Positions 1 through 64,000 of a stretch of 64,000 nt of DNA are shown piece after piece. The position numbers and the translations under genes were made by a program. The stretch comes from Candidatus Omnitrophota bacterium (GTDB lineage Bacteria > Omnitrophota > Gorgyraeia > Zapsychrales > Zapsychraceae), in assembly GCA_016931055.1 (NCBI GenBank), contig JAFGFL010000055.1, positions 5,773 through 69,772 of the forward strand. Reading direction: 5' to 3'. The stretch's first letter is position 1. Each line of letters opens with the position of its first letter. The notes under the pieces were generated by a model. It was not told where the DNA came from, searched no databases, and was given only the letters and a program-made list of their open reading frames with translations.

Positions 1-986
1 CCAGCGAAAAATTTCTTATCGTGGTTCATGATACGGAGGATATCGGATACCTTAACACCCTTGATGCGTTGAGGCAGTGCCATGCGCGTGAGCGCCTCAT
101 CAAGAGTGGAAACATCTTCTCTGCCACATAATCTTTTTTGATAAGAGATGCGGGCAGCGACGCGCATCCCCAAAGCAATAGCTTCTCCATGATGATATTG
201 GTTATATCGTCCCGCCGCTTCAATAGCGTGCCCAATGGTATGGCCAAAATTCAGTATCGTACGGATGCCCTTTGTCTCCCGTTCGTCCGCGACAACCACA
301 TCTCTTTTGATGCAACTGGACCGCTCAACGACATAAACCAAGCTTTTGGGATCAAGGGCCATGAGGCTGTCAGAGTTTTCTGAGACATATTTAAAGAATT
401 TTGCATCCGCAATGACCCCGTATTTCACGACTTCGGCCAGACCATTGCGTATTTGTCTTTTCGTGAGTGTCGGTAATAGCGCGACATCACTAAAGACAAG
501 CCGCGGCTGATAAAAGGCCCCCATCAAATTCTTCCCGATAGCAAGATCGACAGCGACCTTTCCTCCGATAGAGGAATCCACTTGGGCCAAAAAGGTTGTC
601 GGCACCTGGACATAAGGAATGCCCCTTTTGTAAGCAGAAGCGACATAACCCGCGAGGTCCCCGATCACCCCGCCGCCAAAAGCAATAATAAAAATCTTTT
701 TTAACCGGTCGTAACGCGCGATTTCTTCGATTAACCGGAAAACGCTCTGTGCCGATTTCGAACGTTCCCCTGCGGGCACTTGAAGGACCTTGACGGAAAA
801 CCCGTTCTCTTTTAGAGAAGTGAGCAGGGCTTTTCCATGATGCTTCAGAATTACGGGATTAGTGATGATCACCGCATCCTCGCCGATCTTCAAACCCTTT
901 AGTTTGGCGCCTAATTTCGAAAGGATATGGTCCCCTATAACAATATCATAGGCATTCACCTTTAAAGGAACAGGTATGATCCTCAT
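1..986 (-). CDS. aroB: 3-dehydroquinate synthase (C-terminus lies beyond the left window edge)
   Basis: Absent from the ORF track because it runs off the edge. Manual minus-strand translation from the ATG at 986-984 gives MRIIPVPLKVNAYDIVIGDH...AFGGGVIGDLAGYVASAYKRGIPYVQVPTTFLAQVDSSIGGKVAV...NFGHTIGHAIE...HGEAIALGM, which are classic AroB motifs. No stop occurs down to position 1. ATGA start/stop overlap with the upstream M50 gene. Confidence 0.9.
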   Translation of the reverse strand, partial: MRIIPVPLKVNAYDIVIGDHILSKLGAKLKGLKIGEDAVIITNPVILKHHGKALLTSLKENGFSVKVLQVPAGERSKSAQSVFRLIEEIARYDRLKKIFIIAFGGGVIGDLAGYVASAYKRGIPYVQVPTTFLAQVDSSIGGKVAVDLAIGKNLMGAFYQPRLVFSDVALLPTLTKRQIRNGLAEVVKYGVIADAKFFKYVSENSDSLMALDPKSLVYVVERSSCIKRDVVVADERETKGIRTILNFGHTIGHAIEAAGRYNQYHHGEAIALGMRVAARISYQKRLCGREDVSTLDEALTRMALPQRIKGVKVSDILRIMNHDKKFFA

Positions 987-1606
987 GAAAATCGAACCCC
1001 CAATAACTGGCCTAAAAAACTGATAATAGGAAAAAGGATATGCTCAAACAAGCCAACATATAGTAATAATATTACGATTAATAATCCATAACGTTCCAGC
1101 CGGCTATACGACAGAAAGTAACGGTTTGGCAATAATCCCATTACTAAACGCGATCCGTCTAACGGCGGGATTGGGATCAAATTAAAGACCGCCAACAATA
1201 AGTTTATAAATACAGCGAATTCAAGAATTTCGGTAAGACTGCGCTCGGTATTAAGTCTTAATAACAGGCTGAAAATTACCGCCAAACCGATATTCATTGC
1301 CGGGCCAGCCAAGCCGACCCATATCATATCTCTTTTGGGATTGCGAAGCCGCGAAAAACTGACGGGAACGGGCTTGGCCCATCCAAACACAAATGTATTT
1401 AACCCCAGGAAACGCAAGGTCAAAAGGATACCCGGCAATAGTAAGGTCCCAAAAGGGTCCACATGTTTAAATGGATTTAGTGTCAATCTTCCGGCTTGTT
1501 TTGCGGTCGGATCACCCAATTGGTAGGCAATCCAGCCATGGGCGCACTCATGTAATATGATGGCGAAGAATAAAACGACAATAATAGCGGCAATATCAAT
1601 AATCAC
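983..1606 (-). CDS. Site-2 protease family (peptidase M50) membrane metalloprotease
   Basis: 207 aa, multi-pass hydrophobic. HExxH motif (HECAHGW) in the first TM region, followed by GRLTLNPFKHVDPFGT, typical of COG1994/M50B proteins. Confidence 0.8.
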   Translation of the reverse strand: MIIDIAAIIVVLFFAIILHECAHGWIAYQLGDPTAKQAGRLTLNPFKHVDPFGTLLLPGILLTLRFLGLNTFVFGWAKPVPVSFSRLRNPKRDMIWVGLAGPAMNIGLAVIFSLLLRLNTERSLTEILEFAVFINLLLAVFNLIPIPPLDGSRLVMGLLPNRYFLSYSRLERYGLLIVILLLYVGLFEHILFPIISFLGQLLGVRFS

Positions 1607-1630
1607 GGAAACCTGCTGGCAAAGTGTCTC

Positions 1631-2461
1631 TTATAACATCAATCTGACGGTTGAGGCTTGGATGACCGGATAGGCGAATTTGGACCGGAGTTTTTTATTG
1701 ACGATTCCTTCTACAAATACTTTTTGATGTATAAACCTGCCTAAGATATGATTGACGCCTTGTATGTAACAAACCGGCCTGCCTCTCTCAACAATCTTAT
1801 AATAGATTCCAATGGTTTCCCCAACATCATATTTCTCAACATATCCAACGGCAGAAAAAGTCTCTATTTCTTCAGTTTCGACATCTTCTTCATCTAACCG
1901 CCCTTCATCAGGCTCAAGGGATTCTTCTTCGAAGGAAGGAGGCGCATATACCCGCGCTTGATACTCCTCAACATCAACGGACTTGAACTTCAAGTATTGC
2001 TCAGCAACCCATCCATAGCTTTTGGCAACCGGCACAATACGATACCATTCCTCCAATTCCTCTTTGATGAAGATCTGTTCCCCTTTTTCCAGCTGTCCCA
2101 CGACCGTATTATGCGTTCCAGCACCGGCCCGGATATTCACCCGGTCCGCGACAATCCCGCCGGCACTCTGCCCTAAATACTGAATATACGTTTTGCTGAC
2201 ATAACTCCTGGCCGTAGGGGGCAATTGAATTTTGTACCAGCTGTACTCTTTACCAACAACGACGACTTCATCACCCGTATCCAGTTGGCATAAACGTTCA
2301 AAATTAGCGCTTTGTCCCGCGCGGACATTGACCTGATCGGCTGTTATCTCACCTAAAAAAGGGAAGATTTCCTGCTCCCCGTAGACAAGATGCTGATGCC
2401 CCAGGCCAATAGTCACGCTTAAGCACAAAAGAAAGAATTGAGGGATAACACGTGGAGTCAT
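1631..2461 (-). CDS. Secreted protein with two bacterial SH3 (SH3b) domains
   Basis: N-terminal signal-like hydrophobic segment. Two repeats of the VNVRAG...G..V.V......WYKI pattern (SH3_3-like), an acidic linker and an unknown C-terminal domain. Confidence 0.65.
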   Translation of the reverse strand: MTPRVIPQFFLLCLSVTIGLGHQHLVYGEQEIFPFLGEITADQVNVRAGQSANFERLCQLDTGDEVVVVGKEYSWYKIQLPPTARSYVSKTYIQYLGQSAGGIVADRVNIRAGAGTHNTVVGQLEKGEQIFIKEELEEWYRIVPVAKSYGWVAEQYLKFKSVDVEEYQARVYAPPSFEEESLEPDEGRLDEEDVETEEIETFSAVGYVEKYDVGETIGIYYKIVERGRPVCYIQGVNHILGRFIHQKVFVEGIVNKKLRSKFAYPVIQASTVRLML

Positions 2462-2515
2462 ATTCCAGGGAAAATATAACTTAAGAGTATTCTAAAGTGA
2501 GATGAACACAGGGAG

Positions 2516-2752
2516 CTATTTCGTTTCAGGTGCAGCGGCTTCGACAGCTTCGCCTTCTTTTGCTTCTTCTTCCTTCTTCTCTTTCTTGGCCGCTTTGATC
2601 TTCACAATTTTGGTTTTCGGCAACCCGGTAACCGGATGCTCATCATACCAAAGGTCCTTTTTCATCAAGTCTTTGATACGCTCAATACGCGTCAGGACCG
2701 TCCTCTGCTGAGCTCCGGCACTATCCACTTTTAACGACGAGTGTAACGACAT
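2516..2752 (-). CDS. Small basic protein (PVC-type, TIGR04137-like), Lys/Glu-rich tail
   Basis: 78 aa: MSLHSSLK...RTVLTRIERIKDLMKK..W....PVTGLPKTK, then a KKEKKEEE tail. It matches my memory of the conserved 'small basic protein' family; function unknown. Confidence 0.55.
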   Translation of the reverse strand: MSLHSSLKVDSAGAQQRTVLTRIERIKDLMKKDLWYDEHPVTGLPKTKIVKIKAAKKEKKEEEAKEGEAVEAAAPETK

Positions 2753-2753
2753 C

Positions 2754-3377
2754 TTACAGTCTCCTGACTAAGCAATCATTATATCGTTTCTTCAATTTGC
2801 TGGAAAATCTTTTCGCCTCATCCATCTGCCCGAATTTCCCGACACAGACTATGGAATAATTTCCTTTAGGCACAACAAACGTATCCTCATGACCTACGCC
2901 GCGTAAACGGTCAGCTTCCCGCTTTGCGCTCTTCTCGAGTTTAAATGACGCAACCTGGATAGTGAACAGTTTTTCCTGCTCTTGTGTCTTTTCAATCGGT
3001 GGCTTAATGCCCGGTTCCTTTTCTTCACGGATAACCTCCGGAAGATTAACGGGAAGGATGACCCGCTGACCTTCTTTGACTTTCTCTTTTACATCTGCGG
3101 GTTGTTGGATAACATGCTCTTCGGCCGCCTGGGCAACATTACCTTCCTCATTCACGGCAGCCAATAACGCGATTTTCTTCCCCCTTTCAACCCCAAAAGA
3201 GAAAAAAAGAACCAAGACCATAAGGAAAATAATACATAGCACGATACTGTTTTCCAGCGAAAGTGTCAAGTCTTTTGTTAGGCGGGACGGTTTAAACGCA
3301 TCCTGGCTAATTTTTGCAGGCTTTGGAAAAAGTTCAAACTGAGATTGGCCCATACGAGTAATATTCATATTAGGCAT
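2754..3377 (-). CDS. SPOR domain-containing membrane protein (peptidoglycan-binding, likely division-site)
   Basis: One TM helix (IVLCIIFLMVLVLFFSF). C-terminal FTIQVASFKLEKSAKREADRLR...YSIVCVGKFGQMDEAKRFSSKL is a typical SPOR fold signature. Confidence 0.75.
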   Translation of the reverse strand: MPNMNITRMGQSQFELFPKPAKISQDAFKPSRLTKDLTLSLENSIVLCIIFLMVLVLFFSFGVERGKKIALLAAVNEEGNVAQAAEEHVIQQPADVKEKVKEGQRVILPVNLPEVIREEKEPGIKPPIEKTQEQEKLFTIQVASFKLEKSAKREADRLRGVGHEDTFVVPKGNYSIVCVGKFGQMDEAKRFSSKLKKRYNDCLVRRL

Positions 3378-3387
3378 TATAAGAGGA

Positions 3388-4419
3388 TTACTCTCCTAAG
3401 CTCAAGTACTTTCTGAACTTTTTTTGCCTGGAAAGTTCTATGAAGGCACTGACAACTTTTGGGTCAAATTGCGTAGCGCTGTTCCGTTTGAGCTCTTCGA
3501 TAGCCTCTTTAATGGATAGACGGCTCTTATAAGGCCGTTCGATGGTCATGGCTTCAAAGGCATCCACGACGGAGAGAATGCGGGCTCCGATAGGAATCTG
3601 CTCCTTTTTGAGCCCGGAAGGGTAACCCGACCCGTCATAATGTTCGTGATGGTAAAGAATAATCGGCAATACGGGTCTTAGGAATTCGACAGGACGGATC
3701 AGTTCTGCGCTTTTCGCCGGCTGGTTCCGTATGATCTTAAACTCTTCAGGTGTTAATTGGCTTGTCTTGGCCAAAATATTATACGGCACATCGATGGCCC
3801 CGGCACCTCGCAAGATGCTCGCATAATACAGATTGTCAATAGCCTCATCATCAACGCTGAGTTTCCTCCCCAAGCATTCAACTATTTTAAAAAACACCGG
3901 GGTATGCGCCGTGGCTGAAGAATGCCCGTGGCGCTCCAGCATTTTCCCGATAAACTCGATGCTTCCTAAAATGACCTTTTGCTGAGCCTCATTCAATTGA
4001 AGATTCTTGATCGCCGTGACCGACTGCTCGGCGACAACAGAAAGGATTTCCTTATCAGCATCGGTGAAGGGCGGCTCACCTTTCTTGCGCCGGATAAAAA
4101 CCGCCCCCACATTATTATCCGCCACAAGAGGCAACCCGACCAAATGGTCTTCAAAAATCGCATATCCTTCCGTCACCTTCCGTTCCTCTTTGGTCCCATG
4201 TTTTGCGATATCTTTTTTCTTCTCCAGAAGGATATTAATCTTGTTATTGAACATCGCGATGAGATCAACCTTTTTCGTTTCCGGGTCGATAATGTACATC
4301 GTGGATGAACTCGCGCGGATAAACTGGCACAATAAGCGCGTTAACCGTAATGAGAGCTCCCTCACATTATAGGTCGAATTCACCAGACGGTAAACCATGT
4401 GAACCGCCGATAAGACCAT
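3388..4419 (-). CDS. GAF domain / HD-GYP domain protein (putative cyclic-di-GMP phosphodiesterase)
   Basis: HHEHYDGSGYPSGL (HD-GYP signature) in the C-terminal half, with a GAF-like N-terminal half. I moved the start to the ATG at 4419, 1 nt after the dgt stop. The track start at 4461 would overlap dgt by 41 nt. Confidence 0.8.
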   Translation of the reverse strand: MVLSAVHMVYRLVNSTYNVRELSLRLTRLLCQFIRASSSTMYIIDPETKKVDLIAMFNNKINILLEKKKDIAKHGTKEERKVTEGYAIFEDHLVGLPLVADNNVGAVFIRRKKGEPPFTDADKEILSVVAEQSVTAIKNLQLNEAQQKVILGSIEFIGKMLERHGHSSATAHTPVFFKIVECLGRKLSVDDEAIDNLYYASILRGAGAIDVPYNILAKTSQLTPEEFKIIRNQPAKSAELIRPVEFLRPVLPIILYHHEHYDGSGYPSGLKKEQIPIGARILSVVDAFEAMTIERPYKSRLSIKEAIEELKRNSATQFDPKVVSAFIELSRQKKFRKYLSLGE

Positions 4420-4420
4420 C

Positions 4421-5611
4421 TTATACTTTTTCGTTGGGGTCAAATAACCTCTTATGCTCATCGATAGCGAACCTGTCTGTCATGGACGCGATATAGTCGC
4501 AAATAATCTTATATTTTTCGGTTTTTGTTCTTCGCCGGTCTGGCCGGTAAATCTTCTCGGGCAACTGTTCCGGCGTTTTCATATAGACATTAAACAGATC
4601 GTGGATAATCCTTTTGGCTTTATCGGTCATACGGACAACACGGTAATTCTTATAAAATTTCTTCTCGAGAACCTTCTGAAGGGCCTTACGCTCGTTTTCC
4701 ATGGAAGGGCTAAAGCCCAGAATGCTGCGGTTAGGGTTTTTATACGTATATTGTTTAACCTCTTTGAAAGAGCGGAAAGTCAGTTCCTTAAGCTTCCTGT
4801 TGGAAAAAGACAGGAGGTCCTTCATCTGCATATCGATGAGAGCTTTAACGATCTGATATTTGAATATTTCCTTATCCTTAATTTCCCATGCCGAACCAAC
4901 CATCCGCTCAGCCCGGTTCCAGAGCGCGCTTGATTTCAGATCGTCCCCCGTAATGCATCCCGACGTTATTCCGTCATCGATATCATGCGACAAATACGCC
5001 AGAGAATCGGCGATGTCGACGACCTTTGCTTCCAAAGTCGGGCCTTCGTCAACAAATTTATTGTAATGGCTATCTCCAGGCTGATCGTACACCGTTGAAT
5101 GTTTCAAGATCCCGACCAAAACCTCTTTCGTCAGATTCAGGCCATCGAAATCCGGGTAGCGCTTTTCAAGCCCTGCCACAATGTCAAAGCTCCGTTGGTT
5201 ATGGTTGAATTTTAATCTCGGTCTGGCAGAGGCCATAAGATGGTTTAAAGCATTCTCTCCCGCATGGCCGAATGGCGGATGCCCTAAATCATGCGCTAAG
5301 GCGATGGCTTCAATAAGGTCCTCGTTGAGCTGCAGGGTGCGGCCGATCGTTCGGGCAATCTGCGCGACTTCAAGGGTATGCGTCAGCCGTGTCCGGTAAT
5401 AATCCCCCTCATAGATGACAAAGACCTGTGTCTTATATTCCAATTTCCGGAAAGCCTCGCAATGGACAACGCGGTCACGATCGCGCTGGTAGCACGTGCG
5501 GATGTCATGCTGTTCTTCCCTGTATTTCCTTCCGCCGGAATCCTTGCTCCTCATCGCATAAGGGGCCAGGATTTTATCTTCCAGGTTTTCAATGTCTTGT
5601 CGAGTCCGCAT
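4421..5611 (-). CDS. dgt: dGTPase-like deoxynucleoside triphosphate triphosphohydrolase (HD superfamily)
   Basis: 396 aa. RTRLTHTLEVAQIART...HDLGHPPFGHAGE and DIADSLAYLSHDIDD are hallmark Dgt/SAMHD1-like motifs. Confidence 0.85.
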   Translation of the reverse strand: MRTRQDIENLEDKILAPYAMRSKDSGGRKYREEQHDIRTCYQRDRDRVVHCEAFRKLEYKTQVFVIYEGDYYRTRLTHTLEVAQIARTIGRTLQLNEDLIEAIALAHDLGHPPFGHAGENALNHLMASARPRLKFNHNQRSFDIVAGLEKRYPDFDGLNLTKEVLVGILKHSTVYDQPGDSHYNKFVDEGPTLEAKVVDIADSLAYLSHDIDDGITSGCITGDDLKSSALWNRAERMVGSAWEIKDKEIFKYQIVKALIDMQMKDLLSFSNRKLKELTFRSFKEVKQYTYKNPNRSILGFSPSMENERKALQKVLEKKFYKNYRVVRMTDKAKRIIHDLFNVYMKTPEQLPEKIYRPDRRRTKTEKYKIICDYIASMTDRFAIDEHKRLFDPNEKV

Positions 5612-5618
5612 TTTTTCG

Positions 5619-6113
5619 CTATTTTTTTAAGGCCTTCGTCGCTTTGAGGAGCTGTCCGTGTAACGCCTTCAGGGACTGGGAAATGACTTTGGTATGGCCG
5701 GTAACAGGCATAAAATTGACATCCCCTTGCCACCGCGGGACCAGATGTATATGCACATGCCTTGGGAACCCCGCGCCGGCAATTTTCCCAAGATTAATTC
5801 CGATATTATACCCGTCTGCCATCATGGTCTTGTCCAGTAATTTTTTTGCCGCCTCAAGAAGGTCCATTAAGCCTTCCCTTTCCTCTTTCCTCAATCCGCT
5901 CAAATCAGAAACATGGCGATTGGGGACAATCAACATATGCCCATTATTGTAGGGATAGATATTCAAAACAGAATACGCGTGCTTGGCCCTGGTGACGACG
6001 AAATTCTTTTGATCCTTTTTCTCTCTTTGGATCTTACAAAAAACACATTCGTTGGAATTCTTCCCAATGTTTCTCACATATTTAATGCGCCAAGGAGCCC
6101 ACAATCTATCCAT
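5619..6113 (-). CDS. HIT family nucleotide hydrolase/phosphorylase (Ap4A phosphorylase-like subgroup)
   Basis: WAPWR..Y N-terminus and CVFC. The histidine triad is HVHIHLVPRWQGDVNFMPV, as in the Rv2613c-type HIT proteins. Confidence 0.8.
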   Translation of the reverse strand: MDRLWAPWRIKYVRNIGKNSNECVFCKIQREKKDQKNFVVTRAKHAYSVLNIYPYNNGHMLIVPNRHVSDLSGLRKEEREGLMDLLEAAKKLLDKTMMADGYNIGINLGKIAGAGFPRHVHIHLVPRWQGDVNFMPVTGHTKVISQSLKALHGQLLKATKALKK

Positions 6114-6597
6114 TTTGATCCTTTATCTTTATGATTTTCCCGGAAACCTTTCCCTTGTTAATCTCGAGGATCCCATAAGAGCAATGAGGTCCCCGTATCT
6201 TATCTGTGGGGCTTCCCGGATTGAAATATAAGACGTTATCCATAACCTCATTAAACGATTTATGGGAATGCCCGTAAATCACAACATCGACTTTGTCATT
6301 TTTGAATCTGTTCTTCACAAATTCTAGAGACGCGGCAGGAGATCCTTTCCCGTGGCATAACCCAATCTTGACTCCCCCCATCTCAAACACATCGCTCTCG
6401 GGGAGCATCCGGCGCAGTTCCAAATCGTCCATGTTGCCGAAGACAGCACGGACTTCATTGATTTTCTTTAGCATTCTTAGGTCTTCCGCCGAACAAAAAT
6501 CCCCCGCATGAACTATCAGCTCAACATTCTTAAGCTCATCGATCAACTGCTTCGGAAGACTGCGCGAATGAGTGTCAGAGACAACGCCTATTTTCAT
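6106..6597 (-). CDS. YfcE/MJ0936-family metallophosphoesterase
   Basis: MKIGVVSDTHS ... HAGDF ... GNMD ... GHSH ... NPGS: the complete calcineurin-like phosphoesterase motif set in a 163-aa protein. Confidence 0.85.
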   Translation of the reverse strand: MKIGVVSDTHSRSLPKQLIDELKNVELIVHAGDFCSAEDLRMLKKINEVRAVFGNMDDLELRRMLPESDVFEMGGVKIGLCHGKGSPAASLEFVKNRFKNDKVDVVIYGHSHKSFNEVMDNVLYFNPGSPTDKIRGPHCSYGILEINKGKVSGKIIKIKDQNG

Positions 6598-8231
6598 CGG
6601 ACAATATATGGTTTATCGAATAGAGATAATAATGTGTTCAATTCCTGTTCATTCCAAATCCAACATCTCTCCTGCAAGGCCTTCAGACGCGTGTTCTCAT
6701 CCAGGTCCGTCAACGAGATAATAAGGCATTTTTCGGGCCGCGGTTCAATCCGCTTCGCTTCCCGTAGAACCATGTTGACATCGCTTTCTTCAACATGTTC
6801 TCTTTTGGAAACAACAAACCATGTCGCGCCTTCTGTTGAAGCCTTGATCACATCTACAAAACTCCCCTGTTCATTCCGGAACTGGCATGGCGCTATTTCC
6901 TTGAATACCGGCAATTTATATTTTCGCCCGTTCAGATGAAGCGCCTCATTGTCAAAACAGTAAAATAGGTCGATGATCCTTGAGGAAAAGTCCTGGCGGG
7001 TGGCCACGTGAAAGTCTTCGACCCCGGCATGAAATTCCTCCTTGAACTGCCGGTGCTGTTTATCCGGAGACAGCTCAACATCGCGCAGACGCCTTTGGTA
7101 AACATATTTTATCCAATACTTGAAGAGCTTATCCTTGAAATAATGAAAGTTCCCGTTCTTCACAACAACGCCCATCTCAATCAGGCGGGACATCTTCTGC
7201 GTCATTTTGTTTTTCTTGATCCCCGTATCCTGAATGAGATCATCAACTTTATATTTTCCTTTCGCTAAGGAGATGAGCAGCATCGCTATGACCTGGTTTT
7301 CTTTGCCGCTGCACAGTTCATTCACAACCAATTCGAAATGCCGGCTGATCACCCCCCACCGGTCAAAGATCGTATTTTCAACGGCCTGGGACATCAACGG
7401 CAAATAGATCTCTGTTTGTTTATAAATGGCCGTCAGGTTGATCAATTCTCTGCATATGAGATTTAAATACAGCGGATGCCCGCCAGAGAAGTCCGTCAGA
7501 AAGTTGCGTAATTCATTCCCGATATTCAGACCTTTTAAATTACATTCGATAAACTGCTGACTCGTCTGCACGTCAAAAACATCCACATCGACCGTTTCGA
7601 AATTGCCAAACAGCAAAGATAGCTTTTCAGACAAGATTTTCTTTGCCGTTCCTTTATAGGAACTGGACATGATATAAAGGCATTTTTTCTGGGTCATAAT
7701 TTTCTTGCCCAGATTCTGGAACACATGGAGTATGCCGAAATTTTCCAGGCCTTGGAACTCATCCAGGATCAACATGCAATATTTTCCTGTTTCGTTCGTG
7801 AAGATTTCCGGCAATGTCAGTAACCCTAAGAATGAAGCCGGTAATTTCCCGGCATTGAAGTCTTTTTGAATCTTTCTGATGACCTGGACGGTCTGGGGGA
7901 TCAATGCCTGCGAACTTTCGAGCAGCAAATTAAGATCATCATGCAACGGGAGCCGATCGTTCTTTAAAAATCCATAGAGGAGGCCCCCTGTAAATTTATT
8001 GAAGAAGTAGTTAAAGTCTTTATTCTCCAAATCAAGATAAATGGGGACAACATCGCTCTCATCTAAATTCAAGACAAAATGATGTAAGATGGCGCTTTTC
8101 CCGACATAGCGATTTCCCAATAGCGCCACGTTCTGACGGCATCCTTCTTTTAAGTCCGCAACGCGTTTGCGAAGCAGATTCAAGATATCGGTTCTCCCAA
8201 AGAAATTCTTCTCTAAATTCGTATCACTCAT
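6594..8231 (-). CDS. AAA-type ATP-binding protein (Arch_ATPase/COG1672-like) with winged-helix and C-terminal nuclease-like (DUF234-like) module
   Basis: FFGRTDILNLL opening, Walker A GNRYVGKS, Walker B ILDEFQ, and a GGHPLYL motif. A wHTH-like segment (MTQKMSRLIEMGVVVKNGNFHYF) follows. The C-terminal FVDVIKAS..WFVVSKRE resembles a D-x(n)-(S/E)xK nuclease fold. Confidence 0.65.
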   Translation of the reverse strand: MSDTNLEKNFFGRTDILNLLRKRVADLKEGCRQNVALLGNRYVGKSAILHHFVLNLDESDVVPIYLDLENKDFNYFFNKFTGGLLYGFLKNDRLPLHDDLNLLLESSQALIPQTVQVIRKIQKDFNAGKLPASFLGLLTLPEIFTNETGKYCMLILDEFQGLENFGILHVFQNLGKKIMTQKKCLYIMSSSYKGTAKKILSEKLSLLFGNFETVDVDVFDVQTSQQFIECNLKGLNIGNELRNFLTDFSGGHPLYLNLICRELINLTAIYKQTEIYLPLMSQAVENTIFDRWGVISRHFELVVNELCSGKENQVIAMLLISLAKGKYKVDDLIQDTGIKKNKMTQKMSRLIEMGVVVKNGNFHYFKDKLFKYWIKYVYQRRLRDVELSPDKQHRQFKEEFHAGVEDFHVATRQDFSSRIIDLFYCFDNEALHLNGRKYKLPVFKEIAPCQFRNEQGSFVDVIKASTEGATWFVVSKREHVEESDVNMVLREAKRIEPRPEKCLIISLTDLDENTRLKALQERCWIWNEQELNTLLSLFDKPYIVR

Positions 8232-8908
8232 GGTAAATAAAAAAGAGGATTATCCTCAACGGAATTTTTCCTGATCTGAAAATGCAAATAGGCCAAATTG
8301 CTGCTGCGCCCGACTTGCGCAATATCTCTGTTTTTCATCACCCATTCATCCAGCTTGACTAATAGTTTAGCGTTTTTCGCATAGACTGAATATAATCCGT
8401 CAAGATGGTCCAGAATAACTGTATATCCATAGCCGGTCAAATAATCCGCAAAAACAACGCGTCCCTCGCGTACAGCTTTCACCAGATCCCCTTCCTGCGC
8501 TTGTATATCAATGCCTTTGTTGATCCGCCCTTCCCGTTGCTGGTGAAAATAGCTGGTCACTTTCCCATGAACAGGCCAGATAAATTCGACTTGAGCCGCA
8601 TCGACATCAACCAGTATCTCTCGCGCAGTATCAGCCCCGGGGATAAAAACGAGCTGGTTCTTCTCGATTCTGGCAGCCTGCGGAATATTGTTGGCCCTGA
8701 TAATATCATCGATCGAAACATTATATGTTTTGGCAATCCGCCAGAGAGTCTCTTTCTGTTTCACCTTATGATAAATGCCCTTTCGTTCAGGCTTGGCAAT
8801 TGTACGGACAGAAACCTCTTCTTGAGTCTTTATGGAAACACATCCCGCGACAAACACAAGCACGAAACAGAAAAGACCGAAATACAATATTTTTAATCTC
8901 TGGAACAT
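8228..8908 (-). CDS. LysM domain / M23 family peptidoglycan endopeptidase (lipoprotein-like N-terminus)
   Basis: Signal peptide plus Cys (VFVAGCVS). LysM segment (HKVKQKETLWRIAKTYNVSIDDIIRANNI). M23 core (GIDIQAQEGDLVKAVREGRVVFA...GYTVILDH...YLHFQIR). Confidence 0.85.
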   Translation of the reverse strand: MFQRLKILYFGLFCFVLVFVAGCVSIKTQEEVSVRTIAKPERKGIYHKVKQKETLWRIAKTYNVSIDDIIRANNIPQAARIEKNQLVFIPGADTAREILVDVDAAQVEFIWPVHGKVTSYFHQQREGRINKGIDIQAQEGDLVKAVREGRVVFADYLTGYGYTVILDHLDGLYSVYAKNAKLLVKLDEWVMKNRDIAQVGRSSNLAYLHFQIRKNSVEDNPLFYLP

Positions 8909-8945
8909 AATACCGCTACGGCGCGTAGACTAAATAATCGCATCA

Positions 8946-9019
8946 TGGAGCGAGGGACGGGAATCGAACCCGCGTATTAAGCTTGGGAAGCTTACATTCT
9001 ACCATTGAATTACCCTCGC
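8946..9019 (-). tRNA. tRNA-Gly (anticodon CCC), CCA encoded
   Basis: Minus-strand GCGAGGGTAATTCAATGGTAGAATGTAAGCTTCCCAAGCTTAATACGCGGGTTCGATTCCCGTCCCTCGCTCCA folds by hand into a cloverleaf. Acceptor GCGAGGG/CCCTCGC, anticodon stem TAAGC/GCTTA, loop TTCCCAA, T-loop TTCGATT. Confidence 0.95.
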
Positions 9020-9023
9020 TTAT

Positions 9024-9674
9024 TTATCCTGTCACAACGACCTGTTCCATATGGTTTTTGAACTGCTGAACCGTTTTGCCAACATCCGCCGCTTCGCATA
9101 TTGCCCGGCAAACGGCAATACGGTTCACTCCGATGTTTTTAAGCTGAATGACATTCTTAAGATCGATGCCCCCAATAGCAAAAACAGGGATTTCGATATC
9201 TTTAAAAACTTTCTTTAAAAGTTCGAGTTCTAACGGCTGCCGGTCGGGTTTGGTCAATGTTTTGAAAACAGATCCAAATCCTATATAATCCGCGCCTTCT
9301 TTTTGCGCTTTTTGCGCCTGATCATATGTTTGACATGAAGCCCCGATTACGGCCGCCTCCCTCATCATCTTTCGCGCCTGCATGATGGGAACATCGTCCT
9401 GCCCAAGATGGACCCCCGATGAACCGCTCACCACCGCAAGGTCAACACGGTCATTGATGATGTACGGAATCCTCCCTTTGATCACCTTTAAGATGTTTTT
9501 CGAGAAATCCAAGATGTCTTTGGCCGATCCGTTCTTATCGCGCAACTGAATTATATCGACGCCCGAAGCAACGGCTTTCCCGGCAATTTCAAAGAGCTCT
9601 TCATACGAATTCACGTCCCGGTCCAGAATCAAATACAGCTTAGCAGCGTTCAATAACATCTTTTTCGAGAGCAT
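9024..9674 (-). CDS. thiE: Thiamine-phosphate synthase
   Basis: 216 aa. LYLILD...IIQLRDK...INDRVDLA...GVHLGQDD...GAS...ADYIGFG.VF.T.TK...GGI is the ThiE TIM-barrel pattern. Confidence 0.9.
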   Translation of the reverse strand: MLSKKMLLNAAKLYLILDRDVNSYEELFEIAGKAVASGVDIIQLRDKNGSAKDILDFSKNILKVIKGRIPYIINDRVDLAVVSGSSGVHLGQDDVPIMQARKMMREAAVIGASCQTYDQAQKAQKEGADYIGFGSVFKTLTKPDRQPLELELLKKVFKDIEIPVFAIGGIDLKNVIQLKNIGVNRIAVCRAICEAADVGKTVQQFKNHMEQVVVTG

Positions 9675-10056
9675 AAACCTTGTAACGAAGCCTTTTTAAC
9701 CCTTCAGCATGCTTTTTATCGCGCAACTTCGCGAATTCCTCCAAAACACGGATGGACTCCTTCGCCCTTTGGGAATTCGCATAAAAAATATCCTTGATGC
9801 TTTTACGCTTCAATTCCGCTGGCGCCGATTTGCGCCCGACATCCATTTCAATCCCCCGGGAGAGGATCATCTCAAGGCCCGTAAAACCGGAAACCACCTC
9901 CGTTAACCGGTGCCGAACCGTTTTATAGCCGCGCGTCAGATTTTCGGCGTCAAGAACAAACCGGCAGACGTCTTCACAAACCCTTAATCCTTCTTTCGCT
10001 CGGTTAAAATTCGCGTCGATGACGCGGTCCAATTGCTTGTCGTCCCGTTTACGCAC
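9640..10056 (-). CDS. ThiD2-like domain protein (the domain usually fused to the N-terminus of ThiE)
   Basis: RVIDANFNRAKEGLRVCEDVCRFVLD...VRHRL...ANSQRAKESIRVLEEFAKL...LRYKVYALE matches the conserved N-terminal extension of long ThiE proteins. Assigned from memory of the family. Confidence 0.55.
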   Translation of the reverse strand: MRKRDDKQLDRVIDANFNRAKEGLRVCEDVCRFVLDAENLTRGYKTVRHRLTEVVSGFTGLEMILSRGIEMDVGRKSAPAELKRKSIKDIFYANSQRAKESIRVLEEFAKLRDKKHAEGLKRLRYKVYALEKDVIERC

Positions 10057-10531
10057 TTTTCAGAATACGGTTGATAATCCCGGTTGACGAACATCCCTTA
10101 ACATATTTTATGAATTTGACTCGGCCGCCGTAGCTTCGAACGCATTCGCTCCCGACAGCCCCTTTTCCCTTCCAATCTGCACCCTTAATTAAAACATCAG
10201 GTTTAACGGCCTCTATCAGCTTAAGAGGCGTTTGATCATGAAACAGCACAACATAATCCACACATGTTAAAGCCGCTAGAACCTCCGCCCTCGATCGCTC
10301 ATCAACAATAGGACGCTTGGGTCCTTTAATCTTTCTGATCGAGCGATCGCTGTTCAGCCCGACAACAAGAACGTCCGCCGTCCTTTTCGCCTCCTTTAGA
10401 TAACGCACATGTCCTAAGTGAAGAATATCAAAACATCCGTTTGTAAAAGCGACTTTGAGATTCTTTCTGCGCAACGCGCGAATCTTTTTCTTAAGTGTCG
10501 GAATCTTGACGATCTTTACGTGCGTATTCAT
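10049..10531 (-). CDS. hldC: D-glycero-beta-D-manno-heptose 1-phosphate adenylyltransferase (RfaE domain II type)
   Basis: 160 aa cytidylyltransferase fold. FTNGCFDILHLGHVRYL...VVGLNSD.S....KG..RPI......R...L......VDYVV.F. Confidence 0.8.
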   Translation of the reverse strand: MNTHVKIVKIPTLKKKIRALRRKNLKVAFTNGCFDILHLGHVRYLKEAKRTADVLVVGLNSDRSIRKIKGPKRPIVDERSRAEVLAALTCVDYVVLFHDQTPLKLIEAVKPDVLIKGADWKGKGAVGSECVRSYGGRVKFIKYVKGCSSTGIINRILKSA

Positions 10532-11097
10532 TTGAAGAATTGATCCTCAACCAGTTCGCAAATCGCATGCGCCATGCAGATATGCGATTCCTGAATCCGC
10601 GCCGTTACTTTCGACGGAACAATCAGGCTTATATCGGTCAACTTGGCAAGTTTTCCCCCGCCGCAACCAGTGAACGACACCGTTTTCAACCCCATTCGTT
10701 TAGCCGTTTTTATGCCTTTGACCACATTTTCCGAATTCCCGCTTGTCGAGATCCCCACGGCAAGATCTCCCTTTTGGCCCAATCCTTCCATTTGACGGGC
10801 AAAAATGATGTCGATGCCGTAATCATTGCCTAATGCCGTCAGAATCGATGTGTCCGTCGTTAAGGAAACCGCTGCCAGGGCTTTCCTTTCTTTCTGGAAC
10901 CGTCCGATCAACTCCGCCGCAATATGCTGGCTGTCAGCGGCCGAACCCCCATTCCCAAAAAGAATGATTTTTCGTTTTTTTTTCAAAACGCTTGTCATCA
11001 CTTTAACAACGGCGACGATTTTATCTTTATTCGCGGCAAGAGTATCCTGCTTAACCTGAATGGATTCCCTAAAAATTTTTTCAATAAATTTTTTCAT
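10528..11097 (-). CDS. gmhA: Phosphoheptose isomerase (SIS domain)
   Basis: 189 aa. FGNGGSAADSQHIAAEL...L..D.S..TA..ND......F..Q......GD...GISTSGNS.N are GmhA signatures. Start/stop overlap with hldC. Confidence 0.88.
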   Translation of the reverse strand: MKKFIEKIFRESIQVKQDTLAANKDKIVAVVKVMTSVLKKKRKIILFGNGGSAADSQHIAAELIGRFQKERKALAAVSLTTDTSILTALGNDYGIDIIFARQMEGLGQKGDLAVGISTSGNSENVVKGIKTAKRMGLKTVSFTGCGGGKLAKLTDISLIVPSKVTARIQESHICMAHAICELVEDQFFK

Positions 11098-11109
11098 GCC
11101 TTTTGTCCC

Positions 11110-12138
11110 TTATGTATAAAACACTTTTGCAATTTCCATGAGATCAGCATCAATCATTTTGCGCTGACTGACCGCATCCCTAATTTCCACATAAGAGATC
11201 TTGCTGTTCTTTAGGCTGACCATCATCCCGAATTTGTTCTCCCTGACCAGCTCAACAGCCTTGAAACCAAACCGAGTCCCGATAATCCGATCATAAGCGG
11301 TTGGGACCCCGCCGCGCTGGATATGACCTAGAACGCTGACGCGGGTCTCATAGCTCGTATTTTCCTCGATAAGATCAGCAAGGATTTCGGCAATTCTTCC
11401 GATATGATGGCGGCCCCTTCTGAACATCCTATCCATATCTTCTTTCTGGTAGCCTTCGATCTTGGCCCCTTCAGCGACAACAATGATGCTGAAACTCTTT
11501 CCCCGTTTATGACGGGCTTTCAAAGAGGCACAGACTTTATTAATCTCAATCGGATACTCCGGTATAAGAATATAATGCGCCCCCCCAGCGATACCTGCTT
11601 CGAGCGCGTTCCATCCCGTGTGTAATCCCATGACTTCTACGACGATAATGCGATGATGACTTTCCGCCGTCGTGTGAAGACGGTCGATACATTCGGTGGC
11701 CACATTGACCGCCGTATCAAAACCGAACGTATAATCGGTCCCTGAAAGTGAATTGTCGATGGATTTCGGCACCCCGACAATAGGCAACGCATGCTCATCC
11801 AATAGTTGAAGCGCAATCTTTAACGTATCCTCTCCGCCAACAGCAATTAGGGCATCCATTCCGCTGCGCTTGAAATTCTCGGCAATAAGTTTGATCCTTC
11901 GTTTTTCCAGAGGCGGAATGATACGGCTTGTTCCTAAAATCGTTCCTCCACGGGCCAGAATGCCGGACGTTAAACGGTAATCAAGGATCCTCATATCGTT
12001 ATCGACAAGCCCATTCCAGCCATTCTTGATCCCCGTGACCACAAACCCCTCATCAATCGATTTCCTGACCACGGCCCGGATGACCGAGTTAAGACCGGGA
12101 CAATCAGCGCCACCTGTTAAGATTCCTATTTTTCTCAT
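11110..12138 (-). CDS. pfk: 6-phosphofructokinase (residue pattern suggests PPi-dependent or mixed type)
   Basis: MRKIGILTGGADCPGLN..., GGEDT, PKSIDNSL, MGLHTG. The start was moved to the ATG at 12138, which is preceded by AGGAGA. The track start at 12165 adds 9 non-homologous residues. Confidence 0.88.
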   Translation of the reverse strand: MRKIGILTGGADCPGLNSVIRAVVRKSIDEGFVVTGIKNGWNGLVDNDMRILDYRLTSGILARGGTILGTSRIIPPLEKRRIKLIAENFKRSGMDALIAVGGEDTLKIALQLLDEHALPIVGVPKSIDNSLSGTDYTFGFDTAVNVATECIDRLHTTAESHHRIIVVEVMGLHTGWNALEAGIAGGAHYILIPEYPIEINKVCASLKARHKRGKSFSIIVVAEGAKIEGYQKEDMDRMFRRGRHHIGRIAEILADLIEENTSYETRVSVLGHIQRGGVPTAYDRIIGTRFGFKAVELVRENKFGMMVSLKNSKISYVEIRDAVSQRKMIDADLMEIAKVFYT

Positions 12139-12234
12139 TTTTTTCTCCTGTTCGAGAAAACACAACCTATAAAAAAACTATCTAAAAATCCTCGCTAACT
12201 GTTCCTCCTTGATCAGGTAACCTCAACCATTTTA

Positions 12235-12876
12235 TTACGCCCGATATCCCTGAAAGGGTATATTTTGCTGATCCTTCTGGAGATCCTCTTTCTTAATCGG
12301 TTCCTTTTCCCTTCCTTGATCAGGAAGGATCTTCCCAACAAAGATAGCAACCTCAATAGGTTCATCCAGGCCGATCGTGCTTTGGACCTTTCTCTTAACC
12401 AATTCCTGCACACGCGACGTTACCTCCGGGATGCTGCCTTCCGCACGCAAGATAAGTTTGATTCTGATCAGCAATCCCTTTTTGGAAGCGGATATCTTGG
12501 ATTTGACCTCCCTGACTTCAGCGATTCGGCCGATCACGCGTTTCGTCAAATCCTCGATCGCGCCCAAGGAAACACTGACGCGCCCCGCAGGGTTATCAAA
12601 CGCGATTGTTTTTTCCGCACGGGAACTTCCCGTGAAGGCCCGGTAAAAAACATAGTTTAAGAACAATAACGCACAGGCACCAATGGCGAAGGTCATTCGC
12701 AACGCTTCGTCAGAGTACATAACCGTGACCATATTGATAAGGGGCTGGACATCGATATAGTTAAGGACAAGCAATAAGACAAAGCAGCTGATAAACATGA
12801 TCAAGGTCACATAAAACAAAATGGCTATTCTTGTTAAAAATTTCACATTGCCTCCCGTCATTTTTCGTTCCGCCAT
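12235..12876 (-). CDS. Alkaline-shock-response membrane anchor protein (AmaP-like)
   Basis: Two N-terminal TM helices followed by an Asp23-like soluble region (VSVSLGAIEDLTKRV...). Lies immediately downstream of an Asp23 gene. Confidence 0.6.
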   Translation of the reverse strand: MAERKMTGGNVKFLTRIAILFYVTLIMFISCFVLLLVLNYIDVQPLINMVTVMYSDEALRMTFAIGACALLFLNYVFYRAFTGSSRAEKTIAFDNPAGRVSVSLGAIEDLTKRVIGRIAEVREVKSKISASKKGLLIRIKLILRAEGSIPEVTSRVQELVKRKVQSTIGLDEPIEVAIFVGKILPDQGREKEPIKKEDLQKDQQNIPFQGYRA

Positions 12877-12911
12877 GATTCATGGCGGAACGAGGCTCGC
12901 ACCCCATCAAG

Positions 12912-13274
12912 TTATGGCGTGGGTGCGGCCTTTTCTATGCCCTGCACATTCACATTTATATCCCTCAAATTGATATCCAACGTCTTATCAATTGCCGACT
13001 TAATGGTCTCTTGCACCTGCCTGGCCGCGTCTGGAATGTTCATCCCGTAACGGACAAGGATTTGCACCTCAAGGGTCACCTCATGATTATCGTCAACCCT
13101 GATATCAATCCCAGGGAATTCTTTCTGCCCAAAGATCCCGGCCAATTTATTGCCCAGATTTTCCTGTATTAAATGGACCCCCTCAACTTCATCGAGAGCC
13201 GATGCGATAATCTCCGCAAAGACTTTTTTATGCACTTGCACCGAACCAAGATCGATTTTATCTTCTCTCCTCAT
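12912..13274 (-). CDS. Asp23/Gls24 family envelope stress protein
   Basis: 120 aa. LGSVQVHKKVFAEIIASALDEVEGV...V.V......V.L.V.I.V.YG..IP.....VQ..I is the Asp23 family pattern. Confidence 0.85.
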   Translation of the reverse strand: MRREDKIDLGSVQVHKKVFAEIIASALDEVEGVHLIQENLGNKLAGIFGQKEFPGIDIRVDDNHEVTLEVQILVRYGMNIPDAARQVQETIKSAIDKTLDINLRDINVNVQGIEKAAPTP

Positions 13275-13276
13275 CG

Positions 13277-14632
13277 TCAGACCTCCGAATCGCTTCTTAT
13301 CATTTTATCCAGAAAATGGGTAGTGACCTTCCCCTTCAAAAAGCGAGGGTCATTGAGAATCTCGATATGCAGCCCGATCGTCGTTTTGATCGGGCTAATA
13401 TAAAATTCCTCCAAGGCCCTATTCATCCGATAGATCGCTTCTTTCCGGTCGCTTCCGTGAACAATCAGTTTGGCCACCAAAGAATCATAATAGGGGCTAA
13501 TCTCATAGCCCTGGTAAATATGCGTATCAACTCTTACGCCGAAGCCTCCTGGAATGTGAAGCTCTTCGATCACCCCTGGGGACGGCATGAAATTATTTTT
13601 CGGGTCTTCGGCATTGATACGGCATTCAATAGCCGCTCCGCGGATATGGACATCCTCCTGCTTGATATCCAGTTTTTCTCCGGCAGCGATCCTGATCTGC
13701 TGTTTAATAATGTCAATATCCGTTACCATCTCCGTGACCGGATGTTCAACCTGGATCCGCGTGTTCATTTCCATAAAATAAAATTCGCCGCTCCCATCAA
13801 GCAGGAACTCAACAGTTCCCGCACCTTTATAATCGACGGCCTTTGCAGCCTTTACAGCTGCCTCTCCCATTTTCTTTCTTAATCCCTCATCAAGAGCCGG
13901 AGAAGGAGATTCTTCAAGGAGCTTCTGATGCCGCCTTTGGATGCTGCAATCCCGCTCACCTAAATGGATAATATTCCCAAACCGATCACCCATAATCTGG
14001 AACTCAATGTGTCGGGGACGGTCAATATACTTTTCGATGTAGACATCTGAATTACCGAAATTCGCTTCGGCCTCACTTTGAGCGATTGTAAAGGAGCTGA
14101 CCAATGTTATATCATTATGGCAGACGCGCATGCCTTTACCGCCCCCGCCGGCGGCGGCTTTAATAATAACAGGATACTTGATTTCCTTAGCGATCTTCAG
14201 AGCCTCGTCTTTGCTCTCAATGATGCCAAGGCCTCCCACCATCACTGGAATCTTTGTTTTTACCATTGTCTCTTTCGCGGCAATCTTATCACCCATGGCC
14301 CGGATCGTGTGAGCGCTGGGCCCGATAAACGTAATGTTGCACGATTCACATATCTCCGCAAAATGCGCATTTTCCGCTAAAAAACCGTAACCGGGATGGA
14401 TGGCCTCAACATCAGTAACTTCAGCAGCCGAGATGATGGCAGGGATATTCAGGTAACTATCCTGACTTTGCGCGGGACCGATACAGACCGACTCATCAGC
14501 GAACCGCACATGGAGGGACTCCCGGTCTGCTTCGGAATAGACGGCAACCGTCTGGATCCCAAGTTCCCGGCAGGCCCGTATGACTCTTAATGCAATTTCA
14601 CCACGATTCGCGATAAGGATCTTTGAAAACAT
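13277..14632 (-). CDS. accC: Acetyl-CoA carboxylase, biotin carboxylase subunit
   Basis: 451 aa. [26 protein letters not shown]..., [22 protein letters not shown]. Confidence 0.97.
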
Positions 14633-14654
14633 AGAACTCGATCAACTAAAAAAA

Positions 14655-15107
14655 CTACAGCGGTTCGACGGTAAACAACGCCTGTCCGAATTCGACAGGC
14701 TGCGCGTTTTCGACTGGGGCATCAACGATCTTGCCCCTGATTTCCGACTTTATTTCATTCATTAACTTCATCGCTTCAATGATACAAACCACTTGCCCTA
14801 CCTCAATCACTTGGCCGATTTCCACAAAGGGCGCGGCTTCCGGCGAAGGAGATCGATAGAACGTACCGACCATGGGGGACTTAATTTCTTTTCGGTTGGA
14901 GTTATCAGCCTTGGGGACTTCTTCAGCGATCGTTGTCAAACGATGGGCCTCGATGGGATGCCCAGGAGGAAATTTGCGGATGGACTCAATGATTTCCGCC
15001 GAACCTTTTCGGATCTTAATCTTGGTCCCCTCACGCTCGATTTCGATCTCCGCGAGATCGTTTTCGTTCATGAGGGTGATCATTTCCCGGATTTCTTTTA
15101 AATTCAT
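14655..15107 (-). CDS. accB: Biotin carboxyl carrier protein of acetyl-CoA carboxylase
   Basis: 150 aa. C-terminal biotinyl domain with the CIIEAMKLMNEI (AMKM-type) biotinylation motif. Confidence 0.95.
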   Translation of the reverse strand: MNLKEIREMITLMNENDLAEIEIEREGTKIKIRKGSAEIIESIRKFPPGHPIEAHRLTTIAEEVPKADNSNRKEIKSPMVGTFYRSPSPEAAPFVEIGQVIEVGQVVCIIEAMKLMNEIKSEIRGKIVDAPVENAQPVEFGQALFTVEPL

Positions 15108-15109
15108 TG

Positions 15110-15670
15110 TTATACCCTTTCGACATAGGTTCCAGTTCTCGTATCAATTTTCACGCGATCCCCAATATTGACAAACAACGGCACCTGAACGATCGCGCCT
15201 GTATCAATCGTGGCAGGTTTCGTCCCAGCTCTGGACGAATCGCCTTTATAACCTGGTTCTGTCTGGGTAATTTCCGCAAGAATGAACGTCGGCAAGACAA
15301 TCTTGAGGACCTCATCACCGTCGCAAATGCCCGTGACTTCGAGATGATCCTGGAGGAATCGGATAGAGTCGCCCAGCATGTCCTGTGAGATAATTATTTC
15401 TTCGTAACTGACACAGTCCATAAAATGGAAATTATCGCCGCTACGATAGAGGTTTTGCAGCTTCCGTTCTTCCAGCGCAACATCATCGAGCTTATCGGCT
15501 GTCTTGAACGTCCTCTCCAGGACCTGCTGCGTCTTGATATTTCTCAGTTTGACCCGAACAAACGCGCTTCCCTTGCCCGGTTTCACATGACTGTATTCTG
15601 ATACCAGGAAGATCTCGCCATCAATCCGAAGACCCGTCCCGGCTGAAATTTGATTAATGGATATCGTCAC
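15110..15670 (-). CDS. efp: Translation elongation factor P
   Basis: 186 aa. HVKPGKGSAFVRVKLRN with a three-domain EF-P pattern and a Lys-type modification loop (PGKG). Confidence 0.95.
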   Translation of the reverse strand: MTISINQISAGTGLRIDGEIFLVSEYSHVKPGKGSAFVRVKLRNIKTQQVLERTFKTADKLDDVALEERKLQNLYRSGDNFHFMDCVSYEEIIISQDMLGDSIRFLQDHLEVTGICDGDEVLKIVLPTFILAEITQTEPGYKGDSSRAGTKPATIDTGAIVQVPLFVNIGDRVKIDTRTGTYVERV

Positions 15671-16712
15671 TTAGGATTTCACAATCGTTTTTTCCGACTA
15701 GCACCATATCTTCAAGACGGACACCAAATCTTCCGGGAAGATATACTGCCGGCTCGACAGTGATCACCATTCCCTCTTTCAGAACAGTCGAATCATTATG
15801 CGCCAGTCGGGGGCTCTCATGGACCTCGAGCCCTACCCCATGCCCTAAGGCATGGCCGAAATATTTTTCTAACTTTTGCTTTTCTAGATAGTTACGTGCT
15901 GAATAATCGATCTCAGCCGCCGCGACACCGGCCCTGATTTCGGCAATCGCACACCTTCGCGCTTCGTTAACAGCATCAAAAACCTGTCTGACAAGTGCGG
16001 GTATTTTACCTAAAAAGAACATACGTGTCAAGTCGGACTTATAGCCTTCCACGTCGATGCCCATGTCAATCAAAAGCGGTTCATTGTTACGAATCCTGCG
16101 TTCCGTAACCTTTGCGTGAGGATAGCAGGAATTCGGTCCCGAGGCAATGATCGGGTCAAAAGCGAAGCTCGCGTTCTTAGATTTGACAAAGCGCTCAAGC
16201 TGAAATAACAATTCATTTTCTTTAATATTAGGTCTTATATTTCTTTTTATGAACTGATGCGCCAATTTATGAACCCCAAGCGCGTTCCTGATTTTCTGGA
16301 TTTCTTTCCTGTCTTTAACCGCCCTCAATTCCTCGACCAGGTTATCCGCTTTGACCAATCGAACTCCTTTAGGACAGTTTCGCCGCAGCATCCGATATTG
16401 AAATAATGTCAGGTTTCGTGTGTCGATGCCAATCCGTTTTACCCCCCCTTTTTCTATCTCTTCAGCAAGGGTTTTAACCATGGACTCCTTGGTGCACTTG
16501 ACATCGATCCCCTTAAGCCCTTCCCGTGCTTCCTGGACAAAGCGCGAGTCCGTAATGTAGCTCGTGCGGCTTAGCGTGACCAATAGCCATGATTCGCAAG
16601 CGCAAAAACCAGTCAGATAGGTGATGTTGACGTCTTTTGTAACAAGAAAGGCGTCAATCTTCCGTTGGCGGAAAGCAGCCGCAAGTTGTTTGATCCTTGT
16701 GCTCATGATCAA
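15654..16712 (-). CDS. pepP: M24 family Xaa-Pro aminopeptidase
   Basis: 352 aa. Creatinase-like N-domain plus M24 core (D.G....Y.SD.TR, HG.GHG.GLEVHE, E...TVEPA.Y). Confidence 0.85.
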   Translation of the reverse strand: MIMSTRIKQLAAAFRQRKIDAFLVTKDVNITYLTGFCACESWLLVTLSRTSYITDSRFVQEAREGLKGIDVKCTKESMVKTLAEEIEKGGVKRIGIDTRNLTLFQYRMLRRNCPKGVRLVKADNLVEELRAVKDRKEIQKIRNALGVHKLAHQFIKRNIRPNIKENELLFQLERFVKSKNASFAFDPIIASGPNSCYPHAKVTERRIRNNEPLLIDMGIDVEGYKSDLTRMFFLGKIPALVRQVFDAVNEARRCAIAEIRAGVAAAEIDYSARNYLEKQKLEKYFGHALGHGVGLEVHESPRLAHNDSTVLKEGMVITVEPAVYLPGRFGVRLEDMVLVGKNDCEILSDDIH

Positions 16713-17311
16713 TGGAAATGTTCCTTAACCTTAGGTCTCGTAAAATAATAAAGCGCCGATCCGCAGAAGACGATATCAACGGTGCAGTTGAATATCAGCG
16801 TGATCCAGCAGTGCAAGGGATAAGTTAACGGCCCGGCAACTTCTTTATGAAAAAACAGCTGTTCCGTATGTCTGGAGATATTCTCAAAAACAAATAACGG
16901 ATGCTTCCAGTAAATAAAGCAAAGGGTCAAGACGCATAACGCAATAAAAAGCTTTCGAAAAAGATCGTTAAGCAACAAGACCCCCGTCGCGATCACCAAG
17001 CCTGCCAGACGCAAGGCCACTGATCCGCAATAACGCATAATGATCATCTGATCGGGAAGCGGTTGAAACATGAACCGGTAATAATCAAAATTTAAAAAGC
17101 CCCACAGTTTATAGATGGATCCTATCGTAAGAAGAATAGCGAACAGAAGGACTCCCGTGGGCCTCGTTTTTCTGTCGGCAGCCCCCAATAAAACGGCGTA
17201 CAAGATAACCGCCGCGCTTATGAACATCATCGTTGCCAGACGAGAGAAGATACTTGCCCAAACAGAAAGACTAACGTCTAAATCATGTGCCATTGGCCTT
17301 TCGCCTTTCAA
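16709..17311 (-). CDS. Hypothetical polytopic membrane protein
   Basis: 200 aa with about 5 hydrophobic helices and no motif I recognise. Coding is supported only by ORF length, operon context (4-nt overlap with pepP) and hydrophobic periodicity. Confidence 0.5.
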   Translation of the reverse strand: MKGERPMAHDLDVSLSVWASIFSRLATMMFISAAVILYAVLLGAADRKTRPTGVLLFAILLTIGSIYKLWGFLNFDYYRFMFQPLPDQMIIMRYCGSVALRLAGLVIATGVLLLNDLFRKLFIALCVLTLCFIYWKHPLFVFENISRHTEQLFFHKEVAGPLTYPLHCWITLIFNCTVDIVFCGSALYYFTRPKVKEHFH

Positions 17312-17333
17312 CCTTGGTAGGAAACGAGAAGGT

Positions 17334-17792
17334 TTACCGTTTGATCAGATCAATCGTCCCTTGCAATCCGAGCAAATAACTCCCCACGCCGAATCCGCTG
17401 ATCTGCCCGCGGCAAACGGGGGCAATGAGAGAAGTGCGGCGGAAATCCTCCCTCGAATAAATATTAGATAAATGCACTTCTATGGCGGGAATTTCCACGG
17501 CTGCAATCGCATCCCGAATAGCAACGCTGGTATGCGTGTACGCAGCCGGATTAATAAGAATAGCGCTGATGTGATTGGCTTTAGCGCCTCCGATCGCATC
17601 AACGATCTCCCCTTCATGATTCGATTGAAGGATCTCAAGCGTCACATTGTGTTTTTTGGCAAGTTCCGTCAACATACCGTTAATCTTATCTAACGAGGTC
17701 TGCCCGTAAATATCTTTTTCACGCTGGCCCAAAAGATTCAGGTTCGGCCCATGGATCACTAATATCTTGCTCACACTCACCTCCGCGCTCAT
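17334..17792 (-). CDS. aroQ: Type II 3-dehydroquinate dehydratase
   Basis: [16 protein letters not shown]...[22 protein letters not shown]. The start was trimmed to the ATG at 17792 so that it no longer overlaps the Trm112 gene. Confidence 0.93.
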
Positions 17793-17808
17793 CTTTAATG
17801 TTCTTAAT

Positions 17809-17967
17809 TTATTCCTTTTGCGCTTCATCCACTAACATGATGGGAATACCGCTCTTGATCGGATACTTCCGCCCGCATTGCGCGCAGACGATTTTTTCGT
17901 CCCGCAACCGGACATCGCCTTTGCAGGCTGGACACGCCAATATTTCCAAGAGTTCTTTATCAATCAT
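17809..17967 (-). CDS. Trm112/UPF0434 family zinc-ribbon protein
   Basis: [49 protein letters not shown]. The start was trimmed to the ATG at 17967; the track version overlaps the upstream gene. Confidence 0.85.
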
Positions 17968-17980
17968 GGTTTTTTGCCCC

Positions 17981-18418
17981 TTAATTGGGTTCTTCTTTCT
18001 CAACAAGCTGGACATAACGCATCTGAAGCTCATAGATCGAGTTTTCCAGCAAATCCCTTTCCTGATCATTTAAATTCCCAGCGGTTTTTTCCTTGAGCAT
18101 CGCTAACGTATCTATAAGGAATTTGGCCTGTGTCATATTCTTCTCACGTTCATCCGTCACCGGATTAGGGATTTCTCCCATGAAGATCATTGCCTGGAAA
18201 CCCAAACTTGTTATATAGTTGAGAAAATTAACTTCAATCTCATGAGTCTCCTCGCGACGATGCTCCGTTTTATCTGACCTGGCGGAAGACCGCGTTTCGA
18301 CCTTTGCTTGTGGTGTTTCGGAAGACGAGGACTTAGGCGCCACCGTATCAGCAAGCTTGTCCTTTTCTTCGGAAGCATGTTCTTTCCATGATTCATCAAC
18401 ATATTTCTCTTTACTCAT
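17981..18418 (-). CDS. DUF1844 domain protein
   Basis: Conserved core FLNYITSLGFQAMIFMGEIPNPVTDE...AKFLIDTLAMLKEKTAGNL...E..LL...I.ELQM.Y. Confidence 0.75.
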   Translation of the reverse strand: MSKEKYVDESWKEHASEEKDKLADTVAPKSSSSETPQAKVETRSSARSDKTEHRREETHEIEVNFLNYITSLGFQAMIFMGEIPNPVTDEREKNMTQAKFLIDTLAMLKEKTAGNLNDQERDLLENSIYELQMRYVQLVEKEEPN

Positions 18419-18472
18419 TCTTTTCCTCGTATAAATATTAATATATATCTTAAGAAACTGATATTGCAGTTC

Positions 18473-18501
18473 AGAATATCACCTTCCCCCCTTTTTGTCA
18501 A
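18473..18501 (-). promoter_or_regulatory. Candidate sigma70-type promoter for the DUF1844-Trm112-aroQ... transcription unit
   Basis: Minus strand TTGACA (18501-18496), a 17-nt spacer ending in TGA, then TATTCT (18478-18473). About 55 nt upstream of the ATG at 18418, in a 110-nt gap. Confidence 0.45.
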
Positions 18502-18528
18502 CGAGGGAAGGACTGCGATATTCCCATT

Positions 18529-19269
18529 CTAATTCTGAAACGATATCAATAGGTTGAAGGTGAATTCCGGATAGTCAAAGCCTTCCGGGAACGGGGGAAA
18601 CGGATTCGATTCTTTAATGCTCCTTAAAGCAACTTCCCGCAGATAGGCATTAGCAGAGGTTTTTTCCTCAATGATCCTTACGCCTTTCAGCATTCCTTCC
18701 GAAGCCAACACAAACGTCAAATAAACTTCACCAGCCTGAAAATCCGGATGATTCACGTACGCATAGGCCCTTCGTTTAATATTACGGCTGATGGCATCGC
18801 GCATATCCTCGTTGTATGTCAGATACTTGGGATTGGTGATTTTCTCCGTACTTAAAGGAGGAAGGGTGATTTTCTTCTCTAAATCCAATGTCGTAATTTT
18901 CTGGGATTTTTTCATGCTTTCCCGCAACTGCCCTGTCAGTTTGGAAATATCCTTGATTTGATCCCCGATCGCAGAAAACAAGTTCCCCTTTTTATCGAGG
19001 ACCTTAATGGGCTGGTCTTCTTTGGACTTTAAATCCTTTAAAACCTTAAGGTCTTCAAATGTTGTTTCGTTCTTTTTGTCGCTTTGTGATTTCAAATCCT
19101 GGTAGGTCACTTCAATCGCCTTAAACGGCTTGTATAAGGTGTGGATTTTCGGTAAAGGTAACGAAAATAAGGCTATCGTGACAGCGTGAGCCAAAAAGGA
19201 CAGTGCGATGCCGACAGCAAACAAATTCTTATCCATCAAACGATCCTGTTTAAAAGTGTGTCCGTCCAT
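18529..19269 (-). CDS. TonB C-terminal domain protein (energy-transducer-like)
   Basis: N-terminal TM anchor. The C-terminal GEVYLTFVLASEGMLKGVRIIEEKTSANAYLREVALRSIKESNPFPPFP is a TonB_C-like fold signature. Confidence 0.65.
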   Translation of the reverse strand: MDGHTFKQDRLMDKNLFAVGIALSFLAHAVTIALFSLPLPKIHTLYKPFKAIEVTYQDLKSQSDKKNETTFEDLKVLKDLKSKEDQPIKVLDKKGNLFSAIGDQIKDISKLTGQLRESMKKSQKITTLDLEKKITLPPLSTEKITNPKYLTYNEDMRDAISRNIKRRAYAYVNHPDFQAGEVYLTFVLASEGMLKGVRIIEEKTSANAYLREVALRSIKESNPFPPFPEGFDYPEFTFNLLISFQN

Positions 19270-19448
19270 AGGCGCCGATCGAGGGAATAAAAGAGAAATT
19301 ACGCACAGGTATTTCTATCAACAATATTTGGATCTAGGAACAAATTTCAACGCCATGCCCTTGAAAGTCGCCCTCATCTGTGATGACACGTAGCAATCTG
19401 TCCCTCTATCATTTTATTTGTTAAACGCTCTAAATCCATATATTTTTT

Positions 19449-20120
19449 TCATCTCTTCAAAGAGCAAATTTCTTTCATAAAATAGACAAAAAATCGAATT
19501 GTGTCTTTAAAAGGATTGATCATGCTCTTTTCATCACGATAGATTGACTTAACGGGCACATTAAACACCTTAAACCCTTTTTTGCAGGCTTGCATCAAGA
19601 TTTCGGTCTCGATCTCGAAGTCCCGGGATACCAGATCAATCTGTTTCAATATGCCGCAATGGATATAACGGAAACCGCATTGCGTATCTGCAATCCGTTG
19701 TCGGCACACCAAAGAAATAAGCCATGACATAAACCGGTTCGTGCATAATCGCACAAAAGGCATGCCTTTGGGATCGATCATGCGGTTGCCGACAATCACG
19801 CTCACTTTATTCTTTTGTGCCTGAGCGAGGAACCGGTCAATCCCGTTGACATCATGCTGCCCATCGCCATCCATCGTCACCACAGCTTCGTAGCCGTGTT
19901 TAAGGGCATATTGGAATCCCTCGCGCAAAGAATATCCCTTGCCTTTTTTATCGATATGGTTAAGGACGCAAGCACCTTTTTCCCGGGAAATCGCGCCCGT
20001 TTCGTCTTGCGAGCCATCATCAATGACCACAACATCAAAATTCTTCTTTAATAAAGATTCAACCAGATACCCTATCGTGCAGGCTTCATTATGGGCAGGG
20101 ATAATAACGCAAATATTCAT
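19449..20120 (-). CDS. Glycosyltransferase family 2 (soluble, 223 aa)
   Basis: ICVIIPAHNE...VVVIDDGSQDET...MDGDGQHD: GT-A fold with the DxD motif. Confidence 0.85.
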   Translation of the reverse strand: MNICVIIPAHNEACTIGYLVESLLKKNFDVVVIDDGSQDETGAISREKGACVLNHIDKKGKGYSLREGFQYALKHGYEAVVTMDGDGQHDVNGIDRFLAQAQKNKVSVIVGNRMIDPKGMPFVRLCTNRFMSWLISLVCRQRIADTQCGFRYIHCGILKQIDLVSRDFEIETEILMQACKKGFKVFNVPVKSIYRDEKSMINPFKDTIRFFVYFMKEICSLKR

Positions 20121-20980
20121 TTGACAGCGAACTCCCTAAATAACAGCCACTGGGATGGATATGCCCGGATCTTTTCTTCAATAACCGACAAATATCGTCG
20201 CATGAGGGCTTCCATCATTTCAGGTTTTATTTCTGTATGAATCCCTTTGGGGGGATAAATAGGTTCACAACAGGAAAGCGCGAATGACGCATCCGTTTGG
20301 CGGATACAGAACATCGGCAGAATCGGCGCTTCCGTACTTAAGGAAAGGATCGCTGGGCCTTTCGGGACGATCATTTTGTGTCCCAAAAAATTCATGGTCA
20401 GGCCATTTTTCCCAAAATCACGGTCTGCAACCAAGGCCACGAGTTTATTATTTTTTAACTGTTCAATGCACTGTCGCATGGCCCCGTGCGTTGGGATAAT
20501 CGTTACGCCTTTGTGCTCTCGTTGATCATTGAAAAGATCGTTCACCGGCCTTTCTTTATGCGGCAATGCGACGGCTATAAGCGGGTAGCCCAACACGTTC
20601 AGGAAGGCCCCGCCCAATTCCCAATTGCCGATATGGGCGGTCACAATGATCCCTCCCTTTCCTTCCTTAAGGACTTTGTCTAAATGATCTATCCCTTGGG
20701 CCGTCACATTCTTCTTGACAAATTGTTCATCGACCATTTCCTTCATCTGAAAGAATTCAATGAGGTATCTTCCGAAGTTGCGAAAGACTTCCCTGGCTAA
20801 GGGAGATATATTCTTGACAGAGGGCAATATGTTCCTGAGGTTATTTTTAACAGCCCGTCGGTCACGGAAGGAAAAGTAATATTGAGTGCCGGAGATAAAC
20901 GCCGCAAGCTTATAGGATATTGCACGCGGCAGATGATGCAGAAGAAACAAGCCGAATTTATACAATATGTACTTAAACAT
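20117..20980 (-). CDS. LpxL/HtrB-like lysophospholipid (lipid A-type) acyltransferase
   Basis: 287 aa. N-terminal TM, then GGIIVTAHIGNWELGG (the HxGNWE catalytic motif of the lauroyl/myristoyl acyltransferase family). Confidence 0.8.
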   Translation of the reverse strand: MFKYILYKFGLFLLHHLPRAISYKLAAFISGTQYYFSFRDRRAVKNNLRNILPSVKNISPLAREVFRNFGRYLIEFFQMKEMVDEQFVKKNVTAQGIDHLDKVLKEGKGGIIVTAHIGNWELGGAFLNVLGYPLIAVALPHKERPVNDLFNDQREHKGVTIIPTHGAMRQCIEQLKNNKLVALVADRDFGKNGLTMNFLGHKMIVPKGPAILSLSTEAPILPMFCIRQTDASFALSCCEPIYPPKGIHTEIKPEMMEALMRRYLSVIEEKIRAYPSQWLLFREFAVK

Positions 20981-20987
20981 GGCTTTC

Positions 20988-22160
20988 TTAAGGAAGATCC
21001 AAGCTGTTGTTCATCAACACGGGATTTTTCGTGTGTTCCAAGATCAGTTTCGCTATATCCAAAGCAGCATGCGGTTTTGCGTTTTCATAAGCGGCCTTGC
21101 TCATGAGGGCCAGCCGTTCCGGAGACTTTAGCAATAATTCGATTTCCTCACCGATATCGCTGGTGTCGTCAATCCGTATCCCAATGCCTTTTTTGATCAG
21201 AAAGTCCGTATTGCGCATTTCCTGTCCCGGGATCGGGTCGATAATCACCATGGGCAGCCCCTTCGCCAGACATTCCGCCGTTGTGATCCCCCCGGGTTTC
21301 GTGATAATCACACTCGCAACTTCCATCAGTTCATCGACATTCGTCGCGAACTCATAAATCAAGATTTTTTTGCTGGATTTCTTCGTATAACGCCTTAAAC
21401 TCTTGATGATTTTTTTATTCACGCCGGCCAGGACAATCATCTGAAAATCCATCTTCACCTTAATCAGCGACTTGACCGTGGCCTTAATGGGCCCTAACCC
21501 CTGCCCTCCGCCCATAATGACAATGGTCGGAATGTCAGGATCCAGCCCCAGTTTTTCCGCGATCGGCTTCCGGTCTAATTGGCTTGAGAATTTCAAACGC
21601 ATCGGGATCCCGTAAACCTTGATCGCGTCGGGCGAAATGCCCTTCGTGATGAAACGTTCCTTGGCCTCGACGGAAGGAACAACATAATAATCGACCCCTT
21701 CATTAATCCAGAATGAGTGAGGAGAAAAATCCGTTAACACCCCCACAATGATCGTTTTTAAATGGTTGGCTCTTTTATAATGAGCGACCATGCCGCAAGG
21801 AAAAGCTTGGGTGCAGACCACAACGTCGGGATTATACCGATGGAACAATTTAGCGACCTTCTCATAACTGGTCTTATGAAGAAAATTCTTTATGGACTCG
21901 GTCTTCTTGACGATTTTGGGATTATCATACATATAGTCCCAGACGATCGGCGTTCTTTTAATGACGCTCAGATAGGCCCTGTTGACAACCTTCTCTAAAA
22001 TAGGATAAGTATACACAAAGCCATTAACCATCGGGGCCTCAATCGTAGGATCAAGCTCCTTTAACGAACGTTGAATGGCAACCGTGGCCTGCCGATGCCC
22101 GGAAACTTTCGTGATATACATCAGCAAAACACGGTTCTTTTTTTGTCTCTCTTCATCCAT
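20988..22160 (-). CDS. MGDG-synthase-like / GT28 diacylglycerol glycosyltransferase
   Basis: N-terminal SGHRQA motif region (MGDG_synth-like). C-terminal KPGGITTAECLAKGLPMVI...PGQE..N (GT28 C-terminal domain). Confidence 0.8.
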   Translation of the reverse strand: MDEERQKKNRVLLMYITKVSGHRQATVAIQRSLKELDPTIEAPMVNGFVYTYPILEKVVNRAYLSVIKRTPIVWDYMYDNPKIVKKTESIKNFLHKTSYEKVAKLFHRYNPDVVVCTQAFPCGMVAHYKRANHLKTIIVGVLTDFSPHSFWINEGVDYYVVPSVEAKERFITKGISPDAIKVYGIPMRLKFSSQLDRKPIAEKLGLDPDIPTIVIMGGGQGLGPIKATVKSLIKVKMDFQMIVLAGVNKKIIKSLRRYTKKSSKKILIYEFATNVDELMEVASVIITKPGGITTAECLAKGLPMVIIDPIPGQEMRNTDFLIKKGIGIRIDDTSDIGEEIELLLKSPERLALMSKAAYENAKPHAALDIAKLILEHTKNPVLMNNSLDLP

Positions 22161-22174
22161 CTGATTTTTCCCTG

Positions 22175-22417
22175 TTAGAGATTAAGCGGTTCAATGACCG
22201 CCAAGACTTCTCCGATGCTTACTTCTTGGCCTTTGCCCACACAGATTTCCCTGATGATACCGGAAACATCCGCAGAAACATTGAACGTGGCTTTATCGGT
22301 CACCAACTCGACAAGATCATCATCCCCTGCTACCCGTTCACCGACATTCACATGCCAACAGGCCACCAAAGCTTTTTCGATTCCCTCACCTAATTCCGGG
22401 AGAATAACATTCTTCAT
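22175..22417 (-). CDS. Stand-alone lipoyl (biotinyl/lipoyl attachment) domain protein
   Basis: 80 aa. LPELGEGIEKALVACWHVNVGERV..DDDLVELVTDKATFNVSADVSGII is an E2-type lipoyl domain with the TDKA lipoyl-lysine and no catalytic domain. Confidence 0.85.
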   Translation of the reverse strand: MKNVILPELGEGIEKALVACWHVNVGERVAGDDDLVELVTDKATFNVSADVSGIIREICVGKGQEVSIGEVLAVIEPLNL

Positions 22418-22418
22418 T

Positions 22419-23078
22419 TTAATCCGACGCCTCTTCCAAATAAAAATTCCTGAAGAAACACTTGATGGTCCTTCTCTTGACCTCCTCCATAGAAATTGTT
22501 TCCTGTTTAATCTCAGAAAGGGAAGTCATTTCAATATCAAGCCCGCAAGGTTTGATGATCGAAAATAGACTTAAATCCATGTTCACATTGACAGCCAGTC
22601 CGTGAAACGAAACCCACTTACGCACCCCGATACCAATAGAAGCGATCTTCTTCTTGCCGATCCAAACGCCTGTCCGCCCGAAAATTCTATCAGCCACTAT
22701 ATCAAAACTTTCCAGCAAATCAATGGCAACTTGCTCTAATTGCCTAAGATAGTTGTGAATATCCCTGCCGAAATAAGCCAAATTTAAGATCGGATATATG
22801 ACGAGCTGCCCTGGCGCATGTAAAGTGACATCTCCACCCCGGTCGACATGATGAACGCCTATTCCCCGCTTCATCAGACCCTTTTCATCCACAAAAATAT
22901 TGCTCTCGTTTGTCATCCGCCCCAGAGTCAAAACAGCCGGATGCTCACATAACAGCAAGGCCTGGACACTGCCGTTCAACAACCGATCGACATACTGTTT
23001 CTGCTGAACATAGACTTGCTCGTAATCCATCAGCCCAAGATCTTTAACGCAACATGCCGTTTTTTCCTGAATAATCAT
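22419..23078 (-). CDS. lipB: Octanoyltransferase (lipoyl(octanoyl) transferase)
   Basis: 219 aa. LLCEHPAVLTLGR..., VDRGGDVTLHAPGQLV.YP, K.ASIG...R.WVSFHG.A.NV. Confidence 0.92.
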   Translation of the reverse strand: MIIQEKTACCVKDLGLMDYEQVYVQQKQYVDRLLNGSVQALLLCEHPAVLTLGRMTNESNIFVDEKGLMKRGIGVHHVDRGGDVTLHAPGQLVIYPILNLAYFGRDIHNYLRQLEQVAIDLLESFDIVADRIFGRTGVWIGKKKIASIGIGVRKWVSFHGLAVNVNMDLSLFSIIKPCGLDIEMTSLSEIKQETISMEEVKRRTIKCFFRNFYLEEASD

Positions 23079-23107
23079 CAGACCAGCCTCATCTCCCCCT
23101 CTATTTA

Positions 23108-23150
23108 TACAAAACCCCGAACCATTTAAATCAGGAATGGAACGGGGTTC
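23108..23150 (-). terminator. Rho-independent terminator downstream of the IDH-family gene
   Basis: Transcript strand AACCCCG-UUCCAUUCCUGAUUUAAAUGGUU-CGGGGUU, followed by UUGUAUAAAU. The outer 7-bp stem is 23143-23149/23113-23119, with an inner CCAU/AUGG pairing. It lies in one of the few real intergenic gaps (97 nt). Confidence 0.6.
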
Positions 23151-23175
23151 GTCTCATCACGGGCCGATACAGGAC

Positions 23176-24393
23176 CTATTTAAGACCATAAACTTCGGTT
23201 TCCCAACGGGATTTCAGACCGGGATGATCGACCCATGACAGCACATAATTTGTATATTCCTCTCCCGTCACTCCAGTATCCCTTCCGGTAATGACCATCT
23301 TTTTTTCAAACTGACCGCAGACTTCCAGAGCCATCTCGACTTTTGCAGCAAGCTCCTTGTAACCGATATGCCGCAACAGCATCGCACCCGCACGGATCAT
23401 AGAACAGGGATCGGCATATTGCGCCCGCCCCTCTTTAACCATGCGCGGCGCGCTGCCGTGAATCGCCTCAAACATGGCCCAGCGGTTGCCGATGTTCGCA
23501 CTGCCCGCCGTTCCAACTCCCCCTTGGAGTTGAGCCGCCTCATCCGTCAGAATATCGCCGTAAAGATTGGGCAGCACGATCACTTTAAAATCTTTCCTTC
23601 GGATTGGATCAAGAAGTTTCGCCGTCATAATATCGATATACCATTCATCCAGCTTGATCATCGGGTACTCTTTTGCCAACCGAAAAGCAACCTGCGAAAA
23701 ACGGCCATCCGTTGTCTTAATCACGTTGGATTTTGTAACGACGGTCACCCGGGTAATTTGGTTGGCCTTCGCATATTCAAAGGCCATGCGAATGATCCGC
23801 TCGGCGCCTTGCTCGGTGCCCACCGTAAAATCAATGCTTAAATCATCGGAAACATTAATGCCCTTTGACCCAAGCACATATGCGCCCTCGGTATTTTCAC
23901 GGAAGAAACACCAGTCTATGCCCTCCCTTGGGATTTTCACGGGGCGGACATTGGCAAAAAGATCCAGATGCCGCCGCATGGCGACATTGGCGCTCTCAAT
24001 GTTCGGCCATTGATCACCTGCCTGCGGCGTGGTCGTCGGCCCTTTTAAAATCACATGGCAGGATTTAATCTGCTTAAGGACATCATCCGGAATGGCCTTT
24101 TGATGTTTGACCCTATTTTCGATTGTCAAACCAGCAATATCTTTAAACCGGATCTTTCCCGCGGCAACTTCATCTTTTAAGACATGCTCCAGGACATGCC
24201 GGGCATGTTTTGAGATAACTTCGCCGATGCCGTCGCCGAAACAAACACCCACGATCATCGGGCTGATCTTGGAATACTCAACGGCCGTGCTGCCCTTTTT
24301 CATCTGCTCAACACGTTGCAGTTGTTCCTCAACAATGATCCCGAATTTCTCTTTTGCCTGTTCGATCAACTTTTTCGGCATCGCGAACTCCAT
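23176..24393 (-). CDS. Isocitrate/isopropylmalate dehydrogenase family protein (probably NAD(P)-isocitrate dehydrogenase)
   Basis: 405 aa. GDGIG.E, RP, NLYGDILTDEAAQLQGGVGTAGSANIG. Substrate cannot be fixed from sequence alone. Confidence 0.8.
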   Translation of the reverse strand: MEFAMPKKLIEQAKEKFGIIVEEQLQRVEQMKKGSTAVEYSKISPMIVGVCFGDGIGEVISKHARHVLEHVLKDEVAAGKIRFKDIAGLTIENRVKHQKAIPDDVLKQIKSCHVILKGPTTTPQAGDQWPNIESANVAMRRHLDLFANVRPVKIPREGIDWCFFRENTEGAYVLGSKGINVSDDLSIDFTVGTEQGAERIIRMAFEYAKANQITRVTVVTKSNVIKTTDGRFSQVAFRLAKEYPMIKLDEWYIDIMTAKLLDPIRRKDFKVIVLPNLYGDILTDEAAQLQGGVGTAGSANIGNRWAMFEAIHGSAPRMVKEGRAQYADPCSMIRAGAMLLRHIGYKELAAKVEMALEVCGQFEKKMVITGRDTGVTGEEYTNYVLSWVDHPGLKSRWETEVYGLK

Positions 24394-24410
24394 TCAAGAG
24401 GCGCATTTCT

Positions 24411-25469
24411 TTATTTCTCATTAAGCAACTGCTCAAATTCCTCTACGTTCTTGACTTGAGAAAGAGCATCTTCGTATGTGATGATCCCTTCTTCATACAA
24501 CAGCTTCAAGGACATGTCCATCGTATGCATGCCATATTGGACTCCCGTCTGAATGGACGTCGGGATTTGCTCGACTGACCGTTCACGGATGAGGTTTCTG
24601 ATAGCCGGGGTTACCACTAATATTTCTGATGCCAATACCCGGCCTTGGCCGCTGGCCCGCGGCAACAAGATCTGTGAAGCGACCCCCTGCAAACAAGCGG
24701 ACAACTGCAGACGGACCTGTTGTTGCTGATGGGCCGGAAAGACATCGATGATACGCTCGATGGTCTGAGGCGCATCAGGGGTGTGCAGCGTCGCCAATAC
24801 CAAGTGACCGGTTTCGGCTGCCGTCAGTGCCGTCGAAATCGTCTCCAGGTCGCGCATTTCTCCGACCACGATAACATCTGGATCCTGCCTCAGGCACCTC
24901 TTGAGGGCCTCCGCAAAGGAAAGCGTGTCACTGTAGACTTCCCTTTGTTTAATGACCGCTTTTTTGTTCTTATGGACATATTCAATCGGGTCCTCAATGC
25001 ACATAATCATGCAGGCGCGCTCCTGGTTAATAACCTCGATCATAGAGGCTAAGGTGGTTGTCTTTCCTGAACCAGTCGGCCCCGTGATCAACACAAGCCC
25101 GCTGGGTCGACGGGCAAAATCAATGATCGCAGGAGGCAATCCAAGGTCGTGGATGGAAGGGACATATTGGGGGATCCTCCGGAATGCCGCCTCCACAGAA
25201 CCTTTCTGGATATGGACATTGACCCGGAAGCGCTCCAATCCTTCCAGCGCCAGAGAAAAATCCAGTTCTTTATCTCGCTCGAATTTTTCCTTCTGGAGAT
25301 CCGTCAGAACGGCGTAAATAGTTTTCTTCAGCTCGTCTTTCACCAACGGCTTCTGATTGGTCAGCACCAGTTTTCCATCGATGCGCAATACAGGCGGGCT
25401 GTTTTCCGTCAGGTGCAGATCGGACGCTTTTTGTTGAATAGAAAGCTTGAGTTGTTCTTTAAGATCCAC
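24411..25469 (-). CDS. pilT: Type IV pilus retraction ATPase PilT family
   Basis: 352 aa. ASDLHL, Walker A GPTGSGKTTTLA, DPIEY, GEMRD, TGHLV..TLHT: the PilT/GspE ATPase signature, at PilT length. Confidence 0.88.
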   Translation of the reverse strand: MDLKEQLKLSIQQKASDLHLTENSPPVLRIDGKLVLTNQKPLVKDELKKTIYAVLTDLQKEKFERDKELDFSLALEGLERFRVNVHIQKGSVEAAFRRIPQYVPSIHDLGLPPAIIDFARRPSGLVLITGPTGSGKTTTLASMIEVINQERACMIMCIEDPIEYVHKNKKAVIKQREVYSDTLSFAEALKRCLRQDPDVIVVGEMRDLETISTALTAAETGHLVLATLHTPDAPQTIERIIDVFPAHQQQQVRLQLSACLQGVASQILLPRASGQGRVLASEILVVTPAIRNLIRERSVEQIPTSIQTGVQYGMHTMDMSLKLLYEEGIITYEDALSQVKNVEEFEQLLNEK

Positions 25470-25500
25470 TTTGGCCTCCCTTTAATAGCGCTACAAAGAA

Positions 25501-26685
25501 TTATTTTGTTGAATGTTGTTTAATCCATTCGGCTATCCGCCTTGTTCCTTCCTGAATCCTCTCCCTTGAAGTCGCAAAGCTCAAACGTATGAACCCCGGC
25601 GCCCCAAAACTATCCCCGGAAATGACCGCGACATTAACGTCATCCAGGATCTGCTTGGCAATCCTCTCTGAAACACCTAATTTGGAGACATCGCAAAAGA
25701 GGTAAAAAGCGCCCTCGGGTTTAATATAACTCACTTCGGGGATCCGGTCAAATGCCGATGTTATAAGGTCTCTGCGCCGTTTGAACTCTTCTCTCATTTC
25801 AATAATGATCTCTTCAGGCTCGTTGAGAGCCTGCAAAGCCGCCATCTGGCTGATCGAGGCCGGATTGGAAGTGGAATGATCCTGCAGTTTATTGACATAC
25901 CCCATGATCTCTTCGGGGCCGGCAGCATAACCGATCCGCCATCCCGTCATGGAATAGGCCTTCGAAACGCCGTTGACGGTGATGGTCAGATCATAGACCT
26001 CTTTGCCCAAAGAAGCAAAGGATGTGTATTGATCGGTATCATAAATGAGCTTTTCATAAATCTCATCGCTGATCACGAAAATGCCATTCTTCACGCAGAC
26101 CTCAGCGATCAACTCCAGCTCATTCTTCGAATACAACATTCCCGTTGGATTCGACGGCGAATTGAGGATCAGCAGTTTGGTTTTATCGGTAATGTTCTTG
26201 GAAAGCTGACTAGCTGTGATCTTAAAATGGGTCTTGGCGGAAGTCGGAAGGATATTAATCGTCGCGCCGGCAAGCTTGACCATTTCCGGATAACTGACCC
26301 AATAGGGAGATGGGAGAAGGACTTCCTCGCCCTCGTCGGCTAAAACCTGGATGATATTATAAATCGAATGTTTCGCCCCGCAGGAAACAACGATCTGCGA
26401 AGGCGAATATTCCAATTGATTATCTCTTTTGAATTTGGCGGCTATGGCTTTACGTAACTCAACGGTACCGGTACTCGGCGTATATTTCGTAAAACCATTC
26501 TCGATCGCCCGGATGGCAGCCGCTTTGATGGCAGGGGGAGTATCGAAATCGGGTTCCCCAGCAGCAAAATTGACGACATCGATGCCTTTAGATTTGAGTT
26601 CCTTGGCTTTTGCCGTGATCGCCAAAGTCGAAGAACCAACAACCGTTGCGACACGGCTGTTAATCTTTAAGGGCAATGTTTGCAA
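25501..26685 (-). CDS. Class I pyridoxal-phosphate aminotransferase (aspartate aminotransferase-like)
   Basis: 394 aa. GEPDFDTP, NSPSNPTG, SDEIYE, VSKAYSMTGWRIGY (PLP lysine motif SKxxxMTGWR). Confidence 0.88.
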   Translation of the reverse strand: MQTLPLKINSRVATVVGSSTLAITAKAKELKSKGIDVVNFAAGEPDFDTPPAIKAAAIRAIENGFTKYTPSTGTVELRKAIAAKFKRDNQLEYSPSQIVVSCGAKHSIYNIIQVLADEGEEVLLPSPYWVSYPEMVKLAGATINILPTSAKTHFKITASQLSKNITDKTKLLILNSPSNPTGMLYSKNELELIAEVCVKNGIFVISDEIYEKLIYDTDQYTSFASLGKEVYDLTITVNGVSKAYSMTGWRIGYAAGPEEIMGYVNKLQDHSTSNPASISQMAALQALNEPEEIIIEMREEFKRRRDLITSAFDRIPEVSYIKPEGAFYLFCDVSKLGVSERIAKQILDDVNVAVISGDSFGAPGFIRLSFATSRERIQEGTRRIAEWIKQHSTK

Positions 26686-26720
26686 TTTCCACCCTCCAAA
26701 ACAACATGGCTCGTATGAAA

Positions 26721-27344
26721 CTATTTTCCTGAGGACTTCCGATTAAATATCTTCCTGATGCCTGAAAACCTGCTCCCGCGTTTTTCCTTATCGGCGCCGG
26801 GGGCTGTCTGTTTCGGTTTGACAATATCCTTTTTCGATACTTGGTCTTTGATGTCTTTTTCGACATTATCCTTGACGGGTGTCTTCGTTGCTGGTTTTGG
26901 CATCTCGGCTGTGGGAGGAACAGCTTCTACAACTTTATCTTTTTTCTTAGGAGCTGCCTTTGACTTTGGTTTGCTGACAACGATTTGTTCCCTCTCGGTA
27001 AGTTCAAGAAATGCCAACCTGGCATTATCCCCACGTCGGTTCCCAAGAGGGATGATCCTGGTGTATCCCCCGACCCGGTTCTTGAAACGAGGCGAGGTCT
27101 TTAAAAACAGATTGCTGACGAGTTGATGGTCGCACAAAATCGCGAAAGCGCGGCGTTTATCGGCAAGGGTCCCTCTTTTGCCCAACGTGATAAGCTTATC
27201 GACCAATTTTCGGGCCTCTTTCGCTTTCGCCTGAGTGGTGCAAATCCTTTCTTTGACCAAAGTCGCTTTAGCGATATCCCGGACCATGGCCTTACGAGCG
27301 CTTGAATTCCTGTTTAATTTATTTCCAGCGATTCTGTGTCTCAT
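26721..27344 (-). CDS. rplQ: 50S ribosomal protein L17 with ~85-aa Lys-rich C-terminal extension
   Basis: MRHRIAGNKLNRNSSARKAM...GGYTRIIPLGNRRGDNA..A.LEL is the L17 core (~120 aa). It is followed by a low-complexity K/P/A/E tail. Confidence 0.95.
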   Translation of the reverse strand: MRHRIAGNKLNRNSSARKAMVRDIAKATLVKERICTTQAKAKEARKLVDKLITLGKRGTLADKRRAFAILCDHQLVSNLFLKTSPRFKNRVGGYTRIIPLGNRRGDNARLAFLELTEREQIVVSKPKSKAAPKKKDKVVEAVPPTAEMPKPATKTPVKDNVEKDIKDQVSKKDIVKPKQTAPGADKEKRGSRFSGIRKIFNRKSSGK

Positions 27345-27363
27345 AGCGTTCCTTTATGACCCC

Positions 27364-28350
27364 TTAGTCTTTCTTCCGCAATTTTTTCGCGTCGACTTTC
27401 ATTCCCAAGCTTAAACCCATCACCTTGAGGATTTCATTAATTTCCGTTAAGGACTTTTTTCCAAAATTGCGGTATGTCAAAAGCTCGGATTCCGGCTTTC
27501 GGACGAGCTCAGCGATCGTTTTAATATTCCCATCCTTAAGGCAATTAGCGCTGCGGACCGATAATTCCAGTTCCGAAATCGGAAGACGCAGTTTCTCGTA
27601 CAGCGCCTTTTCTTCAGCAGAGACCTCTTCCTCTTCCTCCTCTTCTTCAGGAAGCTGCCCATAGCTCACAAACACATCCAGATGCCGTTGGAGAATGTTA
27701 GCCCCATACAACATCGCTTCTTTAGGGCTAATGCCCCCATTGGTATGAACTTCCATGATCAGACGGTCATAATCCGTCCGTTGGCCGACGCGGGTGTTCT
27801 CGACATAATAACTGACACGGATGATCGGGGTAAAAATCGAGTCGATCGCGATAGTATCAACGGCATCTTTCTTATTCTGTTCAGCCGGGACATACCCCCG
27901 CCCTCGGGAGACCTCCATTTCAATATTAAGTTTTGTGTCTCGCGTTAACGTCGCGATGTGCAAACCGGTATTTAGGACTTCAATGGTTTCATCGCAAATA
28001 ATATCCGCCCCCGTCACTTCCCCTTTCTTTTCCGCCTTAATAAAGATCGGTTTAGGCACTTTGGAATGGGACCGTAAGACCAGCCTCTTCACATTGAGAA
28101 TAATCTCGGATACGGATTCCATAACTCCCGGGATGGTAGAATATTCGTGCCGAACCCCATCAATTTTCAGGGAAGTCACGGCGCTTCCTTCGATCGATGA
28201 CAACAAAATACGTCTAAGAGAATTTCCTAAGGTAATCCCGTAGCCTTTTTCGAAAGGTTCGGCGATAAACTTCCCATAGGTGTCCGTATAGGTCGCCTCA
28301 TCACAATCCAGCCTTTTGGGCATCTGAAAATCACGCCACTTAACTCCCAT
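27364..28350 (-). CDS. rpoA: DNA-directed RNA polymerase subunit alpha
   Basis: 328 aa. N-terminal domain GNSLRRILLSSIEGSA, C-terminal domain ELELSVRSANCLK. The linker contains E8 (PEEEEEEEEV). Confidence 0.97.
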   Translation of the reverse strand: MGVKWRDFQMPKRLDCDEATYTDTYGKFIAEPFEKGYGITLGNSLRRILLSSIEGSAVTSLKIDGVRHEYSTIPGVMESVSEIILNVKRLVLRSHSKVPKPIFIKAEKKGEVTGADIICDETIEVLNTGLHIATLTRDTKLNIEMEVSRGRGYVPAEQNKKDAVDTIAIDSIFTPIIRVSYYVENTRVGQRTDYDRLIMEVHTNGGISPKEAMLYGANILQRHLDVFVSYGQLPEEEEEEEEVSAEEKALYEKLRLPISELELSVRSANCLKDGNIKTIAELVRKPESELLTYRNFGKKSLTEINEILKVMGLSLGMKVDAKKLRKKD

Positions 28351-28381
28351 ATCACCCTCCTGATTGGTATGTCACAAAATG

Positions 28382-29011
28382 TTATCTGGAATAAAGCTCA
28401 ACAATTAACTGTTCATTGACCGGGAAGGCAACGTCGTTGCGCTGAGGTAAGCGTTTGACTTTTGCCTTGTAATGCGTGTGATCGACCTCAAGCCATTCGG
28501 GCACAGCCCGGCCTTGCGTCGCCTTGATATTGTCATCAACGTTTTGTTTGCCTTTTTTCTTAAATTGAATCAAAATCTCGTCGTTCTGCTTGGTCAAGAA
28601 TGAAGGAATATTGACCCGATGGTCATTCACATAAACAAAGCCATGACTCACTAACTGCCGTGCTTGCTTCCTTGAAGTACAGAACCCAAGCTGGAAAATA
28701 ACGTTATCCAGCCTTCTCTCCAGAAATTGAAGCAACGTTTCTCCCGTAACACCTTTGATGCGAGCCGCTTTCTTAAAATAATTATGAAATTGCTCTTCGT
28801 AAAGGCCGTAGATCCTTTTGACTTTCTGTTTTTCCCTTAACTGAAGCCCGTAGTTTGATAATTTTCCTCGGCGATTGGACCCATGTTGGCCCGGGGCATA
28901 AGCCCTGCGGTCAAAGGCACAACGATGTGTTGTGCACCGGGTCCCCTTCAAGAAGAGCTTTTCGCCTTCCCTTCGACATAACCGGCAGCTTGAACCGATA
29001 TATTTTCCCAT
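28382..29011 (-). CDS. rpsD: 30S ribosomal protein S4
   Basis: 209 aa. CRLCRREGEKLFLKG.RC, YGLQLREKQK, S4 RNA-binding domain. Confidence 0.97.
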   Translation of the reverse strand: MGKYIGSSCRLCRREGEKLFLKGTRCTTHRCAFDRRAYAPGQHGSNRRGKLSNYGLQLREKQKVKRIYGLYEEQFHNYFKKAARIKGVTGETLLQFLERRLDNVIFQLGFCTSRKQARQLVSHGFVYVNDHRVNIPSFLTKQNDEILIQFKKKGKQNVDDNIKATQGRAVPEWLEVDHTHYKAKVKRLPQRNDVAFPVNEQLIVELYSR

Positions 29012-29029
29012 TATACAATTCTCCTAAAT

Positions 29030-29428
29030 TTATACCCTGCGTTTCTTTCTCGCCCGGCAACCATTATGCGGTAAGGGTGTTATATCCTTGATGGTTGTCA
29101 CCATCAATCCATTGGCCTGCAAGGCGCGGATGGCCGATTCCCTTCCGGAACCCGGTCCGTTCACAAGCACATCCACGCTTTTCAGGCCGAATTCCTTCGC
29201 CTTCCGCGCGGCATCGGAAGAAGCCACTTGAGCCGCAAACGGCGTTGATTTCTTGGAACCGCTAAACCCGACAACGCCTGGCGTCGACCACACGATCACG
29301 TTGCCCTGCATATCCGTTATGGTTATCACCGTATTGTTAAACGTTGCCTTGATGTGCGCAATACCCGAGGTTATCCCTTTTAGTGATTTTTTCTTTGATT
29401 TATCTTTTTTCTTTTCTGGTTTTACCAT
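29030..29428 (-). CDS. rpsK: 30S ribosomal protein S11
   Basis: GIAHI.ATFNNT..T.TD..GN...W...[13 protein letters not shown]; C-terminal PHNGCR..K.RRV. Confidence 0.97.
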
Positions 29429-29450
29429 TTAATCATTATCCTCAAACAAG

Positions 29451-29825
29451 TTATTCTTTCTTGATTTTGGCAGCCATGATCGGCTTGCGCCCTTTACGCG
29501 TCCGCGCATTGGTTCTTGTCCTTTGCCCCCGGACCGGTAATCCCCTGCGGTGGCGCAACCCTCGGTACGTTCCGATCGAAATATGCCTTTTGATATTCTC
29601 GCTGATTTCCCGGCGCAGATCCCCTTCCGTAATATAGCTGCTCTGAAGAATTGATGTAATCCGGGCAATCTCTTCATCGGAAAGATCTTTTGCCCGTCGA
29701 TTAAAATCAATCTTGGCCCGAGTTAATACTTCACGGGACCTGGTCGGCCCTATCCCATAGATATATCGAAGGGATGCCTCAATCCTTTTTTCTTTTGGAA
29801 TATCGACACCTAAAACTCTTGGCAT
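29451..29825 (-). CDS. rpsM: 30S ribosomal protein S13
   Basis: MPRVLGVDIPKEKRIEASLRYIYGIG. The start was trimmed to the ATG at 29825; the track start at 29864 would overlap rpmJ. Confidence 0.96.
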   Translation of the reverse strand: MPRVLGVDIPKEKRIEASLRYIYGIGPTRSREVLTRAKIDFNRRAKDLSDEEIARITSILQSSYITEGDLRREISENIKRHISIGTYRGLRHRRGLPVRGQRTRTNARTRKGRKPIMAAKIKKE

Positions 29826-29829
29826 ATGT

Positions 29830-29943
29830 CTACCCTTGTCTTTGTTTATGTTTTGGATTGTCACAAATCACACGCACAATCCCTTTGCGCCGTACGATTT
29901 TGCAATTCCCACACAATCTTTTAACAGATGCTTTAACCTTCAT
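29830..29943 (-). CDS. rpmJ: 50S ribosomal protein L36 (zinc-binding form)
   Basis: Only the last 37 codons of track ORF 29830..30144 are real: [37 protein letters not shown]. The ATG at 29943 lies 1 nt after the infA stop. Confidence 0.95.
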
Positions 29944-29944
29944 T

Positions 29945-30163
29945 CTATTTATTCCTGTAAGTGATACGCCCGCGTGAAAGGTCATAGGGCGATAATTCAA
30001 GTTTAACCTTATCCCCGGGAAGAATCCGGATAAAATGTTTGCGGATCTTTCCCGATATATGGGCCAAAACCATATGGCCGTTCTCGAGTTCCACACGGAA
30101 CATCGCATTCGGCAATGCTTCCTTAATCGTTCCTTCAACTTCAATAAGTTCTTCTTTGGCCAT
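29945..30163 (-). CDS. infA: Translation initiation factor IF-1
   Basis: 72 aa. [39 protein letters not shown]...[21 protein letters not shown]. Confidence 0.97.
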
Positions 30164-30174
30164 AGGATTTATGC

Positions 30175-30948
30175 TTATTTCGTTAAAATTTCAGGGCCAT
30201 CTTCCCAAATAGCTATTGTCTGTTCAAAATGAGCCGATGGCTTTCCGTCTTCCGTCACGACGGTCCAGCCATCATCCAATATCTTGGTCGGACTCTTCCC
30301 TAAATTAACCATCGGTTCAATCGCGAAAACCATCCCTTCTTTCAAAACCGGCCCTTTATGCGGCGGCCCGAAATTCGGGATCTCAGGTTCTTCGTGAAGA
30401 CATTTCCCGATTCCATGTCCCACAAATTCCCTGACAACTGAGAAATGATTCGCTTCAACATGCTTCTGGACCGCATGGGATATATCCGAAAGTTGATTGT
30501 TGACACGTGCCTGACCAATGCCTTGATTCAACGATTCAGCCGTAACCTCAATGAGTTTCTGTAATTCCTTTTTAACACTGCCAATACCAACCGTTATGGC
30601 CATATCGGAAAAATAATGGTTATAAATGATCCCAATATCCAAGCTCGCGATATCTCCGTCTTTCAGCACCCGTCCTCCGGGAATGCCATGGACAACCTCT
30701 TCATTTACCGAAAGGCAAACACATCCCGGAAAACCGCGGTAGCCTTTAAAAGCCGGTTCAACATGATAGGCCTTGATCAGCTCTTCGGCCTTTTGATCAA
30801 TTTCCCGTGTCGTCACCCCAGATTTTAAAGAGCCTTTTAATTCACGGACGATCTCCGCAAGGATCTTGCCAGCCTCGCGCATTATTTTTATTTCTTCCGG
30901 CGTTTTAATGCTGATCGACCTATCGTCCGCCACAAGAAAACTCCTCAC
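30175..30948 (-). CDS. map: Type I methionine aminopeptidase
   Basis: 257 aa. [28 protein letters not shown].......D...T, HG.G...HE.P, EPM. Confidence 0.95.
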
Positions 30949-30990
30949 TTCGTTCGTCGTATCTTCTTTGCTGCATAGGAAGGGAGTTTT

Positions 30991-31665
30991 CTAGCAGCAT
31001 CCGCGTTCATGCTCTCCTATGCTGTGAACTATTTTCATCAGACTCTCTTGGACCTCTTGAGAGTTTCTATCCGCGTCCACTTTCTTAAGTTTTCCCTGCG
31101 CTTCATAATAATCAATGACCGGCTTTGTGTTCTTCAGATAAACACTCATCCGCGTCTTGATCGTCTCTTCATTGTCATCAGGGCGCTGATAGATTTCGCC
31201 GCCGCATCTGTTGCAAATGCCTTCTTTCTTGGGCGGATTATTTTTCACATGAAAAATAGCGCTGCAATGGCGGCAGATCCGCCGGCCTGTCAGCCGTTCG
31301 ACAATCACGGGCAGCGACGCATCCAAATATACCGCATAATCAACAGGTTTGTTTAAACCATTCAGCAGAATATCCAAATCTTTGGCCTGCACTTTCGTCC
31401 GCGGAAAGCCATCCAGCATGTACCCTTTGTCGATCGCCTTGTCATGGGAAAACTTATTCTCAATCAGCTTAATAACCACTTGATCCGGCACAAGCCCGCC
31501 GCTTTCGACATAATGTTTGACTTCCTGGCCAAGAAGCGTATTGTTCTTCATCTCCTCCCGGAGCATATCCCCCGTTGAAACATGAGGAATATCGAGTTTT
31601 TTGTTTAAGAAAGCGGCCAATGTCCCCTTCCCCGCACCCGGCGGTCCCAACAAAACTAACTTCAT
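30991..31665 (-). CDS. adk: Adenylate kinase (zinc-lid type)
   Basis: GPPGAGKGT P-loop and a LID with CRHC...CNRCGG (4-Cys Zn site). Conserved position between secY and map. Confidence 0.95.
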   Translation of the reverse strand: MKLVLLGPPGAGKGTLAAFLNKKLDIPHVSTGDMLREEMKNNTLLGQEVKHYVESGGLVPDQVVIKLIENKFSHDKAIDKGYMLDGFPRTKVQAKDLDILLNGLNKPVDYAVYLDASLPVIVERLTGRRICRHCSAIFHVKNNPPKKEGICNRCGGEIYQRPDDNEETIKTRMSVYLKNTKPVIDYYEAQGKLKKVDADRNSQEVQESLMKIVHSIGEHERGCC

Positions 31666-33014
31666 CGTCTCCCCTTTATGTGGCCAGATTTCATGAACCC
31701 GTCATAATGCCGCATGACTAGATGAGATTCAATCTGCTTCATCGTATCCAGCATCACACCGACCGTAATCAAAACTCCCGTTCCGCCAAAAAAGGAGGCC
31801 ACCAAATAAGGGACTCTGAACGAAGCCATAATCGCATCCGGCATGACGGCAATACACATAATGAATAAAGCCCCCGCCAATGTGATGCGCGTCATAACGA
31901 AATCAAGATAATCCGCTGTCTGCGTGCCCGGACGGACACCCGGGACAAATCCGCCGTGCTTTTTCATGTTTTCAGCAACATCAATGGGATTGAAAACAAT
32001 CGCCGTATAAAAATAACAGAAGAAAACGATTAAAAGTCCGTAAAATGTGTAATACAAAAAATGGCCCCTGCTGATAACGCTTGCCATTGACTGGAACCCC
32101 TCATGCGGGATAAAACTGGCCAGGGTTGCCGGGAATAAAATAATCGACTGGGCAAAGATGATCGCGATAACACCCGAAGTATCCACCTTAAGCGGAATAT
32201 AGGTATTTTGCCCGCCGTAGACTTTTCTTCCAACAATACGCCGGGCATATTGCACAGGGATTTTTCGTTGCGCTTGGGTGATCAAAGTGATGGCAATAAC
32301 CACCCCAACCAAAAAGGCAAGCATGATCAACAACGTTAACGGCTGAAGTTGGCTCCCTCCCCCCGCTGAAGGCGACATCAATTGCACAAGGTTCTGCGCC
32401 GCTGATGGAGCCGCGGAAATGATACCAGCCGTAATAATCAACGATATCCCGTTACCAATCCCTTTTTCCTGGATCTGCTCCCCCAACCACATTAAAAGCA
32501 ACGTTCCGCTGGAAAGGGTCAAAACAGTCACAATACGAAATGCCCAGCCAGGATTATTCACGACCTGCAACCCCCCGAAAACCACTCCTGATCTGTCTTC
32601 AAGCCAAAGAGCGATAAAAAACGACTGCACAACCGCCAAAACCAATGTTCCATAACGTGTATACTGGTTGATTTTATGATAGCCGGCCTGTCCTTCCTTC
32701 GCCAATTTCTCAAGGGCCGGGATGACAGCGGTTAACAGCTGCAAAATGATCGAGCTTGAGATATAAGGCATGATCCCAAGAGCAAACACGGTCGCTTTCT
32801 CAAGAGCCCCGCCGGAAAACATATTCATGACGCTGAATATGCTTCCGCTTGCCGCTGAGGTCATCTTCTGAAAATATTCACCTAAAACCGCGCCGTTGAC
32901 GCCTGGCGTCGGAATATAACATCCAACTCGATACGCGGCAATCATAGCCAACGTAAACAATATCTTCTTCTTCAGTTCAGGGATCTTAAAGCAATTGACA
33001 AACGCACTTAACAT
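31662..33014 (-). CDS. secY: Preprotein translocase subunit SecY
   Basis: 450 aa, 10 TM pattern. LGIMPYISSSII.QLL and canonical spc-operon position. Confidence 0.97.
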   Translation of the reverse strand: MLSAFVNCFKIPELKKKILFTLAMIAAYRVGCYIPTPGVNGAVLGEYFQKMTSAASGSIFSVMNMFSGGALEKATVFALGIMPYISSSIILQLLTAVIPALEKLAKEGQAGYHKINQYTRYGTLVLAVVQSFFIALWLEDRSGVVFGGLQVVNNPGWAFRIVTVLTLSSGTLLLMWLGEQIQEKGIGNGISLIITAGIISAAPSAAQNLVQLMSPSAGGGSQLQPLTLLIMLAFLVGVVIAITLITQAQRKIPVQYARRIVGRKVYGGQNTYIPLKVDTSGVIAIIFAQSIILFPATLASFIPHEGFQSMASVISRGHFLYYTFYGLLIVFFCYFYTAIVFNPIDVAENMKKHGGFVPGVRPGTQTADYLDFVMTRITLAGALFIMCIAVMPDAIMASFRVPYLVASFFGGTGVLITVGVMLDTMKQIESHLVMRHYDGFMKSGHIKGRR

Positions 33015-33502
33015 TATTTCTTAAAAGGCCCTTTTTCTATATTCGTATTTTCAACAACAGGTTCGATCTTACCGCCGGCTTTAATCACTTTGTCCTGGGC
33101 TGTTTTCGAAATACTCCCTGCCTGAATGGTCAGGGATTTTTTGATTTCCCCGTCACCCAAAATCTTAAAAGGCTTATTTAAACTTCTGATAAGCCCTTGC
33201 TGTTTTAAAAACTCCGCATTGATGATAGTGCCATTCTCGAATTTATTAAGTCGCTCCAAAGCGACAACTTGGTTAAGAATGGGCCGCTTACTGTGAAAGC
33301 CAACTTTAGGGAGCCGCCGGATCAAAGGCATTTGGCCGCCTTCGGATGAAATGACAACAGCGCGCCCCGTACTGTGGGCTTTTTGGCCATTCTCGCCACG
33401 ACCACTTGTCTTTCCGCGGCCCGATCCCTTGCCCCGGCCGACAATTCTTTTGTGTTTTCTTGAACCCTTCGGTGATTGTAACTCGTGCAAATGCATGATC
33501 AA
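33014..33502 (-). CDS. rplO: 50S ribosomal protein L15
   Basis: L.P..GS.K..KR.GRG.GSG.GKTSGRG..GQ. Confidence 0.95.
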   Translation of the reverse strand: MIMHLHELQSPKGSRKHKRIVGRGKGSGRGKTSGRGENGQKAHSTGRAVVISSEGGQMPLIRRLPKVGFHSKRPILNQVVALERLNKFENGTIINAEFLKQQGLIRSLNKPFKILGDGEIKKSLTIQAGSISKTAQDKVIKAGGKIEPVVENTNIEKGPFKK

Positions 33503-33511
33503 TTCCTGTTT

Positions 33512-34162
33512 TTATCCGTTGACCAATCCGTCTGTTTTAAGACGGGTAAGCCCATCGATTGTTGCTTTGACGACATTAATGGGATTATTCGATCTGTGAC
33601 ACTTTGTCAAAATGTTTCGAATCCCAGCCCCATCACAGACGGCCCGCACCGGCCCTGCCGCGATAACGCCGGTTCCTTCTGAAGCCGGTTTAAGCAGGAC
33701 CCGAGATCCGCTGCACCTGCCGATAATCTCATGAGGAATCGTCGTTCCTTTCAGGGAAATCTTAATCATATTTTTCTTTGCTGCCGCCATGGCCTTTCGG
33801 ATGGCAATGGATACTTCCGCGGCTTTTTCTAAACTATAGCCGACATTCCCCTTGGTATCACCGACAACCACCAAAGCGCTGAAGGATAGTTTCTTCCCCC
33901 CTTTTGTGACTTTGGTAATACGGTTGATCGAGACGACCTTTTCAACAGTTTCCGCTCCCTCCGCCCCTGCCGCCAGCACCTCTTTATCCAAAATCTCTTC
34001 TTCCGCGGATTTCTCGTGAACGCCACTGCCCCGTTTACCAACGCCCTTTTCGCCGACTATCTTGTCTTCGGGAATTTTCTCCCTTTTAAAATCAGGTTTT
34101 CGGAACTTTTGTTCTTTCGGTCTTTTTATATTGTCAGATGGCTCTTTGTCTCTTTTATTCAT
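33512..34162 (-). CDS. rpsE: 30S ribosomal protein S5 with ~60-aa basic/acidic N-terminal extension
   Basis: The core starts at [34 protein letters not shown]. It is preceded by a low-complexity K/E/R-rich leader absent from typical S5. Confidence 0.93.
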
Positions 34163-34167
34163 AATTC

Positions 34168-34536
34168 CTAAAACTCCATTCCGCCTTTTCGCGCCCCATC
34201 AGCAAAAGCTTTAACGCGCCCGTGATAGAGGTAACCACCGCGGTCAAAACACACTCTTTTGATTCCTTTTTTCTGGGCCTCGGCGGCAAATGCTTCTCCG
34301 AAAACTGAAGCGGCAGCGATATTTCCCCCATTCTTGATTTTACCCGAAACAGATTTACTGCGTGTGGACATTCCTAACAGCACTTTCCCTGCGCTATCAT
34401 CAATGACCTGGGCATAAAAATTCAAAAGACTTCGATGAACACATAATCTCGGCTGATCGCTTGTCCCGGCAATTTTCTTGCGGATCCTGCTATGCCTTCC
34501 GATTCTTTTCCGTTCTTTTACTTTTGTTATTCTCAT
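34168..34536 (-). CDS. rplR: 50S ribosomal protein L18
   Basis: RH.RIRKKI.GT...PRL.V.RS....YAQ.IDD; C-terminal FDRGGY.YHGRVKA.AD.AR..G..F. Confidence 0.96.
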
Positions 34537-34544
34537 GATCGTTT

Positions 34545-35084
34545 TTATTTTGCGACTGATTTTCCAACTTTCCTTCGGACATGCTCTCCGACATACCGGA
34601 TGCCTTTCCCCTTATACGGTTCAACCGGCTTTAAATCACGTATTTTGGCCGCAGTCTGCCCGACCAGAACACTGTCCGGCCCTTCAACGGTAATCGAGGT
34701 TTGATTCGGGACGATGGCCTTAATACCATCCGGCACAAGAAATTCAACCGGATGGCTAAACCCTAGGTTGAATAAAATCTTATTCCCCTGGAGTTGGGCT
34801 CGAAACCCAATTCCCTGGATTTCCAGTTCTTTTTTGTGGCCATTGGTCACGCCAGCAATCATATTGACCAGACGCGAGCGGATGGTCCCATGATTGGCGC
34901 GATCCTGTTTAGCATCCGAACTACGCGTAACCGTTAATTTATCTTCTGTAAACTCAACATTGATACCATCAGGGATATTAAGGTTCAATTTGCCCTTAGG
35001 CCCTTCCAGAGCGACTGTACCCGCCGCTACGTTGACCTTGACCCCTTTTGGGACATCAACTGGATTTTTACCTGTTCTTGACAT
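34545..35084 (-). CDS. rplF: 50S ribosomal protein L6
   Basis: MSRTGKNPV.VP.GV.V......V...GPKG.L; PEPYKGKGIRY..E.V..K.GK. Confidence 0.96.
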   Translation of the reverse strand: MSRTGKNPVDVPKGVKVNVAAGTVALEGPKGKLNLNIPDGINVEFTEDKLTVTRSSDAKQDRANHGTIRSRLVNMIAGVTNGHKKELEIQGIGFRAQLQGNKILFNLGFSHPVEFLVPDGIKAIVPNQTSITVEGPDSVLVGQTAAKIRDLKPVEPYKGKGIRYVGEHVRRKVGKSVAK

Positions 35085-35245
35085 AATTCAAAATTCCATG
35101 ACTTTATCGCAACGTGCTTGTCTTTTCTTCCTCGACGCCCTTAATGGCGAGCCCTTCGGCAGGCTTAGGGTTCCTCTCGGCCGAATTGTCCCGAGCTTGC
35201 CGAGGGACAAGCCCTGCACCAGAAGGTGCAGGGCGCGACGAATCA
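35085..35245 (-). other. Structured G+C-rich non-coding spacer between rpsH and rplF (candidate cis-regulatory RNA, sRNA or inserted repeat)
   Basis: 161 nt with no ATG-initiated ORF. The transcript strand has a perfect hairpin GCCCUGCACC-UUCU-GGUGCAGGGC (35211-35234), an adjacent 7-bp hairpin UUGUCCC/GGGACAA (35186-35210), and alternative CUCGG(C)/(G)CCGAG pairings. By hand count, 72 of the 110 nt in 35131-35240 are G/C. Confidence 0.5.
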
Positions 35246-35641
35246 CTACCAAACGTAACACAAAACTTCCCCGCCAATTTTCATCTTACGGGCCTCACGG
35301 TCACTGACAATGCCTTTTGAAGTTGAGATAACAGCTGTTCCCAACCCGTTGATGACGCGCGGGACTTTATTGTTTTGCGCATATATCCGCAATCCTGGGC
35401 GCGATATGCGTTTAAGACCGATTATAACCGGCTTTTTGTTCTCATATTTCAAGTACACTTTATAGGTGCCCTGAACACTGTCCTTCATCAGCCGATAATC
35501 TTCTATATATCCATCAGCCTTGAAAATCTCAAGGATCCTCTCCATCAACTTTGACGCCGGGATATCAACCGTCTCTTTATTAGCTTGTATGCCGTTCCGG
35601 ATAATCGTTAACAAATTACTGATTGGATCATTTAATGACAT
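35246..35641 (-). CDS. rpsH: 30S ribosomal protein S8
   Basis: MSLNDPISNLLT.IRNG......V..P.SK......I....GYI. Confidence 0.96.
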   Translation of the reverse strand: MSLNDPISNLLTIIRNGIQANKETVDIPASKLMERILEIFKADGYIEDYRLMKDSVQGTYKVYLKYENKKPVIIGLKRISRPGLRIYAQNNKVPRVINGLGTAVISTSKGIVSDREARKMKIGGEVLCYVW

Positions 35642-35680
35642 AATAACCAGATTCTCCCTTCCGTGTTTTACGGAAATGTA

Positions 35681-35866
35681 TTACCAGCTCGCTTTTTTAA
35701 CGCCTGGAAGTTCGCCGCGCCAGGCAAGTTCACGAAAACAGATCCGGCAGACCGCGAAGCGCCGCAAATACCCTCTTGAACGTCCACAGAGTTTACAACG
35801 ATTATACTTCCTCGTGGAAAATTTCGGTTTCCTCGATGATTTTATGATCAATCCTTTTTTTGCCAT
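35681..35866 (-). CDS. rpsZ: 30S ribosomal protein S14 type Z (zinc-binding, 61 aa)
   Basis: [47 protein letters not shown], with a CxxC...CxxC pattern. Confidence 0.96.
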
Positions 35867-35884
35867 ATATTCTCTTTTCCGCTT

Positions 35885-36451
35885 TTACATCTGTTCGGAT
35901 TTTGCGGTTTTCTTACGAAAGGGCATCCCTAAAAGGCTCAAGACTTCAAGAGTCTGGTCCTTGGGCCCCCTATTGAATACAAACGTGATGTCCATCCCCT
36001 GGACATTTGATATTTTCCCGGGATCCATTTCAGGAAAGATTGCCTGTTCACTAAGGCCGATACTATAGTTGCCTTCCTTATCAAACGATTTGAAGGAAAC
36101 GCCGTTGAAGTCACGGATTCTGGGCAGTGTGACGTTGACTAAGCGGTCCATGAACTCATACATTTTAGTCCGCCGTAACGTCACCTTGCAGCCAATCGGC
36201 ATCCCAATGCGTAATTTAAAATTGGATATCGCTTTTTTAGCCTTTGTGATAACCGCCTTCTGTCCAGTAATAGCCGTCAGGTCAGCAACCGCGCTTTCCA
36301 ATATTTTCATGTCTCCCATAGCGCGCCCAACCCCCATATTAACCACGATTTTGTTCAGGCGTGGCACCGCCATCCTGTTTTTAATTCCGAATTTCTCCTG
36401 CATCTTTGGGATGACTTCTTCTTCATATCTTTTCTGCAAACGCGATATCAC
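35885..36451 (-). CDS. rplE: 50S ribosomal protein L5
   Basis: Homology begins at (V->M)[45 protein letters not shown] at 36451 lies 1 nt after the rplX stop. The track ORF start at 36658 is an in-frame read-through across rplX. Confidence 0.93.
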
Positions 36452-36452
36452 T

Positions 36453-36764
36453 TTAAATAACCTCTCCGCTCTTCTTGGCAATACGCACCTTGCTGCCGTC
36501 CTTGAGTATCGAGGAGGCCATGCGGGTTGATTTATTCGTCCTCTTATCCACCAGCATAATGTTAGAACGGTGGATCGGCATCTCGATCTCAATGAAACCG
36601 CCTTGCTGGTTTTGTTGGGTCGGCCGCTGAGCCTTCTTCGACAAATTGATGTGTTCAACGATGACGCGGTCCTGTTTTGGAAAAACCTTTAACACTTTTC
36701 CTGTTTTCCCTTTATCTTTGCCGGCAATCACAACAACCTGGTCATTTTTCTTAATAGTGAACAT
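36453..36764 (-). CDS. rplX: 50S ribosomal protein L24
   Basis: [24 protein letters not shown] (KOW motif). Confidence 0.96.
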
Positions 36765-37132
36765 TACACCACCTCAGGAGCCAAAGAGACAATTTTCATA
36801 TATTCCATGTTTCTCAATTCACGCGCGATCGGCCCAAAAACACGTGTTCCTTTCGGATTTCCCGTCTCATCAATAATCACAATCGCGTTTGTATCGAAAC
36901 GGACATATGTGCCGTCTTGTCTTCGGATCGGCGCCTTGGTCCGAACGATAATAGCCCTCGCCTTGTCCCCCTTTTTGATCGCCGCATCAGGAGCCGATTC
37001 CTTAATATTGACCCGGATAATATCCCCGATCCGTGCGCACCGTCTGCCTTTAGCATGAAGGACTCCGATCATCGAAGCCTTGCGCGCCCCTGAGTTATCC
37101 GCGACATCCAAAACCGTTTTCATATAAATCAT
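36764..37132 (-). CDS. rplN: 50S ribosomal protein L14
   Basis: MI...T.L.VADNSGARK...I.V; 122 aa. Confidence 0.97.
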   Translation of the reverse strand: MIYMKTVLDVADNSGARKASMIGVLHAKGRRCARIGDIIRVNIKESAPDAAIKKGDKARAIIVRTKAPIRRQDGTYVRFDTNAIVIIDETGNPKGTRVFGPIARELRNMEYMKIVSLAPEVV

Positions 37133-37141
37133 AACGACCCC

Positions 37142-37408
37142 TTAATTGTTCTTCACGACTCCCATAATCACCCAGCGCTTATCCTTCGAAAGCGGCCTAG
37201 TTTCCATGATACGGACCACATCGCCTTCCTTCGTTTCATTTTTCTCGTCATGCGCCTTATATTTGGATGCGGAACGAACAACCTTATCATACTTGCCGTG
37301 CTTTGACGCCCATCTGACTTGAACCACACGGGTCTTATTCATTTCGTCGCTGATCACAGTCCCCTGCAAGAATTTCCGCCTATTAACACGCTTTTTTGTT
37401 TCTACCAT
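37142..37408 (-). CDS. rpsQ: 30S ribosomal protein S17
   Basis: L.G.V.SD.M.KT.VV.V.........Y.K......KY.AHDE.N....GD.V.I.ETRPLSK.K.W. Confidence 0.95.
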
Positions 37409-37449
37409 TTAAGGCCTCTTTCAAATACATTATTAAGATTGGAAACAGT

Positions 37450-37653
37450 CTATTTCTTTGCCTCTGATTCTCGCTCATTCAAGATCGTAAGAATCCGGGC
37501 AATATCCCGCTTCAACAATCTGAAACGATCCGGCTTCTCAACATTTCCCATCTTTCGTTGATAATTAAGGTCAAAAAGTTCTTTTTTGAAAGCCTTCTGT
37601 TTTTGAAGCAATTCTTCAGAACTCAATCCTCTTAACTCGCTTGGTTTCATCAC
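37450..37653 (-). CDS. rpmC: 50S ribosomal protein L29
   Basis: MK..ELR.LS.EEL......K.ELF.L..Q...G; 67 aa. Confidence 0.93.
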   Translation of the reverse strand: MMKPSELRGLSSEELLQKQKAFKKELFDLNYQRKMGNVEKPDRFRLLKRDIARILTILNERESEAKK

Positions 37654-37664
37654 AATCCCTTAAC

Positions 37665-38087
37665 TTAATGACTTGCAATTGCCCTTGAAATAAATCTCGT
37701 CTTTAACGGCAATTTAAAAGAAACAAGCCGAAGAACGATTTTTGCGAAATCTTCGGGAACGCCGCTCAATTCAAAGACCACTTTTCCACGTTTAACGACA
37801 GCCACCCAATGGTCAAGATCGCCTTTTCCCTTTCCCATACGGGTTTCAGCCGGTTTCTTGGTAACAGGTTTATGAGGGAAAATATTAATCCAAAACTTGC
37901 CAGCCCCCTTCAGCTTGCGAGCCACAACAACCCTGCACGCTTCAATATGGTTTGACTTGATAAGACCGTTCTCGATGGCCTTAAGCCCATATTCCCCAAA
38001 TTGCACCCTGTTTCCGGATGAAGAGATACCCCGCGTTTTCCCTTTTTGAACTTTACGATATTTTACTTTTTTTGGTAATAATCCCAT
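37665..38087 (-). CDS. rplP: 50S ribosomal protein L16
   Basis: LPKKVKYRK.QKG...G......V.FGEYGL.A.E...I....IEA.R. Confidence 0.96.
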   Translation of the reverse strand: MGLLPKKVKYRKVQKGKTRGISSSGNRVQFGEYGLKAIENGLIKSNHIEACRVVVARKLKGAGKFWINIFPHKPVTKKPAETRMGKGKGDLDHWVAVVKRGKVVFELSGVPEDFAKIVLRLVSFKLPLKTRFISRAIASH

Positions 38088-38116
38088 CTTTCCTATCCTT
38101 CACGAAAGACTATTGC

Positions 38117-38785
38117 CTACCGCGCTTTTGGGCTTAATTTATCCTGTCTCTTGATTTCCTTAATAATTTCCCCTTTGTTAACCCAAACCTTAATCCCAAG
38201 AACGCCATAGGTTGTTTTGGCTTCAGCGAATCCGTAGTCAATTTTGGCGCGAAATGTATGCAGAGGAAGTTTCCCAACCTTATACGACTCTGTACGGGCA
38301 ATTTCAACACCGTTTAAGCGCCCCGCACAACGAATTTTAATTCCTTCGACACCCGCTGTCATGGCTTGGTCAATAGCCCTTTTCATGGCTCGACGAAACG
38401 CAATACGTTTTTCAAGCTGGAAAGCAACATTTTGAGCAATAAGCTGAGCCTCCGTTGAAGGGTTCTTAATTTCTCGCGGGTCAATCGCAATTTCCTTTGA
38501 CGATATCTTGCCCAGTTCTTCTCTTAAACGTTCAATATCCGCGCCGCGGCGCCCAATGATAACCCCGGGACGCGCGGTATGAATAACAATCTTTGTTTTA
38601 TCCGCAAGCCGTTCAATGACCACCTTTGCGACAGAAGCTAGTTTAAACCGTTCCTTGATAAAACTCCTGATTTTTTGGTCTTCAATCACGTTTCGAGCGT
38701 ATTCGTTCTTATCGGCATACCAAAGACTGCGCCAATCTTCGATATATCCTATTCTCAGAGCTAGCGGACTGACTTTTTGACCCAC
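38117..38785 (-). CDS. rpsC: 30S ribosomal protein S3
   Basis: Canonical N-terminus (V->M)GQKVSPLALRIG, starting at the GTG at 38785 and preceded by GGGAGA 7 nt upstream. Alternative upstream starts (ATG 38803, GTG 38815) cannot be excluded. KH domain and C-terminal domain are present. Confidence 0.93.
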   Translation of the reverse strand: MGQKVSPLALRIGYIEDWRSLWYADKNEYARNVIEDQKIRSFIKERFKLASVAKVVIERLADKTKIVIHTARPGVIIGRRGADIERLREELGKISSKEIAIDPREIKNPSTEAQLIAQNVAFQLEKRIAFRRAMKRAIDQAMTAGVEGIKIRCAGRLNGVEIARTESYKVGKLPLHTFRAKIDYGFAEAKTTYGVLGIKVWVNKGEIIKEIKRQDKLSPKAR

Positions 38786-38845
38786 GAAAAATTCTCCCGT
38801 CATTTTTTCTGTCACTTTTCAACCCTATTGAAAAATGACGAGGCT

Positions 38846-38871
38846 CGCCCCGAACCACACGGTTCGGGGCG
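38846..38871 (-). other. Perfect 11-bp G+C-rich hairpin directly downstream of the rplV stop codon
   Basis: Transcript strand CGCCCCGAACC-GUGU-GGUUCGGGGCG, starting 3 nt after the UAA at 38877-38875. No immediate U-tract. Confidence 0.6.
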
Positions 38872-38874
38872 GCC

Positions 38875-39216
38875 TTATTTAGTTATCAAATCTAATTCAA
38901 TGGTTAAATGAGTTGTTTTCTTCAAAATAGGCGTTGCGCGTCCGAAAGCTGCAGGCCGATACCTTCGCCAACTCGGCCCCTGCTCCGCCAAGACTTTGGA
39001 AATGTATAATTGATCTTCCGAAAGGCCTTTTTGTTTGGCATTGTTAACGGCAGAATCCAAAACCTTCGTAATTAAACCTTTGGATCCTTTATTCACATGC
39101 GTCAAAATGGCTAAAGATGTGCTGACATCTTTCCCACGAATAAGATCAATGACCTGTCTTACTTTCGTAGGAGAAACGCGCATGTATCTAGCTTTAGCTC
39201 GTGCAATCATAATCAC
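38875..39216 (-). CDS. rplV: 50S ribosomal protein L22
   Basis: A.ARY.RVSP.K.RQV.DLIRGK.V..A..IL. Confidence 0.95.
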   Translation of the reverse strand: MIMIARAKARYMRVSPTKVRQVIDLIRGKDVSTSLAILTHVNKGSKGLITKVLDSAVNNAKQKGLSEDQLYISKVLAEQGPSWRRYRPAAFGRATPILKKTTHLTIELDLITK

Positions 39217-39229
39217 ATTCCATGAGAAA

Positions 39230-39517
39230 TTATGTTTTGTCTTCAGCCTTCTTCGCTTTTACGCCGCCGTGCTTCCGGAATATTCTCGAAGGGGCAAACT
39301 CCCCGAATTTGTATCCAACCATATTTTCCGTAATAAAAATCGGGACGTGTTTTCGCCCATCATGGATGGAAACCGTGTATCCAACAAACTCGGGTGTGAT
39401 CGTTGAACGCCGTGACCATGTCTTGATCGGCTGCCTCTGCCCGGAATCAACAGCTTTTTTGAATTTCTTCGCCAAGGATTCTTCAACATAAGGACCTTTT
39501 TTGACTGAACGTGTCAT
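39230..39517 (-). CDS. rpsS: 30S ribosomal protein S19
   Basis: [11 protein letters not shown]...L..K........I.TWSR.STI.PEFVG.T..IH.G.KH.P.....MVG.K.GEFAP.R. The start was trimmed to the ATG at 39517, just past the rplB stop. Confidence 0.96.
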
Positions 39518-39518
39518 C

Positions 39519-40358
39519 CTATTTCGCCCCTCTTCTTCTAACAATAGAATTATTCGAATACTTTCTCTTTTTCCGAGTCTTTAATCCCTTGGTCTTCTTT
39601 CCCCAAGGGGTAACGGGATGTGGCGCTCCCTGCGGGGCTTTCCCCTCACCCCCACCATGAGGGTGGTCTACAGGGTTCATGGCTACCCCCCGGACAGCAC
39701 CGCTGCGACCCAGCCAACGCATCCTGCCAGCCTTTCCTAAAGAACGGCTCTCGTGTTCAACGTTCCCGATTTGCCCAATCGTGGCGCGGCAATTAATCGC
39801 AATCTTACGGACTTCGCTTGACGGCATTCGGACAAAAGCCACATCGCCTTCTTTGGCCATAATCTGAGCGGATGTGCCTGCCGAACGGACAATCTTACCC
39901 CCCCGGCCAGGCTTAAGCTCAATATTATGAACAGCCGCCCCCAGCGGGATCCTGCTTAACGGCATACAATTGCCCGGTTTCATTTCAACCTCTTTATCGA
40001 CCGTACTCACAATTTTCTGACCCGGGTTCAAATCAAGAGGCGCGAGAATATAAGCCTTATCACCATTCGAATACTGGATGAGCGCGATCCGAGCCGATCG
40101 ATTGGGATCGTATTCAATCCCTATGACTTCAGCCAGATCATCAATACGGTCACGTTTAAAATCGATGACGCGATAACGGCGCTTATGCCCGCCGCTGCGG
40201 TATCGTGCCGTGATCCGTCCGTAGACGTTACGACCACCTGATTTCTTTAAAGGCCTCAACAAAGATTTTTCAGGGGTTGATTTTGTAACTTCAGCAAAAT
40301 CAGAGATCACTGTAAATCTTAAAGAACTCGTTGTTGGTTTGAATCGTTTCATCCCCAC
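39519..40358 (-). CDS. rplB: 50S ribosomal protein L2
   Basis: 279 aa. GGRN..GRIT.R.RGGGHKR.YR.IDF.R; HPHGGGEG. Confidence 0.97.
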
Positions 40359-40360
40359 GA

Positions 40361-40639
40361 TCAGGTCACCTCAATTTTATGCCCCTCTTTAAGGGTAACG
40401 ATCGCCTTCTTCCACGGAGTCGTCCTGCCCAGCTCCTGGCGAACGCGTTTGTATTTTCCCGTCACAATGCACGTATTCACATCCTGAACTTTCACCTTAT
40501 AAATTTCCTCGATCGCCTTTTTAATCTCGATCTTATTGACATTCTTGGCAACCTGAAAAAGGTATTTCCGTCCGGGCTCAAGGCGCGTTCCTTTCTCCGT
40601 CCTGACGATCGTTTTAATGATATCGTAACAAGTAATCAC
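40361..40639 (-). CDS. rplW: 50S ribosomal protein L23
   Basis: 92 aa. I..P..TEK........Y.F.V....NK.EIK.A.E..Y.VKV..VNT. Confidence 0.93.
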   Translation of the reverse strand: MITCYDIIKTIVRTEKGTRLEPGRKYLFQVAKNVNKIEIKKAIEEIYKVKVQDVNTCIVTGKYKRVRQELGRTTPWKKAIVTLKEGHKIEVT

Positions 40640-41262
40640 TTCTTGACTCTCTCTATTAAATGGTGTAACGCTGTTTTTGTCACTAAAAGTTTCTTGTTGC
40701 GCATAATATCATAAGCATTGACATCCTGCGCGCGCATGATATGAAATGACGGGATGTTGCGCGAAGTCCTGACCACGCTTTCATCACTTCCGTCTAATAT
40801 AGCTAGGGTTTTCCCTTTAACGTCCAATTTGTTCAATAATTGCGAGAATTCTTTGGTCTTGCTGAAACCGTCTTTGATATCAGCAATGCAATGCAAATTA
40901 TTGCTTTGAGATTTCACCTTCAGACTTTCCCTCAATGCCGCCGTTTTGATCCTTTTGGGAAGCGTGTAGCCAAAATCACGCGGATGAGGGCCAAAGATAA
41001 TTCCGCCGTGATGCCATAATGGCGAGCGGATAGAACCAGCACGCGCTTGGCCCGTTCCCTTCTGGCGAAAAGGCTTCTTGCCCCCCCCGGAAACATCGGC
41101 CCTCTCTTTTGTCGAGACGTTACCCTGCCGCAACGTCGCCTGATACATCACGATAGCTTGGTGGATAACATCCGTATTAAGATGGCCCCCAAAAACTTCT
41201 TCCGGAAGATCAATCTTTTCTACTTCGTTCCCTTTTTTATCTAAAACAGGTAATTTTTTCAC
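40636..41262 (-). CDS. rplD: 50S ribosomal protein L4
   Basis: 208 aa. R.G..STK.R..V.GGGKKP.RQKGTG.AR.GS.RSP....GG..FGP.PR. Confidence 0.96.
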   Translation of the reverse strand: MKKLPVLDKKGNEVEKIDLPEEVFGGHLNTDVIHQAIVMYQATLRQGNVSTKERADVSGGGKKPFRQKGTGQARAGSIRSPLWHHGGIIFGPHPRDFGYTLPKRIKTAALRESLKVKSQSNNLHCIADIKDGFSKTKEFSQLLNKLDVKGKTLAILDGSDESVVRTSRNIPSFHIMRAQDVNAYDIMRNKKLLVTKTALHHLIERVKK

Positions 41263-41263
41263 G

Positions 41264-41971
41264 TTACGTCTTGCCTTTTGCTTTCGCTTTGCTTTGTTTC
41301 ATCGGATTAACCTTCTTCAGAACAAACGGCTTCACCGTAGTCAGGTCTTTCCAGGCCTTCTTCTGGGAACGGTTAATGGTCAAAAACGAATTTTGATGCC
41401 CGGGAACCGCCCCCTTAATCAAGATTGTATTATGTTCGGCATCAACGTCCATGATACATAAACCCTGAACAGTCACCCTGCTGGAGCCCATATGTCCCGG
41501 CATGTTGGTCCCTTTAAGCGTTCTTGAAGGATCCGCGCTGGCCCCGATAGACCCAATGCGCCGGTGATGCATGGATCCATGCGCCGCGGGCCCTCCGCTC
41601 CAATGCCACCTTTTCATGCCGCCTTGGAATCCTTTGCCGATCGAAACTCCCGTCACATCAACAAAATCACCCGGTTTGAAAAAATCGGCCTTGATTTCCT
41701 GTCCGACTTTATATTCCGCATTGTTTGTCGATCGGAATTCCTTGATGACGCGCACCGGAGATACCCCAATTTTCTTAAAGAAACCCTGCTGTGCTTTGCT
41801 GACTTGTGATTCTTTCTGTTCTCCAAAGCCTAGTTTTACTTTATCCGGAGACTCTTTGACTTCAAGAACAGTGCATGGGCCAGCCTCAACAACAGTTACG
41901 GGAACAATATTCCCACCCTTGTCAAAGATCTGGGTCATGCCAAGTTTTTTTCCAAGTAAGCCTTTTATCAT
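41264..41971 (-). CDS. rplC: 50S ribosomal protein L3
   Basis: GLLGKK.GMTQIF...G...PVTV.E.GPC.V; GKGFQG.MKRW.F.GGPA.HGS..HR..GSIG. Confidence 0.97.
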
Positions 41972-41994
41972 TGTCTTACCTTTAATGAAATGAC

Positions 41995-42297
41995 CTACTG
42001 CTTGATCTCAACATCGACACCAGCAGGCAGGTTCAGTTTTCTCAAAGCTTCAACCGTTTTGGCTGTCGGCTCAATGAGGTCAATAAGCCGTTTATGCGTT
42101 GCCAACCCGAACTGCTCTCTGGACTTCTTATCAATCACAGGAGACCTCAGCACGGTATACAATTCCTTTTTAGTCGGTAACGGTACCGGACCGGAAACTT
42201 TGGCCCCGGTGCGTATGGCCGTATCAAGGATTTCCTGAGCAGACTGATCAATCAGCCTATGGTCAAATGCTTTTAGTTTTATCCGTATTTTTTGCAT
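41995..42297 (-). CDS. rpsJ: 30S ribosomal protein S10
   Basis: [23 protein letters not shown]......TGA.VSGP.PLPT. The start was trimmed to the ATG at 42297. Confidence 0.96.
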
Positions 42298-42442
42298 ATA
42301 TGTTAATCGTTTATTCGAGCCACAACCCAACTTGTCTTTTGGGATGAAAGATTCGTTGGGAGTACCCTTGTCTCATCACATGTTCAAAGACGATAAAACA
42401 AGGACAGCAGTTTATCCGCTTCCCGAAAGAAGGAATTTGGTC

Positions 42443-43636
<1,194 letters not shown>

Positions 43637-43677
43637 AATATTCCTCCCTTTTCTGAATATCTTGGATTCTTTATACT

Positions 43678-45780
43678 CTAATTCCGTTTACTTGTTTCTT
43701 GTTCTTCTCGTGCACCAATTATTTTATCGACTATATATGCAGGAACTTCGTCATAATACGACGGTTCCATTGAGAATGTGGCGCGGCCTTGAGTCAAAGA
43801 ACGGATCGCATTGACATAGTTAAACATCTCTGCCAATGGGACATCGCATCGCGCCGTTTTCAGGTTTCCGCGGCTTCCCAAATTAACGATCTTGGCCCGC
43901 CGTTGATTAAGATCACCCAGGACCGCTCCCATAAAGGCTTCCGGTGAAATCACTTCAATATCCATGATCGGTTCAAGAAACACTGATTTTCCCTTATTTA
44001 AGGCCTCCCGTAAAGCATTTTTTGCGGCTAATTGAAAAGCCAATTCGCTTGAGTCAACCTCATGATAGGACCCGTCAACCAATGTTACCGTGAAATCAAC
44101 AACCGGATAACCAGCTAAAACTCCGTTTAAGGCCGCCTCGCGAATCCCTTTCTCAATGGGTTTAATGTATTCCTTCGGGATCGCACCACCTCTGATCTTA
44201 TTGATAAAAACGATCCCTTTTCCTTTTTCTTCAGCAGGCTCCGCATCAATGACCACATGCCCATACTGACCGCGCCCACCGCTCTGTGCGATATGTTTTC
44301 CGACAACACCGGTAACCTTTCGCGTCAAGGTTTCCTTGTACGCGACTTCGGGACGGCCAACCTGCGTTTCCAAACCAAACTCGCGTTTCATACGGTCAAT
44401 AATAATTTCCAAATGAAGCTCTCCCATACCTGAGATAATCGTCTGCGCTGTTTCCTGATCATATTCCACCTTCAGCGATGGATCTTCATCAAGAAATTTT
44501 CTCATTGTCAACCCTAACTTATCTTGATCCGCCTTTGTTTTCGGCTCGATCGACATGGACACAACCGGCTCAGGGATCCGCATGTTCTCGATCAGGATTT
44601 TATGATCAAGGGCGCAAAGAGTGTTCCCCGATTTGCTTTCTTTCAGTCCCACGAGCGCAATAATCTCCCCTACTTCAGCTTGATCGACAATTTCCTGCTT
44701 GTTAGAATGCATCACAACAATCTTCGCTATACGTTCTTTAACCCGCTCGGACGCATTGTAAACCTGCGAGCCTTGTTTAAGCGTCCCTGAATAAATCCGC
44801 GTATAAAACAATTTCCCAACGTAAGGATCCGTCGCCACCTTAAAAATTAAAGCGCTGAATGGAGCCTTTGGTGAAACCTCGCGCGTGATTGTTTTTTTCG
44901 TATCGGGATTAATGCCAGAAACAGGAGGGACATCTAAAGGGGAAGGCAGATAATCGGCGACGGCATCTAAAAGCATCTGGACACCTTTATTCTTCAGCGA
45001 AGATCCGCAGAGAACGGGAAGGAATTCATTGCTGACAACGCCTCGGCGGATTGCTTTTTTAATATCATCAACGGAGATCTCCTGTTCTTCCAAATATTTC
45101 ACAGCAATAGTATCGTCAATATCCGCCAGCCGTTCGATCAAGATGTTCCGCAATTCCTCCGTTTTCGCCTTGAATTCTTCGGGAATAACCGTGTCTTCAA
45201 TCTCGTTTCCAAGGTCATCCTTGAAGATCCGATATTTCCGGTGGACGATATCAACAATCGCATGAAATTTATCTTCAGATGCATTTGGGAATTGGATGGC
45301 CGCCGCGTTAGCCCCGAGCCTTTCATGAATTTCACCTAAAACACGTTCGAAATTCGCACCTAACCGGTCCAGTTTATTGATAAAGGCAATACGCGGCACA
45401 TGATACCGGTCAGCCTGGCGCCAAACCGTTTCTGTCTGAGATTGTACGCCACTCGTGGCGCATAAGACAATAACAGCCCCGTCCAAAACTTTCAAAGACC
45501 GCTCCACTTCCATCGTAAAATCCACATGGCCCGGGGTGTCGATGATATTGATTTTCTTATGGTTCCAATAACATGTCGTATTTGCCGCTGTAATCGTAAT
45601 GCCTCTTTCCTGCTCTTGCTCCATCCAATCCATGGTCGTATTACCGTCATCGACTGTCCCCATTTTATGGATCACGCCGGCATAATAAAGGATGCGCTCC
45701 GTCGTTGTCGTCTTACCGGCATCGATGTGCGCAATAATCCCAATATTACGAACGTCCTGTAATGGTATCTCTTCTGTCAT
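43678..45780 (-). CDS. fusA: Elongation factor G
   Basis: Homology starts at [33 protein letters not shown]. The ATG at 45780 was verified in sequence. The 46 residues upstream in the track ORF are read-through of the rpsG-fusA spacer. Confidence 0.97.
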
Positions 45781-45859
45781 CAGACTGCTTAACCTCTCGT
45801 ACTTGTGTGAATGGCTGTATAACTTCGGTTCTTCATATGAAGTGCATACAGCCATCGGA

Positions 45860-46336
45860 TTACCACCGTAAATGTGAAAATGCTTTGTTTGATTCGGCCA
45901 TCTTGTGCGTGTCATCACGCTTCTTCACAGCCGCGCCCTCACCCTTAAATGCCGCCAAAAGCTCATCTGCCAGCTTGTTCTTCATCTGTTTTCCCTTTTT
46001 CTTGCGGGCGAAATCCCTAATCCATCGCATCGCTAAAGAATTGCCCCGGGCAATCGGAACTTCAACGGGAACTTGATATGTCGCCCCGCCCAACCTCCTG
46101 GCCTTCACCTCCAGCCTTGGTCGCACATTATCGATAGCCTTATTAAAGAGTTTGGATCCATCCATTCCGTCTTGTTGCGCCTTTTGTTCAAAGATTTCCA
46201 ATGCGCCATAAACAATATTTTCCGCAATCGTCTTTTTCCCGTTTAACATCAGATTGTTAATGAATTTAGCCAAAAGACGATTCCCATATTTGGGATCTGC
46301 AACTGGTTCTTTTTGTTCCGCCTTACGCCTTCTCAT
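45860..46336 (-). CDS. rpsG: 30S ribosomal protein S7
   Basis: 158 aa. PD.KY......KFIN.LM..GKK..AE.I.Y.A; C-terminal AHLRW-type ending (FSHLRW). Confidence 0.97.
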   Translation of the reverse strand: MRRRKAEQKEPVADPKYGNRLLAKFINNLMLNGKKTIAENIVYGALEIFEQKAQQDGMDGSKLFNKAIDNVRPRLEVKARRLGGATYQVPVEVPIARGNSLAMRWIRDFARKKKGKQMKNKLADELLAAFKGEGAAVKKRDDTHKMAESNKAFSHLRW

Positions 46337-46342
46337 GATTTA

Positions 46343-46714
46343 TTACCCTTCTCTTTTCGCTCCGTACTTTGAGCGCGATTTTTTTCTTTTTCCAACTCCA
46401 GCCGTATCCAAGGTCCCGCGGACAATATGATAACGGACGCCAGGCAGGTCCTTCACGCGACCCCCTCGCACCAAAACAATCGAGTGCTCCTGTAGGTTGT
46501 GCCCTTCGCCAGGGATGTAAGACGTTACCTCAAATTTATTCGATAACCGGACCCTGGCGATCTTGCGTAACGCCGAATTCGGCTTCTTCGGCGTCATCGT
46601 TTTCACCTGAAGGCAAACTCCTCTGCGAAACGGAGAGTTCAACAAAGCCGGTGATTTACTCTTCTTTTTTTTCTGCGTCCGGCTCTTTCTGATTAACTGT
46701 TGTATCGTCGGCAT
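46343..46714 (-). CDS. rpsL: 30S ribosomal protein S12
   Basis: [44 protein letters not shown]. Confidence 0.98.
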
Positions 46715-49700
46715 ATTTAACCATTTCTATTTCTTTATAACATGGCAAACCCGTGCCCGCGGGGATCAAATGCCCTACAATGACATTCTCTTTCAGCCCG
46801 CGAAGAAGGTCGATTCTACCAGAAGAGGCTGCCTCTGTCAACACCCGAGTTGTCTCTTGGAAACTGGCTGAAGAGACGAAACTATCTGTCGTTAAAGACA
46901 CTTTCGTAATTCCTAACAATAGGGGTGTTGCCTGGGCAGGCTTGCCCTTTTTCTTTATGACTTCATCATTGACTTTCTTAAAGGTGACCCGGTTGACCTG
47001 CTCCCCCACCAAAAACTTTGTATCGCCAGAGTCCTCGATTTTAACCTTTTTGAGCATTTGGGAGATGATCAGCTCAATATGCTTATCGTTAATACGGACC
47101 CCCTGCAGACGATAAACCTCTTGGACCTCATTCAACAGATATTCCTGCAGGACCTTGTCCCCGCAGACCTTTAAAATGTCATGGGGGACCACCGGCCCAT
47201 CGGTCAGCTGCTGACCGGCAAAAACACGGTCGCCCTTATAGACATTCGGATGCTTTCCATGAGGAATGGTGTATTCTGAAGTCATTCCGGTTGGGCTCTT
47301 AACGATAATCGTGCGCCGACCGCGTCTATCTTCACCGAATTCAACAATGCCATCGATTTCGCTAATGACCGCGGGATCCTTGGGCTTGCGCGCTTCGAAT
47401 AATTCAGCAACTCGCGGAAGGCCGCCGGTAATATCACGCGTCTTCCCGGCCCCTCTGGGAATTTTCGCAATCAAATCCCCGGCGTTGATCTTCTGCCTGT
47501 CTTTCACGAGGATGTGAGCTCCAATCGGAATCGAATAGATCCCAACAATCTCATCTTTCTCATCCGTGATGATAATTTGAGGATGATATTCCTGTTTATG
47601 CTCAACAACAACGCGTTCGGTAACGCCCGTCAGCGCATTCCGCTCTTCCTGAACGGTCACATCAGAAATAAGGTCTTCAGAATTAACCTCGCCCTTTACT
47701 TCCGTAATGATCGGAACCGTGTATGGGTCCCAATTCACGAAGATTTTATCTTTGGTGATCTGACCTCCATCCGCCACCTTGATGGACGCGCCCTGCGGCA
47801 ACTGGTACCGCTCAAATTCTCGGCCGAACTCATTATTGATACTGACGGCCCCATTCCGGTTAAGGACGATAAATTCATTGCCTTTAGCAACAACGCGCAA
47901 CTGATGGTACCTGATCGTTCCGCTATTTTTCGCTTTATAAAAAGATTGTTCTATGGCGCGGCTTGCCGTCCCGCCGATATGGAACGTCCGCATCGTCAAC
48001 TGAGTCCCCGGCTCCCCTATGCTCTGCGCGGCAATGGTCCCGACCGCTTCACCTATTTCGACCATGCGATGCGTGGCAAGATTGCGGCCGTAACATTTGG
48101 TGCATAAGCCATGTTCCGCTTCACATGTCAGAACGCTGCGGATGCGCACCTTTTCGATCCCAAGATGCTCGATGAACTCCGCCTTTTCTTCCGTGATCAT
48201 CTCACCAGCCTCGACAACGCGCTGGTCAGTCACAATATCAACGATACTGTCCAACGCCACGCGGCCCGTAATCCGTTCTTTCAGGCTCACAACCAGCTCA
48301 TCCCCTTCGACGATAGCCGAAACCGTAATTCCATTAAGTGTTCCACAATCTAATTCTGTGATAACTTGCTCTTGGGCCACGTCGACTAGACGGCGTGTCA
48401 AATAACCGGCATCGGCCGTTTTAAGAGCGGTGTCCGCCAGACCCTTTCGCGCCCCATGAGTTGAAATAAAGTATTCCAAAACGGTTAATCCCTCGCGGAA
48501 ACTTGCCGTGATCGGGCTCTCAATAATCTCTCCGGACGGCTTAGCCATTAAACCACGCATGCCTGAAAGCTGGCGGATCTGAAGTCGCGACCCGCGCGCA
48601 CCGGAATCGGCCATGATAAAAACGGGATTAAACGGCTCCATCTGTTTGAACACCAAATCAGAAATGCCTTCTGTCGTATGCGTCCAGACGTCGATGATCT
48701 TGTTGTAACGCTCGCGGCCCGTAATAATACCTTTGCGGTATTGATCTTCGATCTTATTCACTTCCTGTCTTGAGTTCTTGATAATCTCTTCCTTCTCTTT
48801 CGGGACCGTCATGTCTTCAATCCCGATCGAGATCCCGGCAAGCGTCGCATTGTTAAATCCGAAATCCTTCAGGTCATCAAGCAATTTAACGGTTTTCGCC
48901 TGACCAAACCTTTTGTAGCAATCCGAGATAACAGCCCCTATTTTCTTTTTCGTGAACAATTCGTTCACAAATCCGAATCCCTTTGGCAATAATTCATTGA
49001 CCAGGACACGGCCAACGGTTGTTTCGATAACCGTTCCATGGCCTTGGCCTGCCCGTCCCTGCGAACCCTCACCGGCTTTCAAGGCTTCTTCCTGAAAAAT
49101 AACCAATGACGGTTTTTCTTCTCCCCAAACAGGCTGATCTATCCATAATTTGATGCGCTTATGAATATTTCGCATCCCGTCATTGTAAGCGATCGTGACT
49201 TCGTCCGAAGACGCAAAAACTTTATCCTCTTCCCTGTTGGAATCTTCTTCCTTCGTCATGTAATAAAGACCCAACACCACATCTTGCGAAGGTGAAATAA
49301 CGGGCCTGCCATCGGCGGGTGAGAACAAATTGTTAACAGACAAGAGCTCTAATCGGCATTCGATCTGCGCTTCCAGAGAAAGCGGCACGTGCACGGCCAT
49401 TTGGTCTCCGTCAAAGTCGGCATTGAAAGCGGCGCAGACCAGCGGATGCAACTTTATGGCTTTTCCTTCGACAAGAACCGGATAGAACGCCTGGATACTT
49501 AACCGGTGCAGGGTCGGCGCACGGTTCAGCATAACGGGATGGTCCTGTATGACCTCATCAAGGATATCCCAGACTTCCGCTTTTGCCCTCTCGACCATCC
49601 GTTTTGCGCCCTTGATCGTATGGACAAACCCTTTTTCGCGGAGTTTGCGGATAATAAACGGCTCAAAAAGTTCAAGGGCCATCTTTTTGGGAAGGCCGCA

Positions 49701-50780
49701 CTGATGCAGTTTTAGCGTCGGACCGACCACAATGACGGAGCGTCCCGAATAATCGACGCGCTTCCCCAAAAGATTCATGCGGAACCGCCCTTGTTTGCCC
49801 TTGAGCATATCCGACAGAGATTTCAGCGGCCGGTTGCCAGAGCCCAATACCGGACGGCCGTGACGCCCGTTATCAAGAAGCGCATCCACGGCCTCCTGAA
49901 GCATGCGCTTTTCGTTACGGCAGATAATCTCAGGCGCCTTAAGATCGATCAGCTTCTTTAACCTGTTATTGCGGTTAATAACACGACGGTAAAGGTCATT
50001 CAGGTCAGACGTCGCAAACCTTCCCCCTTCAAGAGGCACCAAAGGCCTTAAATCCGGAGGGATCACCGGCAACACGTCCAAGACCATCCATTCTGCCATG
50101 TTTTCAGAATTCTTAAAATCCTCGATAATTTTTAAGGTCTTGGCGATTTTCTTGGCATTCGTCCCGGCCGGATTTGATTTCTCAAGATCTTTGCGTAATT
50201 TCTTGCAAAGCACATTCAGATCAAGCTCTTTAAGAACATCTCGGACAGCCTCAGCTCCGATCTTGGCTTTAAACGCCCCCCCGTATTTGACCAAAGCATC
50301 CTGATACTCGTCCTCGGAAAGGAATTGTTTAGGCTTCAACGGCGTTTCACCCGGATCGATCACGACGTACTCTTCATAATAAATAAGCTTTTCAAGGTCG
50401 CGCAGACCAACCTGTAACAATGCCGAAAGGCGGCTGGGAACCGCTTTATAGAACCAGATATGGGTCACCGGGCAGGCCAGTTCAATATGCCCCATACGTT
50501 CTCGACGGACCGAAGACCGGGTTACGGTTACCCCGCAGCGGTCACACGTAATTCCCTTAAACTTGATGCCTTTATACTTGCCGCAATTGCATTCCCAATC
50601 CCGCACAGGGCCAAAGATCTTTTCGCAAAAAAGGCCGTCCTTTTCGGGTTTTAATGTTCTGTAATTGAGCGTTTCAGCCTTTTTGACAATCCCGGAAGAC
50701 CATGAACGAATCACATCGGCTGAAGCGATTTGAATCGTAATGCGATCTTGATTTTTAATATTGTCGGACTTTTTTGTCAT
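46656..50780 (-). CDS. rpoC: DNA-directed RNA polymerase subunit beta'
   Basis: Homology begins at MTKKSDN...[17 protein letters not shown]. Zn-finger CNCGKYKG...CDRCG and catalytic [12 protein letters not shown]. The ATG at 50780 lies 1 nt after the rpoB stop. The 3' end overlaps rpsL by 59 nt. Confidence 0.98.
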
Positions 50781-50781
50781 G

Positions 50782-53700
50782 TCACTTCTTCTTATCTTTT
50801 TCTTTGGATTTATCGAAAAGTTTGGGTTCCGCTTCCGTGCCGGCCTTGACCATCTTGATGTCAAGGCACAAACCTTGAAGCTCTTTAACAAGAACATTGA
50901 AAGATTCGGGTGTGCCTGGGGCTAATTTTTGCTGTCCCTTAACGATGGCTTCATACATCCGGCTTCGGCCTGTAACATCATCGCTTTTGACCGTCAGCAT
51001 CTCCTGAAGCGTGTAGGCCGCTCCATAGGCTTCCAATGCCCAGACTTCCATTTCCCCGAACCTTTGCCCTCCAAAATGCGCTTTTCCGCCCAACGGCTGC
51101 TGAGTGACCAAAGAATATGGCCCGATGGAACGCGCATGGATTTTTTCATCAACAAGATGGTTTAACTTCATCATATAAATAATACCGACAGTAACTTTCT
51201 GGTCAAAAGGCTCTCCGGTATAACCATCATAAAGGACAGCCTTCCCATCCTCCGGCAAGCCGGCTGCTTTGAGATTTTCGCGGATTTCTTCCTCATCGGC
51301 CCCGTTAAAAACCGGTGTTTCTGCATAATATCCAAGCACTTTTGCTGCCCATCCTAAATGCGTTTCCAAAAGCTGACCGACATTCATACGTGAAGGAACC
51401 CCAAGCGGATTTAAAACAATATCCACAGCGGTACCATCGGCCAAAAACGGCATGTCACTTTCCGGCAAGATGCGCGAAACGATCCCTTTGTTTCCGTGGC
51501 GGCCTGCCATCTTGTCCCCTTCGGAAAGTTTCCGCTTGGTCGCGACGTAAACAACCACCCTTTTGAGCACACCCGCAGGAAGCTCATCGCCGCGTTTGAC
51601 GCGCTCGATCTCATGCTCCTGCTCTTCCATTAATTCGGCAATCTTGTCATCATAGAAACGCGCTGTTTCCCTCTCCTCGGACTCCTCTTCGAAATCGTCG
51701 AATTTAATCTTGCTGAGCTTTGATTTATTGATCCCCAACAGCCTGCCTAATTTCGTATCACGCTCTTCTTCTGTAAATTGAATTTCCTGCTTGTAAAAAG
51801 CCTTTATTTTCTCGATTGTTTCGCTTTCCTTATGTTTATCCTCCTTGGATTTTCTTCCACGCTCACTGCGCTGAAACACCTCCGTATTGACAATCACTCC
51901 TTCAATACCCGGTGGAAGGGTCAAGGAAGTATCCCGGATATCCGCGGCCTTTTCCCCAAAAATCGCTCTCAGCAGCCGTTCCTCCGGGGAAAGTTCTTTT
52001 TCGCTTTTCGGGGTAACTTTTCCGACAAGGATATCTCCTGCTTTTACTTCTGCACCTACGCGAACAATCCCGTCTTCGTTTAGACTAATAAGAGCTTCCT
52101 CCCCCACATTGGGAATATCCCGCGTGACCTCCTCATTTCCCAAGCGCGTTTCACGGCATTCCACTTCAAATCTCTCGATGTGAATAGACGAAAAGACATC
52201 ATCTCGGACAATTTTTTCATTGACGAGAATTGCATCTTCAAAGTTGTAGCCGCGCCAGGGCATAAAGGCCACCATCACATTGCGCCCTAAGGCCAAGCGA
52301 CCATTGCTCGTCCCGACACCATCAGCGATCGCTTGACCCGCCTTCACCTTATCGCCGACTTGGACCAAGGGCCTTTGATGGATGCACGTATTGGCGTTCG
52401 TGCGCTGGTAATTCTTGAGCGGACACTCCGTTTTTCCTATCACGATTTCGCTGGCATCCACCTTCTTGACGATCCCGTCTTCTTTCGCGATCACGACGAC
52501 ACCGGAATCCCTTGCGACTTTCTCTTCCATGCCCGTTCCCACATATGGGACTTCGGGGATCATCAACGGGACAGCCTGCCGCTGCATATTGGACCCCATC
52601 AAGGCGCGGTTAGCGTCATCGTGCTCCAGAAACGGGATCAACGAGGCCGCCACAGACACAATCTGTAAAGGAGAAACATCCATGTATCCGATATTTTTGG
52701 GTTTCACCCTTGGAAAATCTGTTTTATAACGGCACAAGACATCAGGACCTTTAAAGCTCCCATCCTCATTGACGACGGCATTGGCCTGCGCGATATATTC
52801 GTTCTGGTCCATATCAGCCGTAAGAAATTCCGTCTTTCTGGTAACTTGACCATCAACAACTTTACGATAAGGCGTCTCAATAAAGCCCAGATCGTTAACA
52901 CGGGCGCATGTCGTTAAAGATGCAATAAGACCGATATTCGGGCCTTCCGGAGTCTCAATGGGACAGACACGCCCATAGTGGGTCGGGTGGACGTCACGGA
53001 CTTCGAACCCTGCACGCTCACGGGACAATCCGCCGGGGCCTAAAGCGCTCAGCCTCCTTTTATGGGTCATCTCCGATAACGGATTGACCTGATCCATGAA
53101 CTGGGATAATTGGCTTCGCGCGAAGAAATCTTGGATCTGATTTGAGAAAAGGCGTGAATTGATAAGATGGTGGGCCGTGAGGTTTTCGAAAGAGCTCATC
53201 ACCACAAGGCGCTCTTTAATGGAACGTTCCAAACGGGCAAGGCCGATGCGCACCTGGTTTTGGACCAGCTCTCCGACGGTCTTAATCCGGCGGTTGCCCA
53301 GATGGTCAATATCATCCGTTTCCCCTTTTCCGGCACGCAGACCGATTAAATAACGGATCACTTCAACGACCGTCCCGATATCGAGGACCCTGTTCTCCAA
53401 GGGCACATTCATGCCTAATTTACGGTTAATGATATGCCGCCCGACTTTGCTCAAATCATATCGTTTCGCCTCAAAAAACAATCGGAAGAAAAGGGCGTCG
53501 GCCACTTCAATCGTCGCCGGTTCGGTTGGCCGCATTTTACGGTAAAAATCCAGGAGGGCTTCTTCTTTGTTCGTTGTGTGATCTTTTTCGAGGGTCGGTT
53601 TCACTTTGTCAAAATCATTGCCCAGCATCTTTTGGATATCTTCATTGCTTGAGAGCCCCATGATCCTTAAAACCTGGGTCGCTGGAAAATTCCTCCGCCG

Positions 53701-54255
53701 ATCAATATAAGCCAAAAGGACATCATTTAAATCATACTTGATTTCAAACCATGCGCCACGGGAGGGGATAATGCGGCCGTGGTAAAAACTCTTTCCGGTT
53801 GGATGCAGCTCTTCTTCGAAGGAAACACCCGGAGGACGCTGGATTTGCGAAACCACCACCCGCTCATCGCCGTTAATAATAAACGTGCCTGTCTCCGTCA
53901 TCAGAGGGAAATCGCCAAAGTACACCTCCTGCTCTTTGATGTCCACTGGCGTAATCAAGCGTAATTTCACTTTCAAGGCAGCCGCATAATTCATGCCGCG
54001 CCGCTTGCATTCAAAGGCCGAATATTTCTCCTTGCCCAGCGAATAGCTCATGTATTCCAGTTTGATCTGTCCGTCATAACTTTCAAGCGGGAACACCTCA
54101 CGAAAGACCTCTTCTAAGCCCTGATCACTGCGCTTCTCCGGCAGAACAAAGCGTTGTAAGAATTGCTCATAAGCAACACATTGAATATCCAGCAGGTTCG
54201 GTAACGGGAAATTGTCTTTTACCTTACTAAAGTCTTTGATTTTTAATTTTTCCAT
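50782..54255 (-). CDS. rpoB: DNA-directed RNA polymerase subunit beta
   Basis: 1157 aa. Rif-region [37 protein letters not shown], then [26 protein letters not shown]. Confidence 0.99.
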
Positions 54256-54304
54256 AATATTCCGAATAAAAGTTGGTGGTTACTGATATCTTTAAGAGGA
54301 TCTG

Positions 54305-54364
54305 TTCTGCCCTTGGCAGAAACGACACAAACACTTCTCTCTCGTCTTCTTCTTGGAAAGAAGA
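54305..54364 (-). promoter_or_regulatory. Two short hairpins in the rplL-rpoB spacer (candidate attenuator or processing site)
   Basis: Transcript strand UCUUCUU-UCC-AAGAAGA (54364-54348) and UUCUGCC-AAG-GGCAGAA (54321-54305), inside a 119-nt gap. An rplL-rpoB attenuator is known in E. coli. No U-tract follows either hairpin here. Confidence 0.35.
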
Positions 54365-54374
54365 TACCTCGCAT

Positions 54375-54812
54375 TTACTTTAATTCGACTTTGGCACCTG
54401 CAGCTTCGAGTTTCTTCTTAAGCTCTTCCGCTTCTTCCTTGGTGGCGTTTTCCTTCACAGTCTTCGGAGCGCTTTCAACCAAATCTTTAGCTTCCTTCAG
54501 GCCCAAGCTTGTGGCCGCCCTGACTTCCTTGATCACGGAAATCTTGTTAGCGCCGACATTGGCAAGGACAACATCAAAGGTTGTTTTTTCTTCTGCCGCA
54601 GCAGCCACGCCAGCAGCAGCGCCCGCCACTCCCGGCATCATAACACCCATGGCCATAGGTGCGGCTGCCTGAATGCCGAATTTATCCTCCAGGCCTTTAA
54701 CCAACTCGGAAAGTTCCAAGGCGGTCAACTGCTCGATCGTCTTGATGACCTCTTCCAATTTTGGAGAAAGCTCAACGCTTTCCTTTTTTTCCACCGTTGT
54801 ATCTTTAGACAT
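54375..54812 (-). CDS. rplL: 50S ribosomal protein L7/L12
   Basis: 145 aa. ELSELVK.LE.KFG, an Ala-rich hinge, then C-terminal domain KI.VIKEVR..T.LGLKEAK.LVE..PK.....KEEAE..K.KLE.AGA.VELK. About 15 extra N-terminal residues. Confidence 0.95.
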
Positions 54813-54813
54813 T

Positions 54814-55344
54814 TTACTTTCCTCCCTTTTTCTCGCTTAATTGTTTCAATAGGGACAACAAATCCCTTGTCTTCGCGTTCAGAGCCCCCGCGAGACGCGT
54901 TAGAGGCGATTGCAAAGCGGCCAGGAGTGTCGCCAATAACACATCTTTTGACGGTAACTCAGATAATTTCTTGATATCATCCTTCTGAAGAAGCCTTCCC
55001 TGAAGCAACCCGCCTTGCACAATGGTATTCTCGGAAGATCTGATAAATTTGATTAATATTTTCGAAATTTCAGACGAATCAGCCCCGCCCCAGATCAAAG
55101 CCGTCTGACCGTACACCTTTCCCGAAAGTTCCTCACATTCCATTTCTTTGAGGGCCAGACGCGCAATGGAATTCTTGGTTGCGCACATGCTTGCCCCCGT
55201 TCTCTTGAGGCTTTTTCTTAAGTCATTCATTTGCAGTCCAGAGACATTGGAATAACTAAGAAGGAAGACATTATCACTCGCTGAAACGCCTTTCTTAATC
55301 TGATTGACTAATGATTCCCGATAGAGAAGACCAACTTTTTTCAT
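54814..55344 (-). CDS. rplJ: 50S ribosomal protein L10
   Basis: 176 aa, positioned between rplA and rplL. Y.G......LR..LR......V.KN.L pattern. Confidence 0.92.
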
Positions 55345-56021
55345 AGCGCTACCCTTAAACCTGGGCCCATGGTTGTTGTTAACGATGCCGTTTTAATGAG
55401 ATTCCCTTTGACGGCGGCCGGTTTGGCATGATTGATGGCCTCGACCAAATGTTTCACATTTTCCAGCAATTTCTCTTTTTCAAACGACCTTTTCCCAACA
55501 CTGACATGAATGCCCGCTTGTTTATCCGACTTAAATTCAATCTTACCTGATTTCACTTCCTTCACAGCCCGTTCGATGTCCATGGTGACCGTTCCCGCTT
55601 TCGGCGTCGGCATAAGCCCTCTGGGGCCTAAGACCTTTCCGAGTTTGCTTAGATCACGCATCATATCAGGAGCGGCGACAATAACGTCAAAATCCATAAA
55701 GCCTTTTGAAATTTTATCGATCAATTCGGCAGCTCCGACGAAATCCGCTCCGGCAGCCTTGGCCTTGGCTTCAAGCTCTCCTTTACAAATGACAGCCACT
55801 CGGACATTCTTGCCCAAACCATTCGGTAAAACCATCGTGCCGCGCACAACCTGATCGGAACTTTTGGGGTCGATATTCAAAAAAAGATGTAGTTCAACGG
55901 TTTCGTCAAATTTGACCTTCGGAAATTTTGCAACATTTTCGACAGCTTGTTCAAGAGAGAACACTTCCCCTTGGGTAAATAATTTTTTGGCTTCACCCAT
56001 ACGTTTGCTTGGTTTGATCAT
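55341..56021 (-). CDS. rplA: 50S ribosomal protein L1
   Basis: F.ETVE....L..DP...DQ.VRG...LP.G.GK..RV.V; GPRGLMP.PK.GTVT. The start was trimmed to the ATG at 56021, 1 nt after the rplK stop. Confidence 0.95.
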   Translation of the reverse strand: MIKPSKRMGEAKKLFTQGEVFSLEQAVENVAKFPKVKFDETVELHLFLNIDPKSSDQVVRGTMVLPNGLGKNVRVAVICKGELEAKAKAAGADFVGAAELIDKISKGFMDFDVIVAAPDMMRDLSKLGKVLGPRGLMPTPKAGTVTMDIERAVKEVKSGKIEFKSDKQAGIHVSVGKRSFEKEKLLENVKHLVEAINHAKPAAVKGNLIKTASLTTTMGPGLRVAL

Positions 56022-56022
56022 T

Positions 56023-56448
56023 TTACGCCACCACCTCGATTCCCATGCTCCTCGCCGTCCCCTCAATGGTCACCATGGCCTGATTCAGATCGTTCGTATT
56101 AAGGTCTTCCATTTTGATCTTGGCGATCTCTTCCACTTGCTTTTTCGTGATCTGGGCAATTTTTTCCTTGCCGGCCATTCCAGAAGCCTTGGCAAGGTTA
56201 GCCGCCTTTTTGATCAAAACAGCACTGGGAGGAGTTTTGATAATAAAATCAAATGATTTATCCTTATAGACATTGATGATCGCCGGCAAAACGAGCCCCT
56301 CGCGCCCCTTGGTTTGCTCATTAAAGGCTTTGCAGAAGCCCATGATGTTAATGCCATGCTGGCCCAATGCCGGGCCAACAGGAGGCGCGGGATTGGCCTG
56401 TCCTGCAGCGACGTATAATTTGATTTGCGCAACAACTTCTTTTGCCAT
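56023..56448 (-). CDS. rplK: 50S ribosomal protein L11
   Basis: MAKEV...IKL...[25 protein letters not shown]. Confidence 0.97.
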
Positions 56449-56456
56449 AGGTCCCT

Positions 56457-57002
56457 CTATATTTTTTCCACTTGCCAGTATTCCAGTTCAACGAGCGTTG
56501 ACCGGCCGAAGATCGAAACACTGACCTTGAGTTTTCCGCGGTCAGGATACACTTCCATGACCGAACCATTAAAATTCGCGAAAGGTCCTTGGGAAATACG
56601 GATAGACTCCCCGATCTCAAAAACGGTCTTTGGCATCGGTTTGGTCTCGGTGTCCTCCGTACGGCTGATGATCGCGGCTACTTCTTCCTCGGAGATCGGT
56701 GTCGGCCTGCGACCCGGCCCGATAAAGCCCGTAATACCGGGGGTCGTCTTGACCAAGTACCAGCTTTCTTTACTCATCAGCATCTTGATCATGATATAGC
56801 CCGGGAAGAATTTCCTAGCGGTAATACGTTTTTTCCCGCCACGGACTTCCGACACCTGTTCGGTGGGGACAACGATTTCCCCGATATAATTCTTCAACTC
56901 CGTTGAAGCCATCCGGCTTTCAAGTCCGGCCTTGGCCTTTTCCTCTGAACCTGTCTGTGTATGAACAACATACCACTTCATCTCACTCATAACTTTATCC
57001 AA
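56457..57002 (-). CDS. nusG: Transcription termination/antitermination factor NusG
   Basis: KWYVVHT.TGSEEK, FPGY......M, and a C-terminal KOW (G..I.I..GPFA.F.G.V.EV). Confidence 0.95.
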
Positions 57003-57180
57003 TAATGATCTCTAACAGTTTTGAAAGAACAAAATCTGTCATGGCAATAAAGCCGCACAATAAAACCGAACTTAAAATGACAATCCACGTTGCTTCGACC
57101 AAATCCCTGCGCGTTGACCAGGACACCTTTTTAAGCTCAACCGCGACCTCTGAAATAAATTTTTGTACTTTTCCAATCAT
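56995..57180 (-). CDS. secE: Preprotein translocase subunit SecE
   Basis: MIGKVQKFISEVAVELKKVSWSTRRDLVEATWIVILSSVLLCGFIAMTDFVLSKLL. The start was trimmed to the ATG at 57180; the track ORF extends into tRNA-Trp. Confidence 0.9.
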   Translation of the reverse strand: MIGKVQKFISEVAVELKKVSWSTRRDLVEATWIVILSSVLLCGFIAMTDFVLSKLLEIIIG

Positions 57181-57196
57181 CCGCTTTATAACCTTA

Positions 57197-57270
57197 CAGG
57201 CCTGGTAGGATTCGAACCTACAACACACGGTTTTGGAGACCGTTGCTCTGCCAGTTGGAGCTACAGGCCT
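57197..57270 (-). tRNA. tRNA-Trp (anticodon CCA), no encoded 3' CCA
   Basis: Minus strand AGGCCTGTAGCTCCAACTGGCAGAGCAACGGTCTCCAAAACCGTGTGTTGTAGGTTCGAATCCTACCAGGCCTG. Hand-folded cloverleaf with anticodon loop CTCCAAA. Canonical position upstream of secE-nusG. Confidence 0.95.
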
Positions 57271-57298
57271 TCATCTTCCGTTATTCATTCGTCATTCA

Positions 57299-57451
57299 TT
57301 ACTTCTTCATCTCGCGATGAACAACATGCTTGCGGCAAAATCTGCAATATTTTTTAAGTTCTATTTTGTCAGGATGCTTTTTCTTATCTTTCATAGAATT
57401 ATAATTAATGCGTTTGCATCCTGTGCATTGAAATTGTATAGGCTCGCGCAT
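57299..57451 (-). CDS. rpmG: 50S ribosomal protein L33 (zinc-ribbon form)
   Basis: Not in the ORF track (50 aa). Manual translation gives MREPIQFQCTGCKRINYNSMKDKKKHPDKIELKKYCRFCRKHVVHREMKK*. CxxC...CxxC pattern and the PDK.ELKKYC motif. Lies between tRNA-Thr and tRNA-Trp. Confidence 0.9.
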   Translation of the reverse strand: MREPIQFQCTGCKRINYNSMKDKKKHPDKIELKKYCRFCRKHVVHREMKK

Positions 57452-57517
57452 AATAAAACTCTTATTTATATCCTATTGATATCGGTGAATACCGTCGAGG
57501 CTTCCGGGTCGGGGATA

Positions 57518-57590
57518 AGCCCCCGACCGGAATTGAACCGGTGGCCTCGTCCTTACCAAGGACGTGCTCTACCAACTGAGCTACAGGGGC
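57518..57590 (-). tRNA. tRNA-Thr (anticodon GGT), no encoded 3' CCA
   Basis: Minus strand GCCCCTGTAGCTCAGTTGGTAGAGCACGTCCTTGGTAAGGACGAGGCCACCGGTTCAATTCCGGTCGGGGGCT. Hand-folded cloverleaf with anticodon loop TTGGTAA. Confidence 0.95.
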
Positions 57591-57609
57591 AGTGCACAAT
57601 AGTTAGTCA

Positions 57610-57637
57610 AGTATATCTAATAATGTAGTTTTGTCAA
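57610..57637 (-). promoter_or_regulatory. Candidate sigma70-type promoter driving tRNA-Thr-rpmG-tRNA-Trp-secE-nusG...
   Basis: Minus strand TTGACA (57637-57632), a 16-nt spacer, then TATACT (57615-57610). The -10 element ends 19 nt before the mature tRNA-Thr 5' end, in a 117-nt A+T-rich gap after tyrS. Confidence 0.6.
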
Positions 57638-57707
57638 GCTGTTTTCTTTGTTTTATTTGAGCGCTAATTTACTATGATTATTAGAGTTATGAGATAAGAG
57701 AACGCGC

Positions 57708-58877
57708 TTAAACCAGCTTGAGAAACCGGCGTTTCCCGATCTTAAGGACGCCCGCTTTTGGCGCCCAATTCGGATCGGTTAACCTGCTATTTTCATAACT
57801 GATCGCCCCCTGCTTTATAAGCCTCTTGTATTCCCGCGCTGAAGCAACTAATTTCTTTTCCAGCAAAATATCAACTAAAACCTGCTTATTTCCAGCCAAA
57901 ACATACTCCCGGATCTCATCAGGCGCTTGCCTTTGGCTGAATGTCTTTTCAAAATGACCTCTGGCTTTGGCTGCCTGCTCGGCACCATAGAATTGTGTGA
58001 CAATGGACTCGCCCAATTTCATCTTGGCCTCTTTGGGATGCAGCCTTTTAATCTCAGGAAGGTCAAAATCGGTCAGGCACTCAAAATATTTGTACATAAG
58101 CTCATCACTAATAGACATCAGTTTACCGAAAATCTCATCAGGAGGCTCGCTGATACCGATATAATTCCCGAGAGACTTGCTCATTTTCTGGACCCCATCG
58201 GTGCCCTCTAAAAGCGGTGTCATGATAACCACCTGCGGCTCCTGGCCGTAAATCTCCTGCAATTGCCTTCCCATCAGAAGATTGAATTTTTGGTCAGAAC
58301 CTCCCAGCTCGACATCAGCTTTCAAATGAATCGAATCATAACCTTGAAGAAGCGGATAGAGGAATTCCAGAAGGCTGATTTCTTTGCCTTCTTCGTAACG
58401 TTTTTTAAAGTCCGCTCTGGCGAGCATCTGTGCGACCGTTGAATGTTTTGCAAGCTGCAGCGCTTCTTGGGCGGATAATTTATCCAGCCATGTGCTGTTA
58501 AAAACAACCTTCAGTTTTTTAGGATCCGGGTCAAGAATCTTGAGAACTTGTTCTTTGTATGTCTTGGCGTTCTTTTGGATGGCAGCCGAGTCAAGCAACG
58601 GCCTTAATTGCGTCTGCCCAGTCGGATCGCCGATCCTCGCCGTAAAATCGCCAATCAGGAAATAGACCCTGTGTCCGAGGTCCTGGAACTGCCTGAGTTT
58701 TCGCAGCAGCACGACATGACCTAAATGAATATCTGGAGCCGTTGGATCAAATCCGGCCTTAATATGTAGAGGCCTTTTTTCTTTTTGGCTGGATAAAAGT
58801 TTTTTCTCCAGGCCTTCAACATTAATAATTTCGGCCGCCGAACGAGTGACCTTTTGGACAATCTTTTTGCTTTCCAT
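57708..58877 (-). CDS. tyrS: Tyrosine--tRNA ligase
   Basis: Homology from MESKK...: [15 protein letters not shown] (HIGH-type), KMSKSLGN, and a C-terminal S4-like domain. The start was trimmed to the ATG at 58877. Confidence 0.93.
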
Positions 58878-59014
58878 AGTGATATTTAACTTTCGGATTC
58901 GTAAGCAGGTGGGAAATAGATTTTTTAAAGTAAAAAATCCGAAACCCATGGTCCCCTTACTTCCCGCTTCAAGAAGCATCATCAAAGGTGATCAACAGGT
59001 TCCGGATTTCTTGA

Positions 59015-60562
59015 TCAAGGGCGAGCACTGACCCCGATTTTCATTTGTTCAACGTCAACTTTTATAATCTTAACGCTTAATTTGTCTCCCGGCTTCAAAG
59101 CAGCCGCTTGTTCCTTGTCGATTTCCGAAGAATACACCAAAGCCTCGACATCATTTTCCAATTTAACGAAAACACCGAAATTGGAATTCAGAACAACTTC
59201 CGCTTCCATCACCGTGTCGATAGGATATTTCTCTGCGATCTGAGGCCAGGGATTCGGCTTCAGTTGTTTAAGACCCAGGTTGATTTTCCGGCTGTTTGCG
59301 TCAACGGCCAGAACAATCACTTCGACCTCCTGCCCTTTTTCTAGGACATCTTGTGGGTGATTAATTTTTTTCGTCCAGGACATGTCAGAAATGTGAATCA
59401 TTCCCTCCAGGCCCGATTCCAGTTCGACAAAGGCGCCATAATCCGTGAATCCTCGGACTTTGCCTTTGACTTTTGAATCGATCGCATAATGTTTTTCGAT
59501 CTCAAGCCAAGGATTATCCTCCAATTGTTTCATGCTCAAGGAGATTCTTTTGGAATCTTTATCGACATTGATGATCTGGACCTCGATTTCATCGCCGACC
59601 TTGAACATTTCATGGGGGTTCACCAGCTTTTTCTGCCAGGTGATTTCGGAAGAATGCAACAAACCTTCGATACCGCGTTCGATCTCGACAAAAACACCGT
59701 AAGGCATAACGTTAACAATCTTGCCTTTGGCTTTCGTTCCCGTCGGATATTTATCGTAAATGTCGGTCCACGGGTTCTCAATAATTTGCTTTAAGCCCAA
59801 CGAAACCTTTGAATTTTCGCGGTCGTAATCTAAGATCAAAACTTCAATCTTATCCCCTACGGATACAACTTCAGAAGGATGATTGATGCGCGTCCAGCTC
59901 ATATCCGTAATATGCAAAAGGCCGTCAACACCGCCAAGGTCGATGAACGCCCCGAAATCCGTGATCCCCTTAACAACTCCCATGCGCTTCTGGCCCTTGT
60001 CTAATTCTTTCCAGAGTTTGTCGCGGACAACTTCCTTCTCCTTTTGAACGACTTCGCGGCGGGAAAGAATCAGGTTGCGGCGAAGCTTGTTTAATTTGGC
60101 AACTTGAAAGGTATATTTGCTCGCCATGATCTCTTCCGTAGAAACGCCTTTGAAGGCGGAGAGCGACATCGGCAAGAACGCTTCTATCCCATAAACATCG
60201 ACGATAAACCCGCCTTTGACCTGTTTCACGATCCTCCCATCGACGTTATCCCCTTCATTGATGGAATCGCCGAGCTTCATCCATCCCTGTAATTTCTCCG
60301 CCTTCTGATGAGAAAGAACAAGCCGCCCCTCATCGTCTTCAATCGATTCAATCAAGATATCGATCTCGCTGCCCACCTGTAAATTCTCAACATTGCGGAA
60401 TTCCTCGATGCCAACGAACCCTTCCGATTTAAAGCCGATATCCACAACGACTTCTTTTTCGTTGACAGCAGCGACCTTTCCTTTAACAATCTCCCCTTCT
60501 TTAATATCGCGGAAAGTTTCGTTATACATTTCTGCCATCTGCGTTTGTTTTTCGACATTCAT
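59015..60562 (-). CDS. rpsA: 30S ribosomal protein S1 (multiple S1/OB repeats)
   Basis: 515 aa with repeated G..V.G.V......GAFV.L..G.EGL.H.S... modules. I count about 6 by eye. Confidence 0.95.
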   Translation of the reverse strand: MNVEKQTQMAEMYNETFRDIKEGEIVKGKVAAVNEKEVVVDIGFKSEGFVGIEEFRNVENLQVGSEIDILIESIEDDEGRLVLSHQKAEKLQGWMKLGDSINEGDNVDGRIVKQVKGGFIVDVYGIEAFLPMSLSAFKGVSTEEIMASKYTFQVAKLNKLRRNLILSRREVVQKEKEVVRDKLWKELDKGQKRMGVVKGITDFGAFIDLGGVDGLLHITDMSWTRINHPSEVVSVGDKIEVLILDYDRENSKVSLGLKQIIENPWTDIYDKYPTGTKAKGKIVNVMPYGVFVEIERGIEGLLHSSEITWQKKLVNPHEMFKVGDEIEVQIINVDKDSKRISLSMKQLEDNPWLEIEKHYAIDSKVKGKVRGFTDYGAFVELESGLEGMIHISDMSWTKKINHPQDVLEKGQEVEVIVLAVDANSRKINLGLKQLKPNPWPQIAEKYPIDTVMEAEVVLNSNFGVFVKLENDVEALVYSSEIDKEQAAALKPGDKLSVKIIKVDVEQMKIGVSARP

Positions 60563-60664
60563 GAATAGAATTACCTTCTTTCTTCCTGGATTTTTATCTC
60601 GAAGCTAGACGCAAGCCTTCGGAAAGTAAACCTTTATAAAGAAAAAGTTTAAATAGTTTATGTA

Positions 60665-60688
60665 GATTTATAATAATAATTATAAATC
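60665..60688. repeat. Perfect A+T-rich inverted repeat (10-bp arms, 4-nt spacer) in the rpsA 5' region
   Basis: GATTTATAAT-AATA-ATTATAAATC on the plus strand. It begins about 10 nt downstream of the predicted -10 element, at or just after the expected transcription start. Confidence 0.7.
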
Positions 60689-60698
60689 CGAGGTGACC

Positions 60699-60726
60699 AT
60701 TATCGCAAAATCCATCAATTTGTCAA
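60699..60726 (-). promoter_or_regulatory. Candidate sigma70-type promoter for rpsA
   Basis: Minus strand TTGACA (60726-60721), a 16-nt spacer, then GATAAT (60704-60699). About 135 nt upstream of the rpsA ATG at 60562. Confidence 0.6.
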
Positions 60727-60761
60727 TAAAATTATTGGTTCTTCTAAGGCGGGCAGAACTT

Positions 60762-61343
60762 TTAAGAAAGAGACTCTATTTCCCTCATAATGGAGGTGAC
60801 AATTTCTGTATACAGCAGGTCTGAAGAATAGTCGAGGGGCTTTCCAAAGGATACCGTAACACGTCCGCGCTTAGGGAACCGGGTTTTCGGGGGAAGCACT
60901 TTTTCAGACCCATCGATACGCACCGGGATGACAGGAACACCCCCTTTAACAGCTAAAAAACCGATTCCAGGATACATTTTACTTTCCCTCCCAGAACCTT
61001 GCCGCGTCCCCTCAGGAAAAACAACCAGCGGTAGCCCTCTTTTTAAACGCCTCAACGATTCCCGCAGGGCGCGGACATCGGAAGCCCCCCTGCGGACAGG
61101 GAACGCCTCCACATGGTGAAGAAGAAACCGCAGAATCGGATTCTTAAACAATGAGGCTTTCGTCATATAGCTGATCCGGCGGTTAAAGCATAGCCCTATA
61201 AGGAAAGGGTCAAGATTGCTTTTATGGTTGCTGGCAAGGATGAAACCGCCCTTTTGGGGAAGATGTTCCTTCCCGACCACGGTTCGCGGAGAAAAGATCT
61301 GCCCAATGAGCTTGATGATGTAATAGGCTATCCAGTAGATCAT
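60762..61343 (-). CDS. plsC: 1-acyl-sn-glycerol-3-phosphate acyltransferase
   Basis: 193 aa. NHKSNLDPF (HX4D), FPEGTR, and an N-terminal membrane anchor. Confidence 0.88.
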   Translation of the reverse strand: MIYWIAYYIIKLIGQIFSPRTVVGKEHLPQKGGFILASNHKSNLDPFLIGLCFNRRISYMTKASLFKNPILRFLLHHVEAFPVRRGASDVRALRESLRRLKRGLPLVVFPEGTRQGSGRESKMYPGIGFLAVKGGVPVIPVRIDGSEKVLPPKTRFPKRGRVTVSFGKPLDYSSDLLYTEIVTSIMREIESLS

Positions 61344-61352
61344 GAAAGACTG

Positions 61353-62771
61353 TTATCTCAGTAATCCTTCACCAACTCTTAATAACTCTTTAGCCTTCTT
61401 TAATGATGTCGCCTCAGAATAGGCGCGCACAAGAGGTTCGGTCCCCGATGGGCGCAGCATGAGCCAACTGCCGTCCTCACAAACCAGTTTAACGCCGTCA
61501 AAATCGGTCATCTTGACAACTTTTTTGCCTAATAGATCCTTGATGGCCTTCATGCGATTCTCGTCAAATGTCCTTCCCTTTAAATCCAAATCCGACCGCT
61601 CATAATAATAACGGCCGAATTCCTTCTCCATATCGGATAAAAGCCGTTTAATATTTTTCTTTTCATAGACCATCATCTCAAGCAAGAGCAGCCCTGCCAA
61701 CGTCCCATCACGTTCGGGAATGTAATCCTGCACGCCGATACCGCCGGCTTCCTCCCCGCCAGCTATGATACGCTCGGAAACCATCAAATCAGAGATGTAT
61801 TTAAATCCAACAGGCGTCTCATAAAGCTTAAGCCCTAATTTCTTGGCGATATTATCAATGAGCACTGTCCCGCACGTTGTCTTGACGACCCCGCCCTGAC
61901 AACCGCGGTTACGCACCAAATGCAAAATAATGAGGCCCAATATCCTCTGCGGCGAAATGAACTCTCCTCCCGGCGCGACCGCTGCGATACGGTCCGCGTC
62001 GCCATCCAGGACCAACCCAAGGTCGAATTTTTCCTTTTTGACTTTGTTCAGAATGCCTTCTAGATATTCCACCACCGGTTCTGGTTTACCGCCGTTAAAA
62101 TACGGGTTGATCTCAGAACGCAACAAGGACAGCCGAATGCTGCCCCCTTTAAGCACTTCTTCCAACAACCTCCCCCCGCTGCCATGCATGACATCCTGAA
62201 CGACTTTAAATCTCGCCTTTTTAATCCGTTTCAGGTCAATGTAACTTTTCATGAATTTGAGATAGGCAACAGTAAAATCGTGGATCTTCATTCTGCCTTC
62301 TTGGACGGCCGCGTCAAATTCCATCGTCTTGACAGTAGTCTTCTCTAAATATTGTTCAACCTTCTTCGTGATCTCTGTCGATGCTCCGCCCCCCTGGCTC
62401 GTTTTAATCTTAACGCCGTTGAATTTTGCGGGATTATGGCTCGCGGTGATCATGATCCCGGCAACGCCTTTGATCTTAACCACCCCGTAGCTTATGGCCG
62501 GTGTGGGGATAGGTTTATCGGAAAAATAAACCTCAATATCATTCTTGGCAAGGATACATCCGATAATCTGTGCATATTCGCGCCCAAGGAACCGCGTATC
62601 ATAACCGACAGCAACCCTCTTTGCGCCTTCGATCGGCTTGAGATCGTTCTTGATCCAATCGCTGATCGCCTGGCCGACAATAGAAACATTCTTGAATGTA
62701 AAATTATCCGAAATGACCCCCCGCCAGCCATCAGTCCCGAACTTAATCTCATTGTTTGCCATATTGACCAA
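61353..62771 (-). CDS. Phosphoglucomutase/phosphomannomutase family (alpha-D-phosphohexomutase)
   Basis: 472 aa. FGTDGWRG, active-site TASHNP, DGDADR, GGEEAGG. Confidence 0.9.
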   Translation of the reverse strand: MVNMANNEIKFGTDGWRGVISDNFTFKNVSIVGQAISDWIKNDLKPIEGAKRVAVGYDTRFLGREYAQIIGCILAKNDIEVYFSDKPIPTPAISYGVVKIKGVAGIMITASHNPAKFNGVKIKTSQGGGASTEITKKVEQYLEKTTVKTMEFDAAVQEGRMKIHDFTVAYLKFMKSYIDLKRIKKARFKVVQDVMHGSGGRLLEEVLKGGSIRLSLLRSEINPYFNGGKPEPVVEYLEGILNKVKKEKFDLGLVLDGDADRIAAVAPGGEFISPQRILGLIILHLVRNRGCQGGVVKTTCGTVLIDNIAKKLGLKLYETPVGFKYISDLMVSERIIAGGEEAGGIGVQDYIPERDGTLAGLLLLEMMVYEKKNIKRLLSDMEKEFGRYYYERSDLDLKGRTFDENRMKAIKDLLGKKVVKMTDFDGVKLVCEDGSWLMLRPSGTEPLVRAYSEATSLKKAKELLRVGEGLLR

Positions 62772-62772
62772 C

Positions 62773-63366
62773 CTATCCCTTTCTAGAATTACTGCGCATA
62801 TATAATTTATTCTTCTTAATGTATTTCAAAACATTATCCGGCACCAGATACCGGACTGTCTTCCTTAATATAATACGGTTTCGCACAAAGGATGAGGAGG
62901 TTTGCAGGCCAGGCACGGCGATGGATTTGACTTTGATCTTCGATTTTTGTTCCTTAAATCCCGGCCGGTTAACCGATACAAAAGAAACAATCTTAAGGAT
63001 TTCGTCAATACGTTTCCACTTATATAACGTCGGGAGAAGATCGCTCCCAATAATAAAAAAGAATTTGGTTCCTGTCGGATGGCAGGCATGAAAATGTTTA
63101 ACAGTTTTAATGCTGTACGATTTCCCCTTTTTTTTGACCTCGTAATCAGAGACGGCAAACCGCGGATTCCCCTGGACCGCTAAACGCACCATATGATAAC
63201 GGTCCTTGGCAGGGGCAACATTCCTTTCGCTTTTATGCGGAGGAAGATAGGAAGGGACAAAGATCACCTTATCCAATTTCAGCTGCTCAAAGGCCATCTC
63301 GGCAATCGTCAGGTGCCCGATATGGATCGGATTAAATGTCCCGCCTAAAATCCCAATGCGCTTCAT
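62773..63366 (-). CDS. nadD: Nicotinate-nucleotide adenylyltransferase
   Basis: IGILGGTFNPIHIGH, with SS..R near the C-terminus; 197 aa. Confidence 0.92.
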   Translation of the reverse strand: MKRIGILGGTFNPIHIGHLTIAEMAFEQLKLDKVIFVPSYLPPHKSERNVAPAKDRYHMVRLAVQGNPRFAVSDYEVKKKGKSYSIKTVKHFHACHPTGTKFFFIIGSDLLPTLYKWKRIDEILKIVSFVSVNRPGFKEQKSKIKVKSIAVPGLQTSSSFVRNRIILRKTVRYLVPDNVLKYIKKNKLYMRSNSRKG

Positions 63367-64000
63367 TGGCGTATCTGCCCTTTACCAAAAATCTCGTATT
63401 TATATGTCGTTAATCCTTCCAAAGCCATGGGGCCGCGCACATGCAACTTATCCGTGCTGATCCCCACTTCCGCGCCGAAACCGAATTCATAGCCATCCGT
63501 AAACCTGGTTGACGCGTTCACATAAAGGCACGCCGAATCAACCGATTTCAAAAATTGGCCAGCTTCCTTCCGATTGCGTGTCACGATAGCATCCGAATGC
63601 CGCGAACCATAAGTATTAATATGTCCAATCGCCTCTTGCAGGCTGTTGACGACCTTAACCGATAAAATCATATCAAGATATTCCTCGCTCCAGTCTTTCA
63701 CCGTCGCCGCTTTGATGCCTTTTTTGACAATCTGCCGCGTCATCGGGCAGCCCCTGATCTCAACTCCGGCTTTTAAAAAAGCACCGATCATCTTAGGCAA
63801 GAACCGGCGCGCACAGTCTCTGTGCACCAACATGGTTTCCATCGCATTGCATACGCCGGGCCTTTGGGCTTTAGCATTAAAACAGATCTTCTGTGCCATC
63901 GTCAGGTCCGCGTCTTTCGCCACATACGTATGGCACACCCCTTTATAATGCTTGATAACAGGGATCCGCGTGTTGTCGGCGATAAATCGGATCAATCCCT
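63363..64000 (-). CDS. proA: Glutamate-5-semialdehyde dehydrogenase (gamma-glutamyl phosphate reductase), N-terminus beyond the right window edge
   Basis: The frame is open to position 64000. C-terminal half shows CNAMETMLVH, NASTRFTDGYEFGFGAEVGISTDKLHVRGPMALEGLTTYK. 4-nt overlap with nadD. Confidence 0.9.
   Translation of the reverse strand, partial: GLIRFIADNTRIPVIKHYKGVCHTYVAKDADLTMAQKICFNAKAQRPGVCNAMETMLVHRDCARRFLPKMIGAFLKAGVEIRGCPMTRQIVKKGIKAATVKDWSEEYLDMILSVKVVNSLQEAIGHINTYGSRHSDAIVTRNRKEAGQFLKSVDSACLYVNASTRFTDGYEFGFGAEVGISTDKLHVRGPMALEGLTTYKYEIFGKGQIRQ

Follow-up and report, generated by a model that had tools for sequence, protein, structure and literature searches.

Gene organization of the rpsH-rplF junction

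The window analyzed here is the whole 64,000-nt stretch of Candidatus Omnitrophota DNA, and the genes of its ribosomal protein and RNA polymerase cluster are all carried on the minus strand. In the spc operon of this cluster, the gene for ribosomal protein S8 (rpsH) ends with the residues CYVW and the stop codon UAG (35246-35248), with an in-frame UGA next to it, and is separated from the gene for L6 (rplF) by a non-coding spacer of 161 nt (Table 1). When all gaps were ranked, this spacer proved to be the largest in the cluster, as the first-pass annotation of this DNA had claimed; those of tuf-rpsJ (~142 nt), rplL-rpoB (119 nt), rplV-rpsC (~89 nt), and rpsG-fusA (~79 nt) follow. The same annotation had counted by hand 72 G or C residues in the 110 nt from 35131 to 35240, which is exact. 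The resulting G+C content of 65% is reached by 0.09% of 110-nt intervals, compared with 43% for rpsH, 48% for rplF, and 47% for the 64-kb window as a whole.

Table 1. Features of the rpsH-rplF junction and of hairpin-bearing intergenic sites in the window
Feature	Position	Strand	Remarks
rpsH (S8) CDS	35246-35641	-	100% protein identity to S8 of a 'Candidatus Omnitrophica' MAG; Pfam PF00410
rplF (L6) CDS	34545-35084	-	canonical MSRTGKNPV start
rpsH-rplF spacer, 161 nt, non-coding	35085-35245	-	whole insertion plus rplF ribosome-binding region
P1 5' strand, UUCGUCGC (UUCGACGC in relatives)	35235-35242	-	3-11 nt past the stop codon
HP1, GCCCUGCACC-UUCU-GGUGCAGGGC	35211-35234	-	perfect 10-bp G+C-rich hairpin, 4-nt loop
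HP2, window version	35151-35208	-	long irregular G+C-rich hairpin
P1 3' strand, GCGUCGAG (CGCGUCGAA in relatives)	35131-35138	-	7 of 8 positions pair with 35235-35242
3' region common with relatives (..GUUGCGAUAAAGUCAUGGAAUUUUGAAUU)	35085-35130	-	69-76% identity vs 54-60% at synonymous sites
Extended -10-like TTGCGATAAAGT	35101-35112	-	inside the 3' region
rplF Shine-Dalgarno-like UGGAAU	35093-35098	-	inside the 3' region
rplV-rpsC spacer, 89 nt, two very stable hairpins	38786-38874	-	MFE -45.4 kcal/mol, z = -7.5
Sister hairpin, CGCCCCGAACC-GUGU-GGUUCGGGGCG, directly after the rplV stop	38846-38871	-	HP1 stem pattern
Third intergenic hairpin, perfect 13 bp (12865-12893), between co-directional genes	12850-12915	-	

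Distribution of the spacer in related genomes

The species representatives nearest by S8 belong to Omnitrophota and share 69-72% identity with the protein of the window. Across 29 genomes, the rpsH-rplF spacer ranges from -7 to 80 nt (3, 6, 7, 36, 40, and 80 nt in the six Omnitrophota species representatives, and -7 to 76 nt in 23 genomes of other phyla), which makes the 161-nt spacer an outlier. Closer relatives, of which there are hundreds with an S8 identity of 75-90%, were sampled as contigs encoding an S8 84-90% identical to that of the window, and the spacer was read from each of them. Long forms were found in L031/L032 (147 nt), L160 (143 nt), and L159 (136 nt), as well as a form of 68 nt in L033-L035, which corresponds to the element with its middle deleted. 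Non-carriers with a spacer of 6-10 nt are represented by L036/L037, L158, L161, L162, L163, L164/L165, L166, and L167, and include the two closest relatives by S8, L166 (89%) and L167 (90%). Altogether, at least eight lineages that are as close to the window as the carriers, or closer, have the short spacer. Their junction has the form UAG-GUGAAUU-AUG, in which the stop codon and the next bases make up the Shine-Dalgarno sequence of L6.

The long forms are homologous to the spacer of the window (nhmmer E = 1e-30 to 1e-42), and the alignments show that the 5' end, the two strands of a long-range stem (P1), and the 3' region are common to them. Comparison of filled and empty sites places the insertion right behind the stop codon, with no target-site duplication. 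Indels and shuffled modules distinguish the carrier lineages from each other. In a tree of S8 plus L6 and in a tree of S8 from all loci, carriers and non-carriers are interleaved and no clean carrier clade is formed, implying either one gain followed by several precise losses or an exchange of alleles between co-occurring populations; carriers and non-carriers do occur together in one sample series, for instance ZHAN22-2. The insertion is confined to part of the membership of a single small Omnitrophota group. That it might be an att-like scar, formed by duplication of the 3' end of rpsH and later decay, was rejected, as the two sequences are not similar (p = 0.2-0.75).

A separate observation comes from the distant Omnitrophota genome L001 (2897-2976), whose 80-nt rpsH-rplF spacer has a 10-bp hairpin of its own, 9 nt past the stop codon and within a 6-bp outer stem. 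Its similarity to the element of the window is not significant (p = 0.3-0.8) and the two are probably independent, so that hairpins close to the S8 stop seem to have originated repeatedly at this junction.

Coding potential and comparison with known RNA families

It had been proposed in the first-pass annotation that a 57-codon frame with a GTG or TTG start might encode a small protein. Two such frames are open in the window, and neither is preceded by a Shine-Dalgarno sequence in the DNA. In every relative they are broken by stop codons, and on this ground the small protein was rejected: all six frames of L031, L159, and L160 are interrupted, on both strands, and the indels between the spacers are not multiples of three. 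A processed or independent small RNA, also proposed there, would suit a G+C-rich and structured sequence, but no promoter-terminator pair brackets such a transcript and no Rfam family matches it. In view of these observations, we consider it extremely unlikely that the spacer is a gene for a small protein or a small RNA.

The Rfam comparison recommended in the first-pass annotation yielded no family match for the spacer or for two of its homologues. At gathering thresholds, Rfam 15 detected only three tRNAs in the whole window, and the spacer and its homologues from L159 and L031, when scanned permissively, remained at chance level (13-16 bits, compared with thresholds of 48-50). A literature search for a stem-loop between rpsH and rplF found no paper. 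In addition, Tandem Repeats Finder detected no tandem repeats, and the ~20-nt 'units' ending in GCGNCGAA were recognized by eye only.

Mimicry of a ribosomal protein binding site, suggested earlier for S8 or L6, is not supported, and the spacer is not like a known ribosomal protein control switch. Within it, the stretch CCGAGAGGAACC (35169-35180) bears what we take to be a faint likeness to the sarcin-ricin loop, a resemblance that does not recur at the homologous position in relatives. The S8 site in the E. coli mRNA overlaps the rplE start and mimics helix 21 of 16S rRNA, and S8 controls the spc operon by translational coupling of rpsN-rplO; S8 sites possess a conserved internal bulge with two adenosines beside a conserved G-C pair (PMC3616713). 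The element shares with this S8-interacting RNA its operon and its nature as a structured mRNA segment adjoining a ribosomal protein gene; however, it lies after rpsH, lacks the conserved bulge motif, and is missing from close relatives. No conserved AAGU/AUAC-type core was found among the carriers in alignment A5. The stop-proximal hairpin HP1 is a perfect helix, the E. coli site is located elsewhere, and Rfam gave nothing, all of which speaks against an S8 autoregulatory mimic. Both the S8 mimic and the L6 (sarcin-ricin-loop) mimic were rejected on alignment A5, in which neither has a conserved motif at homologous positions.

Secondary structure of the spacer

The spacer of the window has a minimum free energy of -64.9 kcal/mol (z = -3.0), and one of 200 dinucleotide shuffles was as stable. 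Folding better than that of shuffled sequences is limited to the spacers of the window and L159 (z of about -3), as those of L031, L160, and L033 have z values of about +0.2; this uneven stability was counted against the reading that we prefer, a REP-like palindromic insertion with a selected stem-loop.

The perfect 10-bp hairpin with a 4-nt loop that had been noticed from the sequence was borne out, its start being 11 nt past the S8 stop instead of about 12, and the 7-bp pairing UUGUCCC/GGGACAA at 35186-35210 is likewise present. Three helices (HP1, P1, and HP2) were tested on alignment A5, in which HP1 occupies columns 12-35. For HP1, 95% of the cells are paired and five of the ten pairs have changed on both sides, such as C-G to A-U (window vs L159) and U-A to C-G via U-G and C-A, at a sequence identity that is neutral (46-58% between L159 and L031/L160). 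Displacing the partners by 1-3 columns lowers the share of paired cells in HP1, P1, and HP2 together from 88% to 26-40%. HP1 is the only sub-element whose structure is conserved through compensatory changes, and its structural conservation is real.

With its stable G+C-rich stem and 4-nt loop right after a coding sequence, HP1 recalls an intrinsic terminator or attenuator. It differs from these in lacking a U-run and in its mid-operon position among genes whose products are required in equal amounts, and a canonical intrinsic terminator was rejected on the missing U-run and on a terminator scan that did not flag HP1. An extended version of the idea is that HP1, as an attenuator or terminator, acts with an internal promoter, represented by the extended -10 element TTGCGATAAAGT, and splits the spc operon in two units. 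The strength of the hairpin and its place right after the stop codon would agree with it, as would the conservation of TTGCGATAAAGT in the window, L031, L160, and L033. On the other side, HP1 is followed by CUUGUCCC or CUUGCUCACC and not by a U-tract, a promoter scan found no two-hexamer promoter in the spacer, L159 has no -10-like element, and a split would presumably be of no obvious benefit to an operon for ribosomal proteins that are needed in equal amounts. This arrangement appears very unlikely to us.

The long-range stem P1 (UUCGACGC with GCGUCGAA in relatives) is present in each of the four long forms, where 7-8 of the eight tested positions pair; L159 has a ninth adjacent pair, and in L160 the stem extends to 11 of 12 positions as read off the alignment. 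No compensatory change was found in P1 among the four long forms of alignment A5. Its 3' strand has other potential partners, as it may form a small local hairpin (35137-35148) or pair with upstream CGNCG units. RNAalifold favors HP3 (CGACG..CGUCG), a rival hairpin that shares this strand, and also proposes a weak pairing between the first 9 nt and the Shine-Dalgarno region of L6. Enforcing P1 in the window gives -60.1 kcal/mol, i.e., +4.8 relative to the minimum of -64.9. HP2 in relatives is a helix of 7-8 bp (CUUGCUCA/UGAGCAAG) common to L031, L159, and L160; the HP2 of the window occupies the same place, cannot be aligned with it, breaks the pairs of the relatives' helix, and has an identity at neutral level.

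Sequence constraint in the spacer

As a neutral yardstick, we used the third-position synonymous identity of the flanking genes (0.54-0.60). The spacer of the window is 59-63% identical to those of relatives over its whole length, compared with 54-60% at synonymous sites, and its middle section is conserved no better than synonymous sites. What stands out in the window is the 5' 12 nt (75-83% identity), HP1 as a structure, and the last 46 nt. Absence from close relatives or lack of conservation in them, which the first-pass annotation had named as evidence against a regulatory RNA, is largely what is observed, as at least eight close lineages have 6-10 nt at the junction and the middle of the window's spacer is neutral.

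Such near-neutral identity is in keeping with another explanation, according to which the spacer is a functionless remnant, that is, a tolerated insertion that decays by drift and deletion and whose hairpin persists as a DNA palindrome. The indels and the shuffling of modules between lineages, the 68-nt deletion form, and what appear to be several complete losses fit this picture; moreover, G-U and A-C intermediates are equally frequent in HP1, so that no strand preference is visible. However, pairing in HP1 has been kept through five double changes despite drift at the neutral level, the 3' region is modestly above neutral, and a 40-nt block is strongly constrained in three lineages. We regard a mere remnant as unlikely.

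Identity in this 40-nt block amounts to 93-97% between L159 and L031/L160, compared with 54-57% at their synonymous sites (P of about 1e-7 to 4e-9). The window lacks it, being identical at 22 of the 40 positions, which is the neutral level. Recent recombination was rejected as the cause of its conservation, given that the flanking 130 nt have a synonymous identity of 0.56-0.73, far below 0.95. A conserved 37-nt block was not found in viral contigs. The 40-nt block points to a putative sequence-specific function in L159, L031, and L160 that would not be explained by a hairpin with a stabilizing role alone, and in this respect it counts against the reading that we prefer.

This constraint, which in three lineages greatly exceeds that at synonymous sites, is the main argument for a cis-regulatory RNA that would control rplF and the downstream genes, either through a trans factor (S8, L6, or another) or as a switch between P1 and HP3. 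In the switch version, the 5' strand would pair with the CGCGUCGAA unit (P1) in one state, and CGACG with CGCGUCG (HP3) in the other, the 5' strand being sensitive to the terminating ribosome. Both alternatives are supported as folds, the 5' strand of P1 lies 3-11 nt past the stop codon and within the footprint of a terminating ribosome, and conservation of the flanks, both 5' and 3', extends to every carrier. A precedent for regulation exists in E. coli, where S8 controls the spc operon via translational coupling (PMC3616713).

Against this reading, the closest relatives and many members of the clade do not have the element, the block is unconserved in the window, P1 has no compensatory changes, HP1 has no internal loop with bulged A residues, the defining feature of S8 sites, the sarcin-ricin-like stretch CCGAGAGGAACC is not at a homologous site in relatives, and no Rfam match was found. 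That mutually exclusive folds exist, as proposed in the first-pass annotation, is borne out by RNAalifold and by the folds of the window, but a regulatory consequence is not supported by opening-energy models: masking the first 13 nt past the stop codon leaves the ribosome-binding site of rplF no more accessible thermodynamically, and unmasking of the rplF Shine-Dalgarno sequence by a ribosome on the S8 stop was rejected, as footprint masking did not consistently lower the modelled opening cost.

On balance, a cis-regulatory role seems quite improbable. The same low expectation applies to its most specific form, an undescribed spc cis-regulatory RNA of narrow range in Omnitrophota that senses ribosomes terminating on rpsH or binds a ribosomal protein. 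If such a role were true, the RNA would consist of a stop-proximal 5' strand, HP1, and three CGNCG units that pair exclusively (P1 vs HP3), with the 40-nt block, so well preserved in lineages whose synonymous sites are saturated, as the binding or switching core and the version in the window as a diverged one, and it would set the synthesis of L6 to L15 and SecY after the loss of the ancestral S8-L6 coupling.

Related hairpins and similarity to REP elements

Repeat search, BLAST (the BLASTN comparison suggested in the first-pass annotation), and nhmmer found no second copy of the whole element in the 64-kb window, and no other copies at unrelated sites were found either there or in a further ~1.07 Mb of loci. 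Four perfect G+C-rich hairpins of at least 8 bp are present in the window, one of which is a tRNA stem. A sister hairpin located directly after the rplV stop is identical to HP1 at eight of ten stem positions and resembles the L159 version of HP1 still more closely; the pattern GCCCNGNACC-N4-GGTNCNGGGC has two matches in the window (HP1 and the sister hairpin), where 0.17 would be expected. The rplV-rpsC spacer in which the latter resides comprises a 15-bp G+C-rich hairpin (loop GUGU) followed by a 13-bp A/U-rich hairpin, and is itself an insertion because the relative L164 has 11 nt there. Two modules, GCGAGCCTCGT and AAAAATGACGGGAG, occur exactly and in the same order in this spacer and at the site of the third hairpin near 12.8 kb, with an estimated joint chance of ~0.03, a value that allows for the large number of 14-mers shared by chance within the window. 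This suggests that the rplV-rpsC and 12.8-kb sites may belong to a mosaic intergenic repeat family, which could also be a source of Shine-Dalgarno sequences. By analogy, the combination of hairpins and short modules in a mosaic between co-directional genes hints at a REP/BIME-type appearance.

An exact-pattern scan of metagenomes for HP1 returned more than 120 loci, which are uninformative on the element because only the hairpin, and not the flanks, is shared with them. Among other observations in these data, intergenic arrays of 2-4 tandem G+C-rich hairpins occur in L044 (2060-2200), L126 (9170-9290), L154 (2470-2600), L065, L147, L053, and L040, with the recurring stems CCCTGAACC.., GCCCTGCACC.., and CCCTCCCCC.. 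on metagenome contigs of 42-60% G+C; L044 is Thermodesulfobacteriota/Syntrophorhabdaceae-like according to its CstA protein. These arrays look BIME-like, and their flanks are unrelated to the rpsH-rplF spacer.

Repetitive extragenic palindromes (REP, and BIME as their composite form) of enterobacteria are often intercistronic. REP hairpins of E. coli reportedly stabilize the upstream mRNA and, when located within ~15 nt of the stop codon, are said to lower the expression of the upstream gene. Like these elements, the sequences studied here are short G+C-rich imperfect palindromes between co-transcribed genes near a stop codon, as seen for both HP1 and the sister hairpin; they are present or absent between close relatives, they occur in a mosaic with other short modules, and a sister hairpin occupies another intergenic site of the same genome. 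Differences are also evident. High copy number is the hallmark of REP and MITE families, whereas two hairpins of the pattern were seen within 64 kb; the element is 136-161 nt long and combines a long-range stem with conservation at the 3' side, in contrast to a simple 35-nt unit; and the same stem sequence in other phyla has unrelated flanks.

MITEs resemble the element in being non-coding and structured, in their size of ~140-160 nt, and in their presence or absence in relatives with clean empty sites. In contrast, the inverted repeat P1 is internal, has 8-9 bp, and runs from 3 nt inside the 5' end to ~45 nt before the 3' end, and the element has no target-site duplication. A MITE was rejected on the lack of terminal repeats, of a target-site duplication, and of a second copy in the window plus ~1.07 Mb of loci. 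Of the REP/MITE-like insertion put forward in the first-pass annotation, the insertion itself fits best, being patchy and palindromic, while a classical high-copy repeat or MITE is not supported, in view of the single copy in 64 kb and the absence of terminal inverted repeats with a target-site duplication. Both points also count against the REP-like reading that we prefer.

Proposed origin and role of the insertion

The reading that we prefer, and to which we give about an even chance, is that the spacer represents a lineage-specific REP-like palindromic insertion in the spc mRNA, which has a stop-proximal stem-loop kept by selection and supplies L6 with a Shine-Dalgarno sequence of its own. 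The insertion would have entered the 6-10-nt rpsH-rplF junction in one Omnitrophota sub-clade; some lineages have retained it, one has lost its middle, and many close relatives do not have it. The spc-operon mRNA would include the element, whose one consistently maintained feature is HP1, 11 nt past the S8 stop and nested in the weaker long-range stem P1, and whose 3' end would give L6 a separate Shine-Dalgarno sequence. In this way, the ancestral tight coupling between S8 and L6, with the Shine-Dalgarno sequence over the stop codon, may have given way to independent initiation preceded by a structured RNA between the two cistrons.

The insertion, its patchy occurrence, the conserved structure of HP1, and the lack of both coding potential and a match to known RNA families are observations; that HP1 works in the RNA, as a stem-loop between cistrons, is what we infer. 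HP1 may serve as a barrier to 3'-exonucleases or as a processing site and, since it lies within the footprint of the terminating ribosome, it could modulate termination at the S8 stop, an effect reportedly seen with REP elements near stop codons in E. coli.

If the reading as a REP-like insertion is true, the locus offers a clean natural case in which a palindromic insertion has broken a translational coupling, that of S8 and L6, which ranks among the best conserved in bacteria. Such a tolerated insertion, with long retention in some lineages and precise removal in others, would bear on how ribosomal protein operons absorb insertions. It would also be a warning for RNA-motif hunting, as a regulator does not necessarily follow from structural conservation and a raised G+C content against a low-G+C background. 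No long-standing question is opened by this reading, and a new RNA of ribosomal protein operons in an uncultivated phylum would be of more interest to specialists.

Other features of the ribosomal protein cluster

Some further observations were made in the same cluster. No rpmD (L30) gene is present between rpsE and rplO in the window (33014-34162), where the gap is 9 nt, and the same holds for L164 (5827-7132); this appears to be a lineage without L30 at its usual place. The rpsE product (S5; 33512-34162) has 216 aa, including a Lys/Glu-rich N-terminal extension of ~50-60 residues, and its counterparts in relatives have 223-268 aa. In addition, the canonical start of rpsL (46714) precedes the rpoC stop (46656) by 59 nt, so that rpsL and rpoC overlap at 46656-46714 of the window in different reading frames and rpoBC runs straight into the str operon.
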